Sequence record: SRR31156797_8083
Direction: 5' to 3' (one strand)
DNA: 62,084 bases
Part shown: positions 1 to 62,084 of the stretch, piece by piece
Numbering within the stretch: the stretch's first letter is position 1
Layout of the letters: each line of letters opens with the position of its first letter
Position numbers and translations under genes: made by a program
Notes under the pieces: model-generated
The model's database searches: none
What the model was told of the DNA's origin: nothing
Seen by the model: the letters and a program-made list of their open reading frames with translations, nothing else

Positions 1-1176
1 GATGCCGAACACTTCTTTGACGGCTTTAAACACAACCCAGACTATGCTCTCCAAGCCATTCAGGCAGCACACGAGGCTGGTGCCTCGCGACTCATCTTGT
101 GCGACACCAACGGAGGTTCACTCCCGTCGCACATCGCAGACGCCATGAAAGCCGTCCAAAAAATCTTACCGGATGCTCAATTGGGTATCCATGCCCACAA
201 CGACTCTGAAGTCGCCGTAGCCAACTCCCTTGAAGCAGTCCGACTCGGCGCGACACAAGTTCAGGGAACTATCAACGGTTATGGTGAACGGTGCGGTAAT
301 GCGAACCTTTGTTCTGTCATCCCCAACCTTGAACTCAAGATGGGAATCGAGACGATCGGACAAGACAATCTACCGAAACTTCTAAACACATCCCACTTTG
401 TCAGTGAAACAGGAAACTTGCGCCCCTTCATGCGGCAGCCTTTCGTGGGAGCTTCGGCCTTTGCTCACAAGGGTGGCATTCATGTTTCCGCCATTCTCAA
501 GGATTCACGAACATACGAACACATCCCACCAAAATCAGTTGGTAATGAACAACGCGTTTTGCTCTCCGACCAGGCAGGCAAATCCAATATTCTGTTCAAA
601 GCCAAAGAGCTTGGCTACGATCTGGGCAAAAACGATCCCACCGTGGACAAATTGCTCAAGGAACTCAAACAGCGCGAAAGCATGGGCTACGAATATTCAG
701 TAGCCGACGCCTCCTTTGAGTTAATCTTGCAGGAAGCCTTGGGCAAGCCGCTCAACTACTTCCACTTTCAGAACTTCTTCGTGGTCGACGCCAAACGCGA
801 AGAAGATCCCGAACCCTTCACCGAGGCAACTGTCATCATTGAAGTTAAAGGACAACAGGAACACACCGCTGCCACCGGTATGGGACCGGTTAACGCCCTT
901 GACCGAGCCTTGCGCAAAGGCCTTGAACGTTTTTACCCAGAACTGAGTGCCATCCGTCTGCTGGACTTCAAAGTCCGCGTCTTATCAGGTGCTGTCCGCG
1001 ATACTGGCGGCACGGCTTCCTTTGTCCGGGTTCTAGTGGAGACTGGTGACCAAACTGACCGCTGGACCACAATGGGTGTTTCTCACAATATTATCGAAGC
1101 AAGCTGGCAGGCCGTCGTCGATGCTATTAATTACAAACTTTTTAAAGATGATTCTCAACGTTCAAAAAAAGCCTGA
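1..1176 (+). CDS. cimA: Citramalate synthase (LeuA/CimA family), 5'-partial
   Basis: Frame open from base 1 (DAEHFFDG...LCDTNGG); HAHND, GYGERCGNANL and AFAHKGGIH motifs; C-terminal regulatory domain (GPVNALD, VRVL). Confidence 0.9.
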   Translation, partial: DAEHFFDGFKHNPDYALQAIQAAHEAGASRLILCDTNGGSLPSHIADAMKAVQKILPDAQLGIHAHNDSEVAVANSLEAVRLGATQVQGTINGYGERCGNANLCSVIPNLELKMGIETIGQDNLPKLLNTSHFVSETGNLRPFMRQPFVGASAFAHKGGIHVSAILKDSRTYEHIPPKSVGNEQRVLLSDQAGKSNILFKAKELGYDLGKNDPTVDKLLKELKQRESMGYEYSVADASFELILQEALGKPLNYFHFQNFFVVDAKREEDPEPFTEATVIIEVKGQQEHTAATGMGPVNALDRALRKGLERFYPELSAIRLLDFKVRVLSGAVRDTGGTASFVRVLVETGDQTDRWTTMGVSHNIIEASWQAVVDAINYKLFKDDSQRSKKA

Positions 1177-1191
1177 CCAGCCCTAACAATA

Positions 1192-1237
1192 CAATAAAAA
1201 AAGCCGGGAAACAGATGCTTCCCGGCTTTTTTTATTG
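1192..1237. terminator. Bidirectional intrinsic terminator
   Basis: caataaaaaaagccgggaa / ttcccggctttttttattg inverted repeat between convergent genes. Confidence 0.9.
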
Positions 1238-1246
1238 ATAATTTTA

Positions 1247-2494
1247 TTAATTTTTCATCTCACTCAACTGTTGCGATGTCCACGTAGCAGCCTTCATATA
1301 CTCCGCTGCCATCGTTGCACAGTTCACATTATATCGTTTTAAAACCTTACTAGCCACCGCATAATTTCCAGCCTCCACGGCCTCCATCATACGAATAAGC
1401 CCTCGACACTCGTTCGCTGCCCCGCATAGGCCTGCCATAATTTCTTTATCCAAAGGAATATTCTCAAGAGCCTTTTCCATAGGAAACGACAACAAGGCGT
1501 CCAGTTTGGAAAACAAGCCCAACATAAACATGGATTCAGATGACTGACTGACTTTCTTGCTCATCTCTGTAAACCGGGAAAGAAAACGTGCTCGATGCAA
1601 AGCCGTGTACGCAACTTCCTCGCCCTTGGAAGTTGAATCTATGTCGGTCATAACAACAACAGTCGCCCAATGCTTAAGTTCTTTCAAACCAAGTAGTGCT
1701 ACAGCCTGCTGTATGGATTTTATCTGTGTCCTGAAACCAAAAGAAGCGGAGTTAATGTACTGAAGAATACGATAACTTAAAGAAATATCAGAAGCTATTA
1801 TCGAAGCCAAATCTTCCATCCCACAATCAGGATTATTCAACTCCCCTAACAATTGTAGTTTGGCAACAGAGGTTGATCGTAACCCCTCTGCTTCCTTAAT
1901 TTCAGGAACTCCAAAAAAAGAACCCTGAAAATATTTAAAACCAAGGGCCCGAGCACCTTCATACGTTTCCCAATCATCAACGTTGGCAGCCAAAAGATTT
2001 CCCTGAAAGCCCTTGAATTTTTTACGAAGCGCAACAATTTCAGCAGGTCTTTTGTCTGCCATCGACACTTTAACGATGTCGCATTTGCCCATAAGAGACT
2101 CAATAGCATCTCCTTCGACATCATAATCAATAGCAAGAGCCCCACCACCATCACCTATAGCCTCCACCAGATGCAAACATTGTGAATTATTAGCGGCCTT
2201 GCCACTCATGGCGACAATACAATTGTCCAAATTTTCCGGAAGAACAGAACGGTCAATAGGACTTTCGCCTGTTATTGAAAGAAAAAACTTCTTTCCAATA
2301 GGACATCCGGTACCGCACGTTACCATGGAAGCTACTTGTTCTGCGACTAATTCAGCATCATTGCACTCATGGTCACCCTCCTCACACACCACAACAAATC
2401 TGTATCCCCAGACAGATTTATTCCGATCAAATATCGGCTGCTTTACAACAAGCAATCGCTTTTGTTCCTGAGCGACCATGGCATCATCACTCAT
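1247..2494 (-). CDS. EAL-like/HDOD domain signalling protein (YuxH-like)
   Basis: QPIFDR N-terminus, LGFKYFQGSFF, HDOD segment DISLSYRILQYINSA..IKSIQQAVALLG, GLFSKLDALL; start moved to the ATG after GGGAGA. Confidence 0.8.
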   Translation of the reverse strand: MSDDAMVAQEQKRLLVVKQPIFDRNKSVWGYRFVVVCEEGDHECNDAELVAEQVASMVTCGTGCPIGKKFFLSITGESPIDRSVLPENLDNCIVAMSGKAANNSQCLHLVEAIGDGGGALAIDYDVEGDAIESLMGKCDIVKVSMADKRPAEIVALRKKFKGFQGNLLAANVDDWETYEGARALGFKYFQGSFFGVPEIKEAEGLRSTSVAKLQLLGELNNPDCGMEDLASIIASDISLSYRILQYINSASFGFRTQIKSIQQAVALLGLKELKHWATVVVMTDIDSTSKGEEVAYTALHRARFLSRFTEMSKKVSQSSESMFMLGLFSKLDALLSFPMEKALENIPLDKEIMAGLCGAANECRGLIRMMEAVEAGNYAVASKVLKRYNVNCATMAAEYMKAATWTSQQLSEMKN

Positions 2495-2643
2495 GTCACT
2501 ATCTCCCATCATTTTATCCGCCAATAAAAGAGACCTTGTTCTTACACTCAAAAAAAATAATTATGTATCAATATAAGATATTTATCAATACAAGAAAGCG
2601 CCATTCTTTTTTCATATAGATATTATTGCTCATTAATTTCCTC

Positions 2644-2684
2644 AAAAAAAAGACCGTTCGACTCAGAATCGAACGATCTTTTTT
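2644..2684 (-). terminator. Intrinsic terminator after gap
   Basis: agaccgttcga / tcgaacgatct stem flanked by A and T runs. Confidence 0.75.
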
Positions 2685-2702
2685 ACTTCTAAAAAAAATG
2701 CT

Positions 2703-3686
2703 TTACAGCATTCCAGCAACCTTTTTGGTCAAACGCAGAAGTTGATTGGTAAATCCAGCTTCATTATCATACCAAATGATCAGCTTAAGCTGGGTGCCCC
2801 CCATAACACGGGTAAGCTGAGAATCCACGACACCACCAAATGTTGATCCCATGAAATCCACGGAAACCAATGGCTCTTCGGTGTATCCCATGGATTCATT
2901 CGCAGCAGCCTTGAGGGCTGCATTAACTTCTTCAACAGTGGTTTCTTTTTTCAATTCGCAAACAAGATCCACCAAAGAAACGTTCGGTGTGGGTACACGA
3001 ATGGCCATACCATCCAAAACACCGTTGAGCTCAGGAATAACCAAGCCAACAGCCTTGGCTGCACCGGTTGTGGTCGGCACCATATTCACTGCGCAGGCAC
3101 GGGCACGGCGCAGATCCTTATGAGATCCATCCAACACACGCTGGCTCATGGTGTAGGAATGCACCGTGTTCATAATGCCGTGCTTGATACCAAACAGGTC
3201 ATTGATCACCTTGGCAACTGGGGCCAAGCAGTTCGTCGTGCAGGATGCATTGGAAATAATGTTATGTTCGGGCTTGAGAATCTCATCATTGACGCTCATG
3301 ACAACGGTAACATCGGGATCCTGACCGGGGGCAGAAATAAGCACCTTTTTGGCACCGCAGTCCAGCATTTTCTGGCAGTTCTCACGATCGCGAAACTTGC
3401 CGGTAGACTCCACCACGATATCGCAACCCAGGTCACCCCAAGTCCATTCGCCGGGAGCATTACGTGTCACGGTAACGGGCTTGCCGCAAACCATAAAACC
3501 GTCAGCCGTGGGTTCCACATCGAGAAAACGGCCATGCACTGAATCATATTTGAGCAAATGGGCCAGGTCCTCATTGGAAGCACGAGCATTAACTGCGACC
3601 AATTCCAAATCACTCTCTTCCGCCAACAAACGGGCAAGATACCGTCCAATCCGTCCAAATCCGTTCAAACCAATCTTCGTTGCCAT
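2703..3686 (-). CDS. gap: Type I glyceraldehyde-3-phosphate dehydrogenase
   Basis: NGFGRIGR, ASCTTNCLAP, PTTTGAAKAV, RVPT, WYDNE. Confidence 0.95.
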   Translation of the reverse strand: MATKIGLNGFGRIGRYLARLLAEESDLELVAVNARASNEDLAHLLKYDSVHGRFLDVEPTADGFMVCGKPVTVTRNAPGEWTWGDLGCDIVVESTGKFRDRENCQKMLDCGAKKVLISAPGQDPDVTVVMSVNDEILKPEHNIISNASCTTNCLAPVAKVINDLFGIKHGIMNTVHSYTMSQRVLDGSHKDLRRARACAVNMVPTTTGAAKAVGLVIPELNGVLDGMAIRVPTPNVSLVDLVCELKKETTVEEVNAALKAAANESMGYTEEPLVSVDFMGSTFGGVVDSQLTRVMGGTQLKLIIWYDNEAGFTNQLLRLTKKVAGML

Positions 3687-3778
3687 GCCAGGTTCCTCCT
3701 GTGATATACGATTGTTTAATCCTGATAATCTTAAAAGTAATCAACAATACTTATACAATGATTTTCCGTCAACGACGG

Positions 3779-4531
3779 TTATAAATCATTCCTTTTCAAC
3801 AAATCCAAAGCCTCACTATCAGTGAAATCAAAATGCAAAGGTGTCAGAGTTACATGCCCATCAGTAAGCAAAGCCCTGTCACGATCTACACTGATCCGCT
3901 CCGGGGGAATAGCTCCATCAAGCCAATAATACGGCCTGCCACGCGGGTCTTCTCGTGTGTCATACCAATCCTGATAGGATGCTCTAGTGTGAGGACAGAC
4001 TCTCATTTCCTTGGCCTCATCAATGGGACAATTGGGAAAATTCAAATTCAACACACACTTTCTCGGCAGCTCATTCCACGGGATATTCGCTAAGAGTTCA
4101 GAACAATATCGCGCCTGCCCGCTCAAATCCTGTGGATTAAAATTATCCATGGATACGGCCATAGCCGGAATTTCCATGAGAGCACCTTCCGTTGCGGCTG
4201 AAACAGTCCCGGAATATAAAATGTCCACCCCGACATTGGCACCAGCATTGATACCCGACAAAACAAGATCAGGTGTTTTGTCGAGCAATGTGGACAATCC
4301 AAGCTTCACGCAATCTACCGGAGTCCCATAAACCCCCTGTCCCACAAAACCGTTTTCCTTGAATTCCTTGACACGAATAGGCATAGACAGCGTCACAGCG
4401 TGGCCCACTGCGGACTGCTCCGTCACAGGAGCCACGACATGAATGTCATGACCAGCTTCTTTCAAGGCAAAATAGAGTGCTCGCAATCCAACGGCCTGAA
4501 TACCATCGTCATTGGCAAGGAGTATGTTCAT
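3779..4531 (-). CDS. surE: 5'/3'-nucleotidase SurE
   Basis: ILLANDDGI, GTPVDCV, SGINAGANVG, YSGTVSAA. Confidence 0.95.
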   Translation of the reverse strand: MNILLANDDGIQAVGLRALYFALKEAGHDIHVVAPVTEQSAVGHAVTLSMPIRVKEFKENGFVGQGVYGTPVDCVKLGLSTLLDKTPDLVLSGINAGANVGVDILYSGTVSAATEGALMEIPAMAVSMDNFNPQDLSGQARYCSELLANIPWNELPRKCVLNLNFPNCPIDEAKEMRVCPHTRASYQDWYDTREDPRGRPYYWLDGAIPPERISVDRDRALLTDGHVTLTPLHFDFTDSEALDLLKRNDL

Positions 4532-4667
4532 AATCTCTCCTCAAGTATTCTCTTCAATTTGACAATCCTTGTAAAATCAGGTTCAAACCTGAAGCGGACA
4601 GTAATGTCTGCAATCCGCCCACAAACGATTAGTACGCGTATGGGCGAGGTACCTCAACATTAATCCA

Positions 4668-5708
4668 ATGGCAAGATACGTGGGAAAAAAGTCGCAATAT
4701 ATCCATAGCATGGTCCCCGGCCAACCGGTCGATGATATTTTTATACTGGCATCTGCCAATCAGGCCCAATCCAGAAACGGACCATATTGGAACATTACGT
4801 TCCAAGACGCCACAGGGACCATAGATGGCAAAATATGGAGTCCTAAAAGTCAAGAATACCCTACCCTTGAGTCCGGACAAATGGCGCATGTCAAAGGTTT
4901 TGTGGAAAGCTATAGAGATAAAAACCAGCTCAAGGTCGACCACATGGAACTCCTTGAGATTACAACTCCGGGCATCGACCTCGCAGATTTTATGCCGACG
5001 TCTTGCATACCGCCTGAAGAGCTCATGGAGATGGTTGAAGATCTCATAGCCAAGCATATCAAGTACAAACCATGGAAAACATTCTGCAAAAAAGTACTCA
5101 ACGACGAAGAAATTCGCAATCGAATGCTCATAGCTCCTGGGGCCAAGACCGTACATCATGCGTATGTAGGAGGACTTCTTGAGCATACTTTACAGGTAGC
5201 CAGAGCCTGTATGGCCCTGTGCGAAGTCTATCCAAACCTTGACCGGCAGACTCTGCTGGTCGGCGCAATATTCCATGATCTCGGCAAGGCATGGGAACTT
5301 TCGGGCGGCCTGACCAACGACTATACAGATGAAGGACGACTGCTCGGACACATCCAAATCGGACAGGACAAACTGGAACCGTTTCTCAAACGAAACAAGA
5401 CGTTGGACGACAGTCTCAAACTACACCTCAAGCACTTGATTACCAGCCATCACGGCGAACACGACTTTGGTTCTCCGGTCCGCCCCAAAACGCCGGAAGC
5501 ATTTGTCCTGCATTTCGCGGACAATATGGACGCCAAACTAAATATCATTGATCAGGCCTATGTCGACATGGATAAAACCGGCCAGGAATGGTCTCCTTAC
5601 ATGCGGTTCTTAGAACGCAATATATACCGTGCACCAAGCACCCCTGATAACACGAAAAAAAATGACGATAAGCCGGAGAACCAATGTTTATTACCTTTGA
5701 AGGCATAG
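4668..5708 (+). CDS. 3'-5' exoribonuclease YhaM/Cbf1 family (OB-fold + HD)
   Basis: N-terminal OB fold ([12 protein letters not shown]), [30 protein letters not shown]. Confidence 0.85.
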
Positions 5709-6325
5709 AAGGCACCGGTAAATCAACACAGATTACCAAAATCAAAGAATATTACGAATCCCAAGGCAAGGAAGTATTCCTGACCATGGAACCGGGCGGC
5801 AGTCGTGTGGGCACTGAATTGCGCAAAATGCTTCTGCATGTCGACAACAAAGACATTACACCCATCACGGAGTTGTTCCTCTACTTGGCAGACCGCGCCC
5901 AACATATCGCTCAAGTGATCCGTCCGGCTTTGGAAGCGGGAAAAGTTGTACTTTGTGATCGCTTTGCGGACTCCACCATTGTCTATCAGGGATATGGCCG
6001 AGGACTGGATACACAAGTCCTCAAACAGCTCAACGAAGTGGCTGTAGATGGCCTGTGGCCTGATCTGACCATTGTTCTCGACATCGACCCGGAAATTGGT
6101 CTGAAGCGTGCCATGTTACGCAATATCGAAGACGGAAAAGCCAAAGAAGAAGGCCGATTTGAGGCCGAACATATTTCATTTCACAATCGCATTCGCGAAG
6201 GATATTTAACATGGGCCGCACTCAATCGAGATCGTATCAAGATTGTCAACGCAGCGGCAACACCTGAAGCTGTCTTTGACCGAATCAAAGATGTTCTTGA
6301 GGCATACCAGCCTAAATCTTCCTAA
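5684..6325 (+). CDS. tmk: Thymidylate kinase
   Basis: [15 protein letters not shown]-loop, EPGG, ADRAQH, CDRF, YQGYGRG, PDLT. Confidence 0.95.
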
Positions 6326-6447
6326 TTTGGTGTTTTTCACCAAAGAAAAACAGAATAGTACCTGAGTTTTCCAGACGATTCTGGTATGGTGCTCTCCATA
6401 GGCGTTTTTTCACGCCATATAAACTCACTCAAAAAACACCAAAAGAT

Positions 6448-7260
6448 ATGTCAGAGACACAACGCCCTTCAACAGTCCGACTTCCAATTTCGGTTCTCAT
6501 TGACACCGGAAAATATCTTGTTGTTATGGGATGTATTGTCTGGTTGCTCGCAATGGGCACAGATCGCCTTGGCTATAACTGGCAGTGGTACAGAATCCCC
6601 AAATATCTCTGGCAATTCAATGAGAATGGATTTTCATGGGGACCACTCATAGAAGGTTTGGGGGTCACCTTTCAGATAACCGGCATCAGCATGATACTGA
6701 TGCTTATCATAGGTATTACCACGGCCCTACTCAGAATGACTAATTCATGGGTCGCCAAAGGTGTAGCTCGGGGGTATATGGAGATTATCCGAAACACCCC
6801 ACTTCTCATCCAGATATTTTTCATCTACTTCGTGCTCGCACCAATTCTGGACATGTCCGCATTCTGGGCTGCGGTTATTGCTCTCAGCCTCTTTGAAGGC
6901 GCTTATGCCTCCGAGATATTCAGAGCAGGAATTATTTCCATTGATAAAGGACAATGGGAAGCGGCCCAAAGCCTCGGCATGGCTCCATTTCCAATGTATC
7001 GACATATTATTCTACCTCAAGCGATTCGCCGCGTCTTGCCTCCCATGACAAGTCAGGCTGTCTCATTGGTCAAAGATTCCGCTCTTGTCAGCACAATCGC
7101 CATTCTCGACCTGACACAGCAGGGTCGCATGATCGATGCCGAAACATTTCTTACTTTTGAAATATGGTTTACCGTTGCCGCCATATATCTTGCCGTCACT
7201 CTGGCTCTGTCCGGCGTGGTAAAGATATTGGAACAACGATCCAACGGCGTTAAGCCATAA
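6448..7260 (+). CDS. Polar amino acid ABC transporter permease
   Basis: RNTPLL, AYASEIFRAGI..GQWEAA..LG, PQAIRR, KDSAL. Confidence 0.92.
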   Translation: MSETQRPSTVRLPISVLIDTGKYLVVMGCIVWLLAMGTDRLGYNWQWYRIPKYLWQFNENGFSWGPLIEGLGVTFQITGISMILMLIIGITTALLRMTNSWVAKGVARGYMEIIRNTPLLIQIFFIYFVLAPILDMSAFWAAVIALSLFEGAYASEIFRAGIISIDKGQWEAAQSLGMAPFPMYRHIILPQAIRRVLPPMTSQAVSLVKDSALVSTIAILDLTQQGRMIDAETFLTFEIWFTVAAIYLAVTLALSGVVKILEQRSNGVKP

Positions 7261-7280
7261 CCTTAAAAAAGGAGCAAGAC

Positions 7281-7376
7281 ATGACTATATGGAGAGCCGT
7301 CAAAACCGGTACCACCATCATGATCGCCATTTTGGGGGTGTCACACGTCACTTTTGCCCAAGAATCCTGCAAGTAA
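7281..7376 (+). pseudogene. 31-aa small ORF resembling an isolated Sec signal peptide (possible remnant of a second substrate-binding protein gene)
   Basis: AAGGAG RBS then ATG; MTIWRAVKTGTTIMIAILGVSHVTFAQESCK*. Confidence 0.45.
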
Positions 7377-7419
7377 ACAGCAACATGTTCCGAGAACAGC
7401 TCGGAGCAAGGAGAACGCC

Positions 7420-8262
7420 ATGAAAACTCACCGTTTCACGACTATCTTATCTATCGTCCTCCTGTTTGCATTCATGTTCGGATGCAGCCAGCAGCCTTCA
7501 CAACAAAAAACAGACACTTCAGTCCAATCTCAAGTCAGTCAACTCGACACCATCCTTAAGCGCGGTGTCCTCAAAGTCGGCTTCGACACGTTCAAACCAT
7601 GGGCCATGAAAGATAAAAACGGCAATTACATCGGCTTTGAAATCGAAGTTGCCAAACGACTGGCCGCAGACATGGGCGTGGATGTTGAATTCGTCCCCAC
7701 CAAGTGGTCCGGTATCATTCCGGCTTTGCTGACCGGCAAGTTCGACATCATCATCGGGGGCATGTCCATTACTCCCCAACGCAACTTGAAAGTAAACTTC
7801 TCTATTCCTTATGAATATACTGGCATGTCTGTCATTGCGAGCAAAAAACTCGCAGCAGGACGGACCATGGCCTCTGAATTTAACAACCCGGCAACCACTG
7901 TGGCTGTCCGCCTCGGTACCACTGCCGCAGAAATTACAAAGAACTTTCTTCCCCAAGCCAAAATCCTCTTCTTTGACGAGGAATCACAGACCATTCAGGA
8001 ACTACTCAACGAGCGAGTCCATGCCGTGGTTGCCTCCAATCCGCTGCCCCTCAATCTGGCCAAAGAGTATCCAGACAAGCTTTACCTGCCTTTCAAAGAA
8101 GACTTCACCAGAGAACCGATCTCCTTTGCCATCAGAAAAGGCGACTTGGACTACCTGAATTGGTTGAACAATTGGGTTCTTGTGACCATGAGTACAGGAT
8201 GGCTCCAGAATCGCTACGAATACTGGTTCTATACCAACGATTGGGAAAACCAGATTCAATAG
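7420..8262 (+). CDS. Amino acid ABC transporter substrate-binding lipoprotein (family 3)
   Basis: AAGGAGA RBS, lipobox-like FMFGC, GFEIEVAK, WSGIIPALLTGKFDIIIGGMSITPQR. Confidence 0.92.
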   Translation: MKTHRFTTILSIVLLFAFMFGCSQQPSQQKTDTSVQSQVSQLDTILKRGVLKVGFDTFKPWAMKDKNGNYIGFEIEVAKRLAADMGVDVEFVPTKWSGIIPALLTGKFDIIIGGMSITPQRNLKVNFSIPYEYTGMSVIASKKLAAGRTMASEFNNPATTVAVRLGTTAAEITKNFLPQAKILFFDEESQTIQELLNERVHAVVASNPLPLNLAKEYPDKLYLPFKEDFTREPISFAIRKGDLDYLNWLNNWVLVTMSTGWLQNRYEYWFYTNDWENQIQ

Positions 8263-8275
8263 CCGAGACGATTCA

Positions 8276-9166
8276 TTGCAAAATAAGCCTCTTAAACGCC
8301 GTATACGTATAACCCCGCTAGACACCACCATCATGGTGGTTCTGGCGGGGATGTTCGGCTATATCATCTACAAAGCAGCCACAGGCCTAAACTACCATTG
8401 GAATTGGGCCATCATTCCGCAATTTTTAATCCGCTTCGACACAGACACGCAGTCATGGGTTCCTGGTCTGCTCATGCACGGCCTCTTCACGACCATTCGG
8501 CTCAGCCTCTGGTCGGGATTACTGGGCGTTATCCTGGGGACACTCATCGGACTTTTCCGTGTCAGCCCGAGTCTGTTCAGACGACAAATTGCCAGCACCT
8601 ATGTCGGATTAATCCGAAACACTCCGCCATTGGTACTCATTTTCGTTTTCTATTTCTTTGTCGGAGATCAGATAATGACACTGCTCCATGTCAATGAAGC
8701 TGTGTATGCCCTGTCCCCGGAAGCCAAAGAGGTACTCAGTTGGCTTTTCGGTCCAATGAATAGGTTCTCGCAATTCCTCTCTGCACTCGTGACACTTGCT
8801 CTGTTCGAGGCAGCCTATATTGCCGAAATAGTTCGCGCAGGAATTGAATCCATCGAACCGGGGCAATGGGAAGCCGCATCCGGGACAGGCATGAGCCGGA
8901 CCAAGGCCATGGCCTATGTAATCCTTCCTCAAGCCATACAACGCATGTTGCCAGCATTGGCTGGACAGTTTATATCCATTATCAAGGACTCGGCCATCGT
9001 ATCTGTCATTTCCATTGAGGAATTGACTTTCCAGGCCCAGCAACTCATGACAACCACTTACCGGAGTTTCGAAATCTGGACATTGGTCCTTGTCATGTAC
9101 TTTGCTCTTACTTTCATGTGCTCACTGATTGTCAGGAAACTGGAACTTACACTGCAAAGAGATTAA
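8276..9166 (+). CDS. Polar amino acid ABC transporter permease
   Basis: RNTPPLV, AYIAEIVRAGI..GQWEAA, PQAIQR, KDSAI. Confidence 0.92.
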   Translation: MQNKPLKRRIRITPLDTTIMVVLAGMFGYIIYKAATGLNYHWNWAIIPQFLIRFDTDTQSWVPGLLMHGLFTTIRLSLWSGLLGVILGTLIGLFRVSPSLFRRQIASTYVGLIRNTPPLVLIFVFYFFVGDQIMTLLHVNEAVYALSPEAKEVLSWLFGPMNRFSQFLSALVTLALFEAAYIAEIVRAGIESIEPGQWEAASGTGMSRTKAMAYVILPQAIQRMLPALAGQFISIIKDSAIVSVISIEELTFQAQQLMTTTYRSFEIWTLVLVMYFALTFMCSLIVRKLELTLQRD

Positions 9167-9273
9167 CCATGTTCAAATTCATCACTCATTTTTTCAAAGG
9201 GATATTCGACGAAAAGCCCAAGAATATTCCTGTCCCCAAAAAAGAAAACACGTTCGACACGGAGGCGTTTCAC

Positions 9274-9525
9274 ATGAACGACATCAAGGTCTACGCTCTT
9301 TCAACCTGTATTCATTGCAGAAATGCGAAGAAATACCTCGATGAATGTGGTGTAAAATATGAATGTGTCCACGTCGATGAGTTGAGTGGAGATGATCGCA
9401 AACAGATTGTTCAAGAAATCAAAGGTCACAATCCGGCCGTCTCCTTCCCAACCATTGTCATCAAAGACACGGTTGTCGTAGGATATCACAAGGACAAAAT
9501 CGACGCCGCACTCAAGGGGAAATAA
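9274..9525 (+). CDS. Glutaredoxin family protein (alternative in-frame start at 9169)
   Basis: GGAGG RBS at 9261; CIHC active site; SFPTIVI cis-Pro loop. Confidence 0.85.
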   Translation: MNDIKVYALSTCIHCRNAKKYLDECGVKYECVHVDELSGDDRKQIVQEIKGHNPAVSFPTIVIKDTVVVGYHKDKIDAALKGK

Positions 9526-9526
9526 C

Positions 9527-9859
9527 ATGGACGCGAAACAACTCTACGAAATGCTTAAAAAGGCTCAGGAACCCAAAGGATATTATTTCAATTCGGACAT
9601 GGATATGACCATGCCCCTGCTCGAAAGTCTGCTGACCAATAAAGAACGCTTTGGTTACATGGCCTGTCCCTGTCGTCTGGCAAACGGTGAATTTGAAGCC
9701 GATAAAGACATCGTCTGCCCGTGTACCTACCGAGAAGAGGACATTAAGGAATACGGCGCCTGTTTCTGTGCCCTCTATGTCAGCAAAGAATACAACGACG
9801 GAACCATAGAAAAAAAAGTGGTGCCAGAACGTAGGCCACCTGAGAAAATCATTTTTTAA
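9527..9859 (+). CDS. Ferredoxin-thioredoxin reductase catalytic subunit family
   Basis: CPCR, CPC and CFC Cys pattern typical of FTR-c. Confidence 0.88.
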   Translation: MDAKQLYEMLKKAQEPKGYYFNSDMDMTMPLLESLLTNKERFGYMACPCRLANGEFEADKDIVCPCTYREEDIKEYGACFCALYVSKEYNDGTIEKKVVPERRPPEKIIF

Positions 9860-9875
9860 TCTGAATTCATGGACT

Positions 9876-9908
9876 CAAAAAAACCCCGCCATATGGCGGG
9901 GTTTTTTG
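9876..9908. terminator. Bidirectional intrinsic terminator
   Basis: caaaaaaaccccgcc atat ggcggggttttttg. Confidence 0.9.
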
Positions 9909-9926
9909 TATTACAAAATGAACGAA

Positions 9927-10685
9927 TTAAATAATATCTCTAAGGATTCTCAAATGGCGATTTCGAACTTCTGAAATAATATCCGATTTACCCGCCATTC
10001 GTCCACCGGCGTAAACGCCCAACTCAACTGTTTCCCGAGAACGAAAACCCTTAAAATTCGTTTTCTTTTCCTTTATTTTTTTCCCGGTAACAAAGGATAT
10101 TGACCGTTCATCTTCTCGATGTTCAGGCATGACAGTTGCCATGGTCACAGAAGAAATAATGATAAAAGTTTCTTCGGTCGCATAGTTTCTCATTACCTCA
10201 GTCAAAGCCGCGCCAATCACCGCTCCCGCAGCCATTCCTGTAATTGCATCAGCAGAACGCCCCCCCTGAATTCCGGGAGTAGCACCTGCGACTCCACCAA
10301 TGGCCGCGCCGAGAAAAGTGTATTCCGCAGGCAACATTTCCGTGACCTGCCCAAAATACTTAACATTAATATCCAGAAGAATACCAAAATCACTTCCATG
10401 AGTAATTTCATAGCCTACGTTACTATAGGAATCTTCAAGTTGCTGGCGAAATTTATAAATATCCAATGCAGGATCACCAGTCGTATTACGAATGCGAAGC
10501 TTCAATTTGTTGTTACGAAACATAGCGGGATCTGCAACGAATTCACCATTTTTAATAGCACCGTAGGAATAACCTGTTTCTTCATCCTCAACTAATCGAT
10601 ATTTATTCTTCTGAGTAGATACACAAGAAACCAAAATGACCGCCGCCATAATCAAGAAGCTCAATCTTTTTATATTTTTCCTCAT
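9927..10685 (-). CDS. Lipoprotein, TraT (complement resistance)-like
   Basis: Lipobox LVSC; IRNTTGD and GYEI segments; central Gly/Ala-rich hairpin (GAAIGGVAG..GMAAGAVIGA). Confidence 0.6.
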   Translation of the reverse strand: MRKNIKRLSFLIMAAVILVSCVSTQKNKYRLVEDEETGYSYGAIKNGEFVADPAMFRNNKLKLRIRNTTGDPALDIYKFRQQLEDSYSNVGYEITHGSDFGILLDINVKYFGQVTEMLPAEYTFLGAAIGGVAGATPGIQGGRSADAITGMAAGAVIGAALTEVMRNYATEETFIIISSVTMATVMPEHREDERSISFVTGKKIKEKKTNFKGFRSRETVELGVYAGGRMAGKSDIISEVRNRHLRILRDII

Positions 10686-12937
10686 CACTTACTCCCCTTA
10701 GAGACTCTAATACCATTTTGATCCAAGAACTTGAAAACTTCCGCATAATGAATGGAAAAGTTCAGCCCTTGCGCGCTGGCGCCAGAACTCGTAGTCACCT
10801 GCCCCCAATCATTCACGCCAACCACATACTTTCCAAAAAAGACCGGGCCACCGGAATTTCCGCCATTCGTGGCCGCATCGGTTTGAATATACAGTATCTT
10901 TTTATTAGAACTAGGAAAGTTTATTGGACGTGTTTTTCTGACTGTGCTCACAACACCCCGAGAAATGGAAAATTCGTATCCATTGGGATGTCCGATCACT
11001 TCCAAGGTCTTTCCGAGTGGTAATGTTCGTTTGTTGTAAAAACACACAGGCTTACCCCGCATGTCAGCTTGTATGAGAGCAAGATCAAGATAAGCATCAC
11101 GAGCAATAACCCGCCCCATGGTCTCTCGTTGATCAAACCGCTTCAACTGAACATAATTGGCTTCTTCTACAACGTGGTAATTGGTGATAATCATATCACC
11201 GGTGACATAGAACCCAGTCCCCATGCCCTGCCCGGTATTACGCACCACAACAACACTGTCGAAACGTTTGTCAGAATACTTATCGATCTCATATTTTTCA
11301 CTGTGATGTTTGCGCTGAGCCAAACTCCGATCTTTTGTAAATGTCCGATGAATTGACTCCATGGAAGCATATCGCTTCCACTCCGAAGGACGGGTCGTAA
11401 ACTGCTCCAAAAGGTCAGACAAATTGACTGGAATAGGCTCCATTTCATAGCGGACAACATCATCTTCAAGAACTGAGGTCTGAAGGAATTTCTCTTTGTT
11501 GGGATCACTCTCTTCCATGGCGTAACAGACTGTAAAAAAAGACTTTTCACTAATATCAAAAGTATCTTTGAAAAACACTTTCTTACGCTTGTCAATGACA
11601 TAATAATTCACGGTTGCAAACTTGTAGATGTCCATATGTGCTTTTGTAACAGGATACGGTTGATACTGAGCGATCGAGATGTGCTTCGGTGTGGTGCGCA
11701 TCTTTTCCTTGGCCACATCATAACGATTCCCCGTACTCTCAATCAGGTCTGTCTTTTTGCTTTCCTCATCCCAATGAGCAAAGACATCAACCGCCCAACT
11801 CGTAGTCGTCTTGGACTGTGCGGCATGATGCTGCACGGAAGCAGCCTCAAGTTCAGCCTTGGCAATCTCATATTCCGGATTAATCTCCTGCCCATACGAA
11901 GCAACATACGTAGAAGAAATGGTTTCATTTTCCTCCACCACACGCTTTGCCTTGGACACAGCCATATTGACCAGAATTAAAATATCAGCATTCTTGACAG
12001 CACTGTGAGAAAAAGCCTTGCGCATGCTCGCCTTTGAAGCGTCAAAAGGCATATCCAATTTAATATCGACACCAAAATCAAGGGCTTTATCCTTAATTAA
12101 ATCAGGACTTGTGACCTGCAAAAAAGCAATCTTGATTCCAGGAATTGACTGTAAATCCAGCCCTGCGGCCCTCGTCTTTTCGTATGCTGCCAAAATATCT
12201 TTTAAATCTGCATCTTTCCCCTTGGGGCACAATGACAAGAAATAACTCTGTGCCAATTCCTTTTGGGCAGAGTGTGGAAGATTTGCCCCATATGTAGCTA
12301 TAAAAACGGCTTTATCAGCAGCCTTCATGTCAGCAAGAGCACCACTCCAGATCGATTTATTTTCATCAAGGAAAAGACCCTCTTCAATATGCACAGGGTA
12401 TTCAATAAAAAAGTTCTTGCCATCAACCAAAGGAAAGAGAGCAAAATTTTTGGAAGCATCGGCTCTTATCTCGTCTTCCTTGACCTGCAAGGCCAGCAAA
12501 GCCTGTCCATATATTGCCGGGCGGTATCTCGGATATTTAAATATGGCGAGCTTGCCGAGTTCATCCAATTCCAAACGAATATGTGAAATGGAATCCTTTA
12601 CACCTTTCCAATCAGAACGGGGAACTGGCCAATGTATAGAATGAAGGCGTTCTATAATTGTCTGGATTTGAGGAGAATACGTGTAATCAAGTGCAGCAGA
12701 CAATCGGGCAAGAATTGCTTTCGTTTCAGGTTCACCAATAGAACCCGCAAAATAGGCCTCATTGTCGACAACCATATCAGATGCCTCAACAATCTTCCCC
12801 TGATCGAGCAGGACCTCGACGTTCTCTGTCGGCGACCCAGATAAGCCCTTACCTCCCCCAAGATGCACAGACTTACAGGAACACAACAAAAAGACCGCAC
12901 ATAATAGCAACGGTGCCACTCTAGGAACACGACGCAT
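10685..12937 (-). CDS. Large secreted/lipoprotein with C-terminal trypsin-like (S1C) serine protease domain
   Basis: Signal peptide ending LLCSC; GTGF, ITNYHVV (His), DLALI (Asp), TDAATNGGNSGGP (Ser); no PDZ domain. Confidence 0.8.
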   Translation of the reverse strand: MRRVPRVAPLLLCAVFLLCSCKSVHLGGGKGLSGSPTENVEVLLDQGKIVEASDMVVDNEAYFAGSIGEPETKAILARLSAALDYTYSPQIQTIIERLHSIHWPVPRSDWKGVKDSISHIRLELDELGKLAIFKYPRYRPAIYGQALLALQVKEDEIRADASKNFALFPLVDGKNFFIEYPVHIEEGLFLDENKSIWSGALADMKAADKAVFIATYGANLPHSAQKELAQSYFLSLCPKGKDADLKDILAAYEKTRAAGLDLQSIPGIKIAFLQVTSPDLIKDKALDFGVDIKLDMPFDASKASMRKAFSHSAVKNADILILVNMAVSKAKRVVEENETISSTYVASYGQEINPEYEIAKAELEAASVQHHAAQSKTTTSWAVDVFAHWDEESKKTDLIESTGNRYDVAKEKMRTTPKHISIAQYQPYPVTKAHMDIYKFATVNYYVIDKRKKVFFKDTFDISEKSFFTVCYAMEESDPNKEKFLQTSVLEDDVVRYEMEPIPVNLSDLLEQFTTRPSEWKRYASMESIHRTFTKDRSLAQRKHHSEKYEIDKYSDKRFDSVVVVRNTGQGMGTGFYVTGDMIITNYHVVEEANYVQLKRFDQRETMGRVIARDAYLDLALIQADMRGKPVCFYNKRTLPLGKTLEVIGHPNGYEFSISRGVVSTVRKTRPINFPSSNKKILYIQTDAATNGGNSGGPVFFGKYVVGVNDWGQVTTSSGASAQGLNFSIHYAEVFKFLDQNGIRVSKGSK

Positions 12938-13075
12938 AAAAACCTCTCTTGAATCACCCGAAATATTAATCATTCAAAATAAAAAGGGTCCCGCCTCATA
13001 GAAACAAACAAATGTTTGATAAAGCAATGAAAAGACAAAAGCAATATTGATATTGATTAACAATTTTTAATCTAC

Positions 13076-13107
13076 AAAAAAAATCCCCACTCTTACGAGT
13101 GAGGATT
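13076..13107 (-). terminator. Intrinsic terminator after metY
   Basis: aatccccactc ttac gagtgaggatt stem with A8 on + strand (U tract on -). Confidence 0.75.
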
Positions 13108-13129
13108 ATGTACTACAATTTCAGACTTT

Positions 13130-14437
13130 TCAGATCTGAGACTTCATCAAAGCCATATCCAGATCATCTATAATATCTTCAATGTCCTCCAAGCCAACGG
13201 AGACACGAATCAAGTCCGGTGGAACCCCTGCTGCCAGTTGTTCTTCCGGGCTGGATTGACCATGCGTTGTCGAAGCGGGGTGAATGACCAATGTTTTAGC
13301 ATCCAGAATATTTGCCAGATGTGAGCACAGTTCTACTGAATCAATGAATTTTCGCCCCGCCTCAAGGCCTCCTTTGACTCCAAAACCAAAGACAGCCCCC
13401 GGCCCGAGAGGAAAGGTGTTCTTGGCTCGATCATGATCGACATGGTTCGGAAGTCCTGCGTAATTAACCCACTCCACAGCATAATGTGTATCCAAAAACT
13501 CCGCAACTTTCTGAGCATTTTTACAATGTTGTTTTGCACGAAGCGGAAGAGTTTCCATTCCTTGAAGAATAAGAAAACTATTGTGTGGCGAAATGGTTGC
13601 ACCGGTATCACGCAGCAATCCGATCCGCACTTTAGCCGTAAATGCCGGACATGGTTCTCCCGCCGCCCCACCAAGCGCTTCCCACAAATTCACATTGTTG
13701 TATGTCGGATCAGGCGCGGCAATCTCAGGATACCTCCCTCTCTTTCCCCAGTCGAAACTTCCTTTTTCAACGATGGCACCGCCCATGGCAACACCATGCC
13801 CACCAATAATTTTCGTCAGGGAATGCACAACAATATCGCATCCGAAATCAAATGGATTAAAAATAGGCGGCGGTGCAACTGTGGAATCTAAAACAAACGG
13901 CAAACCATGCCTGTGAGCGACATCGGCAATACCCAAAAGATCATCAACGTTACAACGTGGATTACCAATGGATTCACTGTAGATAAGACGAGTATTCTCA
14001 TCAATGGCTGCTTCAAAATTTGCAGGGTCACTGGAATCGACAAAACGAACCTCGATACCAAATCTTTTTAGCGTATACTCAAACAAGGTTTGCGTTCCAC
14101 CATAAAGATTGGACCCTGTGACAAGATTCTGACCGGCAGAACAAATAGTCGTTACCGCATAAAAAATGGCCGCCATACCCGACGCGGTTGCTACGGCCCC
14201 CATACCACCATGGAGTTCGGCAAGTCGCTTTTCCAGAATATCCGTGGTCGGATTATTCAGCCTTGTATAAATATACCCAGCTTCCTTAAGAGAAAAAAGA
14301 TCAGCGGCATGCTGCGTATCACGAAACATGTACGCCGTTGTCTGATAAATAGGTACGGCTCGAGAACCGGTCTCCTTGTCCGGGGTATGTCCCGAATGCA
14401 AGGCCATTGTCTGCGGTCCATAATGTTTGTCTGCCAT
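13130..14437 (-). CDS. metY: O-acetylhomoserine aminocarboxypropyltransferase / sulfhydrylase
   Basis: AVPIYQTT, YTRLNNPT, SGMAAI, HSLTK (PLP lysine), HPASTTH, RVSVGLE; AGGAGG RBS. Confidence 0.88.
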   Translation of the reverse strand: MADKHYGPQTMALHSGHTPDKETGSRAVPIYQTTAYMFRDTQHAADLFSLKEAGYIYTRLNNPTTDILEKRLAELHGGMGAVATASGMAAIFYAVTTICSAGQNLVTGSNLYGGTQTLFEYTLKRFGIEVRFVDSSDPANFEAAIDENTRLIYSESIGNPRCNVDDLLGIADVAHRHGLPFVLDSTVAPPPIFNPFDFGCDIVVHSLTKIIGGHGVAMGGAIVEKGSFDWGKRGRYPEIAAPDPTYNNVNLWEALGGAAGEPCPAFTAKVRIGLLRDTGATISPHNSFLILQGMETLPLRAKQHCKNAQKVAEFLDTHYAVEWVNYAGLPNHVDHDRAKNTFPLGPGAVFGFGVKGGLEAGRKFIDSVELCSHLANILDAKTLVIHPASTTHGQSSPEEQLAAGVPPDLIRVSVGLEDIEDIIDDLDMALMKSQI

Positions 14438-14652
14438 GATCATATACCTCCTGTATCCCGGTCTTCAAATCACAGTGCGTCAAAGTGATTGAATTGGCAA
14501 CACCCAGTCTTACGGGGAAAAAACATTCTCATAAAATCAATAATTGGAACAACACTTGCTTAAAAACGACTCAAGGAACATTTTTCTGACACAGACGCAA
14601 GTGCTGTTAAACGTTTCATATTTTTCGCTCACTATTGGGGTCAGCGGAATTA

Positions 14653-14686
14653 CCCCGTCCCGGGATTGAGCAGAACCGGGGCGGGG
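14653..14686 (-). terminator. GC-rich hairpin immediately after the trmFO stop
   Basis: ccccgtcccgg / ccggggcgggg; weak U tract. Confidence 0.5.
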
Positions 14687-14687
14687 C

Positions 14688-16016
14688 TCATTTTTTCAAG
14701 CCAACGGCTTCGATCCACGCCCCAAAAGCTTCCTGCGCACGGACTCCATAGGCTTCCTTGCGCAACTTCTTCTTCATTTTCTTTTTCAATCCCGGCATAA
14801 GGCCAAAATTCACATTGGACGGCTGGAAACGTTTATCCGGGACAGTCCTGAGGTGCCCAAGCAATGCCCCCAAAGCCGTTTCCACAGGCGGTTCAGTAAT
14901 GGCATCCCCATTCACACGATGACCAAGTGACAGACCAAGCCAAAGCCCGCATGCGGCTGACTCCAGATATCCTTCCACTCCGGTAATCTGCCCCGCGAGA
15001 TAAAACCCGGGCTTGTTTTTGAGCTGTAACGTCTCGTCCAACACGTGGGGAGCATTGACATATGTATTACGATGAATGGAACCAAGGCGTAAAAACTCAG
15101 CCTCTTCCAAGCCGGGAATCATCCTGAAAACCCGTTTTTGCTCTGGATACTTAAGCTTGGTTTGAAATCCCACAAGATTGAAGGCCGTCTTATCTTTGTT
15201 TTCTGTACGCAACTGAACAATGGCAAAAGGACGTTCCCCGGTCTTGGGGTCCACGAAACCTACTGGTTTGAGTGGACCAAAAGCCAAGGTCATCTCGCCA
15301 CGCTCGGCCATGGCCTCCACCGGCAAGCACCCCTCAAAATGAATTTCTTTCTCGAAATCCCTTGGCTGAACCTTTTCTCCGGCAATCAAAGCCGCGACAA
15401 AAGCCTTATATTCATCCTCATTCATGGGACAATTCAAATAGTCATCATCTTCAGGCTTCCAACGGGAGCCCCAGAAAGCTTTGTCAAAATCAACGGAGTC
15501 ACGGGAAATAATCGGTGCGATAGCGTCATAGAAATACAATCTTTCATCGCCCACCGCGGCCATTAAACTCTCAGCCAACTCCGCACTAGCCAAGGGGCCA
15601 GCGGCAATGATCACCGCGTCATGCCCTTGCAGTTCTTCGGCATCAAGTGTCAGTATTTCCTGATGAACAACCGTGATCTTCTCATGATTTTCAATCTTGT
15701 CCGTAATGTATTCAGAAAAGAGCGTCCGATCCACGGCCAAAGCGCCACCAGCAGGAACCTGTGTGGCAAATGCGGCTTCCATAATCAGACTACCAAGGCT
15801 GGACATTTCTTCTTTAAGCAAACCAATAGCCGCGGAGGGGCCGGTTGCGCGAAAGGAATTGGAACAAATCAATTCTGCCAAACCGTCTTCACTGTGAGCC
15901 TCAGACCGTTTACCGGGCTTCATTTCATACAGCGTAACGTCAATTCCGGCCTCGGCCAATTGCCAGGCGCACTCGGTTCCAGCCAGTCCACCACCCACTA
16001 TTGCCACATGTGCCAT
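14688..16016 (-). CDS. trmFO: Folate/FAD-dependent tRNA (m5U54) methyltransferase
   Basis: VGGGLAGTECAWQ, AELICSNS, AGGALAVDR, FYDAIAP, NLVGFQT, HRNTY, AGQITGVEGYLES. Confidence 0.95.
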   Translation of the reverse strand: MAHVAIVGGGLAGTECAWQLAEAGIDVTLYEMKPGKRSEAHSEDGLAELICSNSFRATGPSAAIGLLKEEMSSLGSLIMEAAFATQVPAGGALAVDRTLFSEYITDKIENHEKITVVHQEILTLDAEELQGHDAVIIAAGPLASAELAESLMAAVGDERLYFYDAIAPIISRDSVDFDKAFWGSRWKPEDDDYLNCPMNEDEYKAFVAALIAGEKVQPRDFEKEIHFEGCLPVEAMAERGEMTLAFGPLKPVGFVDPKTGERPFAIVQLRTENKDKTAFNLVGFQTKLKYPEQKRVFRMIPGLEEAEFLRLGSIHRNTYVNAPHVLDETLQLKNKPGFYLAGQITGVEGYLESAACGLWLGLSLGHRVNGDAITEPPVETALGALLGHLRTVPDKRFQPSNVNFGLMPGLKKKMKKKLRKEAYGVRAQEAFGAWIEAVGLKK

Positions 16017-16094
16017 TTCATATCCCCGATATCGTTTACGTTCGCCGCGATATGCCGTATAGAAGGCCAAACGGAGAACCGTGGAATTCAAAAG

Positions 16095-17063
16095 ATGACC
16101 AAACCCCTTCTGGACATAGACAAGCTCACGACCTGCTTTTCCTCGCACCAAGGTATAGCCAAGGCGGTGGATACCGTCAGCCTTTCCTTTATGCAAGGAG
16201 AAACCCTGGCCATCGTGGGCGAATCAGGGTGCGGAAAAACAGTACTCGCCCTTTCCATTCTCGGTCTTATACCCGATCCGCCGGGCCGCGTCACCGAAGG
16301 ACGTATCCTTTACCGAGGCAAAGACTTGCTCGACATGAGCGACACAGAACTCATGCAAGTCAGGGGCAATCATATTTCAATGATTTTTCAAGAACCCATG
16401 ACCGCGCTCAATCCGGTCTTTCGGGTGAACGATCAAATAGCGGAGCCACTTCGGCTTCATCAAGGGTTTTCAAAAAACGAGGCCCTCGACAAAGCAGTCG
16501 ACGCTCTCGACATGGTAGGTATCCCCAACCCTATAGCTGTCGCCAAAACATACCCCCATGAACTGTCAGGCGGCATGCGGCAACGGGTGATGATCGCCAT
16601 GGCCTTGGCCTGCAACCCGGACATTCTCATCGCCGATGAACCGACCACCGCATTAGACGTGACCATTCAGGCCCAGATTATTGATCTCATGAATGACCTC
16701 ACGGAAAAAATGCACAGTTCGCTGATGCTGATAACTCATGATCTGGGTGTAGTCGCTCGCATGGCTCAACGGGTCGCGGTTATGTACTCCGGCAAAATTG
16801 TAGAGCTTGCCAATGTAAACAGCATATACGCCAGCCCCTTACACCCTTACACGCAGGGCCTTCTTGCATCCGTACCGACCCTAGGCGACACCCAACGCCT
16901 GAACCCCATTCCCGGTATTGTTCCTAGCATATTTAACAGACCGCAAGGATGCCGCTTCCACCCTCGGTGCCCTAAGGCATATCAAAAGTGCTCCCTCATG
17001 CTACCACCTCTTTTTGAACCGGAACCCGGCCATACCGTACGGTGCTGGCTTTACGAAGAGTAA
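16095..17063 (+). CDS. Oligopeptide/dipeptide ABC transporter ATP-binding protein (DppD/OppD-like)
   Basis: [25 protein letters not shown]-terminal CRFHPRC. Confidence 0.92.
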
Positions 17064-17073
17064 AGGACACGCC

Positions 17074-18033
17074 ATGCCACCGCTTCTCGAACTCATTAAT
17101 GTTACCAAACATTTCAAGGTCACCAGCGGCCTGCTGGGACTTCAGTCCGGCCTCGTCCGCGCCGTGGACGGCGTCAGTCTGCATGTTAATAAAGGCGAAA
17201 CTCTGGGATTGGTTGGTGAGTCCGGTTGTGGCAAATCGACACTGGCAAAATGCATCATGGGGTTGGAACCTGTGACCAACGGCGAAGTGATCTTCCGCAA
17301 CAAGGCTCTTTCGACCTGGGAAGAAAAAGCGTTACGCAGCAAAATACAAATGATCTTTCAAGATCCATACTCTTCGCTGAATCCACGCCAAAAAATCGGA
17401 TCAATTATCCGCGAAGGATTGGACATCCACAATATTGGCACCAAAGGCGACAGGCAGGAAAAAGTCAACGGGCTTCTCCAGTTAGTCGGACTCATGCCCG
17501 AACATGGCCAACGGTATCCTCATGAATTTTCAGGCGGGCAACGGCAACGTGTAGCCGTGGCCCGAACACTCGCTCTTGATCCTCAACTCATCGTCTGCGA
17601 CGAACCAGTCTCGGCACTCGATGTCTCTGTCCAAGCGCAGGTCCTCGGCTTGCTCAAGGATTTGCAAACACAATTCGGCCTTACCTACGTTTTCATTTCA
17701 CATGATCTGTCCGTAGTCAGTCATATCTCTGATCAAATGGCTGTCATGTATCTTGGTCGCATTATGGAAATCGGGCCGAGCAAGGCCTTATTCGATTCCC
17801 CCAAGCATCCATACACACAAGCTCTTCTGTCTGCCGTGCTCCTCCCTGATCCGACCAAACAATCACAACGAATTCCGTTGAGCGGAGATCTGCCCAGTCC
17901 GATGGATCCTCCAACGGGTTGCCCATTCCACCCACGCTGCCCTCACACATTCGACAAATGTAAAAACGAACGACCAGAACTCGTGGACGGAGAATCCGGC
18001 ACAAAAGTCGCTTGTTGGTTGTACAACGCCTGA
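17074..18033 (+). CDS. Oligopeptide/dipeptide ABC transporter ATP-binding protein (DppF/OppF-like)
   Basis: GESGCGKST, FSGGQRQR, DEPVSALD, CPFHPRC. Confidence 0.92.
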   Translation: MPPLLELINVTKHFKVTSGLLGLQSGLVRAVDGVSLHVNKGETLGLVGESGCGKSTLAKCIMGLEPVTNGEVIFRNKALSTWEEKALRSKIQMIFQDPYSSLNPRQKIGSIIREGLDIHNIGTKGDRQEKVNGLLQLVGLMPEHGQRYPHEFSGGQRQRVAVARTLALDPQLIVCDEPVSALDVSVQAQVLGLLKDLQTQFGLTYVFISHDLSVVSHISDQMAVMYLGRIMEIGPSKALFDSPKHPYTQALLSAVLLPDPTKQSQRIPLSGDLPSPMDPPTGCPFHPRCPHTFDKCKNERPELVDGESGTKVACWLYNA

Positions 18034-18132
18034 CATCTGTACGGATTATACAAACCCGAATCTGTATCTGGACCACTCCAGACTGTTCAGGCATCATTCT
18101 TTACACAACCCCATTATCTCAAGGAAAGGAAT

Positions 18133-18696
18133 ATGATAACTCGACAAGAAGCCTTTGAATTACTGAAAGAACACAACACTGAAACCAATCTCATTAACCA
18201 TGCTTTGGAATCAGAAGCCGTCATGCGCGGCCTGGCTGCCAAACTTGGACAGGATGAAGAACTCTGGGGCATCACCGGTCTGCTGCACGATCTCGATTAC
18301 GCAGCCACCAAGGAAATCCATGACCGCCATGGCTTGGACAGCGTCGACTTGCTTGTCGGCAAACTCCCGGATGAAGCTCTTGCCGCCATCCGCCGCCACG
18401 CCTATGAAATGAACGGCTCGGACGAACCGGAAACTGATTTCGACTACGCACTCCGCTGCGGCGAAACCGTGACCGGCCTTGTTCACGCTGGTGCGTTGGT
18501 ACGGCCTACCAAGATCGAAGGCATGAAACCCAAAAGCTTGAAAAAGAAAATGAAAGACAAGGCCTTCGCCGCCAGTGTCAACCGAGACTGTATCCGTGAA
18601 TGTGACAAAATAGGCCTGGAACTGGGTGAATTCCTCCAGATCGCCATAGCCTCGGTCACCGCCATTGCCCCCGAAGTCGGCCTGATTGCCGAATAA
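18133..18696 (+). CDS. HDIG-domain metal-dependent phosphohydrolase
   Basis: H..E..MR, GLLHDLDY, HG, KKKMKDKAFAASVNR. Confidence 0.85.
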   Translation: MITRQEAFELLKEHNTETNLINHALESEAVMRGLAAKLGQDEELWGITGLLHDLDYAATKEIHDRHGLDSVDLLVGKLPDEALAAIRRHAYEMNGSDEPETDFDYALRCGETVTGLVHAGALVRPTKIEGMKPKSLKKKMKDKAFAASVNRDCIRECDKIGLELGEFLQIAIASVTAIAPEVGLIAE

Positions 18697-18700
18697 TTTT

Positions 18701-18738
18701 GTGCAACCGGCAACGTCATGAGACGTTGCCGGTTGCAC
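18701..18738. repeat. Perfect 17-bp inverted repeat
   Basis: gtgcaaccggcaacgtc-atga-gacgttgccggttgcac. Confidence 0.9.
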
Positions 18739-18798
18739 GATTCCCGCTTTTATACTACTCCTCATTTCCTGACTGAATTTCTCTGATTTTCAGAGGGC

Positions 18799-19581
18799 AT
18801 GGGAGCAAAATTGGCCGCAATTACTGAACATTTCGCAGCAGGAGACTCATTTATTCACCGGATTGATCCCCGCATCCGGCTTCTCTGCGGTGCACTTCTC
18901 ACTATACCTTTGGCAATCCAGAACTCACAACCACCAGCACTGATTGGCCTCGCCTTTGGTGCTCTGCTCATATTTATAGCGCGCTTAAAACTCGCTCAAG
19001 TCCTCAAACGACTTATGGTCGTTAACACCTTTATTCTCTTCCTCTGGGTCTTTTTACCCTTTTCTCTACCCGGTAATCCTCTTTGGTCCATAGGACCGTT
19101 TAACGCTACGACACAGGGCGTAAACTTGGCATTGCTTATCACCATCAAGTCCAATGCCATTGTTTTGACTCTCATGGCGCTCATGGGGACTATTTCCGTC
19201 CAAAATCTTGGTCCGGCCATCCAGCAACTTGGTATACCCCACAAACTATGTCACATCCTCCTGTTCACCTACCGGTATATTTTCGTAATCCATCAGGAAT
19301 ACAGGACTATGCGCACAGCCATGCAGGCCCGGGGCTTCAAACCCAAAACCAATGCGCATACCTACCGCTCATACGCATGGCTTGTCGGCATGTTGTTGGT
19401 TAAAAGCTGGGATCGAGCTGAACGAGTTCAAGGCGCCATGCGTTGTCGAGGCTTTCACGGTCGTTTCTATTCATTGACCAAATTTTCTACCAAATCGACA
19501 GATTTCATTTTCCTGGCAGTTTGTCTGCTTTTCGCCGCACGCATCATTCAATTGGGATTCTTTCCCGGAGCGTTACCATGA
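18799..19581 (+). CDS. cbiQ: Cobalt/nickel ECF transporter T component
   Basis: IHRIDPR, YRYIFVI, ARGF, RAERVQGAMRCRGF. Confidence 0.88.
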   Translation: MGAKLAAITEHFAAGDSFIHRIDPRIRLLCGALLTIPLAIQNSQPPALIGLAFGALLIFIARLKLAQVLKRLMVVNTFILFLWVFLPFSLPGNPLWSIGPFNATTQGVNLALLITIKSNAIVLTLMALMGTISVQNLGPAIQQLGIPHKLCHILLFTYRYIFVIHQEYRTMRTAMQARGFKPKTNAHTYRSYAWLVGMLLVKSWDRAERVQGAMRCRGFHGRFYSLTKFSTKSTDFIFLAVCLLFAARIIQLGFFPGALP

Positions 19582-20294
19582 CTCATGCGATAATTGAGCT
19601 GAAGGACGTCAGCTACGCATTTCCAAACCGGAGCAACGCTCTGGACAAACTGACCTTTCACTTGCACCACGGCGAAAAACTCGGGCTGTTCGGGCCCAAT
19701 GGTGCAGGCAAGACAACCATGTTGCATATCCTCATGGGTCTACTCACGCCTGATCAAGGCAGTGTGAAACTCTTCGGCGTTCCCATGACCGAACACAAAC
19801 TTTTTAATGAAGCCCGATTAAGAATCGGTTTCTTGTTTCAACATTCTGATGATCAGTTGTTCTGCCCGACTGTGCTTGATGATGTTGCCTTTGGCCCACT
19901 CAATCAGGGACTCTCCAAAGAAAACGCAGCCGATCGAGCACGTGAGGCGTTAGCTATTGTGGGATTGTCAGAATTTGAAGACAGGATTCCCCATCGCATG
20001 TCAGGCGGAGAAAAAAAACTCGTAGCACTGGCAACAATACTCGCCATGCGCCCGGAAGTACTTGTGTTGGATGAACCGACCACAGGATTATCTCCCGAAG
20101 CCAAAGAAAGACTCATTGTAATATTGCAAGGACTGGATATGGCTCGGTTGGTCGTTTCTCACGACCCGGACTTTCTGGCCGCAACAACAGATCGACTTAT
20201 TGCTATGCGTGATGGCCGCATCAGACCTGGTGAACTCAAACCTCACACCCATGTTCATGTCCACGAAGAAGGAGATGTGCCTCATCAGCACTAA
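19578..20294 (+). CDS. cbiO: ECF transporter ATPase with His-rich tail
   Basis: GPNGAGKTT, FQHSDDQLFCPTV, MSGGEKK, DEPT; tail HTHVHVHEEGDVPHQH. Confidence 0.88.
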   Translation: MTHAIIELKDVSYAFPNRSNALDKLTFHLHHGEKLGLFGPNGAGKTTMLHILMGLLTPDQGSVKLFGVPMTEHKLFNEARLRIGFLFQHSDDQLFCPTVLDDVAFGPLNQGLSKENAADRAREALAIVGLSEFEDRIPHRMSGGEKKLVALATILAMRPEVLVLDEPTTGLSPEAKERLIVILQGLDMARLVVSHDPDFLAATTDRLIAMRDGRIRPGELKPHTHVHVHEEGDVPHQH

Positions 20295-20306
20295 ATTGCA
20301 AAACCA

Positions 20307-20705
20307 TTAGCAAGCGGAAGCACAGACCTTTAAAATTTTATTCCGTAGCTGCTCTGCGCTGAATGGTTTGACAATATAATTGGACACTCCAAGCCTAATA
20401 GCTGCCATGACATTCTCCTGAAAGGATTCTGCCGTAACCATGATGAAAGGAATACACTTGTAGTCCTCATTACCACGCACCAACGCCAAAAATTCTTCAC
20501 CAGACATATTGGGCATTTTGTGATCCGACAGAATAAGATCAATGGACTCCTGTTGGACTATCACCCAAGCAGCATCACCATCGTCAGCGGTTACCACATT
20601 TTTTAAACCAATATCCTTCAAAGAGGTTTTGAGAATTCGCCGCATCGTACTGGAATCATCTACTACGAGGATGCGCATATCGGTATTGAAATGAAGTTCA
20701 GACAT
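20307..20705 (-). CDS. CheY-like single-domain response regulator
   Basis: ILVVDDSSTMRRI, D(HK)MPNMSG, VTAES, YIVKPF. Confidence 0.9.
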   Translation of the reverse strand: MSELHFNTDMRILVVDDSSTMRRILKTSLKDIGLKNVVTADDGDAAWVIVQQESIDLILSDHKMPNMSGEEFLALVRGNEDYKCIPFIMVTAESFQENVMAAIRLGVSNYIVKPFSAEQLRNKILKVCASAC

Positions 20706-20918
20706 CGAAAATTCTTCTTTTAATATTAAAAGGATAGGCTATTTTTACCCTGCAAATTAACACTTGAAAAAAACCGTACACTAAGCGTATACCCCGTGCA
20801 ATCTATTTGAAAAAACATAAAACAAACAATCCAGCTTTCCCCTTGGCAATTGAAAAATACGACCTATACTATTGAACGGTCTGCCAAACCCGGTCAGCCT
20901 GCAAACCACCCCCAAAGA

Positions 20919-22310
20919 ATGTCCGACACACTCACCGCAAACATGTCACGCGCACCATACCGCACCATCTGGAATCTGGCTTGGCCCCAGCTCCTGATGA
21001 TGCTTTTTCACTTCCTCATCGGCATGACAGATGTATGGGTTGCCGGGCACATCAACCGTGAGGTTCAGGCTTCACTCGGCATCATATCTCAATCTTTCTT
21101 TCTTCTGCTGGTTGTTGCCATGGCCATTGCCAACGGCGCAGTGGCTGCCATCAGCCAATCACTGGGAGCCGGGCTTATCCGACGGGTCAAACGCTATGTA
21201 GGACTCTGCATTCTGCTGGCTGCCGCTTTGGGAGGCACGTTTCTGATCATCGGTCTACCTTTGAAGAATGTCATGCTGGTTGCCCTACAAATTCCAGCGG
21301 AGATGCGAACCACCACTGAATACTTCCTCACAATCTACCTTATCATGCTGCCATCGTATTACATGCTCATGATAACCAACGCGATCTTCCGGGCACGAAA
21401 ACAAGTCATGTACCCTCTGTACTCCATGATCATTGTCACCGTGCTGAACACCGTCCTTGATCTCGGCTTGGGACTCGGTTGGTTTGGTATGCCCAATATC
21501 GGTTTCAAGGGACTTGCCTGGGCAACCTTCGTATCCATAACAGCCGGTATGTTGCTGAATATCACGGTCCTTGCCAAACACGGCTTGCTCAAGTTGGAAA
21601 GCTTTGCCCCATGGCGCTGGATGAAACGGGCAATGCCCTATCTTGCAAAAGTCGCGTGGCCATCAGGACTTATGCAAATAGTATGGCATTCCGGCTACAT
21701 GGTTCTCTACATCATTACGGCAAGTCTCCCTTGGGACGCTGTGGATGCTCTGGCTGGCATGGCGATAGGTTTGCGCATTGAAGCCCTGCTCTTTCTCCCG
21801 GCCTTTGCCTTCAATATGACCGCGAGTATCCTCATCGGCCACTATCTCGGCGCAAGACAACCCGAGGAAGCCAAAAAGTTCGGCTTTCGTATCTTGCGAA
21901 TTGGTCTGATCTCGATCACACTTTTTTCTTTTGTCGTTTGGCAATTCATGGAGCCATGGGTCGGCCTGCTCACCCGTGATGCGGCTGTTGCTGCTCAAGC
22001 CATGAGCTATCTCAAATGGAACGTACTCGCCATCCCCTTTACTCTGACCAGTATGATTCTGGCCGGAGCCCTTAACGGGGCTGGAGCGACGATGTACAAC
22101 ATGTTCATCATGGGCGCTGCAACATGGGGTCTCAGGCTCCCGCTTGCATATGGCCTCGGTCACGTCTTGATGAAAGATGCCGAAGGCATTTGGATAGCCA
22201 TGCTCTGCTCACAAATTGTTCAGGCTTCAATCCTTCTCTACTTCTTCACCTTCAAAAACTGGCAACGTTTCGCTATGATCAAAAAAAGAAACGGCCACAA
22301 CGGACGCTAA
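20919..22310 (+). CDS. MATE family transporter
   Basis: IWNLAWP, DVWVAG, LNTVLD, GLAWAT; about 12 TM segments; start uncertain (20919 or 20943). Confidence 0.88.
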   Translation: MSDTLTANMSRAPYRTIWNLAWPQLLMMLFHFLIGMTDVWVAGHINREVQASLGIISQSFFLLLVVAMAIANGAVAAISQSLGAGLIRRVKRYVGLCILLAAALGGTFLIIGLPLKNVMLVALQIPAEMRTTTEYFLTIYLIMLPSYYMLMITNAIFRARKQVMYPLYSMIIVTVLNTVLDLGLGLGWFGMPNIGFKGLAWATFVSITAGMLLNITVLAKHGLLKLESFAPWRWMKRAMPYLAKVAWPSGLMQIVWHSGYMVLYIITASLPWDAVDALAGMAIGLRIEALLFLPAFAFNMTASILIGHYLGARQPEEAKKFGFRILRIGLISITLFSFVVWQFMEPWVGLLTRDAAVAAQAMSYLKWNVLAIPFTLTSMILAGALNGAGATMYNMFIMGAATWGLRLPLAYGLGHVLMKDAEGIWIAMLCSQIVQASILLYFFTFKNWQRFAMIKKRNGHNGR

Positions 22311-22319
22311 GGGATATAC

Positions 22320-23201
22320 ATGCCTCTGAATTTTGAACCGATCAGTTTGGATCGGCAGGCAGAATACCACGCCTGCCTCACTGGATGCCCGCAACTGCTG
22401 ACCAGCGACTTCTCCTTTGCCAATGTGTTTGGCTGGGCTGAACACTATGGTCTGGAATGGGCCTTTCACAAGGACCTGTGCTTTATTCGACAGACTAAAC
22501 CGGAAACCATTCTCTGGGCACCTGTTGGCCCGTGGGAAGCTTACGACTGGGCAAATTGCAAAACCATGCACGAAAGCGGGAAATTCACCCGTGTCCCCGA
22601 AGCGCTCACCCGCCTCTGGTCTGTAGCTTACGGCAACAATATTCTGATTGAGGAAAGCCGCGAACATTGGGATTATATCTATTCAGTGGAAGATCTGATA
22701 GCACTCAAAGGCAAAAAATTTCACAAGAAAAAAAATCTGCTTAACCAATTCAAAAAGAATTATCTCTACGCCTACGAATCCATGGCCCCTGAATGTGTCG
22801 AAGAAGTTCTTGAGATGCAGGACGAATGGTACAAGTGGTACGAAGAGAACAATCCGTCTGACGCCCTCAAGGCAGAAAACCGCGCCATTACTCGTGTTTT
22901 ACACAATATTGATCAAATCGACGGACTCATGGGAGCTACTCTTCGTGTAGAAGGCAAGGTCATCGCCTACACCGTGGCCGAACCCTTGTGTGACGACTCC
23001 CTCGTTATTCACTTTGAAAAAGGCGATGTCAGATACAAAGGGGTGTATCAAGCCATTAACCAAATGTTCCTGGAACGCGACGGGGCAGGCTTCGCCAACG
23101 TCAACCGAGAACAAGACTTGGGCGACGAAGGATTGCGCAAAGCAAAATTGTCTTACAATCCATCCTTCTTCCTCAAAAAATTTGAAACAACCCTGCTATA
23201 A
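22320..23201 (+). CDS. DUF2156 / phosphatidylglycerol lysyltransferase C-terminal-like domain protein
   Basis: SDFSFAN, DYIY..LKGKKFHKKKN, IHFEKG, NREQDLGDEGLRKAKLSYNP. Confidence 0.85.
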   Translation: MPLNFEPISLDRQAEYHACLTGCPQLLTSDFSFANVFGWAEHYGLEWAFHKDLCFIRQTKPETILWAPVGPWEAYDWANCKTMHESGKFTRVPEALTRLWSVAYGNNILIEESREHWDYIYSVEDLIALKGKKFHKKKNLLNQFKKNYLYAYESMAPECVEEVLEMQDEWYKWYEENNPSDALKAENRAITRVLHNIDQIDGLMGATLRVEGKVIAYTVAEPLCDDSLVIHFEKGDVRYKGVYQAINQMFLERDGAGFANVNREQDLGDEGLRKAKLSYNPSFFLKKFETTLL

Positions 23202-23203
23202 CA

Positions 23204-24502
23204 ATGTCGATTCTCCTCTCTTCCGCCCCCCGTAAACGACTGGTTGTTCTCGGTCTGGACGGAGTGCCTCTCGGCCTTGCCAAGCGCCTCGGAGTGAGCC
23301 TGCCCAACATTGGCAGGCTCACAAAACAGGCAACCACAGTCCAAGCAGAATTACCGGAACTCTCACCGGTAAACTGGACTGCCTTCTTCACAGGCGAGGG
23401 GCCAGAAAAACATACCATTTTCGGATTCTCCCACATGGACCCGCACACGTATCAACTGCGGATTTGCAACAGCCACGACATAGAATGCCCAACCATTTTC
23501 GACCGCCTCGGTGAAAGCGGCATTGTATCCCGTATCATCAATCTACCGGGGACATACCCAGTGCGTCCCTTGCGCGGCATGTGCATATCCGGGTTTGTCT
23601 CTCTTGATCTTGAGAAATCTGCTTACCCCACGTTTTTAAAAGAAAAAACACGATCAATCGATTACAAACTCGAAGCTGACACCAACAAGGGGCGAGACGA
23701 TCTTGACTATCTTCTCAAAGAATTACGTATGACCCTCGACTCCCGCCTCAAGGCCTTGGACATGCTCTGGCCGGACCTTGGTTGGGACCTGTTCATCCAT
23801 GTCTTCACAGAGACTGACCGCCTCTTTCACTTCTTCATGGACGCAGTACTTCACGAAGACCATCCTGCCCACTTTGAATGCATGCGCTTTCTCGCAGACT
23901 GGGACCACGCCATTGGCCTTTTTCTCGAAAGGTACGACGCCCTCCCCGGCCCAAAGCGATTACTCGTGCTTGCCGACCACGGTTTCACAGAACTCAAAAC
24001 CGAAGTATGCCTGAACACATGGTTGAAACAACAAGGATTACTCTCACTCACAGGCTCGCCTGCTGACGAATGGGATGCGTCAAAAATCTCATCTGATTCA
24101 AAGGCATTCGCCCTTGACCCAGGGCGTATATACATCCATTCGGCTGAGCGTTTCGCCCGTGGATTTGTCACGGAAGAGAATAAAACCAACTTGCTCAAAA
24201 CCATAAAGCATGACCTGCTCCAGTTAACATACAAAGGCGAGCTTATTCTAAAAGCTGTACATGACAGGAATGAACTCTACCCCGGGACACTGTCGGCACA
24301 GGCTCCCGACCTCGTTTGTGAAGCAAACCCCGGCTTTGATCTCAAAGCAAAATTTGATCGCAATGACATATTTGGTTTGCATGGACGAACAGGGACACAT
24401 ACGGTGGACGGAGCAATTTTCTCCGACACGGACGGCTCGCGCCCAAAACGAATGCGCGACATTGGCAACACCATACTCCAACACTTTGATATTAAGAAAT
24501 AA
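23204..24502 (+). CDS. Alkaline phosphatase superfamily (type I phosphodiesterase/nucleotide pyrophosphatase)
   Basis: LGLDGVP, SPVNWT nucleophile region, TDRLFH, ADHGF, GTH. Confidence 0.85.
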   Translation: MSILLSSAPRKRLVVLGLDGVPLGLAKRLGVSLPNIGRLTKQATTVQAELPELSPVNWTAFFTGEGPEKHTIFGFSHMDPHTYQLRICNSHDIECPTIFDRLGESGIVSRIINLPGTYPVRPLRGMCISGFVSLDLEKSAYPTFLKEKTRSIDYKLEADTNKGRDDLDYLLKELRMTLDSRLKALDMLWPDLGWDLFIHVFTETDRLFHFFMDAVLHEDHPAHFECMRFLADWDHAIGLFLERYDALPGPKRLLVLADHGFTELKTEVCLNTWLKQQGLLSLTGSPADEWDASKISSDSKAFALDPGRIYIHSAERFARGFVTEENKTNLLKTIKHDLLQLTYKGELILKAVHDRNELYPGTLSAQAPDLVCEANPGFDLKAKFDRNDIFGLHGRTGTHTVDGAIFSDTDGSRPKRMRDIGNTILQHFDIKK

Positions 24503-26638
24503 ATGAGCATAGACTTCGAAAACGAACTTAATGAGGCACAGCGTAAGGCAGTCCAAACCACCGAAGGCCCGGTACTGGTCATCGCCGGTGCCGGATCCGG
24601 TAAGACACGCACCATCGTCTACCGACTGGCCCACCTTGTGGAATCAGGCGTCGACCCCAGTCAAATCCTGCTCCTAACCTTTACCCGAAAAGCTGCTCAG
24701 GAAATGCTCAAACGCGCCGAAATGATCCTCGGCCGCTCTCTGCACAGCACTTCCGGTGGAACATTTCACTCATTCGCTTATGCAACCCTGCGCCAAAATG
24801 CCATGGACATTGGATTTGACAACGGATTCACTCTCATGGACCGTGCCGACAGCGAAAACATATGCAAAGACGTCAAGGATGATCTCAAACTCGGCAAAGG
24901 AGACCGCTCCTATCCGAGGAAATCCACCCTATTGGACATGATCACCAAATCCCGAAACAAGGAATTGCCCATTGAGACGATCCTCGAACGAGAGGCATAC
25001 CACCTGAATTCCTATCTTGATGATCTCAATGAAATTTCTGATGGTTATGCTCATTTCAAGCGAAATCATGCGTTGATGGATTACGACGATCTACTCTTTC
25101 TCGTTGACAAACTGCTCACGGAAAATGAACCGTTACGAAATCAGCTCCAGACCAAGTACCGCTATATCATGGTGGACGAATATCAGGATACCAATCTGGT
25201 TCAGGCTCGCATCGTCAAACTTCTGGCCGGAGACAAGGGTAATGTCATGGCCGTTGGAGACGATGCCCAGTCCATTTACGCATTCCGTGGCGCCAACGTT
25301 GCCAACATTTTGGAATTCCCCAAAATTTTCAAAGACACCAAGGTCATTCGCCTTGAAAAGAACTATCGCTCTGTCCAGCCCATTCTTGATCTGACCAATG
25401 AAATTCTCAAGGGCGCGACTATCAAATTCGATAAGAAGCTCTATTCAGACCTCAAAAGCAACAACTTACCCGAAGTGGTCCACCCTCTTAGCGACCAGAG
25501 TCAGGCGAAACTTGTGGTGGATCAGATTCTGGAATTTCGACGTAAATTTTCATTACATGACGTAGCCGTCCTATTCAGGGCTGGATATCAATCCTTCCCG
25601 CTTGAAGTGGCTTTGACACGCATCGGCATCGACTACCAAAAATATGGTGGCATCAGATTTCATGAGGCAGCCCATATCAAGGATGTGTTGTCCTATCTCC
25701 GCTTGGTGCTCAACCCGCACGACCTACTGGCGTGGCAACGCGCTCTGGATCATATCAAGGGCGTCGGTCCCAAGACCGTGGCAAAAATCTACAAAGCCAT
25801 CCATGCCCGCGATGATAAATATATTGGCAAGATGACCAGAAAACACGAGCAACTCGGGGAACTCCTCGGAGAACTCAATAAGTTACGCGCCACTCCACCC
25901 AAGCCTTCGGCCATTCTGGAATCCATTCTAGCCTTCTATCAACCGATACTCACCGAAAAGTACCCGGACGATTACCCCAAGCGTCAGGCTGGATTGGAAC
26001 AACTCAGCCAAATTGCAGTCAACTACTCTGACATGGAGCAATTCCTTGGCGATCTGAGTCTGGATGGTGACCCGGAAGAAGAAAAACGCAAGGAAAACGC
26101 CGTGGTGCTTTCCACTGTCCACTCCGCCAAAGGATTGGAATGGTCTGCGGTCATCATTATCGATCTCGTTGAAGACAGATTTCCATCACGCCGAGCCATG
26201 CAACGCGCTGAGGACCTGGAAGAAGAACGTCGCCTTATGTACGTGGCTTGCACCCGCGCAAAAAAATGTCTCAAGCTCTTTGTGCCAAGCTCGGTATACA
26301 ACCGAGCCAGCGGTATGTCGGAACCGACCCTGCCCAGCCCATTTATCCTTGAATTGCCGGATACGGTCTTCGACAGAATGAACGAATCCTATGGAGGCGG
26401 ACTGGAACAAAGACGCAAACGTGGCACGAGCGGCGCAACACCCTTGTCACGACCAACGACCAGCGAACCGGACGTAGCGACTACCCCCAAATCCGATCCT
26501 TCCAAGCTCGGATTCTGCCGCCACAAAATTTTCGGCAAAGGGAAAATCATCGCCCACATCGAACCGAATAAGTATAGGGTAAATTTCCCGGGATTCGGCC
26601 TCAAGGTTATCATAGGGGACTACCTTGAACTCATCTAA
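24503..26638 (+). CDS. UvrD/PcrA-family ATP-dependent DNA helicase
   Basis: AGAGSGKT, TFTRKAA, VDEYQDTN, GDDAQSIYAFRGA, STVHSAKGLEW, YVACTRAK. Confidence 0.93.
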   Translation: MSIDFENELNEAQRKAVQTTEGPVLVIAGAGSGKTRTIVYRLAHLVESGVDPSQILLLTFTRKAAQEMLKRAEMILGRSLHSTSGGTFHSFAYATLRQNAMDIGFDNGFTLMDRADSENICKDVKDDLKLGKGDRSYPRKSTLLDMITKSRNKELPIETILEREAYHLNSYLDDLNEISDGYAHFKRNHALMDYDDLLFLVDKLLTENEPLRNQLQTKYRYIMVDEYQDTNLVQARIVKLLAGDKGNVMAVGDDAQSIYAFRGANVANILEFPKIFKDTKVIRLEKNYRSVQPILDLTNEILKGATIKFDKKLYSDLKSNNLPEVVHPLSDQSQAKLVVDQILEFRRKFSLHDVAVLFRAGYQSFPLEVALTRIGIDYQKYGGIRFHEAAHIKDVLSYLRLVLNPHDLLAWQRALDHIKGVGPKTVAKIYKAIHARDDKYIGKMTRKHEQLGELLGELNKLRATPPKPSAILESILAFYQPILTEKYPDDYPKRQAGLEQLSQIAVNYSDMEQFLGDLSLDGDPEEEKRKENAVVLSTVHSAKGLEWSAVIIIDLVEDRFPSRRAMQRAEDLEEERRLMYVACTRAKKCLKLFVPSSVYNRASGMSEPTLPSPFILELPDTVFDRMNESYGGGLEQRRKRGTSGATPLSRPTTSEPDVATTPKSDPSKLGFCRHKIFGKGKIIAHIEPNKYRVNFPGFGLKVIIGDYLELI

Positions 26639-26663
26639 CAGACAGAATTACAGAGATTAAGAT

Positions 26664-27611
26664 ATGAAAAGCGAAGCACAATTCCTTGAACTCATTGATA
26701 CTCATTTCAAAGGGCATCATGATTTTGTGTCCCTTGGACGTGGTGACGACTGCGCAGTCTTGACTGGCGGCAAAGACTTTTGCGTTTCTTCCGATCTTTT
26801 TCTGGAAGATGTTCATTTCAGGCACGATTATTTTTCCGCAGCCAACATTGGCTACAAAGCCCTGGCTGTAAACATCAGTGATATTGCAGCCATGGGAGCC
26901 AAACCCGTGGCTTTTACCATGGACCTCATGGTTCCCTCCAATCTGGACGACGAATTCTGGAACGACTTCTTCAAGTCCATGAGTATGTTAGCCCGCCAAA
27001 ATGACATGGTACTGGCTGGCGGAGACCTGAGCAAAGCGAATAAACTCGGCATATCGATTTCCATTTTCGGCGTGGCTGGCTCAACCGGATTTCTCAAACG
27101 CCAAAACTGTGCATACGGCGACATTCTGTTCACCATTGGCGACATCGGTTTAGCCCGAGCCGGACTCATGGCCCTTGAAGCTACCGGGGAAAAAGCTCGT
27201 GAGGTATTGCCTGCCGCAGTTCTTGCCCACCTGCGCCCCAAACCAAAGGTCATGATTGGCACATTACTTAACGCTGCTGGTGTCAAAGGACTTATGGACA
27301 TATCCGACGGTCTGGCCCGTGATCTTCCCCGCTTTCTTGGTCCAGAACTCGGCGCTGACCTGACCATTGAAACAAAGAACCTCAATAGCAACGTGATAAC
27401 TTTTGCCCAGACTATCGACGTTGATCCTGTTGAATTTGCCCTGCTCGGAGGTGAGGACTATGCTCTGCTTGGCGCAGTTTCCCCCTTCGAAGCCGGAAAA
27501 GCTGAATCAGTACCAGGTTTTACTCGTATCGGTACAGTGACAAAAAAAACCGGCCTTACGGTCAACGGGGAACCGTTCACCACACCGGGATTTGATCACT
27601 TCAACGACTAA
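26664..27611 (+). CDS. thiL: Thiamine-monophosphate kinase
   Basis: GDDCAV, VNISDIAAMGA, GGD, MDISDGL, GGEDYALL. Confidence 0.93.
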   Translation: MKSEAQFLELIDTHFKGHHDFVSLGRGDDCAVLTGGKDFCVSSDLFLEDVHFRHDYFSAANIGYKALAVNISDIAAMGAKPVAFTMDLMVPSNLDDEFWNDFFKSMSMLARQNDMVLAGGDLSKANKLGISISIFGVAGSTGFLKRQNCAYGDILFTIGDIGLARAGLMALEATGEKAREVLPAAVLAHLRPKPKVMIGTLLNAAGVKGLMDISDGLARDLPRFLGPELGADLTIETKNLNSNVITFAQTIDVDPVEFALLGGEDYALLGAVSPFEAGKAESVPGFTRIGTVTKKTGLTVNGEPFTTPGFDHFND

Positions 27612-27632
27612 CCATCTCCATTGGAGGCTGAC

Positions 27633-28037
27633 ATGGACACTAATCTTGTTATCATAGGCGTCATTCATTCTGACATCACTGATCTTGCAACGGCCCCAAA
27701 GATGGAAAATGAACCAGGAGCCGTGCGCGCCCGTATTGAATTGGACCCTGCGTACAAAGTAGGTCTGGACGCCATGGAAATCGGCGCACAGTTGGAACTG
27801 TTCACTTGGTTGCACCAAGGCGATCGGACCACCCTCAAAGTCCACCCGCGTGGAGATCTGAGCCAACCACAACGCGGAGTTTTTTCGACGCGCTCTCCAT
27901 CCCGTCCCAACCCCATTGGATTGCACAGGGTCACACTGATTGCCATTGAAGAACCGTTGACACTCGTAGTGGAGCCCTTGGAAGTCCTCGACGGGACACC
28001 TGTCATCGATATCAAGACGAAGCCCAAAGGGTACTAA
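27633..28037 (+). CDS. tsaA: tRNA (t6A37-N6)-methyltransferase TrmO/TsaA domain
   Basis: IGVIHS, GVFSTRSPSRPNPIGL, LDGTPVIDIK; GGAGG RBS. Confidence 0.88.
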   Translation: MDTNLVIIGVIHSDITDLATAPKMENEPGAVRARIELDPAYKVGLDAMEIGAQLELFTWLHQGDRTTLKVHPRGDLSQPQRGVFSTRSPSRPNPIGLHRVTLIAIEEPLTLVVEPLEVLDGTPVIDIKTKPKGY

Positions 28038-28039
28038 TT

Positions 28040-28906
28040 GTGGACCTGTTTGAGGCTGTGGAAAGCACTGGCGACAATCAGGTCGCCGGATGGGTGCAAA
28101 CCACGGATGGAGTTCGCCTTTGGGTAACCATTCAAGGCACAGGACGTCCTCTTGTGCTACTCCACGGCTGGACCATGAGCTCCCTGTTCTGGCGACGTCA
28201 ACTTTCACTGGCCGACCAATTTCAAGTCGTTACCATCGACCTGCGAGGTCACGGCAAATCACAGGATACGCTACGCGGACACACGTTGCCTCGATACGCA
28301 ACGGATGTCCGGGAAGTCCTTATTGCTCTGCGTCTTCAGAACGTCATGCTTGTCGGCTGGTCCATGGGCGGATCGGTTGTCATGGAATACTGGAATCAGT
28401 TCGGACTGGACAAGCTATCAAGTATCGGCCTTGTCGAAACAGCTCCGGCCCCCATGTCTCCTGCACCATGGAACACCCACAAATGTCACGGGGGCAATAC
28501 CGAGGCCTTGCACGACAACATCAAAGCCATGATTGATGATCGCACAACATTCACCGACCAATTTGCCAACGCCATGTTTCTTTCCGGACAGGCTCCAAGC
28601 CACGCTCTCAACTGGATGCAACGGGAACAGCTCAAAATATCACCACAGAATGCCGCAGCCATATATGAAGACTATGCCAACCGCGATTACACTCCCGTCC
28701 TACCGACGATCACTTGTCCGGCACTCATCGTATATGGTCGTTCCCGGCACATGTGCTACGGTCCCTCAACAGGACGCTACGTGGCGGGCTCAATCCCAAA
28801 CTCTCGCTTCATCATCCTCGATAAAAGCGGACATTTGCCATTCTATGAAGAACCTGATCTATTCAATGAAGCTTTGACCAATTTCATGCCTCAAACGGCT
28901 CCCTAG
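28040..28906 (+). CDS. Alpha/beta-fold hydrolase
   Basis: LLHGW, DLRGHGKS, GWSMGG nucleophile elbow, SGHLPF. Confidence 0.9.
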   Translation: MDLFEAVESTGDNQVAGWVQTTDGVRLWVTIQGTGRPLVLLHGWTMSSLFWRRQLSLADQFQVVTIDLRGHGKSQDTLRGHTLPRYATDVREVLIALRLQNVMLVGWSMGGSVVMEYWNQFGLDKLSSIGLVETAPAPMSPAPWNTHKCHGGNTEALHDNIKAMIDDRTTFTDQFANAMFLSGQAPSHALNWMQREQLKISPQNAAAIYEDYANRDYTPVLPTITCPALIVYGRSRHMCYGPSTGRYVAGSIPNSRFIILDKSGHLPFYEEPDLFNEALTNFMPQTAP

Positions 28907-28914
28907 GAGGACCA

Positions 28915-29484
28915 ATGAGATCGTTGACCACCCTTTTCGCGGCCCTGCTCTTGATCTTGATTTTCTCAGCCCCTGTCATGAGTGCAAGCAAAGCCGATGT
29001 GGTCCTGCTCGACTCTCAAATGGTTGGTGACCAACAGATATTTCTCAACGGTATCGCTCTGCGTGAAAAATTCGTCTTTGACGTGTATGTGGCCGGTCTT
29101 TATCTCCCTGAAAAATCTTCTGATCCAGCAAAAATTCTCCAACGAGACGAACCTCGTATAATGGTCATGCATTTCTTGCGTGATGTAGAAGCCAAAAAGA
29201 TCATCGATGCATGGTATGAAGGACTTGAAGACAATGTGGAGAACGTTACACCGGAACTCAAGGCGAAGTTCGACCAACTGGCCGCCATGATGACAGACAT
29301 CAAAAAAAATCAAAGTATGGGGTTCATATACAGTCCCGTTACCGGCACCGACGTCATGGTCGCCGATCAGCCCAAAGGCGCCATCCTTGGCAAAGACTTT
29401 GCCGACGCAATTCTTGCCACTTGGATTGGACCAAAGCCCGGCCCAGGAAAAAACTTCAAGCAGGAAATTTTGGGAATGGAATAG
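28915..29484 (+). CDS. Chalcone isomerase-like periplasmic protein
   Basis: Signal peptide; LNGIALR..FDVYVAGLYL; DFADAILATWIG. Confidence 0.82.
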   Translation: MRSLTTLFAALLLILIFSAPVMSASKADVVLLDSQMVGDQQIFLNGIALREKFVFDVYVAGLYLPEKSSDPAKILQRDEPRIMVMHFLRDVEAKKIIDAWYEGLEDNVENVTPELKAKFDQLAAMMTDIKKNQSMGFIYSPVTGTDVMVADQPKGAILGKDFADAILATWIGPKPGPGKNFKQEILGME

Positions 29485-29607
29485 AAAAAAATCTGCTATC
29501 AGTCGCTTTCAGCAGAACCAAAAAAACCTTTAAAAAAAAGCTTTTTGGACTCTCCTCAACTTTTTGTCACACCGTCAGGGGAATTAAACGAACGCGTTTT
29601 GACATGA

Positions 29608-30180
29608 TTAGATTTGCGGGACGACCTTACGTATAGGGCCAAGGAGTTTGTTGATTCGGCTACCAGACGGACTTGTAATAACACTCGCGCCACCTGCTGT
29701 TTCAAAAGTATAGAAAAGCTCGGGATCAACTTCTCGCGCAACAGCCAAAAGCTGTTTCATATCTTTTCGTTTACAAACCACGAATTGCACTGTGACTGGG
29801 CCATCAGAGCCTTCACCTGCCACAGTGGTAATCATGAAACCCCCTTCCCGCACAGCCTGAGCAATCGAGTGTCCTTTCCATGCACTGATGATGCGCACAA
29901 CGACATTACCGAGCGCAAGCTTCTTTTCAGCCATAATTCCCACCACATTGCCACATGCAAAGCCCGCAGCATAACAAACACCAAGAATTGGCTCATCACC
30001 AACCTTGAGCATGACTGTTGACGTACCAAAAACCCAGAGCGTCATCTCCAAACACCCCAAAGAAAATGCAGCACGCGACTCGCCAAGCACAGTCACCATT
30101 GTACGAACCGTCCCAAGTGTCAGGACAGCAACCTCAACACAAAAGATAAGTACGCCAAGAAAAAGGACATCCATATTCAT
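29608..30180 (-). CDS. DUF2179/DUF5698 (UPF0316) membrane protein
   Basis: LGTVRT, YAAGFACGNVVG, C-terminal GEG..G / DP motifs. Confidence 0.8.
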   Translation of the reverse strand: MNMDVLFLGVLIFCVEVAVLTLGTVRTMVTVLGESRAAFSLGCLEMTLWVFGTSTVMLKVGDEPILGVCYAAGFACGNVVGIMAEKKLALGNVVVRIISAWKGHSIAQAVREGGFMITTVAGEGSDGPVTVQFVVCKRKDMKQLLAVAREVDPELFYTFETAGGASVITSPSGSRINKLLGPIRKVVPQI

Positions 30181-30330
30181 CTCACAACCTCATATTCAAA
30201 TTTGGATTGCGTGATTTATAGACGTTTCTTCCCACGGTCAAGTGTTTATTTCATCCTCAAAAAATTCACCCGCAAAGCAGCAAAATGCAGTTTAGATAAA
30301 AAAAAGAAATGGGTGGGCTGAAAGCAAGCA

Positions 30331-30362
30331 AGAGGCCGGCCCCAAAAGGGACCGGCCTCTTT
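30331..30362. terminator. Terminator-like hairpin after ilvC
   Basis: agaggccgg-cccc aaaa ggg-a-ccggcctct. Confidence 0.75.
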
Positions 30363-30382
30363 AATACATGTCGATAAATGAA

Positions 30383-31983
<1,601 letters not shown>

Positions 31984-31993
31984 GGTGTGCCTC

Positions 31994-33685
31994 CTAAACC
32001 AACAGCATCTCGGTCAGCGAAGCACCGGCCGGGACCATGGGGTAAACGTTTTCTTCTTTCTCGACACGGATGTCCACAATGACCGGCTTATCTACCTTGA
32101 AGGCTTCACGAAGAGTCGATTCGACATCTTTCTTTTCAGTCACTCGGAATCCAGCAGCACCATAGGCCTCGGCCAGCTTAACAAAATCAGGCTGTGCGTC
32201 CATACAGGTGGAACAGTAGTTCTTCTCATAAAAGAGCTCCTGCCACTGTCGAACCATACCAAGATAGCCATTATTGAGAATAATGATCTTCACGGGCAAC
32301 TTATTACATACCGCAGTCATCATCTCCTGAATACACATCTGGATGGAACCGTCACCGGCAACATCAATAACCAACTTGTCGGGGAAGGCTCGTTGTGCAC
32401 CCAAAGCTGCGGGAAAACCGTAGCCCATGGTGCCCAAACCACCCGACGTCAGCAACGTATTCGGCTGAGTGTACTTGTAAAACTGAGCAGCCCACATCTG
32501 GTTCTGCCCAACCTCGGTAGCGATTATCGCGTCGCCCTTAGTGATTTCATAAATTTTTTCAACGACATACTGTGGTTTGATAGACGCGCTATCATCATTA
32601 TATGTCAACGGGTGCTCTGCGGCCCAACCCTGAACCTTTTTCACCCAATCGCCATAACTGCCGGCCCAATCAAAATCGCTTAAGGTCGCTTCGGTCTCTT
32701 TCTTGAGCGCGGCCAACGCTGGTTTGCAGTCCGCAACCAACGGCACATGAACAGAAACATTCTTCTGAATGGACGTCGGGTCCACATCAATATGAACGAT
32801 AGTGGCGTTCGGCGCAAAGGTATCCACCTTGCCGGTCACACGGTCATCGAATCGCGCTCCGACTGCAAGCAACAGATCACAGTTGTTCACAGCCATATTG
32901 GCCGCATAGGTCCCGTGCATACCGAGCATGCCAAGGAAGAGGTCATCATCCCCCGGAAATGCTCCCAACCCCATCAGGGTCGAAGTCACCGGAATATTAA
33001 GATTCTGCCCAAGCCATGTCAGTTCTTCATGACTACCGGAAGTGATGACGCCACCGCCGGAATAAAAGAGCGGTCGTTTGGCATCCTTGAGCAGCTTAAC
33101 CACCTTGCGAATCTGGCCGACATGCGGTTTTTTCGTTGGTTTATAACTGCGCATGGACACTTCTTCTGGATAACTGAACTCGGCAATCTGCTGCTGGACA
33201 TCCTTGGGCAGATCCACCAGCACCGGCCCGGGACGACCGGTACGGGCCAAATAAAATGCCTGTTTGATGGTGGTAGCCAAATCTTCAATGTCCTGCACAA
33301 GATAATTGTGCTTGGTACACGGTCGGGTGATCCCCACGATATCCACTTCCTGGAACGCATCGTTTCCAATCAGTGCGCGGGGCACCTGACCTGTAAATAT
33401 GACCACCGGAATGGAATCAGCATATGCGGTCGCGATCCCAGTTACGGTATTGGTCGCACCGGGGCCGGAAGTAACGAGACATACCCCGACTTGTCCAGTA
33501 GCCCTGGCATAGCCGTCTGCCGCATGAATAGCACCCTGTTCATGGCGTACTAGAATATGCTCTACAGATGACTTGGGTATTTCGTCATAAATATCAATGA
33601 CGGCTCCACCAGGGAAACCGAACATGACATCAACACCTTCCATTTCCAGACACTTCAGGAGAGTCTGGGCCCCGGTCAATTTCAT
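31994..33685 (-). CDS. ilvB: Acetolactate synthase large subunit
   Basis: [42 protein letters not shown] motif. Confidence 0.96.
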
Positions 33686-33688
33686 ATC

Positions 33689-33919
33689 TTACGCCTCCGA
33701 TTTGCGATATTTATCGAGCATGCTCTGCAACTGCGTCTTGCCAGCGAGCTTCTTCTTCTTGAGTTCTTTCATTTCCTGAACTTCAGTATCAGAAAGGTAG
33801 GATTTGGATTCAAGCTTGTCCAACATCTTTTCGTACGTAGCATGTTGTTCCCACAGAGCCTTCAGTTGTGTGTCTTTGGCCCCGTGCATCTCAATGATTT
33901 CAAGGTCTTTGGCTTCCAT
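33689..33919 (-). CDS. DUF465 family small coiled-coil protein
   Basis: LWEQH..E..L, ELKKKKLAGK; AGGAG RBS. Confidence 0.75.
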   Translation of the reverse strand: MEAKDLEIIEMHGAKDTQLKALWEQHATYEKMLDKLESKSYLSDTEVQEMKELKKKKLAGKTQLQSMLDKYRKSEA

Positions 33920-33939
33920 GTTCTGCTCCTTTTTACAGG

Positions 33940-34248
33940 TTATCGCGGTGCGGGTTCCGGAAGAAGATTACTCCAATCCGGTTCCCCCGTCGGACTTATT
34001 GCCAGAAGCTTTCTCCGGTTGGTATGCCCGGATACTATCGCCACCTGACTTTTTTTCACTTTCAACAATTCAGCCACAAACTTTACAAGACTTTTATTCG
34101 CCTTGTTGTCTACAGCCGGGGCATTCAAGCGTATCTTGGCACACCCCTGATACAATCCCGACAACTCACTCTTTCGAGCTCCGGGTTGTACCCAGACGGC
34201 TATCTGCCAGCCGTCCTTATGCCGACGTACAAATTCAGGTTTGGAAAT
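33940..34248 (-). CDS. DUF167/YggU family protein; start codon non-canonical or uncertain
   Basis: Frame extends upstream of the track's TTG to give VWVQPGARKSE..KIRLNAPAVDNKAN..IVSGHTNRRK; no in-frame ATG/GTG/TTG upstream of VQPG. Confidence 0.75.
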   Translation of the reverse strand: MSKPEFVRRHKDGWQIAVWVQPGARKSELSGLYQGCAKIRLNAPAVDNKANKSLVKFVAELLKVKKSQVAIVSGHTNRRKLLAISPTGEPDWSNLLPEPAPR

Positions 34249-34263
34249 AACCCAATCCCCGTT

Positions 34264-34767
34264 TTAGTCGACTTTCTTCAAATATTTCAACTTGGATTCC
34301 AACTCTTCCACCTTATCTCGCTCGGGACTGGACATCTCAAGCATTTCAAGATGCGAGTTCAAAAGCCCTTTGAGTTGAATTTCAAACTGTGTCCGGCTTC
34401 GCTTCAAGCCTTCAATTTCCTCATGAAGTTGTGCCAAACGATTATGACCTTTCTGCACGGTCGCATCGGCCTTGGCCCGAGCTTCATCAAGAATCAATTG
34501 AGCCTCTTTGCTGGCAGCAACCTTCAGATCATCCACCATCTTCTGCGTGCTCATAAGCGTATCGCGCAATGTTTCATCACGCTGTCGATACTCCACCAAC
34601 GTCTTTTCCAATCGTTTGATTTTCTTGCGCATATCTTTCCGATTATCCGCAAAATCACCCAGGACTTCAGCCAGCTCCATCATAAACTGGTTTACCTCCA
34701 CGCGGGAATATCCAAACATTCCACGTGAAAACTGTTTGTTGAGCAAATCAATCTTGGAAACAGTCAT
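34264..34767 (-). CDS. DivIVA domain protein
   Basis: DLLNKQFSRGMFGYSRVEVNQF followed by coiled coil. Confidence 0.88.
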   Translation of the reverse strand: MTVSKIDLLNKQFSRGMFGYSRVEVNQFMMELAEVLGDFADNRKDMRKKIKRLEKTLVEYRQRDETLRDTLMSTQKMVDDLKVAASKEAQLILDEARAKADATVQKGHNRLAQLHEEIEGLKRSRTQFEIQLKGLLNSHLEMLEMSSPERDKVEELESKLKYLKKVD

Positions 34768-34789
34768 GGCAGTCCTCCTGTGTGGTCGG

Positions 34790-35107
34790 CTACATGGGTA
34801 CGCCGGTACTCATGGAGTACGCGAGGCGGTACAGATTTTCGACCACAACGATCTTGCACACCTGAATGGCAAGAATCACCACGATGGGCGAAAGATCAAA
34901 ACCACCGACAACGGCAAACGGAAGCCACCGGCGAATCTTGTAGAAGACCGGTTCCGTCACACCACGCAGAAAACGCACGATGGGATTATACGGGTCAGGA
35001 TTGACCCAGGAAAGCAATGCAGAAATGATAACGATCCAAAAATATATCGTAAGGACGGTGTTGGTAATATACGCCGTCGCTTGGACTAACGAGCCCAGAA
35101 AATCCAT
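34790..35107 (-). CDS. YggT family membrane protein
   Basis: ALLSWVNPDPYNPIVRFL..TEP..IRR, DLSPIV. Confidence 0.92.
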   Translation of the reverse strand: MDFLGSLVQATAYITNTVLTIYFWIVIISALLSWVNPDPYNPIVRFLRGVTEPVFYKIRRWLPFAVVGGFDLSPIVVILAIQVCKIVVVENLYRLAYSMSTGVPM

Positions 35108-35195
35108 ATATCCTCCAAAATCATAAGGATACCTTTGTATCCGCCATTAATACCAATGTGGTCAATTTCGCACACAGCATAGTAAGAATCAAGTC

Positions 35196-35876
35196 TTAAA
35201 ACGACTGTCCACGCCCTTTGTAGCACCTTTGCATGGCCGCCTTGATTGCCCAGAAATCATCAATGTGGACTTCAGCGGTCATATTTGTATCTTTATATGC
35301 CCAAAAACGGACTCCAGCCGCCCGGGCGGTTTTCTCATCCACGATGGAATCTCCTATGTAGGCAACTTCGTGTGGTTGAACACAATGTTCCCGCATAATT
35401 GTAAATATTCCTTCAGGATGAGGCTTTGGAACACAGACTTTATCCGAAGTCATGACCGGATAGAAAAAACCTTCAAGGTCCATCATGGTCAAAATGCCAT
35501 CCATGGTATCACCGCGACTAGTATTCACAGCCAAGCCGAAGCCTGCATCACGCAACCACCACAAAAATTCACGAATCCCATCTGATCGTTTAAGGTATTG
35601 ATGCAATGAAGAGGAATCAAAAGCCTTCACGAGCTTCCACGCTTCATCAAACAGATCTTCCGGCACGATACGGGTCACGGCCTCTTTATGAGTCCGCGTA
35701 TGTACATAATATTTCTCCTCATCTGAAAGAGGAGGCAACCCCAATTCCTTTCTAATGGTCCCATAGTAATGCATATTCGCTTCATAGGAATCTATGAGGA
35801 CCCCGTCGCAATCAAAAACAACAGTCTTGAGGCCCCCGAGTAAGTCCGAGTTCATTATCTGGTTGGCAAGCGCCAT
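35196..35876 (-). CDS. HAD-family hydrolase (phosphoglycolate phosphatase-like)
   Basis: FDCDGVLIDS, NTSR, KPHP, IGDS..D. Confidence 0.9.
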   Translation of the reverse strand: MALANQIMNSDLLGGLKTVVFDCDGVLIDSYEANMHYYGTIRKELGLPPLSDEEKYYVHTRTHKEAVTRIVPEDLFDEAWKLVKAFDSSSLHQYLKRSDGIREFLWWLRDAGFGLAVNTSRGDTMDGILTMMDLEGFFYPVMTSDKVCVPKPHPEGIFTIMREHCVQPHEVAYIGDSIVDEKTARAAGVRFWAYKDTNMTAEVHIDDFWAIKAAMQRCYKGRGQSF

Positions 35877-35891
35877 CAATATCTCCTAAAA

Positions 35892-36674
35892 TTATTTGAG
35901 AATTCCGACAGTCACACTCTTGAGCGCAGTGGGTGTACCTTCCGGCGCCCTGCGCCGTCCAGCAAACTTCCACGCTGGCAATGTTGCTGTAAGCATTCCG
36001 TCCTCATTCTCGGAAAAGTCGATGTCGAGTTCTCCCCATGCATCAAGAATTTCACTGTCGGAGCAAATCAATATCGTGTCTTCGGGGATAAAGGCAGGCA
36101 AAGCTTCAACCACTCGTTGCCACGGAAGCGGAATGGTCTGGCCATCTGATACGCCACCCGTATGACTTTGCGCATTGCCAAGATTGACAACACGCTCATT
36201 GATACGATCTTCGTCATCTACTCCCAAAGTAGTATCCATGGACTCCCAGCTCGCTTTGATCCCCTTCTCCAGTCCGGACAACTCGATCATGCGCTCTTCA
36301 AAGAACCAAGCCAGCAACAAAATAAACTGTGCCTTGGACCGAGCTTCCTTTTCTTCACGCTCCTGCTTGGAGCCTTGACCATCATCAAACTGCCGGGTGA
36401 GCTGTGCCTGAATGGACATACTCGACCCTTCATAAAAATCATCTGTGGTCACAGCTCCGAAATACGCCATCTCACCGGGGTCTTTAAATTGTTCACCAAA
36501 ATTGATGCAATCATTGATAAGAGCAGTCGCAGTCTTGGGATCAAGCGGCAACCCCTCTGGACGGAACGCGCCATCAAACGATGCTTCGTTCAATCCGGGG
36601 TCGAAAAATTTGAGTCCTTCCACCGGACTACCTGTCCATAACTCAGGGTGCAGATTGGGAAAAGAGAGCAGCAT
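35892..36674 (-). CDS. Hypothetical protein (acidic)
   Basis: 260-aa ORF in operon with AGGAGA RBS; no recognised motif. Confidence 0.7.
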   Translation of the reverse strand: MLLSFPNLHPELWTGSPVEGLKFFDPGLNEASFDGAFRPEGLPLDPKTATALINDCINFGEQFKDPGEMAYFGAVTTDDFYEGSSMSIQAQLTRQFDDGQGSKQEREEKEARSKAQFILLLAWFFEERMIELSGLEKGIKASWESMDTTLGVDDEDRINERVVNLGNAQSHTGGVSDGQTIPLPWQRVVEALPAFIPEDTILICSDSEILDAWGELDIDFSENEDGMLTATLPAWKFAGRRRAPEGTPTALKSVTVGILK

Positions 36675-36691
36675 GTGTATTCTCCTAATTT

Positions 36692-37075
36692 CTATTCTTC
36701 ATCATGTTCGGGAATTGCAATTTCGTAATGGCGACAACGACCATGGCATTTAGGCAGACCGTGTATACAAATGGCATCCAATTGGTTGCGACACCCCGGG
36801 GGTTCCACGCCGGGCTCATAGGTATACATCTGACAATGAAACACATCGCGGGCCATACGTTGGAATTGGCGATCCCACAAATCCGGCACAGCCTTCTGTT
36901 CAACACCAAAGAACTCTGCCCGAGCCAAAAAATCGTCGAATTTCGATTCCCATCTCTTAAGAACCTGACATCGCCAAGACTGTGTATACCCTGGATTGAG
37001 ACGCTCCTCGTACAGGCATCGTCCTCGGACGTAATGCATACATCCGTCACCCGGCAATCGCTTTATATCATTCAT
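36692..37075 (-). CDS. Hypothetical Cys-rich protein
   Basis: 127 aa with 8 Cys; co-oriented and closely spaced with downstream genes. Confidence 0.65.
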   Translation of the reverse strand: MNDIKRLPGDGCMHYVRGRCLYEERLNPGYTQSWRCQVLKRWESKFDDFLARAEFFGVEQKAVPDLWDRQFQRMARDVFHCQMYTYEPGVEPPGCRNQLDAICIHGLPKCHGRCRHYEIAIPEHDEE

Positions 37076-37221
37076 AGTCGCTCATTATTCATATATGGGC
37101 TGTAAAATAAAAAACACACAGTTCCCGGACTTGGATGATGTAAAACCCATACCCCTGATTGTAAAGGAGGAAGAGCCCCTTTTCTCCCTGCGGTGTCAAG
37201 GCAGGAAAAGAATCCACGTCC

Positions 37222-37250
37222 TTGACTGAGCATTTGCTCGGGTGTATAGC
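37222..37250 (+). promoter_or_regulatory. Putative sigma-70 promoter of tatA
   Basis: TTGACT-N17-TATAGC about 50 nt upstream of the ATG. Confidence 0.55.
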
Positions 37251-37299
37251 CTCAGTCAACAAATAATCACGTGGACTTTCACCAAATTGGAGGCAATAT

Positions 37300-37497
37300 A
37301 TGATCGGCGGATTCGGAGTTTGGGAACTGTTGATAATTCTCGTTATCGTCCTGGTCATCTTTGGTGCCAAGAAGTTGCCTGAAATTGGCGGTGGCATCGG
37401 TAAAGCAATCAGCAATTTCAAAAAAGCGACCAACGAACCTGACGAAATCGACGTCACCCCAAGAGAAGAAAAAGACGAAGACAAGAAAGAAAGCTAG
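37300..37497 (+). CDS. tatA: Twin-arginine translocase TatA
   Basis: [39 protein letters not shown]. Confidence 0.95.
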
Positions 37498-37525
37498 CCC
37501 ACGTCCAATCTTTCAAATGTTATTT

Positions 37526-37554
37526 AAACCCGGTTGTCATGCAACCGGGTTTTT
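37526..37554 (+). terminator. Intrinsic terminator (probably bidirectional)
   Basis: aaacccggttg tcatg caaccgggttttt. Confidence 0.85.
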
Positions 37555-37571
37555 CTTTGTGTGATCAAGAA

Positions 37572-38141
37572 TTACTGTCCGTCGGATTCTTCTGAAAAAA
37601 GCTCAAAGCCGCGACGCACATAGGCAATTCCGGATATAACCGTAACACCACCCGTCAACCAAACCATGAGTAATTGTACTAAGGAGAAGTCCAACCCAAA
37701 AGACCTTTGTATCATGACAAAAATGACCAGAAAGATTTGAGCGGCAGTGGTAAACTTGCTGATCCAGATGGGCTTAATACGACTACGCACCTCAATCCCC
37801 CAAAAATGAAGCAAAGCCAACCCTCCGACAATGATGACATCACGGCTGACAACCAACACAGCAAACCAGGAAGGAATCCACCCTTTAAGGGCTAAGCAAA
37901 GAAAAGATGTGACGAGCAGGACCTTGTCAGCAAGTGGGTCAAGCATGGCACCAAGTTGTGTACGCTGATCCCACATTCTGGCCAAAAAGCCATCGAGTGC
38001 GTCTGTCAAACCGGCAATGGCAAAAAGTATCCAGGCAAAATTGAAGTTCTCTGAAATATACGCCATGACAAAGGCCGGAGTCAGCAGAATCCGAATTATT
38101 GTCAAAATATTGGGAACAGTCCAAATGGCATCACGCGACAC
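37572..38141 (-). CDS. CDP-alcohol phosphatidyltransferase (PgsA-like)
   Basis: PNILTIIR, TDALDGFLAR..T.LGAMLDPLADK. Confidence 0.9.
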   Translation of the reverse strand: MSRDAIWTVPNILTIIRILLTPAFVMAYISENFNFAWILFAIAGLTDALDGFLARMWDQRTQLGAMLDPLADKVLLVTSFLCLALKGWIPSWFAVLVVSRDVIIVGGLALLHFWGIEVRSRIKPIWISKFTTAAQIFLVIFVMIQRSFGLDFSLVQLLMVWLTGGVTVISGIAYVRRGFELFSEESDGQ

Positions 38142-38159
38142 GACGGCATGGCCTCCCTC

Positions 38160-39053
38160 TTAGTCTCCCTGCGTCAATTGAAACGTCAAACCACGCTGAG
38201 GCAAAAACGACTGCAACAGCATGTCTAATCTATCACGGTTCAGAATATTCACATCCCAGACGGCACCTGCTCCTGTGGGTTGCATATCCATTTCCACTAA
38301 TCGCGCTTCCTGAACAGCAGAATCCCATCCTCTAAGGACACGATCAAATTCCAAAACTCCATCGGGCGAAAACCATCCTGAAATAGTAAGCAGTTGCGTT
38401 TTGGCCGGAACAGCCTTTAATTGAGACTGATTAAAATACCGGGCCCAAAGATCAACCCAAACCACAGACAAATCCTTGTTGATGCTAAGCCACTCATGAT
38501 TATCCAGAACCATACGCCCCTTATAGGCCTTTTCCTTGGTATATTCGAGAAATAAAGCTGGATACGTATTCTCTTCCAACTCCAGACCAGTCATCGTGAT
38601 AAGTCCCTGCAAGATAGCCATTTCATCAACGGTCATTTCCTGAGGCCAAATCACAGATGCCGCCAGTGGCGTTTTCACCGTCTGGAAAAGTCCCATTTTT
38701 TTCAAACCATCACGCAATGTTCGCTTGTTAATCCGCACATCCATGCGCATTTCAAGGCCTTCATCAACTTCCTTGGAAGACAAAAGTTTGTAGCCCTGAA
38801 TATACGGTTTGGCGTGCCCAACGAGATACATTTTCAAGGCTTCAGCACGCAAAGGGTCAAGATCGGGTAACACGACTCGGGCCTCGCTCAGCACCGCCAT
38901 AGCAAACCCTTCGGCCATGGCGCGCGTACGCATCTCCATTGGAGATACATTTTCTTCCGCAGCCCGAAAAACATCCACAGTTCCGGCTGCTGCCATGACA
39001 GGGAAAATCATGAGGCACATCAAAAAAGAACAAATTCTCAAAATAGTATGCAT
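38160..39053 (-). CDS. Hypothetical exported protein
   Basis: Signal peptide (..VMAAAG); in operon; no firm family. Confidence 0.7.
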   Translation of the reverse strand: MHTILRICSFLMCLMIFPVMAAAGTVDVFRAAEENVSPMEMRTRAMAEGFAMAVLSEARVVLPDLDPLRAEALKMYLVGHAKPYIQGYKLLSSKEVDEGLEMRMDVRINKRTLRDGLKKMGLFQTVKTPLAASVIWPQEMTVDEMAILQGLITMTGLELEENTYPALFLEYTKEKAYKGRMVLDNHEWLSINKDLSVVWVDLWARYFNQSQLKAVPAKTQLLTISGWFSPDGVLEFDRVLRGWDSAVQEARLVEMDMQPTGAGAVWDVNILNRDRLDMLLQSFLPQRGLTFQLTQGD

Positions 39054-39068
39054 TATCTCGACTCGCGC

Positions 39069-39974
39069 TTATTCGCTTTCGGTTTCGACAGTTTCTATGG
39101 TTTCGACAGGCGCAGCTTCGTCCACGACGATCACGACGGCACAATTCGCAACAATATTCCCAGATTTCATAATAGCACGAACTAACCGGGCCATGGATGT
39201 CTCAATGACAATATCCGTCCGCCAGGAGCCATACGCACTGACAGCTTTTACCCGCAAAGGATTATTACCCACGCGTTCTTTGAGAACGGCAATATCGGAC
39301 GTATTCGCATATGCCACAACACCCTTTTTCACAGCATTGGCTCGACTGACCAAAAAGGAACCATAAGCTCCCAGCCCTTCTGCACCATAAATAACAGGCG
39401 CCAATGCAGGCGTAATCTTCATACCCCGAGCGTCAATGATGACACCGGAATATCCGATTACTGCAGAACCGACGGCCTCAAGTTCTGTAACATCCTGCTC
39501 CATATACGTGGATAATTTAGGAGGGATACCGCTTTGAAACTGAATAGTTGTCGGCAATATCAGCTCAGCCAACTTGCCTCTGAATCGCTCAGAAACCTGA
39601 ACAGTTCCCTCGGCGTCCATCGGGGACGGTCCTTGAAAAAGGGAATTGTGGACAAGCCCCCTCACCTGACTGGAGAGCACTCGATTATCAGCGAGAGCAC
39701 TGCTAACAGTCTGCTTGGCGCTAATTCGTGTAGTTAAAACCATATCAAGCAGAAGCCGACGAGCCTTGGAAACCGCCTTGCGCACGGCCAACGGCGTATA
39801 TGGCGTCGCCTCATCGCTCCCTTTCTCAACAGACTGAACAACGAAAAGTTCGCCATTCCCCCAGGCAATGGCCCCTTCCTTTCCAAAAGGCTGCACATGC
39901 CCTTGAAAAGCATGCGCCACAGGAGAAAAGACAAACAATGACAACAAAATGGGAATAACGAAACGAAATGACAT
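39069..39974 (-). CDS. Hypothetical exported protein (LPP20-like N-terminal region)
   Basis: Signal peptide AHA; A.RKA...ARR.LL; C-terminal YSGVIIDARG..PALAP..RVGNNPL.VKA. Confidence 0.65.
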   Translation of the reverse strand: MSFRFVIPILLSLFVFSPVAHAFQGHVQPFGKEGAIAWGNGELFVVQSVEKGSDEATPYTPLAVRKAVSKARRLLLDMVLTTRISAKQTVSSALADNRVLSSQVRGLVHNSLFQGPSPMDAEGTVQVSERFRGKLAELILPTTIQFQSGIPPKLSTYMEQDVTELEAVGSAVIGYSGVIIDARGMKITPALAPVIYGAEGLGAYGSFLVSRANAVKKGVVAYANTSDIAVLKERVGNNPLRVKAVSAYGSWRTDIVIETSMARLVRAIMKSGNIVANCAVVIVVDEAAPVETIETVETESE

Positions 39975-40131
39975 GTGTATAGTGTCCTCAAGTATTCAAA
40001 ACCGCATGCGGTATGGGATATCAAAACTCCATCGGATGTATCGTGGTTGCCGCTTTTCTGCAAGCAGCTTGCCGCGCCCTGACGCGAGTGATATATTTCC
40101 AAAATACGGCAACCAAACAGTGGAGTTACGC

Positions 40132-40620
40132 ATGCTTATCCATTTAATGCAACATGGCGTCTGCCTATCCAAAGAGCTTGACCTGCATCAGCCATTAAGC
40201 CCGGTGGGTCGAGAGCAAATCGAAAAATCCGCACGAGCTGCCCAAATTCTGGGTCTACGTTTTGAACTGGTGGTTGCCAGTCCTAAGACCCGCTCTTTGG
40301 AAACAGCCAAAATAATGGCGGAGCAGACGGGGTATCCCCCCTCCAGAATTCAAGTAACCGATGTCGTCAAGGCAATGACTCCGGCAAAAAAAACTTTGGA
40401 TTACATACGAGATTACAACGGATTGAAATCTATCCTCATTGTGGGGCATCTGCCCTCGCTCGGCGCACTTGCTTCCCACATACTCACGACAAAAACACCG
40501 GTGGACATCGCCATCGAAAATGGCGGTCTCATGCAATTACAGATGAACATGAATGAAACCTGCGGCACATTGAATTGGTATCTTACGCCAGCACAACTGG
40601 TCGTTATCGGGCAGGATTAA
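40132..40620 (+). CDS. SixA-like histidine phosphatase
   Basis: LMQHG, LS..GREQ, SPKTRSLETA, LIVGHLP; GGAG RBS. Confidence 0.82.
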   Translation: MLIHLMQHGVCLSKELDLHQPLSPVGREQIEKSARAAQILGLRFELVVASPKTRSLETAKIMAEQTGYPPSRIQVTDVVKAMTPAKKTLDYIRDYNGLKSILIVGHLPSLGALASHILTTKTPVDIAIENGGLMQLQMNMNETCGTLNWYLTPAQLVVIGQD

Positions 40621-41550
40621 TCACTTGAATTCAGCCAACCACTTCTCTACGAGGTCGGCGATATCATCATTTTCTCCCGGCGCGAACCAGTGAATATCGG
40701 ATTCTTTTTTGAACCATGTGATCTGCCGTTTGGCGTAGGCCCTCGTGTTTTTGATCCACATATTCTGGACGTCACCAAGCGGAAGTTCATCTCGCAAAAA
40801 GGCCAACAACTCCGCACATCCTATGCCGGTCCATCCGGGAGCTTCGCCATTTGAACACTTCGCATAGGCTTGCGTTGCTTCATCCACCGCACCTTGCTCC
40901 AACATCATTCCGATCCGTTTGGCCAAATGCGGTGTAAGTTCATTCAAATCAATCTTCATACCAATCTTGAGGGCTTCATACGGCGCCGGAGCATGCTCGC
41001 TTTCGGTGTGCCACCATGTCATGTTTTGCCCAGTTGCCAGATAGACTTCCGTAGCACGAGCGTTACGCTGAGTATCATTCGGATGAATCTTGGCAGAATA
41101 ATCTGGATCAATCTTCGTCAATTCAGCATGTAAAACCTGCGGTCCCTCGGCCTTGATTCGATCAAGAACCTGCTGTCGAATCTCAGCCGGTATCTCAGGG
41201 ATGGGCGCAATCCCGGAAAGCAAAGATCGGAGATACATCCCTGTCCCGCCTACCAATATTGGTAAACGGTCTTGTGAACGAACCTCTTCGATCTTCTCAA
41301 CAGCCAGTGCCACAAACCGGGCAGCCGTCATTTTTTCTTCAGTCCCTAGAAAACCATATAACAAATGAGGACAGGCTGCCTGTTCCTCGGCATCGGGTTG
41401 CGCTGTAATAAGCGGGAAATCACGATACACTTGTCGGGAATCAAAATTAATGACACTGGCGTCCACACGCTTGGCAATAGCAATGGCCGCAGCGGTCTTG
41501 CCGGTCCCCGTAGGACCTAAAAGACAAACTATGGGAGGCTTTTTGCTCAT
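40621..41550 (-). CDS. miaA: tRNA dimethylallyltransferase
   Basis: GPTGTGKT, DSRQVYR, VGGTGMY, YAKRQITWF. Confidence 0.95.
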   Translation of the reverse strand: MSKKPPIVCLLGPTGTGKTAAAIAIAKRVDASVINFDSRQVYRDFPLITAQPDAEEQAACPHLLYGFLGTEEKMTAARFVALAVEKIEEVRSQDRLPILVGGTGMYLRSLLSGIAPIPEIPAEIRQQVLDRIKAEGPQVLHAELTKIDPDYSAKIHPNDTQRNARATEVYLATGQNMTWWHTESEHAPAPYEALKIGMKIDLNELTPHLAKRIGMMLEQGAVDEATQAYAKCSNGEAPGWTGIGCAELLAFLRDELPLGDVQNMWIKNTRAYAKRQITWFKKESDIHWFAPGENDDIADLVEKWLAEFK

Positions 41551-42077
41551 TTCTCTTTCTTCTTTTTGCCGCCACAACCGTATGAAAATCCATATTTGAT
41601 ATTCAGGGCCTTGACCACCGGTCCGGGAACCAATCCGCAAACATCACCGCCGTACTGAGCGACTTCTTTCACTATCGTGGAACTCAAATACATCCATTTA
41701 AAATCGGTCATCATGAAAACTGTCTCAATTTCACGCTCCAGCTTTCGATTCATGAGTGCCATCTGAAATTCATACTCAAAATCGGAAACAGCACGTAGAC
41801 CGCGCATAATGGTTCCGGCTCCCGTGCTTTCGACATAGTCGATCAACAAACAATCAAACGGCTCGACAATAACATTTGGCTCATCGCGAAAAACTTCTTT
41901 TGCCAATTCAACACGTTCTTCAACAGAAAACAGTGTTTTCTTTGGCGTACTTTCTGCCACGGCAAGGATCACAGTATCAAAGACCTGAAGACCACGCCGA
42001 GTTAAACTGACATGGCCCATGGTAAGGGGATCAAAAGTTCCGGGGTAAACAGCCGTGCGATGGTTCAATTTCGCCAT
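41547..42077 (-). CDS. coaD: Pantetheine-phosphate adenylyltransferase
   Basis: YPGTFDPLTMGH, RGLRAVSDFEYEFQMA, LSSTIVKE. Confidence 0.96.
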   Translation of the reverse strand: MAKLNHRTAVYPGTFDPLTMGHVSLTRRGLQVFDTVILAVAESTPKKTLFSVEERVELAKEVFRDEPNVIVEPFDCLLIDYVESTGAGTIMRGLRAVSDFEYEFQMALMNRKLEREIETVFMMTDFKWMYLSSTIVKEVAQYGGDVCGLVPGPVVKALNIKYGFSYGCGGKKKKEK

Positions 42078-42625
42078 AAAAGTATCCTGGTTTGACCGTA
42101 TTCACGATCAGTTAACAATTCCATTTCCGCAATAGGCCCGTCGGTTGGAGCACAAATAGCTGTCTCCACTTCGGCCAGGACTAATGCGCCGGGTGCGATC
42201 CACCCTTTTTTCAACGCCTTCTCCAAAGCCGGGACCAATAAGTCCTTTCCATAGGGCGGGTCAATGAAAACCAGATCAAAAGGCGTATCAGGCCACTTGG
42301 ACAATACGCCAAAAAGATCCTTGCTGACCACCTTAGCGCACTTCTTTTCCACGCCAAGATCAGACAAGTTCTTTCGTATCAGCCCAGCGGCCTTTGAACT
42401 TTTCTCAATAAACCAAGCAGTTGTCGCACCTCGACTCACACATTCGATTCCAAGGCTACCGGAACCAGCAAACATGTCGATGACACGCACGTCCGCAAAA
42501 TCCACTCCCCGCGCCATCAGCATGGAAAAAATGGATTCACGAACTTTCATTGTGGCCGGTCTATACCCCGGCCCCTCGCAGGTCTTGAGCCTGCGTCCTT
42601 TATATTTTCCACCAACTATCCGCAT
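42065..42625 (-). CDS. rsmD: 16S rRNA (guanine966-N2)-methyltransferase
   Basis: MRIVGGKYKGR, RP...VRESIF, DMFAGSGSLG, DPPY. Confidence 0.95.
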   Translation of the reverse strand: MRIVGGKYKGRRLKTCEGPGYRPATMKVRESIFSMLMARGVDFADVRVIDMFAGSGSLGIECVSRGATTAWFIEKSSKAAGLIRKNLSDLGVEKKCAKVVSKDLFGVLSKWPDTPFDLVFIDPPYGKDLLVPALEKALKKGWIAPGALVLAEVETAICAPTDGPIAEMELLTDREYGQTRILLWRN

Positions 42626-42627
42626 AC

Positions 42628-44235
42628 TTACATTTCCGAAACCAATGCAACAATGTTGCGATTAATATCAAGTAACCTGTCACGCAATTCGGATTGATCA
42701 ACCCATGGCCGATTTTCAACACTCTTCACGCGCTCCCGAAGTTCATCATACAGCTTTTCGGAATCGGCAAGAAGGAAATCCCAATCCACACGGGGTCTGG
42801 CAATATCCATATCCACCACAGGTTGCAACTCCACACCGGGTTCCAATTCAAGTTCTTCCATATATTCAGGAATATGCACCTCGAAACCGAACCTTTCAGT
42901 AATCAATGCACCAAATTCTTTCTGTACTTCGGCTTCACCATGTACAAGGATCACCTTCACAGGCTTACCCTTCATGGTACCAAGCCAGTTCATAAGTTCA
43001 TCCTGGCCAGCATGCCCGGAAAATCCATTGATGGTAAACACCTTGGCATTGATGGCAATTTCTTCACCAAAAATACGAATATTCTTGGCTCCGCCCACAA
43101 TCTTTCGACCTGGAGTTCCCACACCCTGCCATCCCACAAAAATGACGCTGGCACCGGGACGCCACAAATTATGCCGTAAGTGATGCTTTATGCGCCCGGC
43201 ATTGGCCATTCCACTGGCTGAAATAATAACAGCCGGTCCACGAGTCTCGTTGATGGCTTGGGACTGTTCACGACTCTCGGTAAACTTCAAATTCGGCAAA
43301 TCAAGAGGATTCTCACCATTTTTAAGAAATTCCTGCGTTTCCTTATCAAAAAACTCCGGATGCTTACGAAATATTTCCGTTGCACGGATAGCTAACGGAC
43401 TATCAAGATATACAGGCATATCGTCTGGCAACTTCCCCTGTTTCTTCAATAAAAACAGGCTGTATATAATCTGCTGAGACCGTTCCACGGCAAATGCCGG
43501 GATAACAACTTTTTCACCATTTTTATAACTGTAGGCAATGGCTTCAGCCAATTCCTCCAGACTTCCCGCTTCATCTTTGTGATTACGATTCCCATACGTC
43601 GATTCAAGGAACAGATAATCCGCACAATCAACACCGCTGGGGTCCTCGACGATAAGCTGCTCAGGGCGACCCAAATCACCGGAAAAAACCGCCTTGGCTT
43701 TCTTGCCGTCCTGCTCATATTCTATTTCAATAAAAGCAGAGCCAAGAATATGCCCCGCATTCATATAGGTTACTTTGATACCTGGAGCTGGTTCAAACGT
43801 CTGGGAATACTCAACTGTTGCAAACAACGGAATGGTCTTTTCCGCATCGGCGATGGAATACAAAGGCCGCACGGCCAGGCCACCGGTCCGCTGCCGTTTA
43901 CGGTTGGCCCACTCCGCTTCCATTTCTTGAATATGAGCACTGTCAAGTAGCATGATTTCGAGTAAATCCCGTGTCGGAGCAGTGCAATAAATAGGACCAG
44001 TAAAACCTTTGGAGACCAGAGCCGGAAGCAAACCGGTATGATCGATATGGGCATGAGTAATCAATATGAAATCAAGTTTTTTGGCATCATATTGATCAAA
44101 ATTCCAGTTCCGCTTCTCGATTTCCTTGTTTCCCTGATGAAGGCCACAATCAACGGCAAACCGCTTGTTGCCACATTCGAGAATATAACAGGAGCCACTG
44201 ACGGTACGGGCTGCGCCCATGAATGTAATTTTCAT
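42628..44235 (-). CDS. MBL-fold beta-CASP ribonuclease
   Basis: THAHIDHTG, AGHILGS, SGDLG, ESTYG, PAFAVER, SGHA. Confidence 0.9.
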   Translation of the reverse strand: MKITFMGAARTVSGSCYILECGNKRFAVDCGLHQGNKEIEKRNWNFDQYDAKKLDFILITHAHIDHTGLLPALVSKGFTGPIYCTAPTRDLLEIMLLDSAHIQEMEAEWANRKRQRTGGLAVRPLYSIADAEKTIPLFATVEYSQTFEPAPGIKVTYMNAGHILGSAFIEIEYEQDGKKAKAVFSGDLGRPEQLIVEDPSGVDCADYLFLESTYGNRNHKDEAGSLEELAEAIAYSYKNGEKVVIPAFAVERSQQIIYSLFLLKKQGKLPDDMPVYLDSPLAIRATEIFRKHPEFFDKETQEFLKNGENPLDLPNLKFTESREQSQAINETRGPAVIISASGMANAGRIKHHLRHNLWRPGASVIFVGWQGVGTPGRKIVGGAKNIRIFGEEIAINAKVFTINGFSGHAGQDELMNWLGTMKGKPVKVILVHGEAEVQKEFGALITERFGFEVHIPEYMEELELEPGVELQPVVDMDIARPRVDWDFLLADSEKLYDELRERVKSVENRPWVDQSELRDRLLDINRNIVALVSEM

Positions 44236-44405
44236 CGATGTTCCTCATCATGCCATCCCCCTGTGAAAAACGACAAAATCCACTTTCGAAAGGGGAAGAA
44301 TCTGTGTAATGTGTCTACAAGCAAGACTCAGTGTCCGCTGTCACAATTACATGCCCCATAAACTTGTTTCAGGCAACAATTCCATACGAAATTCAAGGAG
44401 AATTC

Positions 44406-45065
44406 ATGATCCATCGCTCCAAGCAATATCTCATTGACGACCTTTCGATCCAGGAATCCTGGCGGCTCTTCAAAATCATGTCAGAAATCGTAGACGGCTT
44501 TGAAAATCTGTCTGAAATCGGACCTGCCGTATCCATGTTCGGTTCGGCTCGCGTCAAGCCGGAGGAACCGCTTTACGAAAAGACCGTGGAGCTTTCCAAG
44601 GCCTTGTCTGAAGCGGGCTATTCAATCATTACTGGCGGTGGCCCCGGCCTCATGGAAGCTGGTAACAAAGGCGCATTTGAAAACGGTGGCGAATCCATCG
44701 GCCTGCATATCCATCTGCCCATGGAACAACACAATAATCCGTACATGAATATAAAGAGTGAATTCCGCTATTTTTTCATCCGTAAGCTCATGTTCATCAA
44801 GTATGCTTTGGCCTACGTGGCCCTACCCGGCGGCTATGGCACTCTGGATGAACTTTCGGAAGCTCTGGTCCTGATCCAAACCCACCGCATCAAGCCTTTT
44901 CCCATCGTCCTCTTTGGTACGGAATTCTGGGGAGGTTTGGTGGATTGGTTCAAGACACAGCTTGTCACCAACGAATTCTGCCATGAAGAGGATCTCAATT
45001 TGTTCATCGTAACCGACGACGTAGAAGAAGTGGTCAACCACATCAAAAAACACGTCATCATTTAA
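44406..45065 (+). CDS. LOG-family (TIGR00730) nucleotide phosphoribohydrolase
   Basis: FGSAR, TGGGPGLMEA, PGGYGTLDE; AAGGAG RBS. Confidence 0.92.
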   Translation: MIHRSKQYLIDDLSIQESWRLFKIMSEIVDGFENLSEIGPAVSMFGSARVKPEEPLYEKTVELSKALSEAGYSIITGGGPGLMEAGNKGAFENGGESIGLHIHLPMEQHNNPYMNIKSEFRYFFIRKLMFIKYALAYVALPGGYGTLDELSEALVLIQTHRIKPFPIVLFGTEFWGGLVDWFKTQLVTNEFCHEEDLNLFIVTDDVEEVVNHIKKHVII

Positions 45066-45073
45066 ACACACCC

Positions 45074-45970
45074 GTGAACAACAAAAAAAAAGCACTGACA
45101 TTCGGATTGGTCACGGTGGGCATATGGTCCACCGTGGCCTCTGCCTTTAAAATAGCTCTGACCAGACTGGACCCGCTCCAACTTCTGCTCATGGCCTGTG
45201 CCGCCTCCATTGTCGCACTCACCGGGATCCTAATCCTTCAAGGCAAACTCCATGAACTAACACGAATGCCACGGCGCGAAATGGTACGATCTGCCCTACT
45301 TGGCATGCTTAACCCATTCCTTTACTACGTCATTCTGTTCAAAGCATACGACCTGCTTCCTGCGCAAGAAGCCCAACCCATCAACTATACTTGGGCCATT
45401 ACTCTGTCGTTGCTCTCCATCCCTCTGCTAGGCCAGAAAATGTCAGGGAAAGATATGGCCGCTATTTTCCTGAGCTATTTCGGCGTGGTCGTCATCTCCA
45501 CTCATGGCAACCCGTTCTCTCTTGAATTCTCCAACCTCACAGGTGTTGGACTTGCTCTGGCAAGCACGGTCATATGGGCGCTTTACTGGATATTCAACAC
45601 CCGTAGCAAAGCTGGTCCTATCGCTGGCTTACTCCTCGGTTTTCTCTGTGGTTTCCCGCTCATCATTATTGCAACACTTGTTTTCTCAAAGTTGCCAACT
45701 TTGGACATGATATCAGCACTATCCGCAGCCTATGTTGGATTCTTCGAAATGGGCATCACCTTCGCCCTCTGGCTCACGGCCATGAAATACGCAGCAACAC
45801 CTGATGGCGGAGGTACCGCCCGTATTGCAAACCTCATATTTCTCTCCCCATTCCTCTCGCTTATCTTCATCCACTTTCTGGTGGGCGAAGAAATCCTGCC
45901 CGCAACAATCGCCGGACTCGGCTTTATCGTCGCTGGCAACATTCTCATGCAATACAAAAGCAAAACTTAA
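45074..45970 (+). CDS. DMT/EamA family transporter
   Basis: About 10 hydrophobic segments, two EamA-like halves. Confidence 0.85.
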   Translation: MNNKKKALTFGLVTVGIWSTVASAFKIALTRLDPLQLLLMACAASIVALTGILILQGKLHELTRMPRREMVRSALLGMLNPFLYYVILFKAYDLLPAQEAQPINYTWAITLSLLSIPLLGQKMSGKDMAAIFLSYFGVVVISTHGNPFSLEFSNLTGVGLALASTVIWALYWIFNTRSKAGPIAGLLLGFLCGFPLIIIATLVFSKLPTLDMISALSAAYVGFFEMGITFALWLTAMKYAATPDGGGTARIANLIFLSPFLSLIFIHFLVGEEILPATIAGLGFIVAGNILMQYKSKT

Positions 45971-45983
45971 AAAGAACCAAAAA

Positions 45984-47708
45984 TTAGACAGCCACGCGGA
46001 CGTCTACGGCAATCACTCCAAGCACCCGTCCTTCCATATTAAAAAACGGACTGGATACAGTGATGCAACTCTCACCTGATGCTGACGAGGTATACACATC
46101 AGAGACAAAAAAAGTGCTGGTCGCCATGGCTGCCATAAACCATGGACGAGATGACCAATCCGCACCAAACGCTGAAGCATCCTCTGAATAATTCGAAACC
46201 AATCCTCCCATATTACTGACAACTTGCATGCCTTTTGAATCAGTAACATACATTAATTCAAGGAATTCGTTAGCATGCAACGTCCGCCGTATGGCATCCT
46301 CCTGCCGTAAACGCTCACAGGACTGCACATCTGCAGCTTTTGACAATTCTTCAATGACAGCTTGCACCCGACCATGACCAACTAGACGGAAAACACCCGT
46401 CATAGTTGCCAAGTCATCCACCCGCTCAGTCAAAAGACCAACAGTATCCGCGGCATGAGTCATTCCCTGTCCAGTCTCTGTAGAAATGCCATGAATCTCG
46501 GAAATTGTACGGTTTACCTCTGCACAGGATACGGACTGTTGCTGAGCGGCCGCAGCAATGGCGCTGATTTGTCCAGCACTAGCTCCTGAATGTGCCACTA
46601 TTTCCTCCAATGCAGAGCCGGATTCATCAGCCAATCCTGCAGCCGTATCAGCAAGCCCAGCCATTCCCTGTACTCCTTCAATAGTCTGAGATACTTGCTC
46701 CTGAATGCCTTCGATAGCCAAACCGACATCACGAGTCGCCTCCATGGTCTTCTCCGCAAGCTTACGAACTTCATCGGCCACGACAGCAAAACCTCGTCCG
46801 GCATCTCCTGCTCGAGCTGCTTCAATTGCTGCATTTAATGCCAATAGATTTGTCTGATCGGCAATATCAGAAATAACGCCTATGATTGTCCCCACACCAT
46901 CAGCTTGAGTCCCAAGACCAGCGACACTCTCAACCAAAACCTGAGATTTTTTTGAAACAGACTCAATAGCTTCTCGAGTCTGTGTGACAATAGTCGCCCC
47001 AGACGAAGCCTGCCCCATAACCAACTTCGCACCAGAGGCCGCCGCCGCAGCATTCTCAGCGGTTTCTGCCACGGCACCATTCATCTGCTCTGTCGCAGAG
47101 ACAGCACTTAATACGATCTGTTGCTGCCTGACGGCTCCGAGACTTGCCTGGGAGGTTGCATTGTCCAACAGATTGGATTGGTCCCTAATACTTTGTAACG
47201 ACAATTCCATTGTCTCGGCTGCTGACAAAAGCCCCTGACATCGGGCCTTTTCTCCATGTTTTTTCGCCATAATAAAACTTTCAATGGCCTTATCGGTCTT
47301 TTCTTCGGTCACTCGAAGCGCACTCTGTACATCGACAAGCTCACTCTCTAACCCGCTAATGTACTGAACAATTTGGTTTATTTTAGTATAAGAATCACCA
47401 AAAATGTCATTATTACTCAATGGAAAATTCAAATCCCGTTTCCCTTGCTCAACCAATTTCAAACAATTCAATAACGCACTGTATTTATTACGCACAATTC
47501 TTCTATAAAAAAGAACAAGCCCAACACAGGTACACACGCTCAAAACTCCACCAACACCCAACATGGAATAAAGCCACTCAATTTCTGCTGACAAAATTGT
47601 CACCTTGTCGAAAGACTCCACGGCCACAGCTTCGTCCACTGACAGAATCCCAAAACTCAAAAAGACCGCTGTAATTACGGCTATTTTTCCACTTTTCCGC
47701 ATCATCAT
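45984..47708 (-). CDS. Methyl-accepting chemotaxis protein with C-terminal Cache-like domain
   Basis: [39 protein letters not shown]-terminal YVTD..G..WSSRPWF..SDVYTS..ITVS.P..GVIAVD. Confidence 0.88.
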
Positions 47709-47756
47709 AATCCTTAAGTCCTCTATTTTGACTTGAAAAACAGTGATACGTTTAAA

Positions 47757-47771
47757 GCAATTCGCGAGCCA
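47757..47771 (-). promoter_or_regulatory. Sigma-54 (-24/-12) promoter of the MCP gene
   Basis: Minus strand TGGCTC-GCGAA-TTGC has the exact spacing of TGGCAC-N5-TTGC, about 50 nt before the start. Confidence 0.7.
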
Positions 47772-47866
47772 ACTATTTGTCTTTTGAAATCATTCATTTT
47801 TAAAAAAATACCATGATTGCAAATCATAAAAGATATTTTTAGATTTTTTCTAGACTATATCTAGAT

Positions 47867-47908
47867 AAAAAAGAACCGGTCAAAACGTAATCGTTTTGAC
47901 CGGTTCTT
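47867..47908 (-). terminator. Intrinsic terminator
   Basis: aagaaccggtcaaaacg taat cgttttgaccggttctt, 17-bp stem with A run on + strand. Confidence 0.88.
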
Positions 47909-47923
47909 ATAAGAATCTGTTTA

Positions 47924-48166
47924 CTACAGGAAGTCTGGGTCGATAGCGGCTTTTCCTCCCGCTAAAGTAAGCTTCATATAACGGATAGTCCGATCATCCA
48001 CAGGGACTATGGGGAAATTCTCCCGACATGCGTCACACTGCACCATGGCAGGACGGGATGGAGCAATAAGTGGAACCTCTCGGCTACAATGTGGACATGG
48101 ATAAAGAAATATCAACTCCATGCCCGCAGGCTTGACCGGGGTCAGTGGTTTTTTCGTTTCAGCCAT
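47924..48166 (-). CDS. Small zinc-ribbon-like hypothetical protein
   Basis: CPHC and CDAC pairs; start overlaps the gpmI stop (TAATG). Confidence 0.75.
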   Translation of the reverse strand: MAETKKPLTPVKPAGMELIFLYPCPHCSREVPLIAPSRPAMVQCDACRENFPIVPVDDRTIRYMKLTLAGGKAAIDPDFL

Positions 48167-49698
48167 TATTTTCTCTTTTTCACCAGGTTCTTTCCGGTCA
48201 TCTCAGCGGGCTGCTCAATGCCCCACAATCCAAGAATCGTAGGTGCCAAATCGCCAAGAATACCCTCTTCAAGCTCAGCACCTTCGCACCCTTTTTCAAT
48301 ATATACAAGGGGAACCGGGTTGGTTGTATGCGCCGTATGCGGACTGCCATCGTCAGCAATTAATTTCTCGGCATTACCATGGTCCGCAGTCAAAAGCATA
48401 CGGCCACCAGTCGCCAAAACCGTATCTACAATTCGCCCAACACAAGCATCAACTGTTACACAGGCTTGCTTGGCAGCATCAATAATGCCGGTGTGCCCCA
48501 CCATATCGAGATTAGCGAGATTACAGACACACAAATCATAGTCCGGGAACTTGCCTATGAGCGTATCTGCAACTTCATCAGCACTCATCTGCGGTTTCTG
48601 ATCGTATGTAGCAACCTCACGCGGCGAGGGAATCATGACACGATCTTCATTCGGGAAAGGATCTTCACGACCACAATTAAGGAAATAGGTTACATGAGCA
48701 TATTTCTCAGTCTCGGCAATACGCAATTGTTTCATTCCTTTGCCGGAAACCACTTCTCCCAATGTTCCACTATAACTTTCAGGCGGAAAGGCTGTGGGCA
48801 TGGGGAAAGAAGATTCATACTGTGTCATAGTGGCAAATTCGACCATTTCAGGAACCGAAGCGCGCGGAAACTCATTAAAATCTTTCTCAAATAGAGCACG
48901 ACTAATCTGCCGCGCACGGTCTGCCCGAAAATTAAAGAAAAACACGCCGTCGCCATCGGAAATCTGTCCGTTCACGCCATCAATAATGCTCGGTTTGATA
49001 AACTCATCGGTTTCCCCCGCATCATAGGAAGCTTGAATACCGGAAAGCGGATCAGACATGACACCACCTTCGCCGGAAACCAATGCTTTATAGGCGAACT
49101 CATTACGCTCAAACCGTTTGTCACGGTCCATGGCCCAATACCGGCCACTCACGGTCGCGACCTGACCGATACCAATTTCTTCCATCTTCTCCAGCAACAG
49201 ACGCACATATCCCAAACCATTCGTAGGCGAAGTGTCGCGGCCATCCATAAAGGCATGAACAAAAACCTCTGGCACTCCTTGCTCTTTGGCCATCTTAAGC
49301 ACAGCGTAGATATGATTCTGATGACTATGAACACCGCCATCAGAAACCAGCCCCATGAGATGAAGCCGTCCGGTTCCTGCCTTGGTTTTCGCCATCAAAT
49401 CCTTGAGAGTCGCATTATCAAAAAAGCTGCCGTTCTCTATGGACATATCGATACGAGTCATATCCTGATAGATAATACGACCACCACCGATGTTCATATG
49501 TCCAACTTCGGAATTGCCCATAAATCCATCAGGCAATCCCACGGCACGCCCAGAACAGGTCAACCGGGTATTGGGATAATCGGCCAGAAGAGCATCCAAG
49601 TGTGGCGTTGCGGCGTTGCGGACGCAGTTTCCTGCCCCTTCGGGGGCAATACCCCATCCGTCCAGAATCAACAGGAGTGTTTTCTTCGGTTCGGGCAT
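48166..49698 (-). CDS. gpmI: 2,3-bisphosphoglycerate-independent phosphoglycerate mutase
   Basis: ILDGWG, MGNSEVGH, SDGGVHS, GRYWAMDRD, ETEKYAHVT, DMVGH, TADHGN. Confidence 0.96.
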   Translation of the reverse strand: MPEPKKTLLLILDGWGIAPEGAGNCVRNAATPHLDALLADYPNTRLTCSGRAVGLPDGFMGNSEVGHMNIGGGRIIYQDMTRIDMSIENGSFFDNATLKDLMAKTKAGTGRLHLMGLVSDGGVHSHQNHIYAVLKMAKEQGVPEVFVHAFMDGRDTSPTNGLGYVRLLLEKMEEIGIGQVATVSGRYWAMDRDKRFERNEFAYKALVSGEGGVMSDPLSGIQASYDAGETDEFIKPSIIDGVNGQISDGDGVFFFNFRADRARQISRALFEKDFNEFPRASVPEMVEFATMTQYESSFPMPTAFPPESYSGTLGEVVSGKGMKQLRIAETEKYAHVTYFLNCGREDPFPNEDRVMIPSPREVATYDQKPQMSADEVADTLIGKFPDYDLCVCNLANLDMVGHTGIIDAAKQACVTVDACVGRIVDTVLATGGRMLLTADHGNAEKLIADDGSPHTAHTTNPVPLVYIEKGCEGAELEEGILGDLAPTILGLWGIEQPAEMTGKNLVKKRK

Positions 49699-49716
49699 GA
49701 CGCCTCCAGGCATTGG

Positions 49717-50085
49717 CTAAATTTTAATTTTTGGAGCTTCGTTCCACATACCTTCGATATTGTAGAACCCACGCAACTCTTCAAGGAAAATATGAACCAG
49801 CACATCATTCAGATCAACCAGAATCCATTCACCGGTCTTCTGGCCTTCCATGCTCAAAAACTCGATATTATCCTCAGCAGCCTTGTCCAGAATGTATTCT
49901 GCCAATGCTTTGGCATGCTTCACACCACGGGCTGAAACAACCAAAGTCATATCTGTGACAGAACTTATCTTTGACACATCAATGATAACGACATTTTCAC
50001 CCTGTTTTTCGTCAAGCCATTCAGCAACAATTCGGGCCTTGTCTTCACTCGCCATTTCCTGAAATTTCTTTTCTTTGTTCAACAA
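49717..50085 (-). CDS. rsfS: Ribosome silencing factor (Iojap)
   Basis: DEKQGENV..ID, EG...EWILVD..DVLVHIF..RGFYNIE..W. Confidence 0.93.
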   Translation of the reverse strand: MLNKEKKFQEMASEDKARIVAEWLDEKQGENVVIIDVSKISSVTDMTLVVSARGVKHAKALAEYILDKAAEDNIEFLSMEGQKTGEWILVDLNDVLVHIFLEELRGFYNIEGMWNEAPKIKI

Positions 50086-50112
50086 TGTAATCCTCGTATC
50101 TTTCGATACATA

Positions 50113-50703
50113 TTATTCTTTTTCCGGGTAACATCCAACAAGCAAATCATCCAACCCACGTTTGGGCACATGATGCCTGTCATCGTCACCGCTCCAATAG
50201 TGTATACTTCCGTCGGATGGAAGCGGTTCCACCACCACATCCTGAGCTGGCACACCAAGTGCCAACACCAGAAGTATATCGAAATTTTCCGGCAGGTCGA
50301 GCATCCGAGACAGTTTCCTTCTGTTAACCGTCCCAATAATGCATCCACCAAGCCCTTTTTCCACGGCCCCCAGCATGATGGATTGACTGGCAATACCATG
50401 ATCGCACCCAGGATCATCTGCCAAACTCCTATCGAGCATCACGACAATATACCCGGTTGGACGTTCACCTTCAGCAGGCCCTTTCCAATCCTTAAGGTAG
50501 CCAGCCCATCCCAACAACGGGAAAATGGCATCACACTGTACTTTATCTGCGACAGCAATGTACTTCAACGGCTGCATGTTCCTGCCTGACGGCATGAATC
50601 GAGTCAATTCAACCAAGTCGACCAATGTCTGTATGTCCACCGGCCGGGATTCGTCGAATTTTCGCCGCGACCTATTCTGTACCATTAATTCCCTGAACTG
50701 CAT
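50113..50703 (-). CDS. Nitroreductase family protein
   Basis: RSRRKF, PSGRNMQP, DHGIASQSIMLGA.EKGLGGC, VPKR; start after GAGG. Confidence 0.9.
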   Translation of the reverse strand: MQFRELMVQNRSRRKFDESRPVDIQTLVDLVELTRFMPSGRNMQPLKYIAVADKVQCDAIFPLLGWAGYLKDWKGPAEGERPTGYIVVMLDRSLADDPGCDHGIASQSIMLGAVEKGLGGCIIGTVNRRKLSRMLDLPENFDILLVLALGVPAQDVVVEPLPSDGSIHYWSGDDDRHHVPKRGLDDLLVGCYPEKE

Positions 50704-50819
50704 ATAAACCTCATTCGTTAGGCGACTCATAGCCATGTAATGCACTTTGCCCCGGTCCGCAATGGCAGGAACCTTTCCTTTCTTATCGTGTTCCTTGCTG
50801 CGGCCCAATGATAAACCCC

Positions 50820-50848
50820 TTGACGGAGTCGGGAACATGGGGCAGTCT
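50820..50848 (+). promoter_or_regulatory. Putative sigma-70 promoter for the leader/paaK transcript
   Basis: TTGACG-N17-CAGTCT (weak -10); predicted +1 falls at or near the leader ATG at 50856. Confidence 0.4.
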
Positions 50849-50855
50849 CTCCTTT

Positions 50856-50909
50856 ATGAAAAATTTCCTCGTATTTCGCTCCTTTTTCTTCTTTATGTGC
50901 CCCCAGTAG
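50856..50909 (+). CDS. Phe-rich attenuator leader peptide MKNFLVFRSFFFFMCPQ
   Basis: 6 of 17 codons are Phe, 4 of them consecutive (ttt ttc ttc ttt); lies just 5' of alternative stems and a terminator. Confidence 0.8.
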   Translation: MKNFLVFRSFFFFMCPQ

Positions 50910-50911
50910 GT

Positions 50912-50984
50912 GGCTCGTGGAGTATTTGGAGCGGTAAAAACGCTAATCAGACCACGGGCCGAAAGGACCGTGGTTTTTTATTTT
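50912..50984 (+). promoter_or_regulatory. Transcription attenuator (antiterminator/terminator)
   Basis: Terminator accacgg-g-cc GAAA gg-a-ccgtggt + U tract (50951-50984); ggctcgtgg (50912-50920) can instead pair with ccacgggcc (50952-50960). Confidence 0.8.
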
Positions 50985-51026
50985 GTCAACATGGGCCGAT
51001 TAAGGCCGCGCAAGGAGGTTCTAGGG

Positions 51027-52331
51027 ATGATTTATGATGTAAAGAATGAAACCCTGCCCAGAGAAGATCTGGAAAAAATACAGCTCCGAAGGCTCCAAGC
51101 TCTCTGTGAACGAGTATATGCCAATGTCCCGTTCTATAAGAAAAAATTTGACGAGAAAGGTGTCAAGCCTCAAGACATCAAAAGCCTGAAAGACCTCACC
51201 CTGCTCCCATTCACCGTCAAGCAGGATCTTCGCGATCAGTACCCCTTCGGCCTCTTCTCGGTCCCTAAAGACCAGATTGTCCGTCTCCATTCTTCATCCG
51301 GCACCACCGGCACAGCGACAGTCGTTGGCTACACAAAGCGTGACATCAAGAACTGGGGCGAACTCATGGCCCGGTCCTTCATGGCAGCAGGAGCGTCGGC
51401 CAGTGACACCGTACATAACGCATACGGTTACGGTTTGTTCACAGGCGGCCTTGGCGCGCACTACGGCGCAGAAGCCCTAGGGGCGACAGTCGTTCCCATT
51501 TCCGGTGGCGCCACCCGCAGACAGGTTACCCTGCTCAAGGATTTCGCACCGGATGTCATCTGCGCCACTCCATCTTACGCCCTGTTCCTGGCAGAAACCG
51601 GCGAGGAAATGGGCATCGATATCAAGAAGCTCCCCTTACGCATCGGTATTTTCGGTGCTGAGCCATGGACCAACGAAATGCGTCTTGAAATCGAGAAAAA
51701 ACTTGGCATCAAAGCCATCGACATCTACGGCCTGTCCGAAATCATGGGACCTGGTGTTGCTATTGAATGTCTTGAAGCTCAAGACGGACTGCACATTCAG
51801 GAAGATCACTTCCTTGCGGAAACGATCAACCCCGAAACCGGCGAGCCTGTTGCTCCGGGAGAGGAAGGCGAGTTGGTCTTCACGACACTGACCAAAGAAG
51901 GCATCCCGCTCATCCGTTATCGGACACGCGACCTGACCACCTTGAACACCACGCCCTGCAAATGTGGTCGTACCACTGCCCGCATGAAGCGTGTAACAGG
52001 TCGTTCGGACGACATGCTCATCATCCGCGGCGTCAATGTCTTCCCGTCTCAAATCGAATCAATACTCATTGAAACCGAAGGCTTAACTCCACACTACCAA
52101 CTTATTGTTGATCGCAAGGGCAACCTTGATACTCTGGAAGTTCAAGTGGAAGTCAACGAGTCCATTTTCTCCGATGAGATTAAGAATTTACAACGCGTCG
52201 AATCAAAGGTAATGAAAAACATTAAAGAATTCCTCGGTGTCACCGCCAAGGTAAAATTGGTCAGTCCCAAAGAGATTGAACGCTCTGCGGGTAAAGCCAA
52301 GCGCATCATCGACAAGAGAAAAGAAGGCTAA
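51027..52331 (+). CDS. paaK: Phenylacetate-CoA ligase family protein
   Basis: [68 protein letters not shown]. Confidence 0.92.
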
Positions 52332-52357
52332 CGCCTCCAATTCACAAGGAGATCATT

Positions 52358-52789
52358 ATGAAAGTAGATCAACTCTCCATATTTCTGGAAAATCGAGCCG
52401 GACGTCTCGCTGAAGTAACCCGTATTCTTTCCGAGGCTGGCGTAAATATCCGCGCATTGTCTCTGGCAGACACTTCGGATTTCGGCATCCTGCGCCTAAT
52501 TGTATCCGACTTTACCAAAGCCAAGGACACATTAAAGGAAGCAGGCTTTACCGTTGGTCGCACCTCGGTTGTTGCCGTCAAGGTTTCCGACGATCCTGGT
52601 GGATTGCACGCCATTCTGAGCATGCTTCAAAATGCCGGTATTAATGTGGAATACATGTACGCATTTGTACAGCAAAGCGGTGACTCGGCGGTGCTTATCT
52701 TCCGTTTTGACCGCACCGACCAAGGCATTGAATTGTTACAGAAAAACAATATTGCCATCATCCCCGGCGACAAACTCTACGCCATGTAG
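52358..52789 (+). CDS. Tandem ACT-domain protein
   Basis: [23 protein letters not shown] and [13 protein letters not shown]. Confidence 0.9.
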
Positions 52790-52810
52790 TTCTCACAACT
52801 TCAAAAGAAT

Positions 52811-52845
52811 AAAGGGTGAAAGCATATTGCTTTCACCCTTTTTTT
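52811..52845 (+). terminator. Intrinsic terminator closing the paaK-ACT operon
   Basis: aaagggtgaaagc atatt gctttcaccc ttttttt. Confidence 0.9.
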
Positions 52846-53049
52846 GTACCTCGTCATACCCAACTCTATTTTCAATATATTACAATGGGTTCAAATAAAA
52901 TCATACAAAAACAAGAACGGTCCATTTCCTTTTTCTTCATTTTTACGTCAACACAGGGTTCAAAAATGTTGCCGAAAATCGCATGGCACCGTATAAGAGG
53001 ATAATTCACAACACTGACACCATGGCGGTGCAGAAAGAGGAATTCGTCA

Positions 53050-53394
53050 GTGCATAAAGAAATAATAGATAGCAGATTCCTGGAATCAATGGCAGGCAAA
53101 CGCCCGTTCCTTAAGCGGATGTTTACCGTATTCATATCTCAGGAGCCAAAACGTATTCAGGAAATCAAAGACGCCCTACAATCGCAGGATGTCGAACGAT
53201 TGCGTCATTTGGCGCACTCACTCAAAGGCGGCGCTGCCACCATTGGCGTTGATCGAGTCCGAGAGTGTTGCCTGAAACTTGAAAATGCCTCCAAAGCCAA
53301 AGATATGAAAGCGGCTATGGTGCATCTGGACTCTCTGGAAAAAGAAATGCGGAATGCATACGCCTTCATGTTCGACTATTTGGCAGAACATTGA
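53050..53394 (+). CDS. Hpt (histidine phosphotransfer) domain protein
   Basis: AHSLKGGAATIG, C..LE; GTG start after GAGG. Confidence 0.88.
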   Translation: MHKEIIDSRFLESMAGKRPFLKRMFTVFISQEPKRIQEIKDALQSQDVERLRHLAHSLKGGAATIGVDRVRECCLKLENASKAKDMKAAMVHLDSLEKEMRNAYAFMFDYLAEH

Positions 53395-53436
53395 TCACCA
53401 AACGCACCCCTGAAAAAGACCTTTTCCTATTTCAGC

Positions 53437-54807
53437 CTAAGGTCTTTTTTTATGCTCTCTGATCAAAGGAGCACGGCCTACCCCCGGCCAAATACGCACC
53501 ATTCCGAAGCCAGCCCGAATCACTGTCCACAACGCCGTTGTCAGCCAAATAAAAACAAGAATATTAGATGGATGAATCGCATCAACTACAAGGATACAGA
53601 ATACGCTAATGACTGAAGCAATCAGCATTGCATTCCGTAAATACCTGAAATCACCGGTCCCCCAATGAATCCCATCCGTCGCAAATGAAAGCGACCCGAC
53701 AGGTTGGGTCAAAGCCACAACAATCCAGGCAGGCCCAAAAACTCCATGCGCTGCAGGTGGTACAAGAAGCCATGCAACACTCTTTTCTCCCATAAGCATA
53801 AGGGCACACATACCAAGTCCTGTACCCATACTCCACAAACAGACAGAACGGGCGACGCGACGCGCCTGAGCTTGATCAGATGCACCAAGAAAAAAACCAA
53901 CAAGACTCTGCCCCGTGATGGCAAAAGCGTCCAGAAACAACGCTGAAAAAATGAAAAACTGTCGAATAGCCTGATAGGCTGCGCCTTCATCTGGACCAAA
54001 ACGATTCGCGACACGAGTACACAAGGCTAAAAAGACAAGAACCGCGCCAGTACGAATAAAGAGATCGCCCCCGACCTTCATAAGTTTGGTGATTCCTGCC
54101 CTTCGCATACGCCACGTTAACCCAAGGCGTCTCCATATGGCCCACACACACCAAACCGCACCAATCCACTGACTGACAGTGCTCGCAATGGCAGCTCCAG
54201 CCACCCCCATAGGCGCAATCGACCCAATCCCGAAAATGAGTACCCAATCAAGCAATACGTTGACAAGATTTACACCCACAGCCACATAAAACGGCGTGCG
54301 CATATCCTGTATACCACGCAATCCGCCAAAACAGGCCAAAGAAACGAGTACTGCGGGAGCTCCGAGCAAACGATACAACATGTATTCACAGGCTAACTCG
54401 TTAACCAGTCCTTCGGCACCGAACAACGATGCAATAGGCGAAAGGAATCCCATGGCGCCAAGCATGACAACGAATCCGATACACGCCGCCAACACACAGG
54501 CTAAAGACACCACCTTAATCGCACGCTCTCGATCTCCCCGGCCTTCCGCTTGAGCCACTTCTGTCTGTGTGCCAACACCAAGAAAAGTAAATGCCCAAAA
54601 GATTGAAGTAAAAGCCACGGTCCCAACACCAAGGGCGGCCACCGGCTCGGAACCGGCAAGACGAGCAACAAATGCCGTATCAACAAGTCCTGTCAGCGGT
54701 TCGGCAACCAACGAGAACAGCACGGGGAACGCCAATCGAAGCAAAGTTCGATTGGGTTTCTTCACAAAGGGGTGGTCCGTTGATTTTTCCGTAACACTCT
54801 CGGCCAT
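53437..54807 (-). CDS. MATE family transporter (DinF-like)
   Basis: LAFP..EPLTGLVDTAFV, D.RTP, N..LD, GVAGAAIAS. Confidence 0.9.
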   Translation of the reverse strand: MAESVTEKSTDHPFVKKPNRTLLRLAFPVLFSLVAEPLTGLVDTAFVARLAGSEPVAALGVGTVAFTSIFWAFTFLGVGTQTEVAQAEGRGDRERAIKVVSLACVLAACIGFVVMLGAMGFLSPIASLFGAEGLVNELACEYMLYRLLGAPAVLVSLACFGGLRGIQDMRTPFYVAVGVNLVNVLLDWVLIFGIGSIAPMGVAGAAIASTVSQWIGAVWCVWAIWRRLGLTWRMRRAGITKLMKVGGDLFIRTGAVLVFLALCTRVANRFGPDEGAAYQAIRQFFIFSALFLDAFAITGQSLVGFFLGASDQAQARRVARSVCLWSMGTGLGMCALMLMGEKSVAWLLVPPAAHGVFGPAWIVVALTQPVGSLSFATDGIHWGTGDFRYLRNAMLIASVISVFCILVVDAIHPSNILVFIWLTTALWTVIRAGFGMVRIWPGVGRAPLIREHKKRP

Positions 54808-54904
54808 CTCGGCAATCTCCTTGTATACCAACCTGCCCACAGTCCCATGAAATAACAAGGACAAGCTTTCCATTTGCCCAATTTTTCTGTTAACTGAACT
54901 TCTT

Positions 54905-56350
54905 ATGGAATCAATGGAACTTTCATTTCTCCTCTGGCTGTTCAGTCTTTTCTATACAGCCATGGAAATCACGGCGGTTATCACGGCGGTTATCGCGATT
55001 CATGACACTCGCACACCGCAAGGGGCGGTTGCCTGGGCTATTTCGCTGGTAACATTCCCTATTCTTGCTCTTCCGCTTTACTGGATTTTTGGCCGATCAA
55101 AATTCCACGGCTATGTCGATGCCATCCGTGCCGGACAAGAAGAATTTCACAGGCTTATAGGCAGCAATCATGACATCCCGACCATTCGTGATCTGGCCGA
55201 ACGGAAGCGGCCACACGCACCAAGGACGGTATTCGAAACGCTCTCCGGCATCCCGTATCTTGGTGGAAACTCCATCGAACTCTATACAGATGGCAATTCC
55301 ACCTTTGATGCTATATTTGCGGACATTGAAAAAGCGACCGATTATATATTAATCCAATTCTTTATTGTCCACGATGACATGCTCGGCAACCGCTTGAAAA
55401 AACTGCTTATCCGCAAAGCACAAAACGGCGTTCGCATATACTTTCTTTATGACGAAGTCGGTTGTCACTCCACCCCGGCCGCCTATTGGGAAGGCATGCG
55501 AGAGGCCGGAATAGATGCACGTCCATTCCATACAACCAAAGGACGACACAACCGATTTCAACTCAATTTCAGAAACCACAGAAAAATTGTCATTATTGAC
55601 GGTGCAATCGCCTATGTCGGTGGGCACAATGTCGGCGATGAATATCTCGGCATATCCAAAATATTCAATGGATGGCGAGACACACACATCAGTATCGCAG
55701 GTCCTGGCGTACTCGGAGTGCAGGTCTCCTTTGCCAAAGACTGGTACTGGGCAACTCGCCAACTCCTTGACCTTGATCTGACCATGCCAGACACAGCGGG
55801 GACAGCCGAAGTTCTGGCCCTCGGCACAGGACCGGAAGATGCGCTGGAATCATGCTCCCTCATGTTCATCAGGGCCATCGAAGCCGCACAACACCGCTTC
55901 TGGACCGCAAGTCCTTATTTCGTCCCGGATAGTGCCGTCATGAAGGCCCTGCAATTGGCCGCCTTACGCGGTGTGGATGTCCGCATCATGTTGCCTGAAA
56001 AGGCAGACCACAAACTCGTCTACCTGGCTGGATTCGCCTGTCTCAAGGAACTTGACCTGCCCGGCATTCGAGTTTTCCGCTACACCAAGGGCTTTCTCCA
56101 CCAAAAGGTTTTTCTCGTTGACGATATACTGGCCGGAGTCGGAACAGCCAATCTGGATAATCGCTCTTTTCGTCTCAACTTTGAAATTACCATGCTCGTC
56201 GAGGACAAATCGTTCTCCAATAAAATTGAGACGATGTTCCTAAGTGACTTTACCCGATGTATTGAAACCGGTCCCAACGAAATCGATTCAAAAAACATCA
56301 TCCAGAAAACACTCATCAAATTCGCCCGACTGCTTTCCCCTGTTCTTTAA
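54905..56350 (+). CDS. cls: Cardiolipin synthase
   Basis: Two N-terminal TM helices; two HKD motifs (HRKIVIID, HQKVFLVD); SPYFVP; NLDNRSF.LNFE. Confidence 0.93.
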   Translation: MESMELSFLLWLFSLFYTAMEITAVITAVIAIHDTRTPQGAVAWAISLVTFPILALPLYWIFGRSKFHGYVDAIRAGQEEFHRLIGSNHDIPTIRDLAERKRPHAPRTVFETLSGIPYLGGNSIELYTDGNSTFDAIFADIEKATDYILIQFFIVHDDMLGNRLKKLLIRKAQNGVRIYFLYDEVGCHSTPAAYWEGMREAGIDARPFHTTKGRHNRFQLNFRNHRKIVIIDGAIAYVGGHNVGDEYLGISKIFNGWRDTHISIAGPGVLGVQVSFAKDWYWATRQLLDLDLTMPDTAGTAEVLALGTGPEDALESCSLMFIRAIEAAQHRFWTASPYFVPDSAVMKALQLAALRGVDVRIMLPEKADHKLVYLAGFACLKELDLPGIRVFRYTKGFLHQKVFLVDDILAGVGTANLDNRSFRLNFEITMLVEDKSFSNKIETMFLSDFTRCIETGPNEIDSKNIIQKTLIKFARLLSPVL

Positions 56351-56352
56351 AT

Positions 56353-56385
56353 AAAAAAAGGGAGTCTTCCGAAAAAGACTCCCTT
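56353..56385. terminator. Intrinsic terminator between convergent cls and dapB
   Basis: aagggagtctt / aagactccctt stem with A run. Confidence 0.85.
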
Positions 56386-56406
56386 CATTTCAATTATTCT
56401 TAATTT

Positions 56407-57186
56407 TTAAAAAATGTCAGCCATGGCATAAAGCTTACCGGGCTTCTGCTTGGCCAGCCATTTTGCCGCACGCAACGCACCGGAAGCGAATGTCTCACGA
56501 GAATGAGCACGATGCGTTACTTCAATACGCTCTCCGGGGCCAAAGAAATACATGGTGTGATCGCCAACAACATCCCCACCGCGCAAAGTCTGCACGCCTA
56601 TTTCTTTCTGAGGACGCTCGCCGATGATACCATCACGGCAATGCTTCTTGACGTCATCATATTCCCACCCACGGGCTTCAGCCAGACATTGAGCCAGTTT
56701 CAGCGCCGTTCCACTGGGAGAGTCTTTCTTCATTTTATGATGGGTCTCAACCATTTCCATATCATAGTCCTCGCCAAGAGCCTTGACGAGTTCAGGCAAA
56801 ACCTTGAGCAATACATTCACGCCCACCGACATATTCGGTGCCCAAAAAAGCGGTATTTCCTTGGCATACTCTGCCAATTCATCCTGCTGGTCCTTATTCA
56901 AACCAGTTGTTCCTATAACTGCAGGACTTCCATGCTTGGCAGCAATTTTTGCCATGGCGACAGACGATTCAGGGGCGGTGAAGTCCACAACCACCGCACC
57001 GGGGACCTTGGGCAACAGATCTTCAAGACAATCGGATGTCAGACAACCATCATAATCCATGCCACCGGTATTCCCTTCGCGTTCACAAACGCCAACGAGA
57101 CTCAATTCGTTGTCTGCCAGGGCCATATTCACCAAAGTATTGCCCATACGCCCTTTTGCACCCAATATAACGACATTGGTACTCAT
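56407..57186 (-). CDS. dapB: 4-hydroxy-tetrahydrodipicolinate reductase
   Basis: [45 protein letters not shown]. Confidence 0.96.
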
Positions 57187-57222
57187 CTGCATCTCCTGTA
57201 TTCTTTGAAAATATATAGCTGT

Positions 57223-59295
<2,073 letters not shown>

Positions 59296-59300
59296 TTATA

Positions 59301-60335
59301 TTATAAGATTTCTTTAATTTCTTCGAGATTCGATTTTGTACCGACAGCTAAAAGCGTATCGTTAGCGTCGATCACTTCCTTGGGACCGGGATTGAAAACC
59401 ATCTCGCCGGAACCTCTTTTTATGGCGATGATAATCAAATTGAATCGAGGACGAATCTTGGACTCGATAAGGTCCAGATTCACCAATTCGGATTCTGGAG
59501 AAACCAATAATTCCTCCATTTGAAGATCAATACCACCTCGAACAGCTAATTCCATAAAGTTGGTCACCGTTGGCCGCAAAACATTCTGTGCCATACGCAC
59601 ACCACCTATGAAATGCGGAAGCACAACTCTATCAGCACCGGCCAATTCCAAACGAGAAATATGTGTTTTATCACCGGCACGAGCCACAATGGTAATGCCG
59701 GGATTCAATTGGCGACCCGTCAATGTCACATAAACATTTGCGGCTTCGCTGGAAAGAGCCGAAATAAGGGAATTTGCATGGAGCAAACCGGCACTCAAAA
59801 GGACTTCGTCACTGGTGGCATCCCCTTCGATACAGAGAATGCCGTCCTGTTCCATCTTGTCGATGAGATCGGGGGCCTGCTCGATAACTACGATATCATG
59901 CCCTTCAGCCGCAATTTCCTGAACAACAATGCTGCCGATACGACCATGACCACAAACGATAAAATGATTTTTCAATTTGCTTATTTCTTTCATCATCTTG
60001 TGCTTACCCCACATAATTTGCAAACGACCATCAATCAGGATTTGTGCGAAAGCACCGGCTATATAAACAAAACCGCCGACACCACCCATAATCAGGAAGG
60101 CAGTAAACATGCGGCCTTCTTCCGAAAGCTGGTTGACCTCCATGAATCCGACGGTGGAAAGTGTAATGACCATCATGTAAAAGGAACTGGCAAAATCCCA
60201 GTGCTCGTACATCATGTAAAAACAGATACCCACTACAAAAATCACGAAGAGATACACCACGCCGAGAACGACACTCCAGAGGGAGCCTAGCCGTGACCTC
60301 AGGCGAAGCATTCGCCGATGAACTCTCTCAATCAT
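59301..60335 (-). CDS. Potassium channel family protein (2-TM pore + TrkA-N/TrkA-C RCK)
   Basis: TLSTVGF filter-like motif, VCGHGRIG, GDAT, AGADRVV. Confidence 0.88.
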   Translation of the reverse strand: MIERVHRRMLRLRSRLGSLWSVVLGVVYLFVIFVVGICFYMMYEHWDFASSFYMMVITLSTVGFMEVNQLSEEGRMFTAFLIMGGVGGFVYIAGAFAQILIDGRLQIMWGKHKMMKEISKLKNHFIVCGHGRIGSIVVQEIAAEGHDIVVIEQAPDLIDKMEQDGILCIEGDATSDEVLLSAGLLHANSLISALSSEAANVYVTLTGRQLNPGITIVARAGDKTHISRLELAGADRVVLPHFIGGVRMAQNVLRPTVTNFMELAVRGGIDLQMEELLVSPESELVNLDLIESKIRPRFNLIIIAIKRGSGEMVFNPGPKEVIDANDTLLAVGTKSNLEEIKEIL

Positions 60336-60338
60336 CGT

Positions 60339-62084
60339 TTACCCCAACTCAAGGAATCTCTCACGAAGCATGGCAACACGGTCCCTGAGTTCCGCGGCCC
60401 GCTCAAATTCCAACTCTTTTGCAGCTTCACGCATTTCGCGTTCCAACCGCTTAATACTCTTCTGCAAGGTTTTAGGGTCTGCCCCATATTGTGCCGAGTC
60501 CTCGGCAGCCATTCCCACCGAAGCATGTTCCATGGTTACACCGCTGAGTTCGCCGAACAGGTTGTCTACCTTTTTGCGAATAGTGGTCGGCGTAATACCG
60601 TGAACTTCATTGTATTCCTGCTGCTTCTGCCGTCTACGGTCTGTTTCATCAATAGCCGACGCCATCGAGTCCGTAACTTTGTCCGCATACAGGATAACCC
60701 TGCCATCAACATTTCTCGCCGCCCGTCCAAAAGTCTGAATAAGCGAACGCGCCGAACGTAAAAAACCTTCTTTGTCGGCATCGAGAATCGCCACCATCGA
60801 AACTTCCGGGATATCCAACCCTTCCCGAAGCAGATTGATGCCCACAAGTACAGAGAACTCACCAGCCCGAAGAGCCTGAATAATGGCCATTCGTTCAAGG
60901 GTATCAATATCCGAATGCAGATATTTGGATTCGACACCCATCTGGTTCAAATACTCATTCAAATCTTCAGCCATACGTTTTGTCAACGTAGTGACCAGAA
61001 CCCGCTCGTCCACTGATTGTCTTTTCTTACACTCTGACAGTAAATCGTCAATCTGTCCGTGTGTTTTTCGAACCTCAATCTGAGGATCGACAAGTCCTGT
61101 GGGCCGAATAATCTGCTCAACTACCACGCCTTGAGCCAAATTGATTTCCAACGGACCAGGCGTAGCCGAAACATAGACAGCCTGCTTGATACGCTCCTGA
61201 AATTCTTCATAATTAAGCGGACGATTATCCAATGCAGATGGCAACCTGAACCCAAAATCCACCAATGTGGTCTTGCGCGACCGATCTCCTTTGAACATGC
61301 CCCCCACCTGCGGCAAAGCAATATGAGATTCATCGACAAATAAAATAAAATCATCTGGGAAATAGTCGAGCAAGGTAGCTGGCGGCTGTCCCTCATGTCG
61401 CCCATCTAGATGAAGAGAATAGTTTTCAATACCGTTACAATATCCGAGTTCCTCAATTGTTTCGAGGTCATACATGGTTCGCTGTTCAAGTCTTTGCGCC
61501 TCGACCAACTTGTTGCGCTTCTTGAGATCGGTCAGTCGGAGTCGAAGTTCTTCCCGAATATCATGGGTGGCCCGATCAAGATTATCTCTGTCCGAGACAA
61601 AGTGGCTGCCCGGATAAATAACAGTCTTTCTCAAACGATCCTTGACTTCACCTGTCAACGGGTCGGTTTCGGAAATGGAATCAATCTCATCGCCAAAAAA
61701 CTCTATACGCAAAGCTTTTTCCCGGCTGTATGCGGGGATAATTTCCACCACATCACCACGCACACGGAACGTACCACGATGGAAATCATAATCATTGCGC
61801 TCGTAATGAATCTCCACCAATCGTCCAAGAAGCGATTCCATTGCCATGGTTTGTCCCTCTTCCACGGGAATGACCATCTTGGCATAAAAATCTGGCGATC
61901 CTAAACCATAAATACACGAAACCGAAGCAATGATGAGTACATCTTTGCGCGTCAGCAGCGCATGAGTTGCGGCATGACGCAGTTTGTCGATATTGTCATT
62001 GATGGAAGAATCCTTCTCAATGTACACATCTGAATGAGGCAGATAAGCTTCCGGCTGGTAGTAATCGTAATAACTGACGAAATA
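60339..62084 (-). CDS. uvrB: Excinuclease ABC subunit B, 5'-partial
   Basis: [13 protein letters not shown] at the window edge, [39 protein letters not shown]. Confidence 0.96.

Follow-up and report, generated by a model that had tools for sequence, protein, structure and literature searches.

The window, by which we mean the whole 62,084-nt stretch of DNA analysed (sequence record SRR31156797_8083), contains a plus-strand gene pair encoding a PaaK-like ligase and an ACT-domain protein, preceded by a leader that has the layout of a candidate transcription attenuator. The elements of this locus are the following.

50820-50848, plus strand: promoter-like site with -35 element TTGACG (50820-50825), 17-nt spacer and weak -10-like CAGTCT (50843-50848), read from the sequence and the conserved spacing
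50856-50909, plus strand: candidate leader peptide uORF of 17 codons, MKNFLVFRSFFFFMCPQ*, with ATG at 50856 and TAG at 50907-50909
50883-50894, plus strand: putative regulatory codons, four consecutive Phe codons (TTT TTC TTC TTT), read from the sequence
50876-50904, plus strand: region 1, the 5' strand of the predicted 1:2 anti-antiterminator helix, overlapping the last Phe codons (minimum free energy [MFE] fold)
50909-50934, plus strand: region 2, the predicted partner of region 1 or, through its core 50911-50920 (uggcucgugg), of the terminator 5' arm, the latter pairing being the antiterminator (folds and covariation)
50930-50944, plus strand: small predicted hairpin (AGCG/CGCT) inside the antiterminator (folds)
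50950-50984, plus strand: regions 3 and 4, a predicted intrinsic terminator made up of hairpin 50950-50975 with a GAAA loop and U tract 50974-50984 (sequence and MFE fold)
51027-52331, plus strand: paaK-like gene for an aryl-acetate (phenylacetate)-CoA ligase of 434 aa (Pfam AMP-binding and AMP-binding_C_2)
52358-52789, plus strand: gene for a protein of 143 aa with a pair of ACT domains (Pfam ACT_8, 2.1e-30)
52811-52841, no strand assigned: bidirectional terminator-like hairpin of 14 pairs that closes the operon, with T runs on both strands

Judged by its sequence, the ligase is a PaaK family member in the broad sense. It matches a phenylacetate-CoA ligase of known structure (PDB 2y27, E 4.7e-154) and scores 629.3 bits against NCBIfam TIGR02155, just under the equivalog cut-off of 646.3, so its substrate is not certain. 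A strong Shine-Dalgarno sequence (AAGGAGG, 51012-51018) precedes the gene. The ACT gene follows paaK in all 18 loci checked; its product, which matches the 'conserved hypothetical protein' of PDB 2f06 (3.5e-28), may be an amino-acid-binding regulator. Prediction of a complex between PaaK and the ACT protein gave a score of 0.19, against a mark of 0.34, which counts neither for nor against binding.

The uORF is missing from the program-made track of open reading frames and was first pointed out in the original prediction; direct reading shows that six of its 17 codons specify Phe, with four in a row. Is such a run unusual? In the nearest genome (G001, which is 100% complete, encodes PaaK at 99.8-100% identity and has an identical leader over the 240 nt compared) runs of four TTY codons number 112, versus 124 for a reversed-pattern control, i.e. 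they occur at chance frequency. Since such runs are not rare, the case for an attenuator has to be made from the layout as a whole and from its conservation, not from the codon run.

Two bases after the uORF stop is the segment ggctcgtgg (50912-50920), which can form nine base pairs, one of them G-U, with ccacgggcc (50952-50960), and this partner is also the 5' arm of the terminator hairpin 50950-50975. U50911 and G50961 could provide a tenth pair. The hairpin has one G.A mismatch and a stability, by folding, of about -17 kcal/mol; the TTTTTTATTTT tract that follows it ends at 50984, which leaves 42 nt to the paaK ATG (51027). The nine-pair helix and a GAAA-capped terminator with a U tract some 40 nt upstream of paaK had both been predicted, and both can be read in the sequence. 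A simple terminator scan did not list the attenuator terminator, because of the internal G.A mismatch. The MFE fold of the leader has a free energy of -42.8 kcal/mol (z = -3.2; 1 of 200 shuffles was equally stable). It contains a 1:2 helix between 50876-50904, where the Phe run ends and the final codons lie, and 50909-50934, with the stop codon at the loop; this helix is an extra element that the original prediction did not include. In other leaders the place of the small hairpin is taken by stems that differ from it in sequence, as seen by eye in the alignment and not by a formal count.

The window uORF lacks a Shine-Dalgarno sequence, and an SD-like tetramer is found before the uORF in only two of 33 paaK leaders. 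The ATG is 36 nt after the start of the TTGAC motif in the window, and 35-37 nt after it in 32 of the 33 leaders. Because there is no Shine-Dalgarno sequence and the uORF starts 36 nt after a conserved TTGAC, the uORF is probably leaderless, with transcription predicted to start at its AUG or 1-2 nt away. The promoter-like site 50820-50848 does not appear in the output of a consensus promoter scan, its -10 element being too weak.

As the original prediction anticipated, orthologous leaders have Phe-rich uORFs, both within the genus and in members of other genera. Twenty of the 24 orthologous leaders of the genus keep the Phe run, in the form FFFF, FFF, FFQF or FFWF, within an in-frame ATG-to-stop uORF of 15-21 codons; the rest of the peptide drifts. 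Leader L002 shows a synonymous substitution relative to the window, TTT in place of TTC among the Phe codons, and some paaK leaders (e.g. L013, L014, L025 and L035) have Trp or Tyr mixed into the run. Outside the genus the leader is sporadic. Of 64 genomes sampled, one for each of as many other genera in the family, four have an unambiguous Phe uORF together with a terminator, and 59 have no leader before the orthologue. A covariance model recovered five paaK leaders from other genera, all Phe-rich, two of them shared with the previous four. Phe-run leaders occur at two of six loci in other families of the order, and candidate leaders at two of 80 more distant orthologue loci. Four leaders of the genus (L017, L018, L020 and L021, out of 24) and one from another genus (G075) retain promoter, uORF and terminator but have no Phe run, indicating that the Phe codons are dispensable in some lineages.

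Over 26 aligned sequences the antiterminator (50911-50920 with 50952-50961) is 87.3% paired, with four of its ten pairs changed on both sides, and the terminator helix is 96.5% paired, with three of ten pairs so changed. None of 500 shuffles reached the covariation score of the antiterminator and slid controls were 28-44% paired, but these shuffle and slide contrasts are inflated because the 26 sequences are kin and one of them supplied the helices that were tested. Relative to the CGTGG core of region 2, the stop codon of every Phe-type leader (29 in total) falls between -10 and +12 nt, and the last Phe codon is 18-32 nt before this core, the exception being L025 (a mixed Phe/Tyr/Trp leader) at 44 nt. 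Thermodynamic modelling of the 29 Phe-type leaders predicted the antiterminator in every one when a ribosome mask was placed on the Phe run, upstream sequence then pairing with 7-12 nt of the terminator arm, and the terminator in every one when the mask was placed at the stop codon. Without a ribosome, the antiterminator was absent from the predicted fold in 15 of the 29 and replaced the 1:2 helix in 14; in those folds lacking the antiterminator that were inspected, region 2 was held by the 3' part of the uORF. The original prediction called for covarying stems and for two conformers, the antiterminator strand being hidden by a ribosome at the stop in one and freed by a ribosome stalled at the Phe run in the other. 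Compensatory changes are present in both stems, and the modelled folds take the required form in all 29 leaders.

These observations bear on a quite different reading of the leader, namely that the small hydrophobic peptide made from the uORF has a function of its own, the hairpin being either an element of RNA stability or a leaky terminator that acts constitutively. The peptide is indeed hydrophobic, and lineages that have lost the Phe run still conserve the terminator. However, the peptide sequence outside the Phe run is not conserved between genera, and compensatory changes keep up the pairing of region 2 with the terminator arm, which a plain terminator would not need. We regard this explanation as very improbable.

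Does the window leader stand alone in its genome? With the covariance model (R1, E values up to 10) no second copy was found in G001 apart from weak terminator-like matches. Gene-based and pattern-based look-ups, on the other hand, located additional leaders. Phe-only leaders precede the first of three ADH-synthase paralogues (in 30 of 30 genus members) and, in the nearest genome, a gene for a sodium:solute symporter (SSS). A mixed Phe/Tyr/Trp leader with the consensus FYF-W/G-YW-Y/F precedes the ADHS-DHQS-pheA-aroA-tyrA-trp operon in 20 of 20 genus members. One ADH-synthase paralogue accordingly has a Phe-only leader, one has the Phe/Tyr/Trp leader, and the third has none. No aromatic leader was found in G001 before its other paaK paralogues (46% and 42% identity) or before iorAB. 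These cases support the view that the codon content of a leader, Phe only or Phe/Tyr/Trp, matches the content of its operon.

They also help in judging whether the uORF might be incidental, with the switch set instead by some factor or ligand that binds the pyrimidine tract or the antiterminator in trans, for instance an sRNA, a small molecule or a protein that binds RNA. Such a factor would fit the rarity of SD-like sequences (none in the window, two of 33 leaders overall) and the retention of the terminator in lineages without a Phe run, and translation of the uORF is itself a prediction. Several observations speak against it: the in-frame ATG is kept at a fixed distance from the promoter (32 of 33 leaders), the stop codon stays close to region 2 in each Phe-type leader, and the leader of the all-aromatic operon exchanges part of the U/C tract for TGG and TAT codons, a replacement that makes sense only at the codon level. 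Further, of the 82 C residues counted in the longest pyrimidine tract of each of 33 uORFs (29 of the Phe type plus four without a Phe run), 59 occupy codon position 3, and a search of the leader against Rfam returned no family at threshold. We therefore consider control by a trans-acting factor improbable, if somewhat less so than a functional peptide.

The interpretation that we prefer, and think quite likely to be correct, is that the leader is a ribosome-mediated leader-peptide attenuator that senses the supply of charged tRNA-Phe and controls paaK-ACT. Codons for the supposed regulating amino acid are clustered in a short ORF, an intrinsic terminator stands between this uORF and the first structural gene, an exclusive antiterminator shows covariation (among related sequences, the helix being taken from one of them) and, by modelling, the spacing suits ribosome masking. 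The analysis shows the anatomy of the sequence, its conservation and covariation, its predicted folding and its genomic context; we infer that the uORF is translated, where transcription starts, that the terminator is used, that there is a response to Phe, and the metabolic role. Four sequencing runs, all from one study, were found to contain the locus, and none of them is on record as RNA. Transcription would begin at or beside the uORF AUG, making the uORF leaderless. When Phe-tRNA is plentiful, a ribosome reaching the stop codon would cover region 2, the 3:4 terminator would form and transcription would end near 50980. When Phe-tRNA is scarce, a ribosome stalled on the four Phe codons would hold region 1 and leave region 2 free; region 2 would then pair with the terminator 5' arm as the 2:3 antiterminator, and RNA polymerase would continue into paaK. 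In the absence of translation, 1:2 and 3:4 would both form and lead to termination. Induction of the paaK-ACT operon by Phe starvation fits this scheme, and an attenuator sensing Phe-tRNA would make the operon part of a Phe-starvation response.

The arrangement is that of the enterobacterial pheL-pheA and pheM-pheST attenuators (Rfam RF01859, Phe_leader), as the original prediction held: a uORF with a Phe run, alternative 1:2, 2:3 and 3:4 helices, and a terminator ahead of the structural gene. The leader aligns over the full length of the RF01859 model (positions 1-125), but with a score of 22.8 bits (E 0.37) as against a gathering threshold of 55, so that there is no detectable homology to Phe_leader. 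It differs, moreover, in belonging to a member of the Desulfovibrionaceae, a sulfate reducer, and not to the Gammaproteobacteria (pheL groups are the subject of PMC3082878), in having as its target an aryl-acid CoA ligase and an ACT protein in place of pheA or pheST, and in that its uORF has no Shine-Dalgarno sequence and is apparently at the 5' end of the transcript. In this last respect it resembles two leaderless systems, the mycobacterial polycysteine uORF attenuators (bioRxiv 10.1101/834739) and the leader peptides reported from Deinococcus deserti (PMC4007540), in which the mRNA starts at the AUG and codons for the sensed amino acid are enriched. Those uORFs belong to other phyla and involve another amino acid and other targets, and the leaderless start in the window is deduced from promoter spacing. 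The original prediction knew of no Phe attenuator on paaK in sulfate reducers, and for Desulfovibrio and its relatives the literature searched likewise described neither attenuators nor leader peptides ahead of paaK or the aromatic genes; subscription journals were sparsely covered, so an earlier description is possible. The text of Rodionov et al. 2004 (PMC545781) makes no mention of leader peptides, phenylalanine, aromatic or tryptophan.

What might a PaaK-like ligase do for a cell short of Phe? The most likely answer is salvage of exogenous phenylacetate: this would be activated to phenylacetyl-CoA, reductively carboxylated by an IOR-type oxidoreductase and transaminated to give Phe. We put this role at an even balance of likelihood. 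The nearest genome has, as the salvage route would lead one to expect, a single IorA match above the curated cut-off (745.8 bits versus 650.9), the carboxylating activity of this enzyme being putative. The iorAB genes are not linked to the paaK operon. The absence of paaABCDE, likewise expected, was examined through PaaA as the only subunit searched: TIGR02156 had no match in this 100% complete genome, which in this respect departs from organisms with the aerobic phenylacetate catabolon. There is a precedent in Methanococcus maripaludis, for which a route from aryl acids to aromatic amino acids via indolepyruvate oxidoreductase is described (Porat et al. 2004, cited in PMC4162585). This organism is also an anaerobe with the DKFP/ADH-synthase de novo pathway plus IOR, in which Phe could be formed from phenylacetate; it is, however, an archaeon and apparently has no attenuator there.

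Alternatively, the attenuator could be real and Phe-sensing and the operon yet not serve salvage of phenylacetate to Phe, because the ligase acts on another aryl or acyl acid or has another use in amino-acid starvation; the ACT protein may have an unrelated regulatory role. The sub-threshold TIGR02155 score points this way, as do the Trp and Tyr codons in the runs of L013, L014, L025 and L035, which hint at a broader aryl specificity; in addition, iorAB is unlinked and lacks a leader, and the literature search turned up no biochemical data. Against this stand the true phenylacetate-CoA ligases that are the closest solved relatives of the protein (E 4.7e-154), the Phe-only leaders that the same genome has before a transporter gene and the gene of a biosynthetic isozyme, and the M. 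maripaludis route via IOR, as cited in PMC4162585. We judge this alternative rather unlikely, if much less so than either a functional peptide or a trans-acting factor.

In E. coli, the first step of the aromatic pathway is catalyzed by AroF, AroG and AroH, each subject to isozyme-specific control by a different end product. The ADH-synthase paralogues of the nearest genome would be comparable in that several first-enzyme paralogues are each tied to a different end product, with the difference that control would be exerted through RNA and not by allostery or repressors. We propose, tentatively and with somewhat less assurance than for salvage by itself, that related leaderless-peptide attenuators define a Phe-starvation regulon in Pseudodesulfovibrio and relatives. 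This regulon would switch on all at once three routes to Phe, namely de novo synthesis by way of a dedicated ADH-synthase isozyme, uptake by the SSS symporter with a small accessory protein, and PaaK-ACT feeding reductive salvage of phenylacetate through IOR, while a sister Phe/Tyr/Trp leader would govern the aro-phe-tyr-trp operon; the paaK-ACT pair, widespread in anaerobes, would then be biosynthetic and not catabolic.

Anaerobes very commonly have PaaK-like ligases, their ACT partners and IOR-type oxidoreductases, and annotation usually assigns all of these to phenylacetate catabolism, even where aromatic-ring degradation is lacking. An attenuator is a record of the condition in which the cell wants the gene product. 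Here that condition would be a shortage of charged tRNA-Phe, the same signal as for a first-step biosynthetic isozyme, which provides a direct and testable argument for a role in Phe supply. Annotation based on Rfam would miss the candidate attenuator. If our reading is right, leader-peptide attenuation, probably acting on leaderless transcripts, would be added to the regulatory repertoire of sulfate reducers.

The original prediction of a Phe-rich uORF with a run of four Phe codons, followed by a segment that pairs with the 5' arm of a terminator through one G-U, was borne out by direct reading of 50500-51200. The features of the leader and its operon are as follows.

50856-50909, plus strand: uORF encoding MKNFLVFRSFFFFMCPQ and a stop codon
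50865, 50874 and 50883-50894 (four consecutive), plus strand: Phe codons of the uORF
50912-50920, plus strand: antiterminator strand ggctcgtgg (region 2), two bases past the uORF stop
50952-50960, plus strand: its partner ccacgggcc, complementary with one G-U pair
50950-50975, plus strand: terminator hairpin with a GAAA cap and one G.A mismatch, its 5' arm being ccacgggcc
ending at 50984, plus strand: TTTTTTATTTT, the tract after the hairpin
51027, plus strand: paaK ATG, with AAGGAGG ahead of it at 51012-51018
52811-52841, T runs on both strands: perfect 14-bp hairpin that separates the ACT gene from what lies downstream and could be a terminator in both directions

The MFE fold of the leader (-42.8 kcal/mol, z -3.2) has an extra helix, absent from the original prediction, in which 50876-50904, spanning the final Phe codons and the 3' end of the uORF, pairs with 50909-50934 and the uORF stop codon lies at the loop. 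With it, the set of anti-antiterminator (1:2), antiterminator (2:3) and terminator (3:4) helices is complete. Ribosome-mediated attenuation of pheL, trpL and hisL is a textbook mechanism, and we propose the same one here. Unlike members of the Rfam Phe_leader family, however, the paaK leader scores 22.8 bits against a threshold of 55, so that Rfam annotation at gathering thresholds would miss it; the RegPrecise RNA collections are described as resting on Rfam families (PMC3840689).

The paaK product is a PaaK-family ligase (Pfam AMP-binding and AMP-binding_C_2; PDB 2y27, E 4.7e-154) that scores 629.3 bits with TIGR02155, under the cut-off of 646.3. A longer, GTG-started ORF was rejected as the gene because the PaaK profile alignment begins at residue 8 of the ATG form. 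The second gene encodes an ACT-pair protein (ACT_8; PDB 2f06). At 50734-50838 on the minus strand, the listed ATG (50838) of the divergent nitroreductase ORF would make it overlap the paaK promoter; going by the sequence, the ORF seems more likely to start from an in-frame ATG at 50736.

Is the Phe run telling in itself? Runs of four TTY codons are not unusual in the nearest genome, G001 (112, versus 124 for a control pattern), and the weight therefore falls on conservation of the whole arrangement. Ligase orthologues occur in 41/41 relatives, and upstream DNA was read for 30 loci, 24 within the genus and six in other families of the order. As the original prediction had anticipated for orthologous leaders, a uORF of 15-21 codons with a Phe run (FFFF, FFFFF, FFF, FFQF or FFWF) is found at 20 of the 24 genus loci, the other residues of these 20 uORFs varying among species; an aromatic-rich uORF also occurs at two of the other six loci, L025 and L026. 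The stems covary, also as anticipated. Across an alignment of 26 leaders the antiterminator is paired in 87.3% of cells, with 4/10 pairs changed on both sides (14 cells), and the terminator in 96.5%, with 3/10 pairs so changed. Neither covariation score was reached by any of 500 shuffles and slid controls for the antiterminator were 28-44% paired, controls that are inflated because the sequences are related and one of them supplied both helices. Compensatory changes include GCTCGTGG/CCACGGGC to GTCCGTGG/CCACGGAC in L025 and to TTCCGTGG/CCACGGAA in L026.

Geometry and folding were examined in 29 Phe-type leaders (22 from the alignment and seven from other genera). The distance from the final Phe codon of the run to the downstream region 2 core CGTGG is 18-32 nt, except for 44 nt in the mixed Phe/Tyr/Trp leader L025, and the uORF stop falls from 12 nt before to 10 nt after the core. 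To mimic a stalled ribosome, a transcript lacking the terminator 3' arm was folded in ViennaRNA with everything up to 12 nt beyond the final Phe codon masked. In this equilibrium model 7-12 nt of the terminator 5' arm pair with region 2 in 29/29 leaders, and with the mask set instead at 12 nt beyond the stop the terminator forms in 29/29, so that both predicted conformers form in silico. In the unmasked RNA the modelled antiterminator is absent from 15/29 and present in 14/29; where absent, region 2 is held by the 3' part of the uORF in the folds inspected. In the other 14, where the stop often lies beyond region 2, a terminating ribosome would be the only anti-antiterminator.

How the uORF is translated is suggested by promoter spacing. 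Measured from the start of TTGAC, the uORF ATG lies 35-37 nt downstream in 32 of 33 paaK leaders, 25 of them at exactly 36 nt, and 36-39 nt downstream in 28/30 ADH-synthase-1 leaders. Allowing for a 17-nt spacer and a -10 hexamer, transcription would start at or adjoining the A of the AUG. An SD-like tetramer precedes the uORF in only two of the 33, and translation is probably leaderless. Leaderless regulatory uORFs have precedents described in mycobacteria (bioRxiv 10.1101/834739) and Deinococcus (PMC4007540).

Counted over the longest pyrimidine tract of every uORF (33 in all), 59/82 C residues occupy the third codon position, and the window differs from leader L002 by a synonymous TTC/TTT change. 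Three further leaders lie outside the window in G001, whose PaaK match scored 100% identical and whose paaK leader showed no difference in the 240 nt compared.

G001:C1 ~1699640-1699822 (L092/L081): ADH-synthase paralogue 1 leader, Phe-only peptide MHNITTRFFFFFSFYFKNACGLGVH and terminator
G001:C1 ~516665-516900 (L090, L163), minus strand: ADH-synthase paralogue 2 leader, Phe/Tyr/Trp-rich peptide MNSTTVFNASFSNFTFWYWYSHARGLGRGAL (FWYWY) and terminator
G001:C1 ~1394155-1394320 (L196, L205): symporter leader, Phe-run peptide MNTYQNRFSFFFFFSFRFFRSACGLGVYV and terminator

The DKFP pathway of aromatic amino acid synthesis opens with ADH synthase. G001 has three paralogues (TIGR01949 at 406 bits versus a cut-off of 299), as do 34 of the 41 genus genomes searched, and in G001 the three differ in their leaders (Phe only, Phe/Tyr/Trp, none). 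Paralogue 1 is monocistronic and follows an FFFF-type leader in 30/30 genus orthologues examined (FFF-S-FFF in one). Paralogue 2 heads an operon of ADHS, DHQ synthase II, pheA, aroA, tyrA and then trpE through trpB, with the leader consensus FYF-W/G-YW-Y/F in 20/20 genus members; paralogue 3 has no leader upstream. The MNTYQNRFSFFFFFSFRFFRSACGLGVYV leader precedes a 48-aa 'symporter small accessory protein' and a sodium:solute symporter, for which Phe or an aryl acid is a possible substrate. Since the Phe-only and Phe/Tyr/Trp leaders match the genes they control, codon content follows the product of those genes, for which a U/C tract binding a protein or ligand would not account. These paralogous leaders provide the strongest argument for the codons being read as codons.

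The four genus paaK leaders without a Phe run (L017, L018, L020, L021; genomes G009, G018, G004, G003), together with L127 of G075, keep the promoter motif, uORF and terminator; their uORFs are Pro-, Arg- and His-rich (for example, a common PRHF). The four genomes still carry FFFF leaders ahead of ADH synthase 1, and their paaK leaders may have decayed or been retuned to another signal.

A covariance model of the paaK leader matched 17/151 family genomes at E ≤ 0.001. Sixteen matches lie outside the known genus paaK leaders: five Phe-rich before paaK orthologues of other genera, seven Phe-rich before ADH synthase, and four partial or unclear. Among 64 other genera, surveyed upstream of the orthologue in one genome each, four have a clear Phe uORF and terminator (G058, G063, G073, G083) and one, G075, shows a homologous leader that lacks the Phe run; in the remainder the orthologue is not preceded by a leader, several of these genomes retaining the same promoter-like motif. 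Distant orthologue loci from many phyla gave candidates in 2/80 (L223 and L231, from Desulfobacterota MAGs outside Desulfovibrionales), with Phe-run uORFs (MRGRLFYFRFFFFSGFSF in L231) and terminator-like hairpins, which suggests that Phe-leader control was adopted repeatedly or is ancient. The closest named relative in that scan was an uncultured Pseudodesulfovibrio sp. (PaaK identity 84%).

The predicted logic of the operon is induction by Phe shortage, the opposite of a catabolic need. In keeping with the proposed biosynthetic role, G001 has one true IorA, and a search for PaaA, the Paa subunit sought, found none. Methanococcus maripaludis is reported to make aromatic amino acids from aryl acids via IOR (cited in PMC4162585). 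Phenylacetate salvage into Phe is therefore the most economical reading, and a candidate role of the operon, although the ligase substrate is not certain and the G001 iorAB is unlinked to paaK and has no leader. A literature search of incomplete coverage found no description of a paaK-leader attenuator. The interest lies in the gene controlled, in the small regulon brought to light and in the likely leaderless uORFs.
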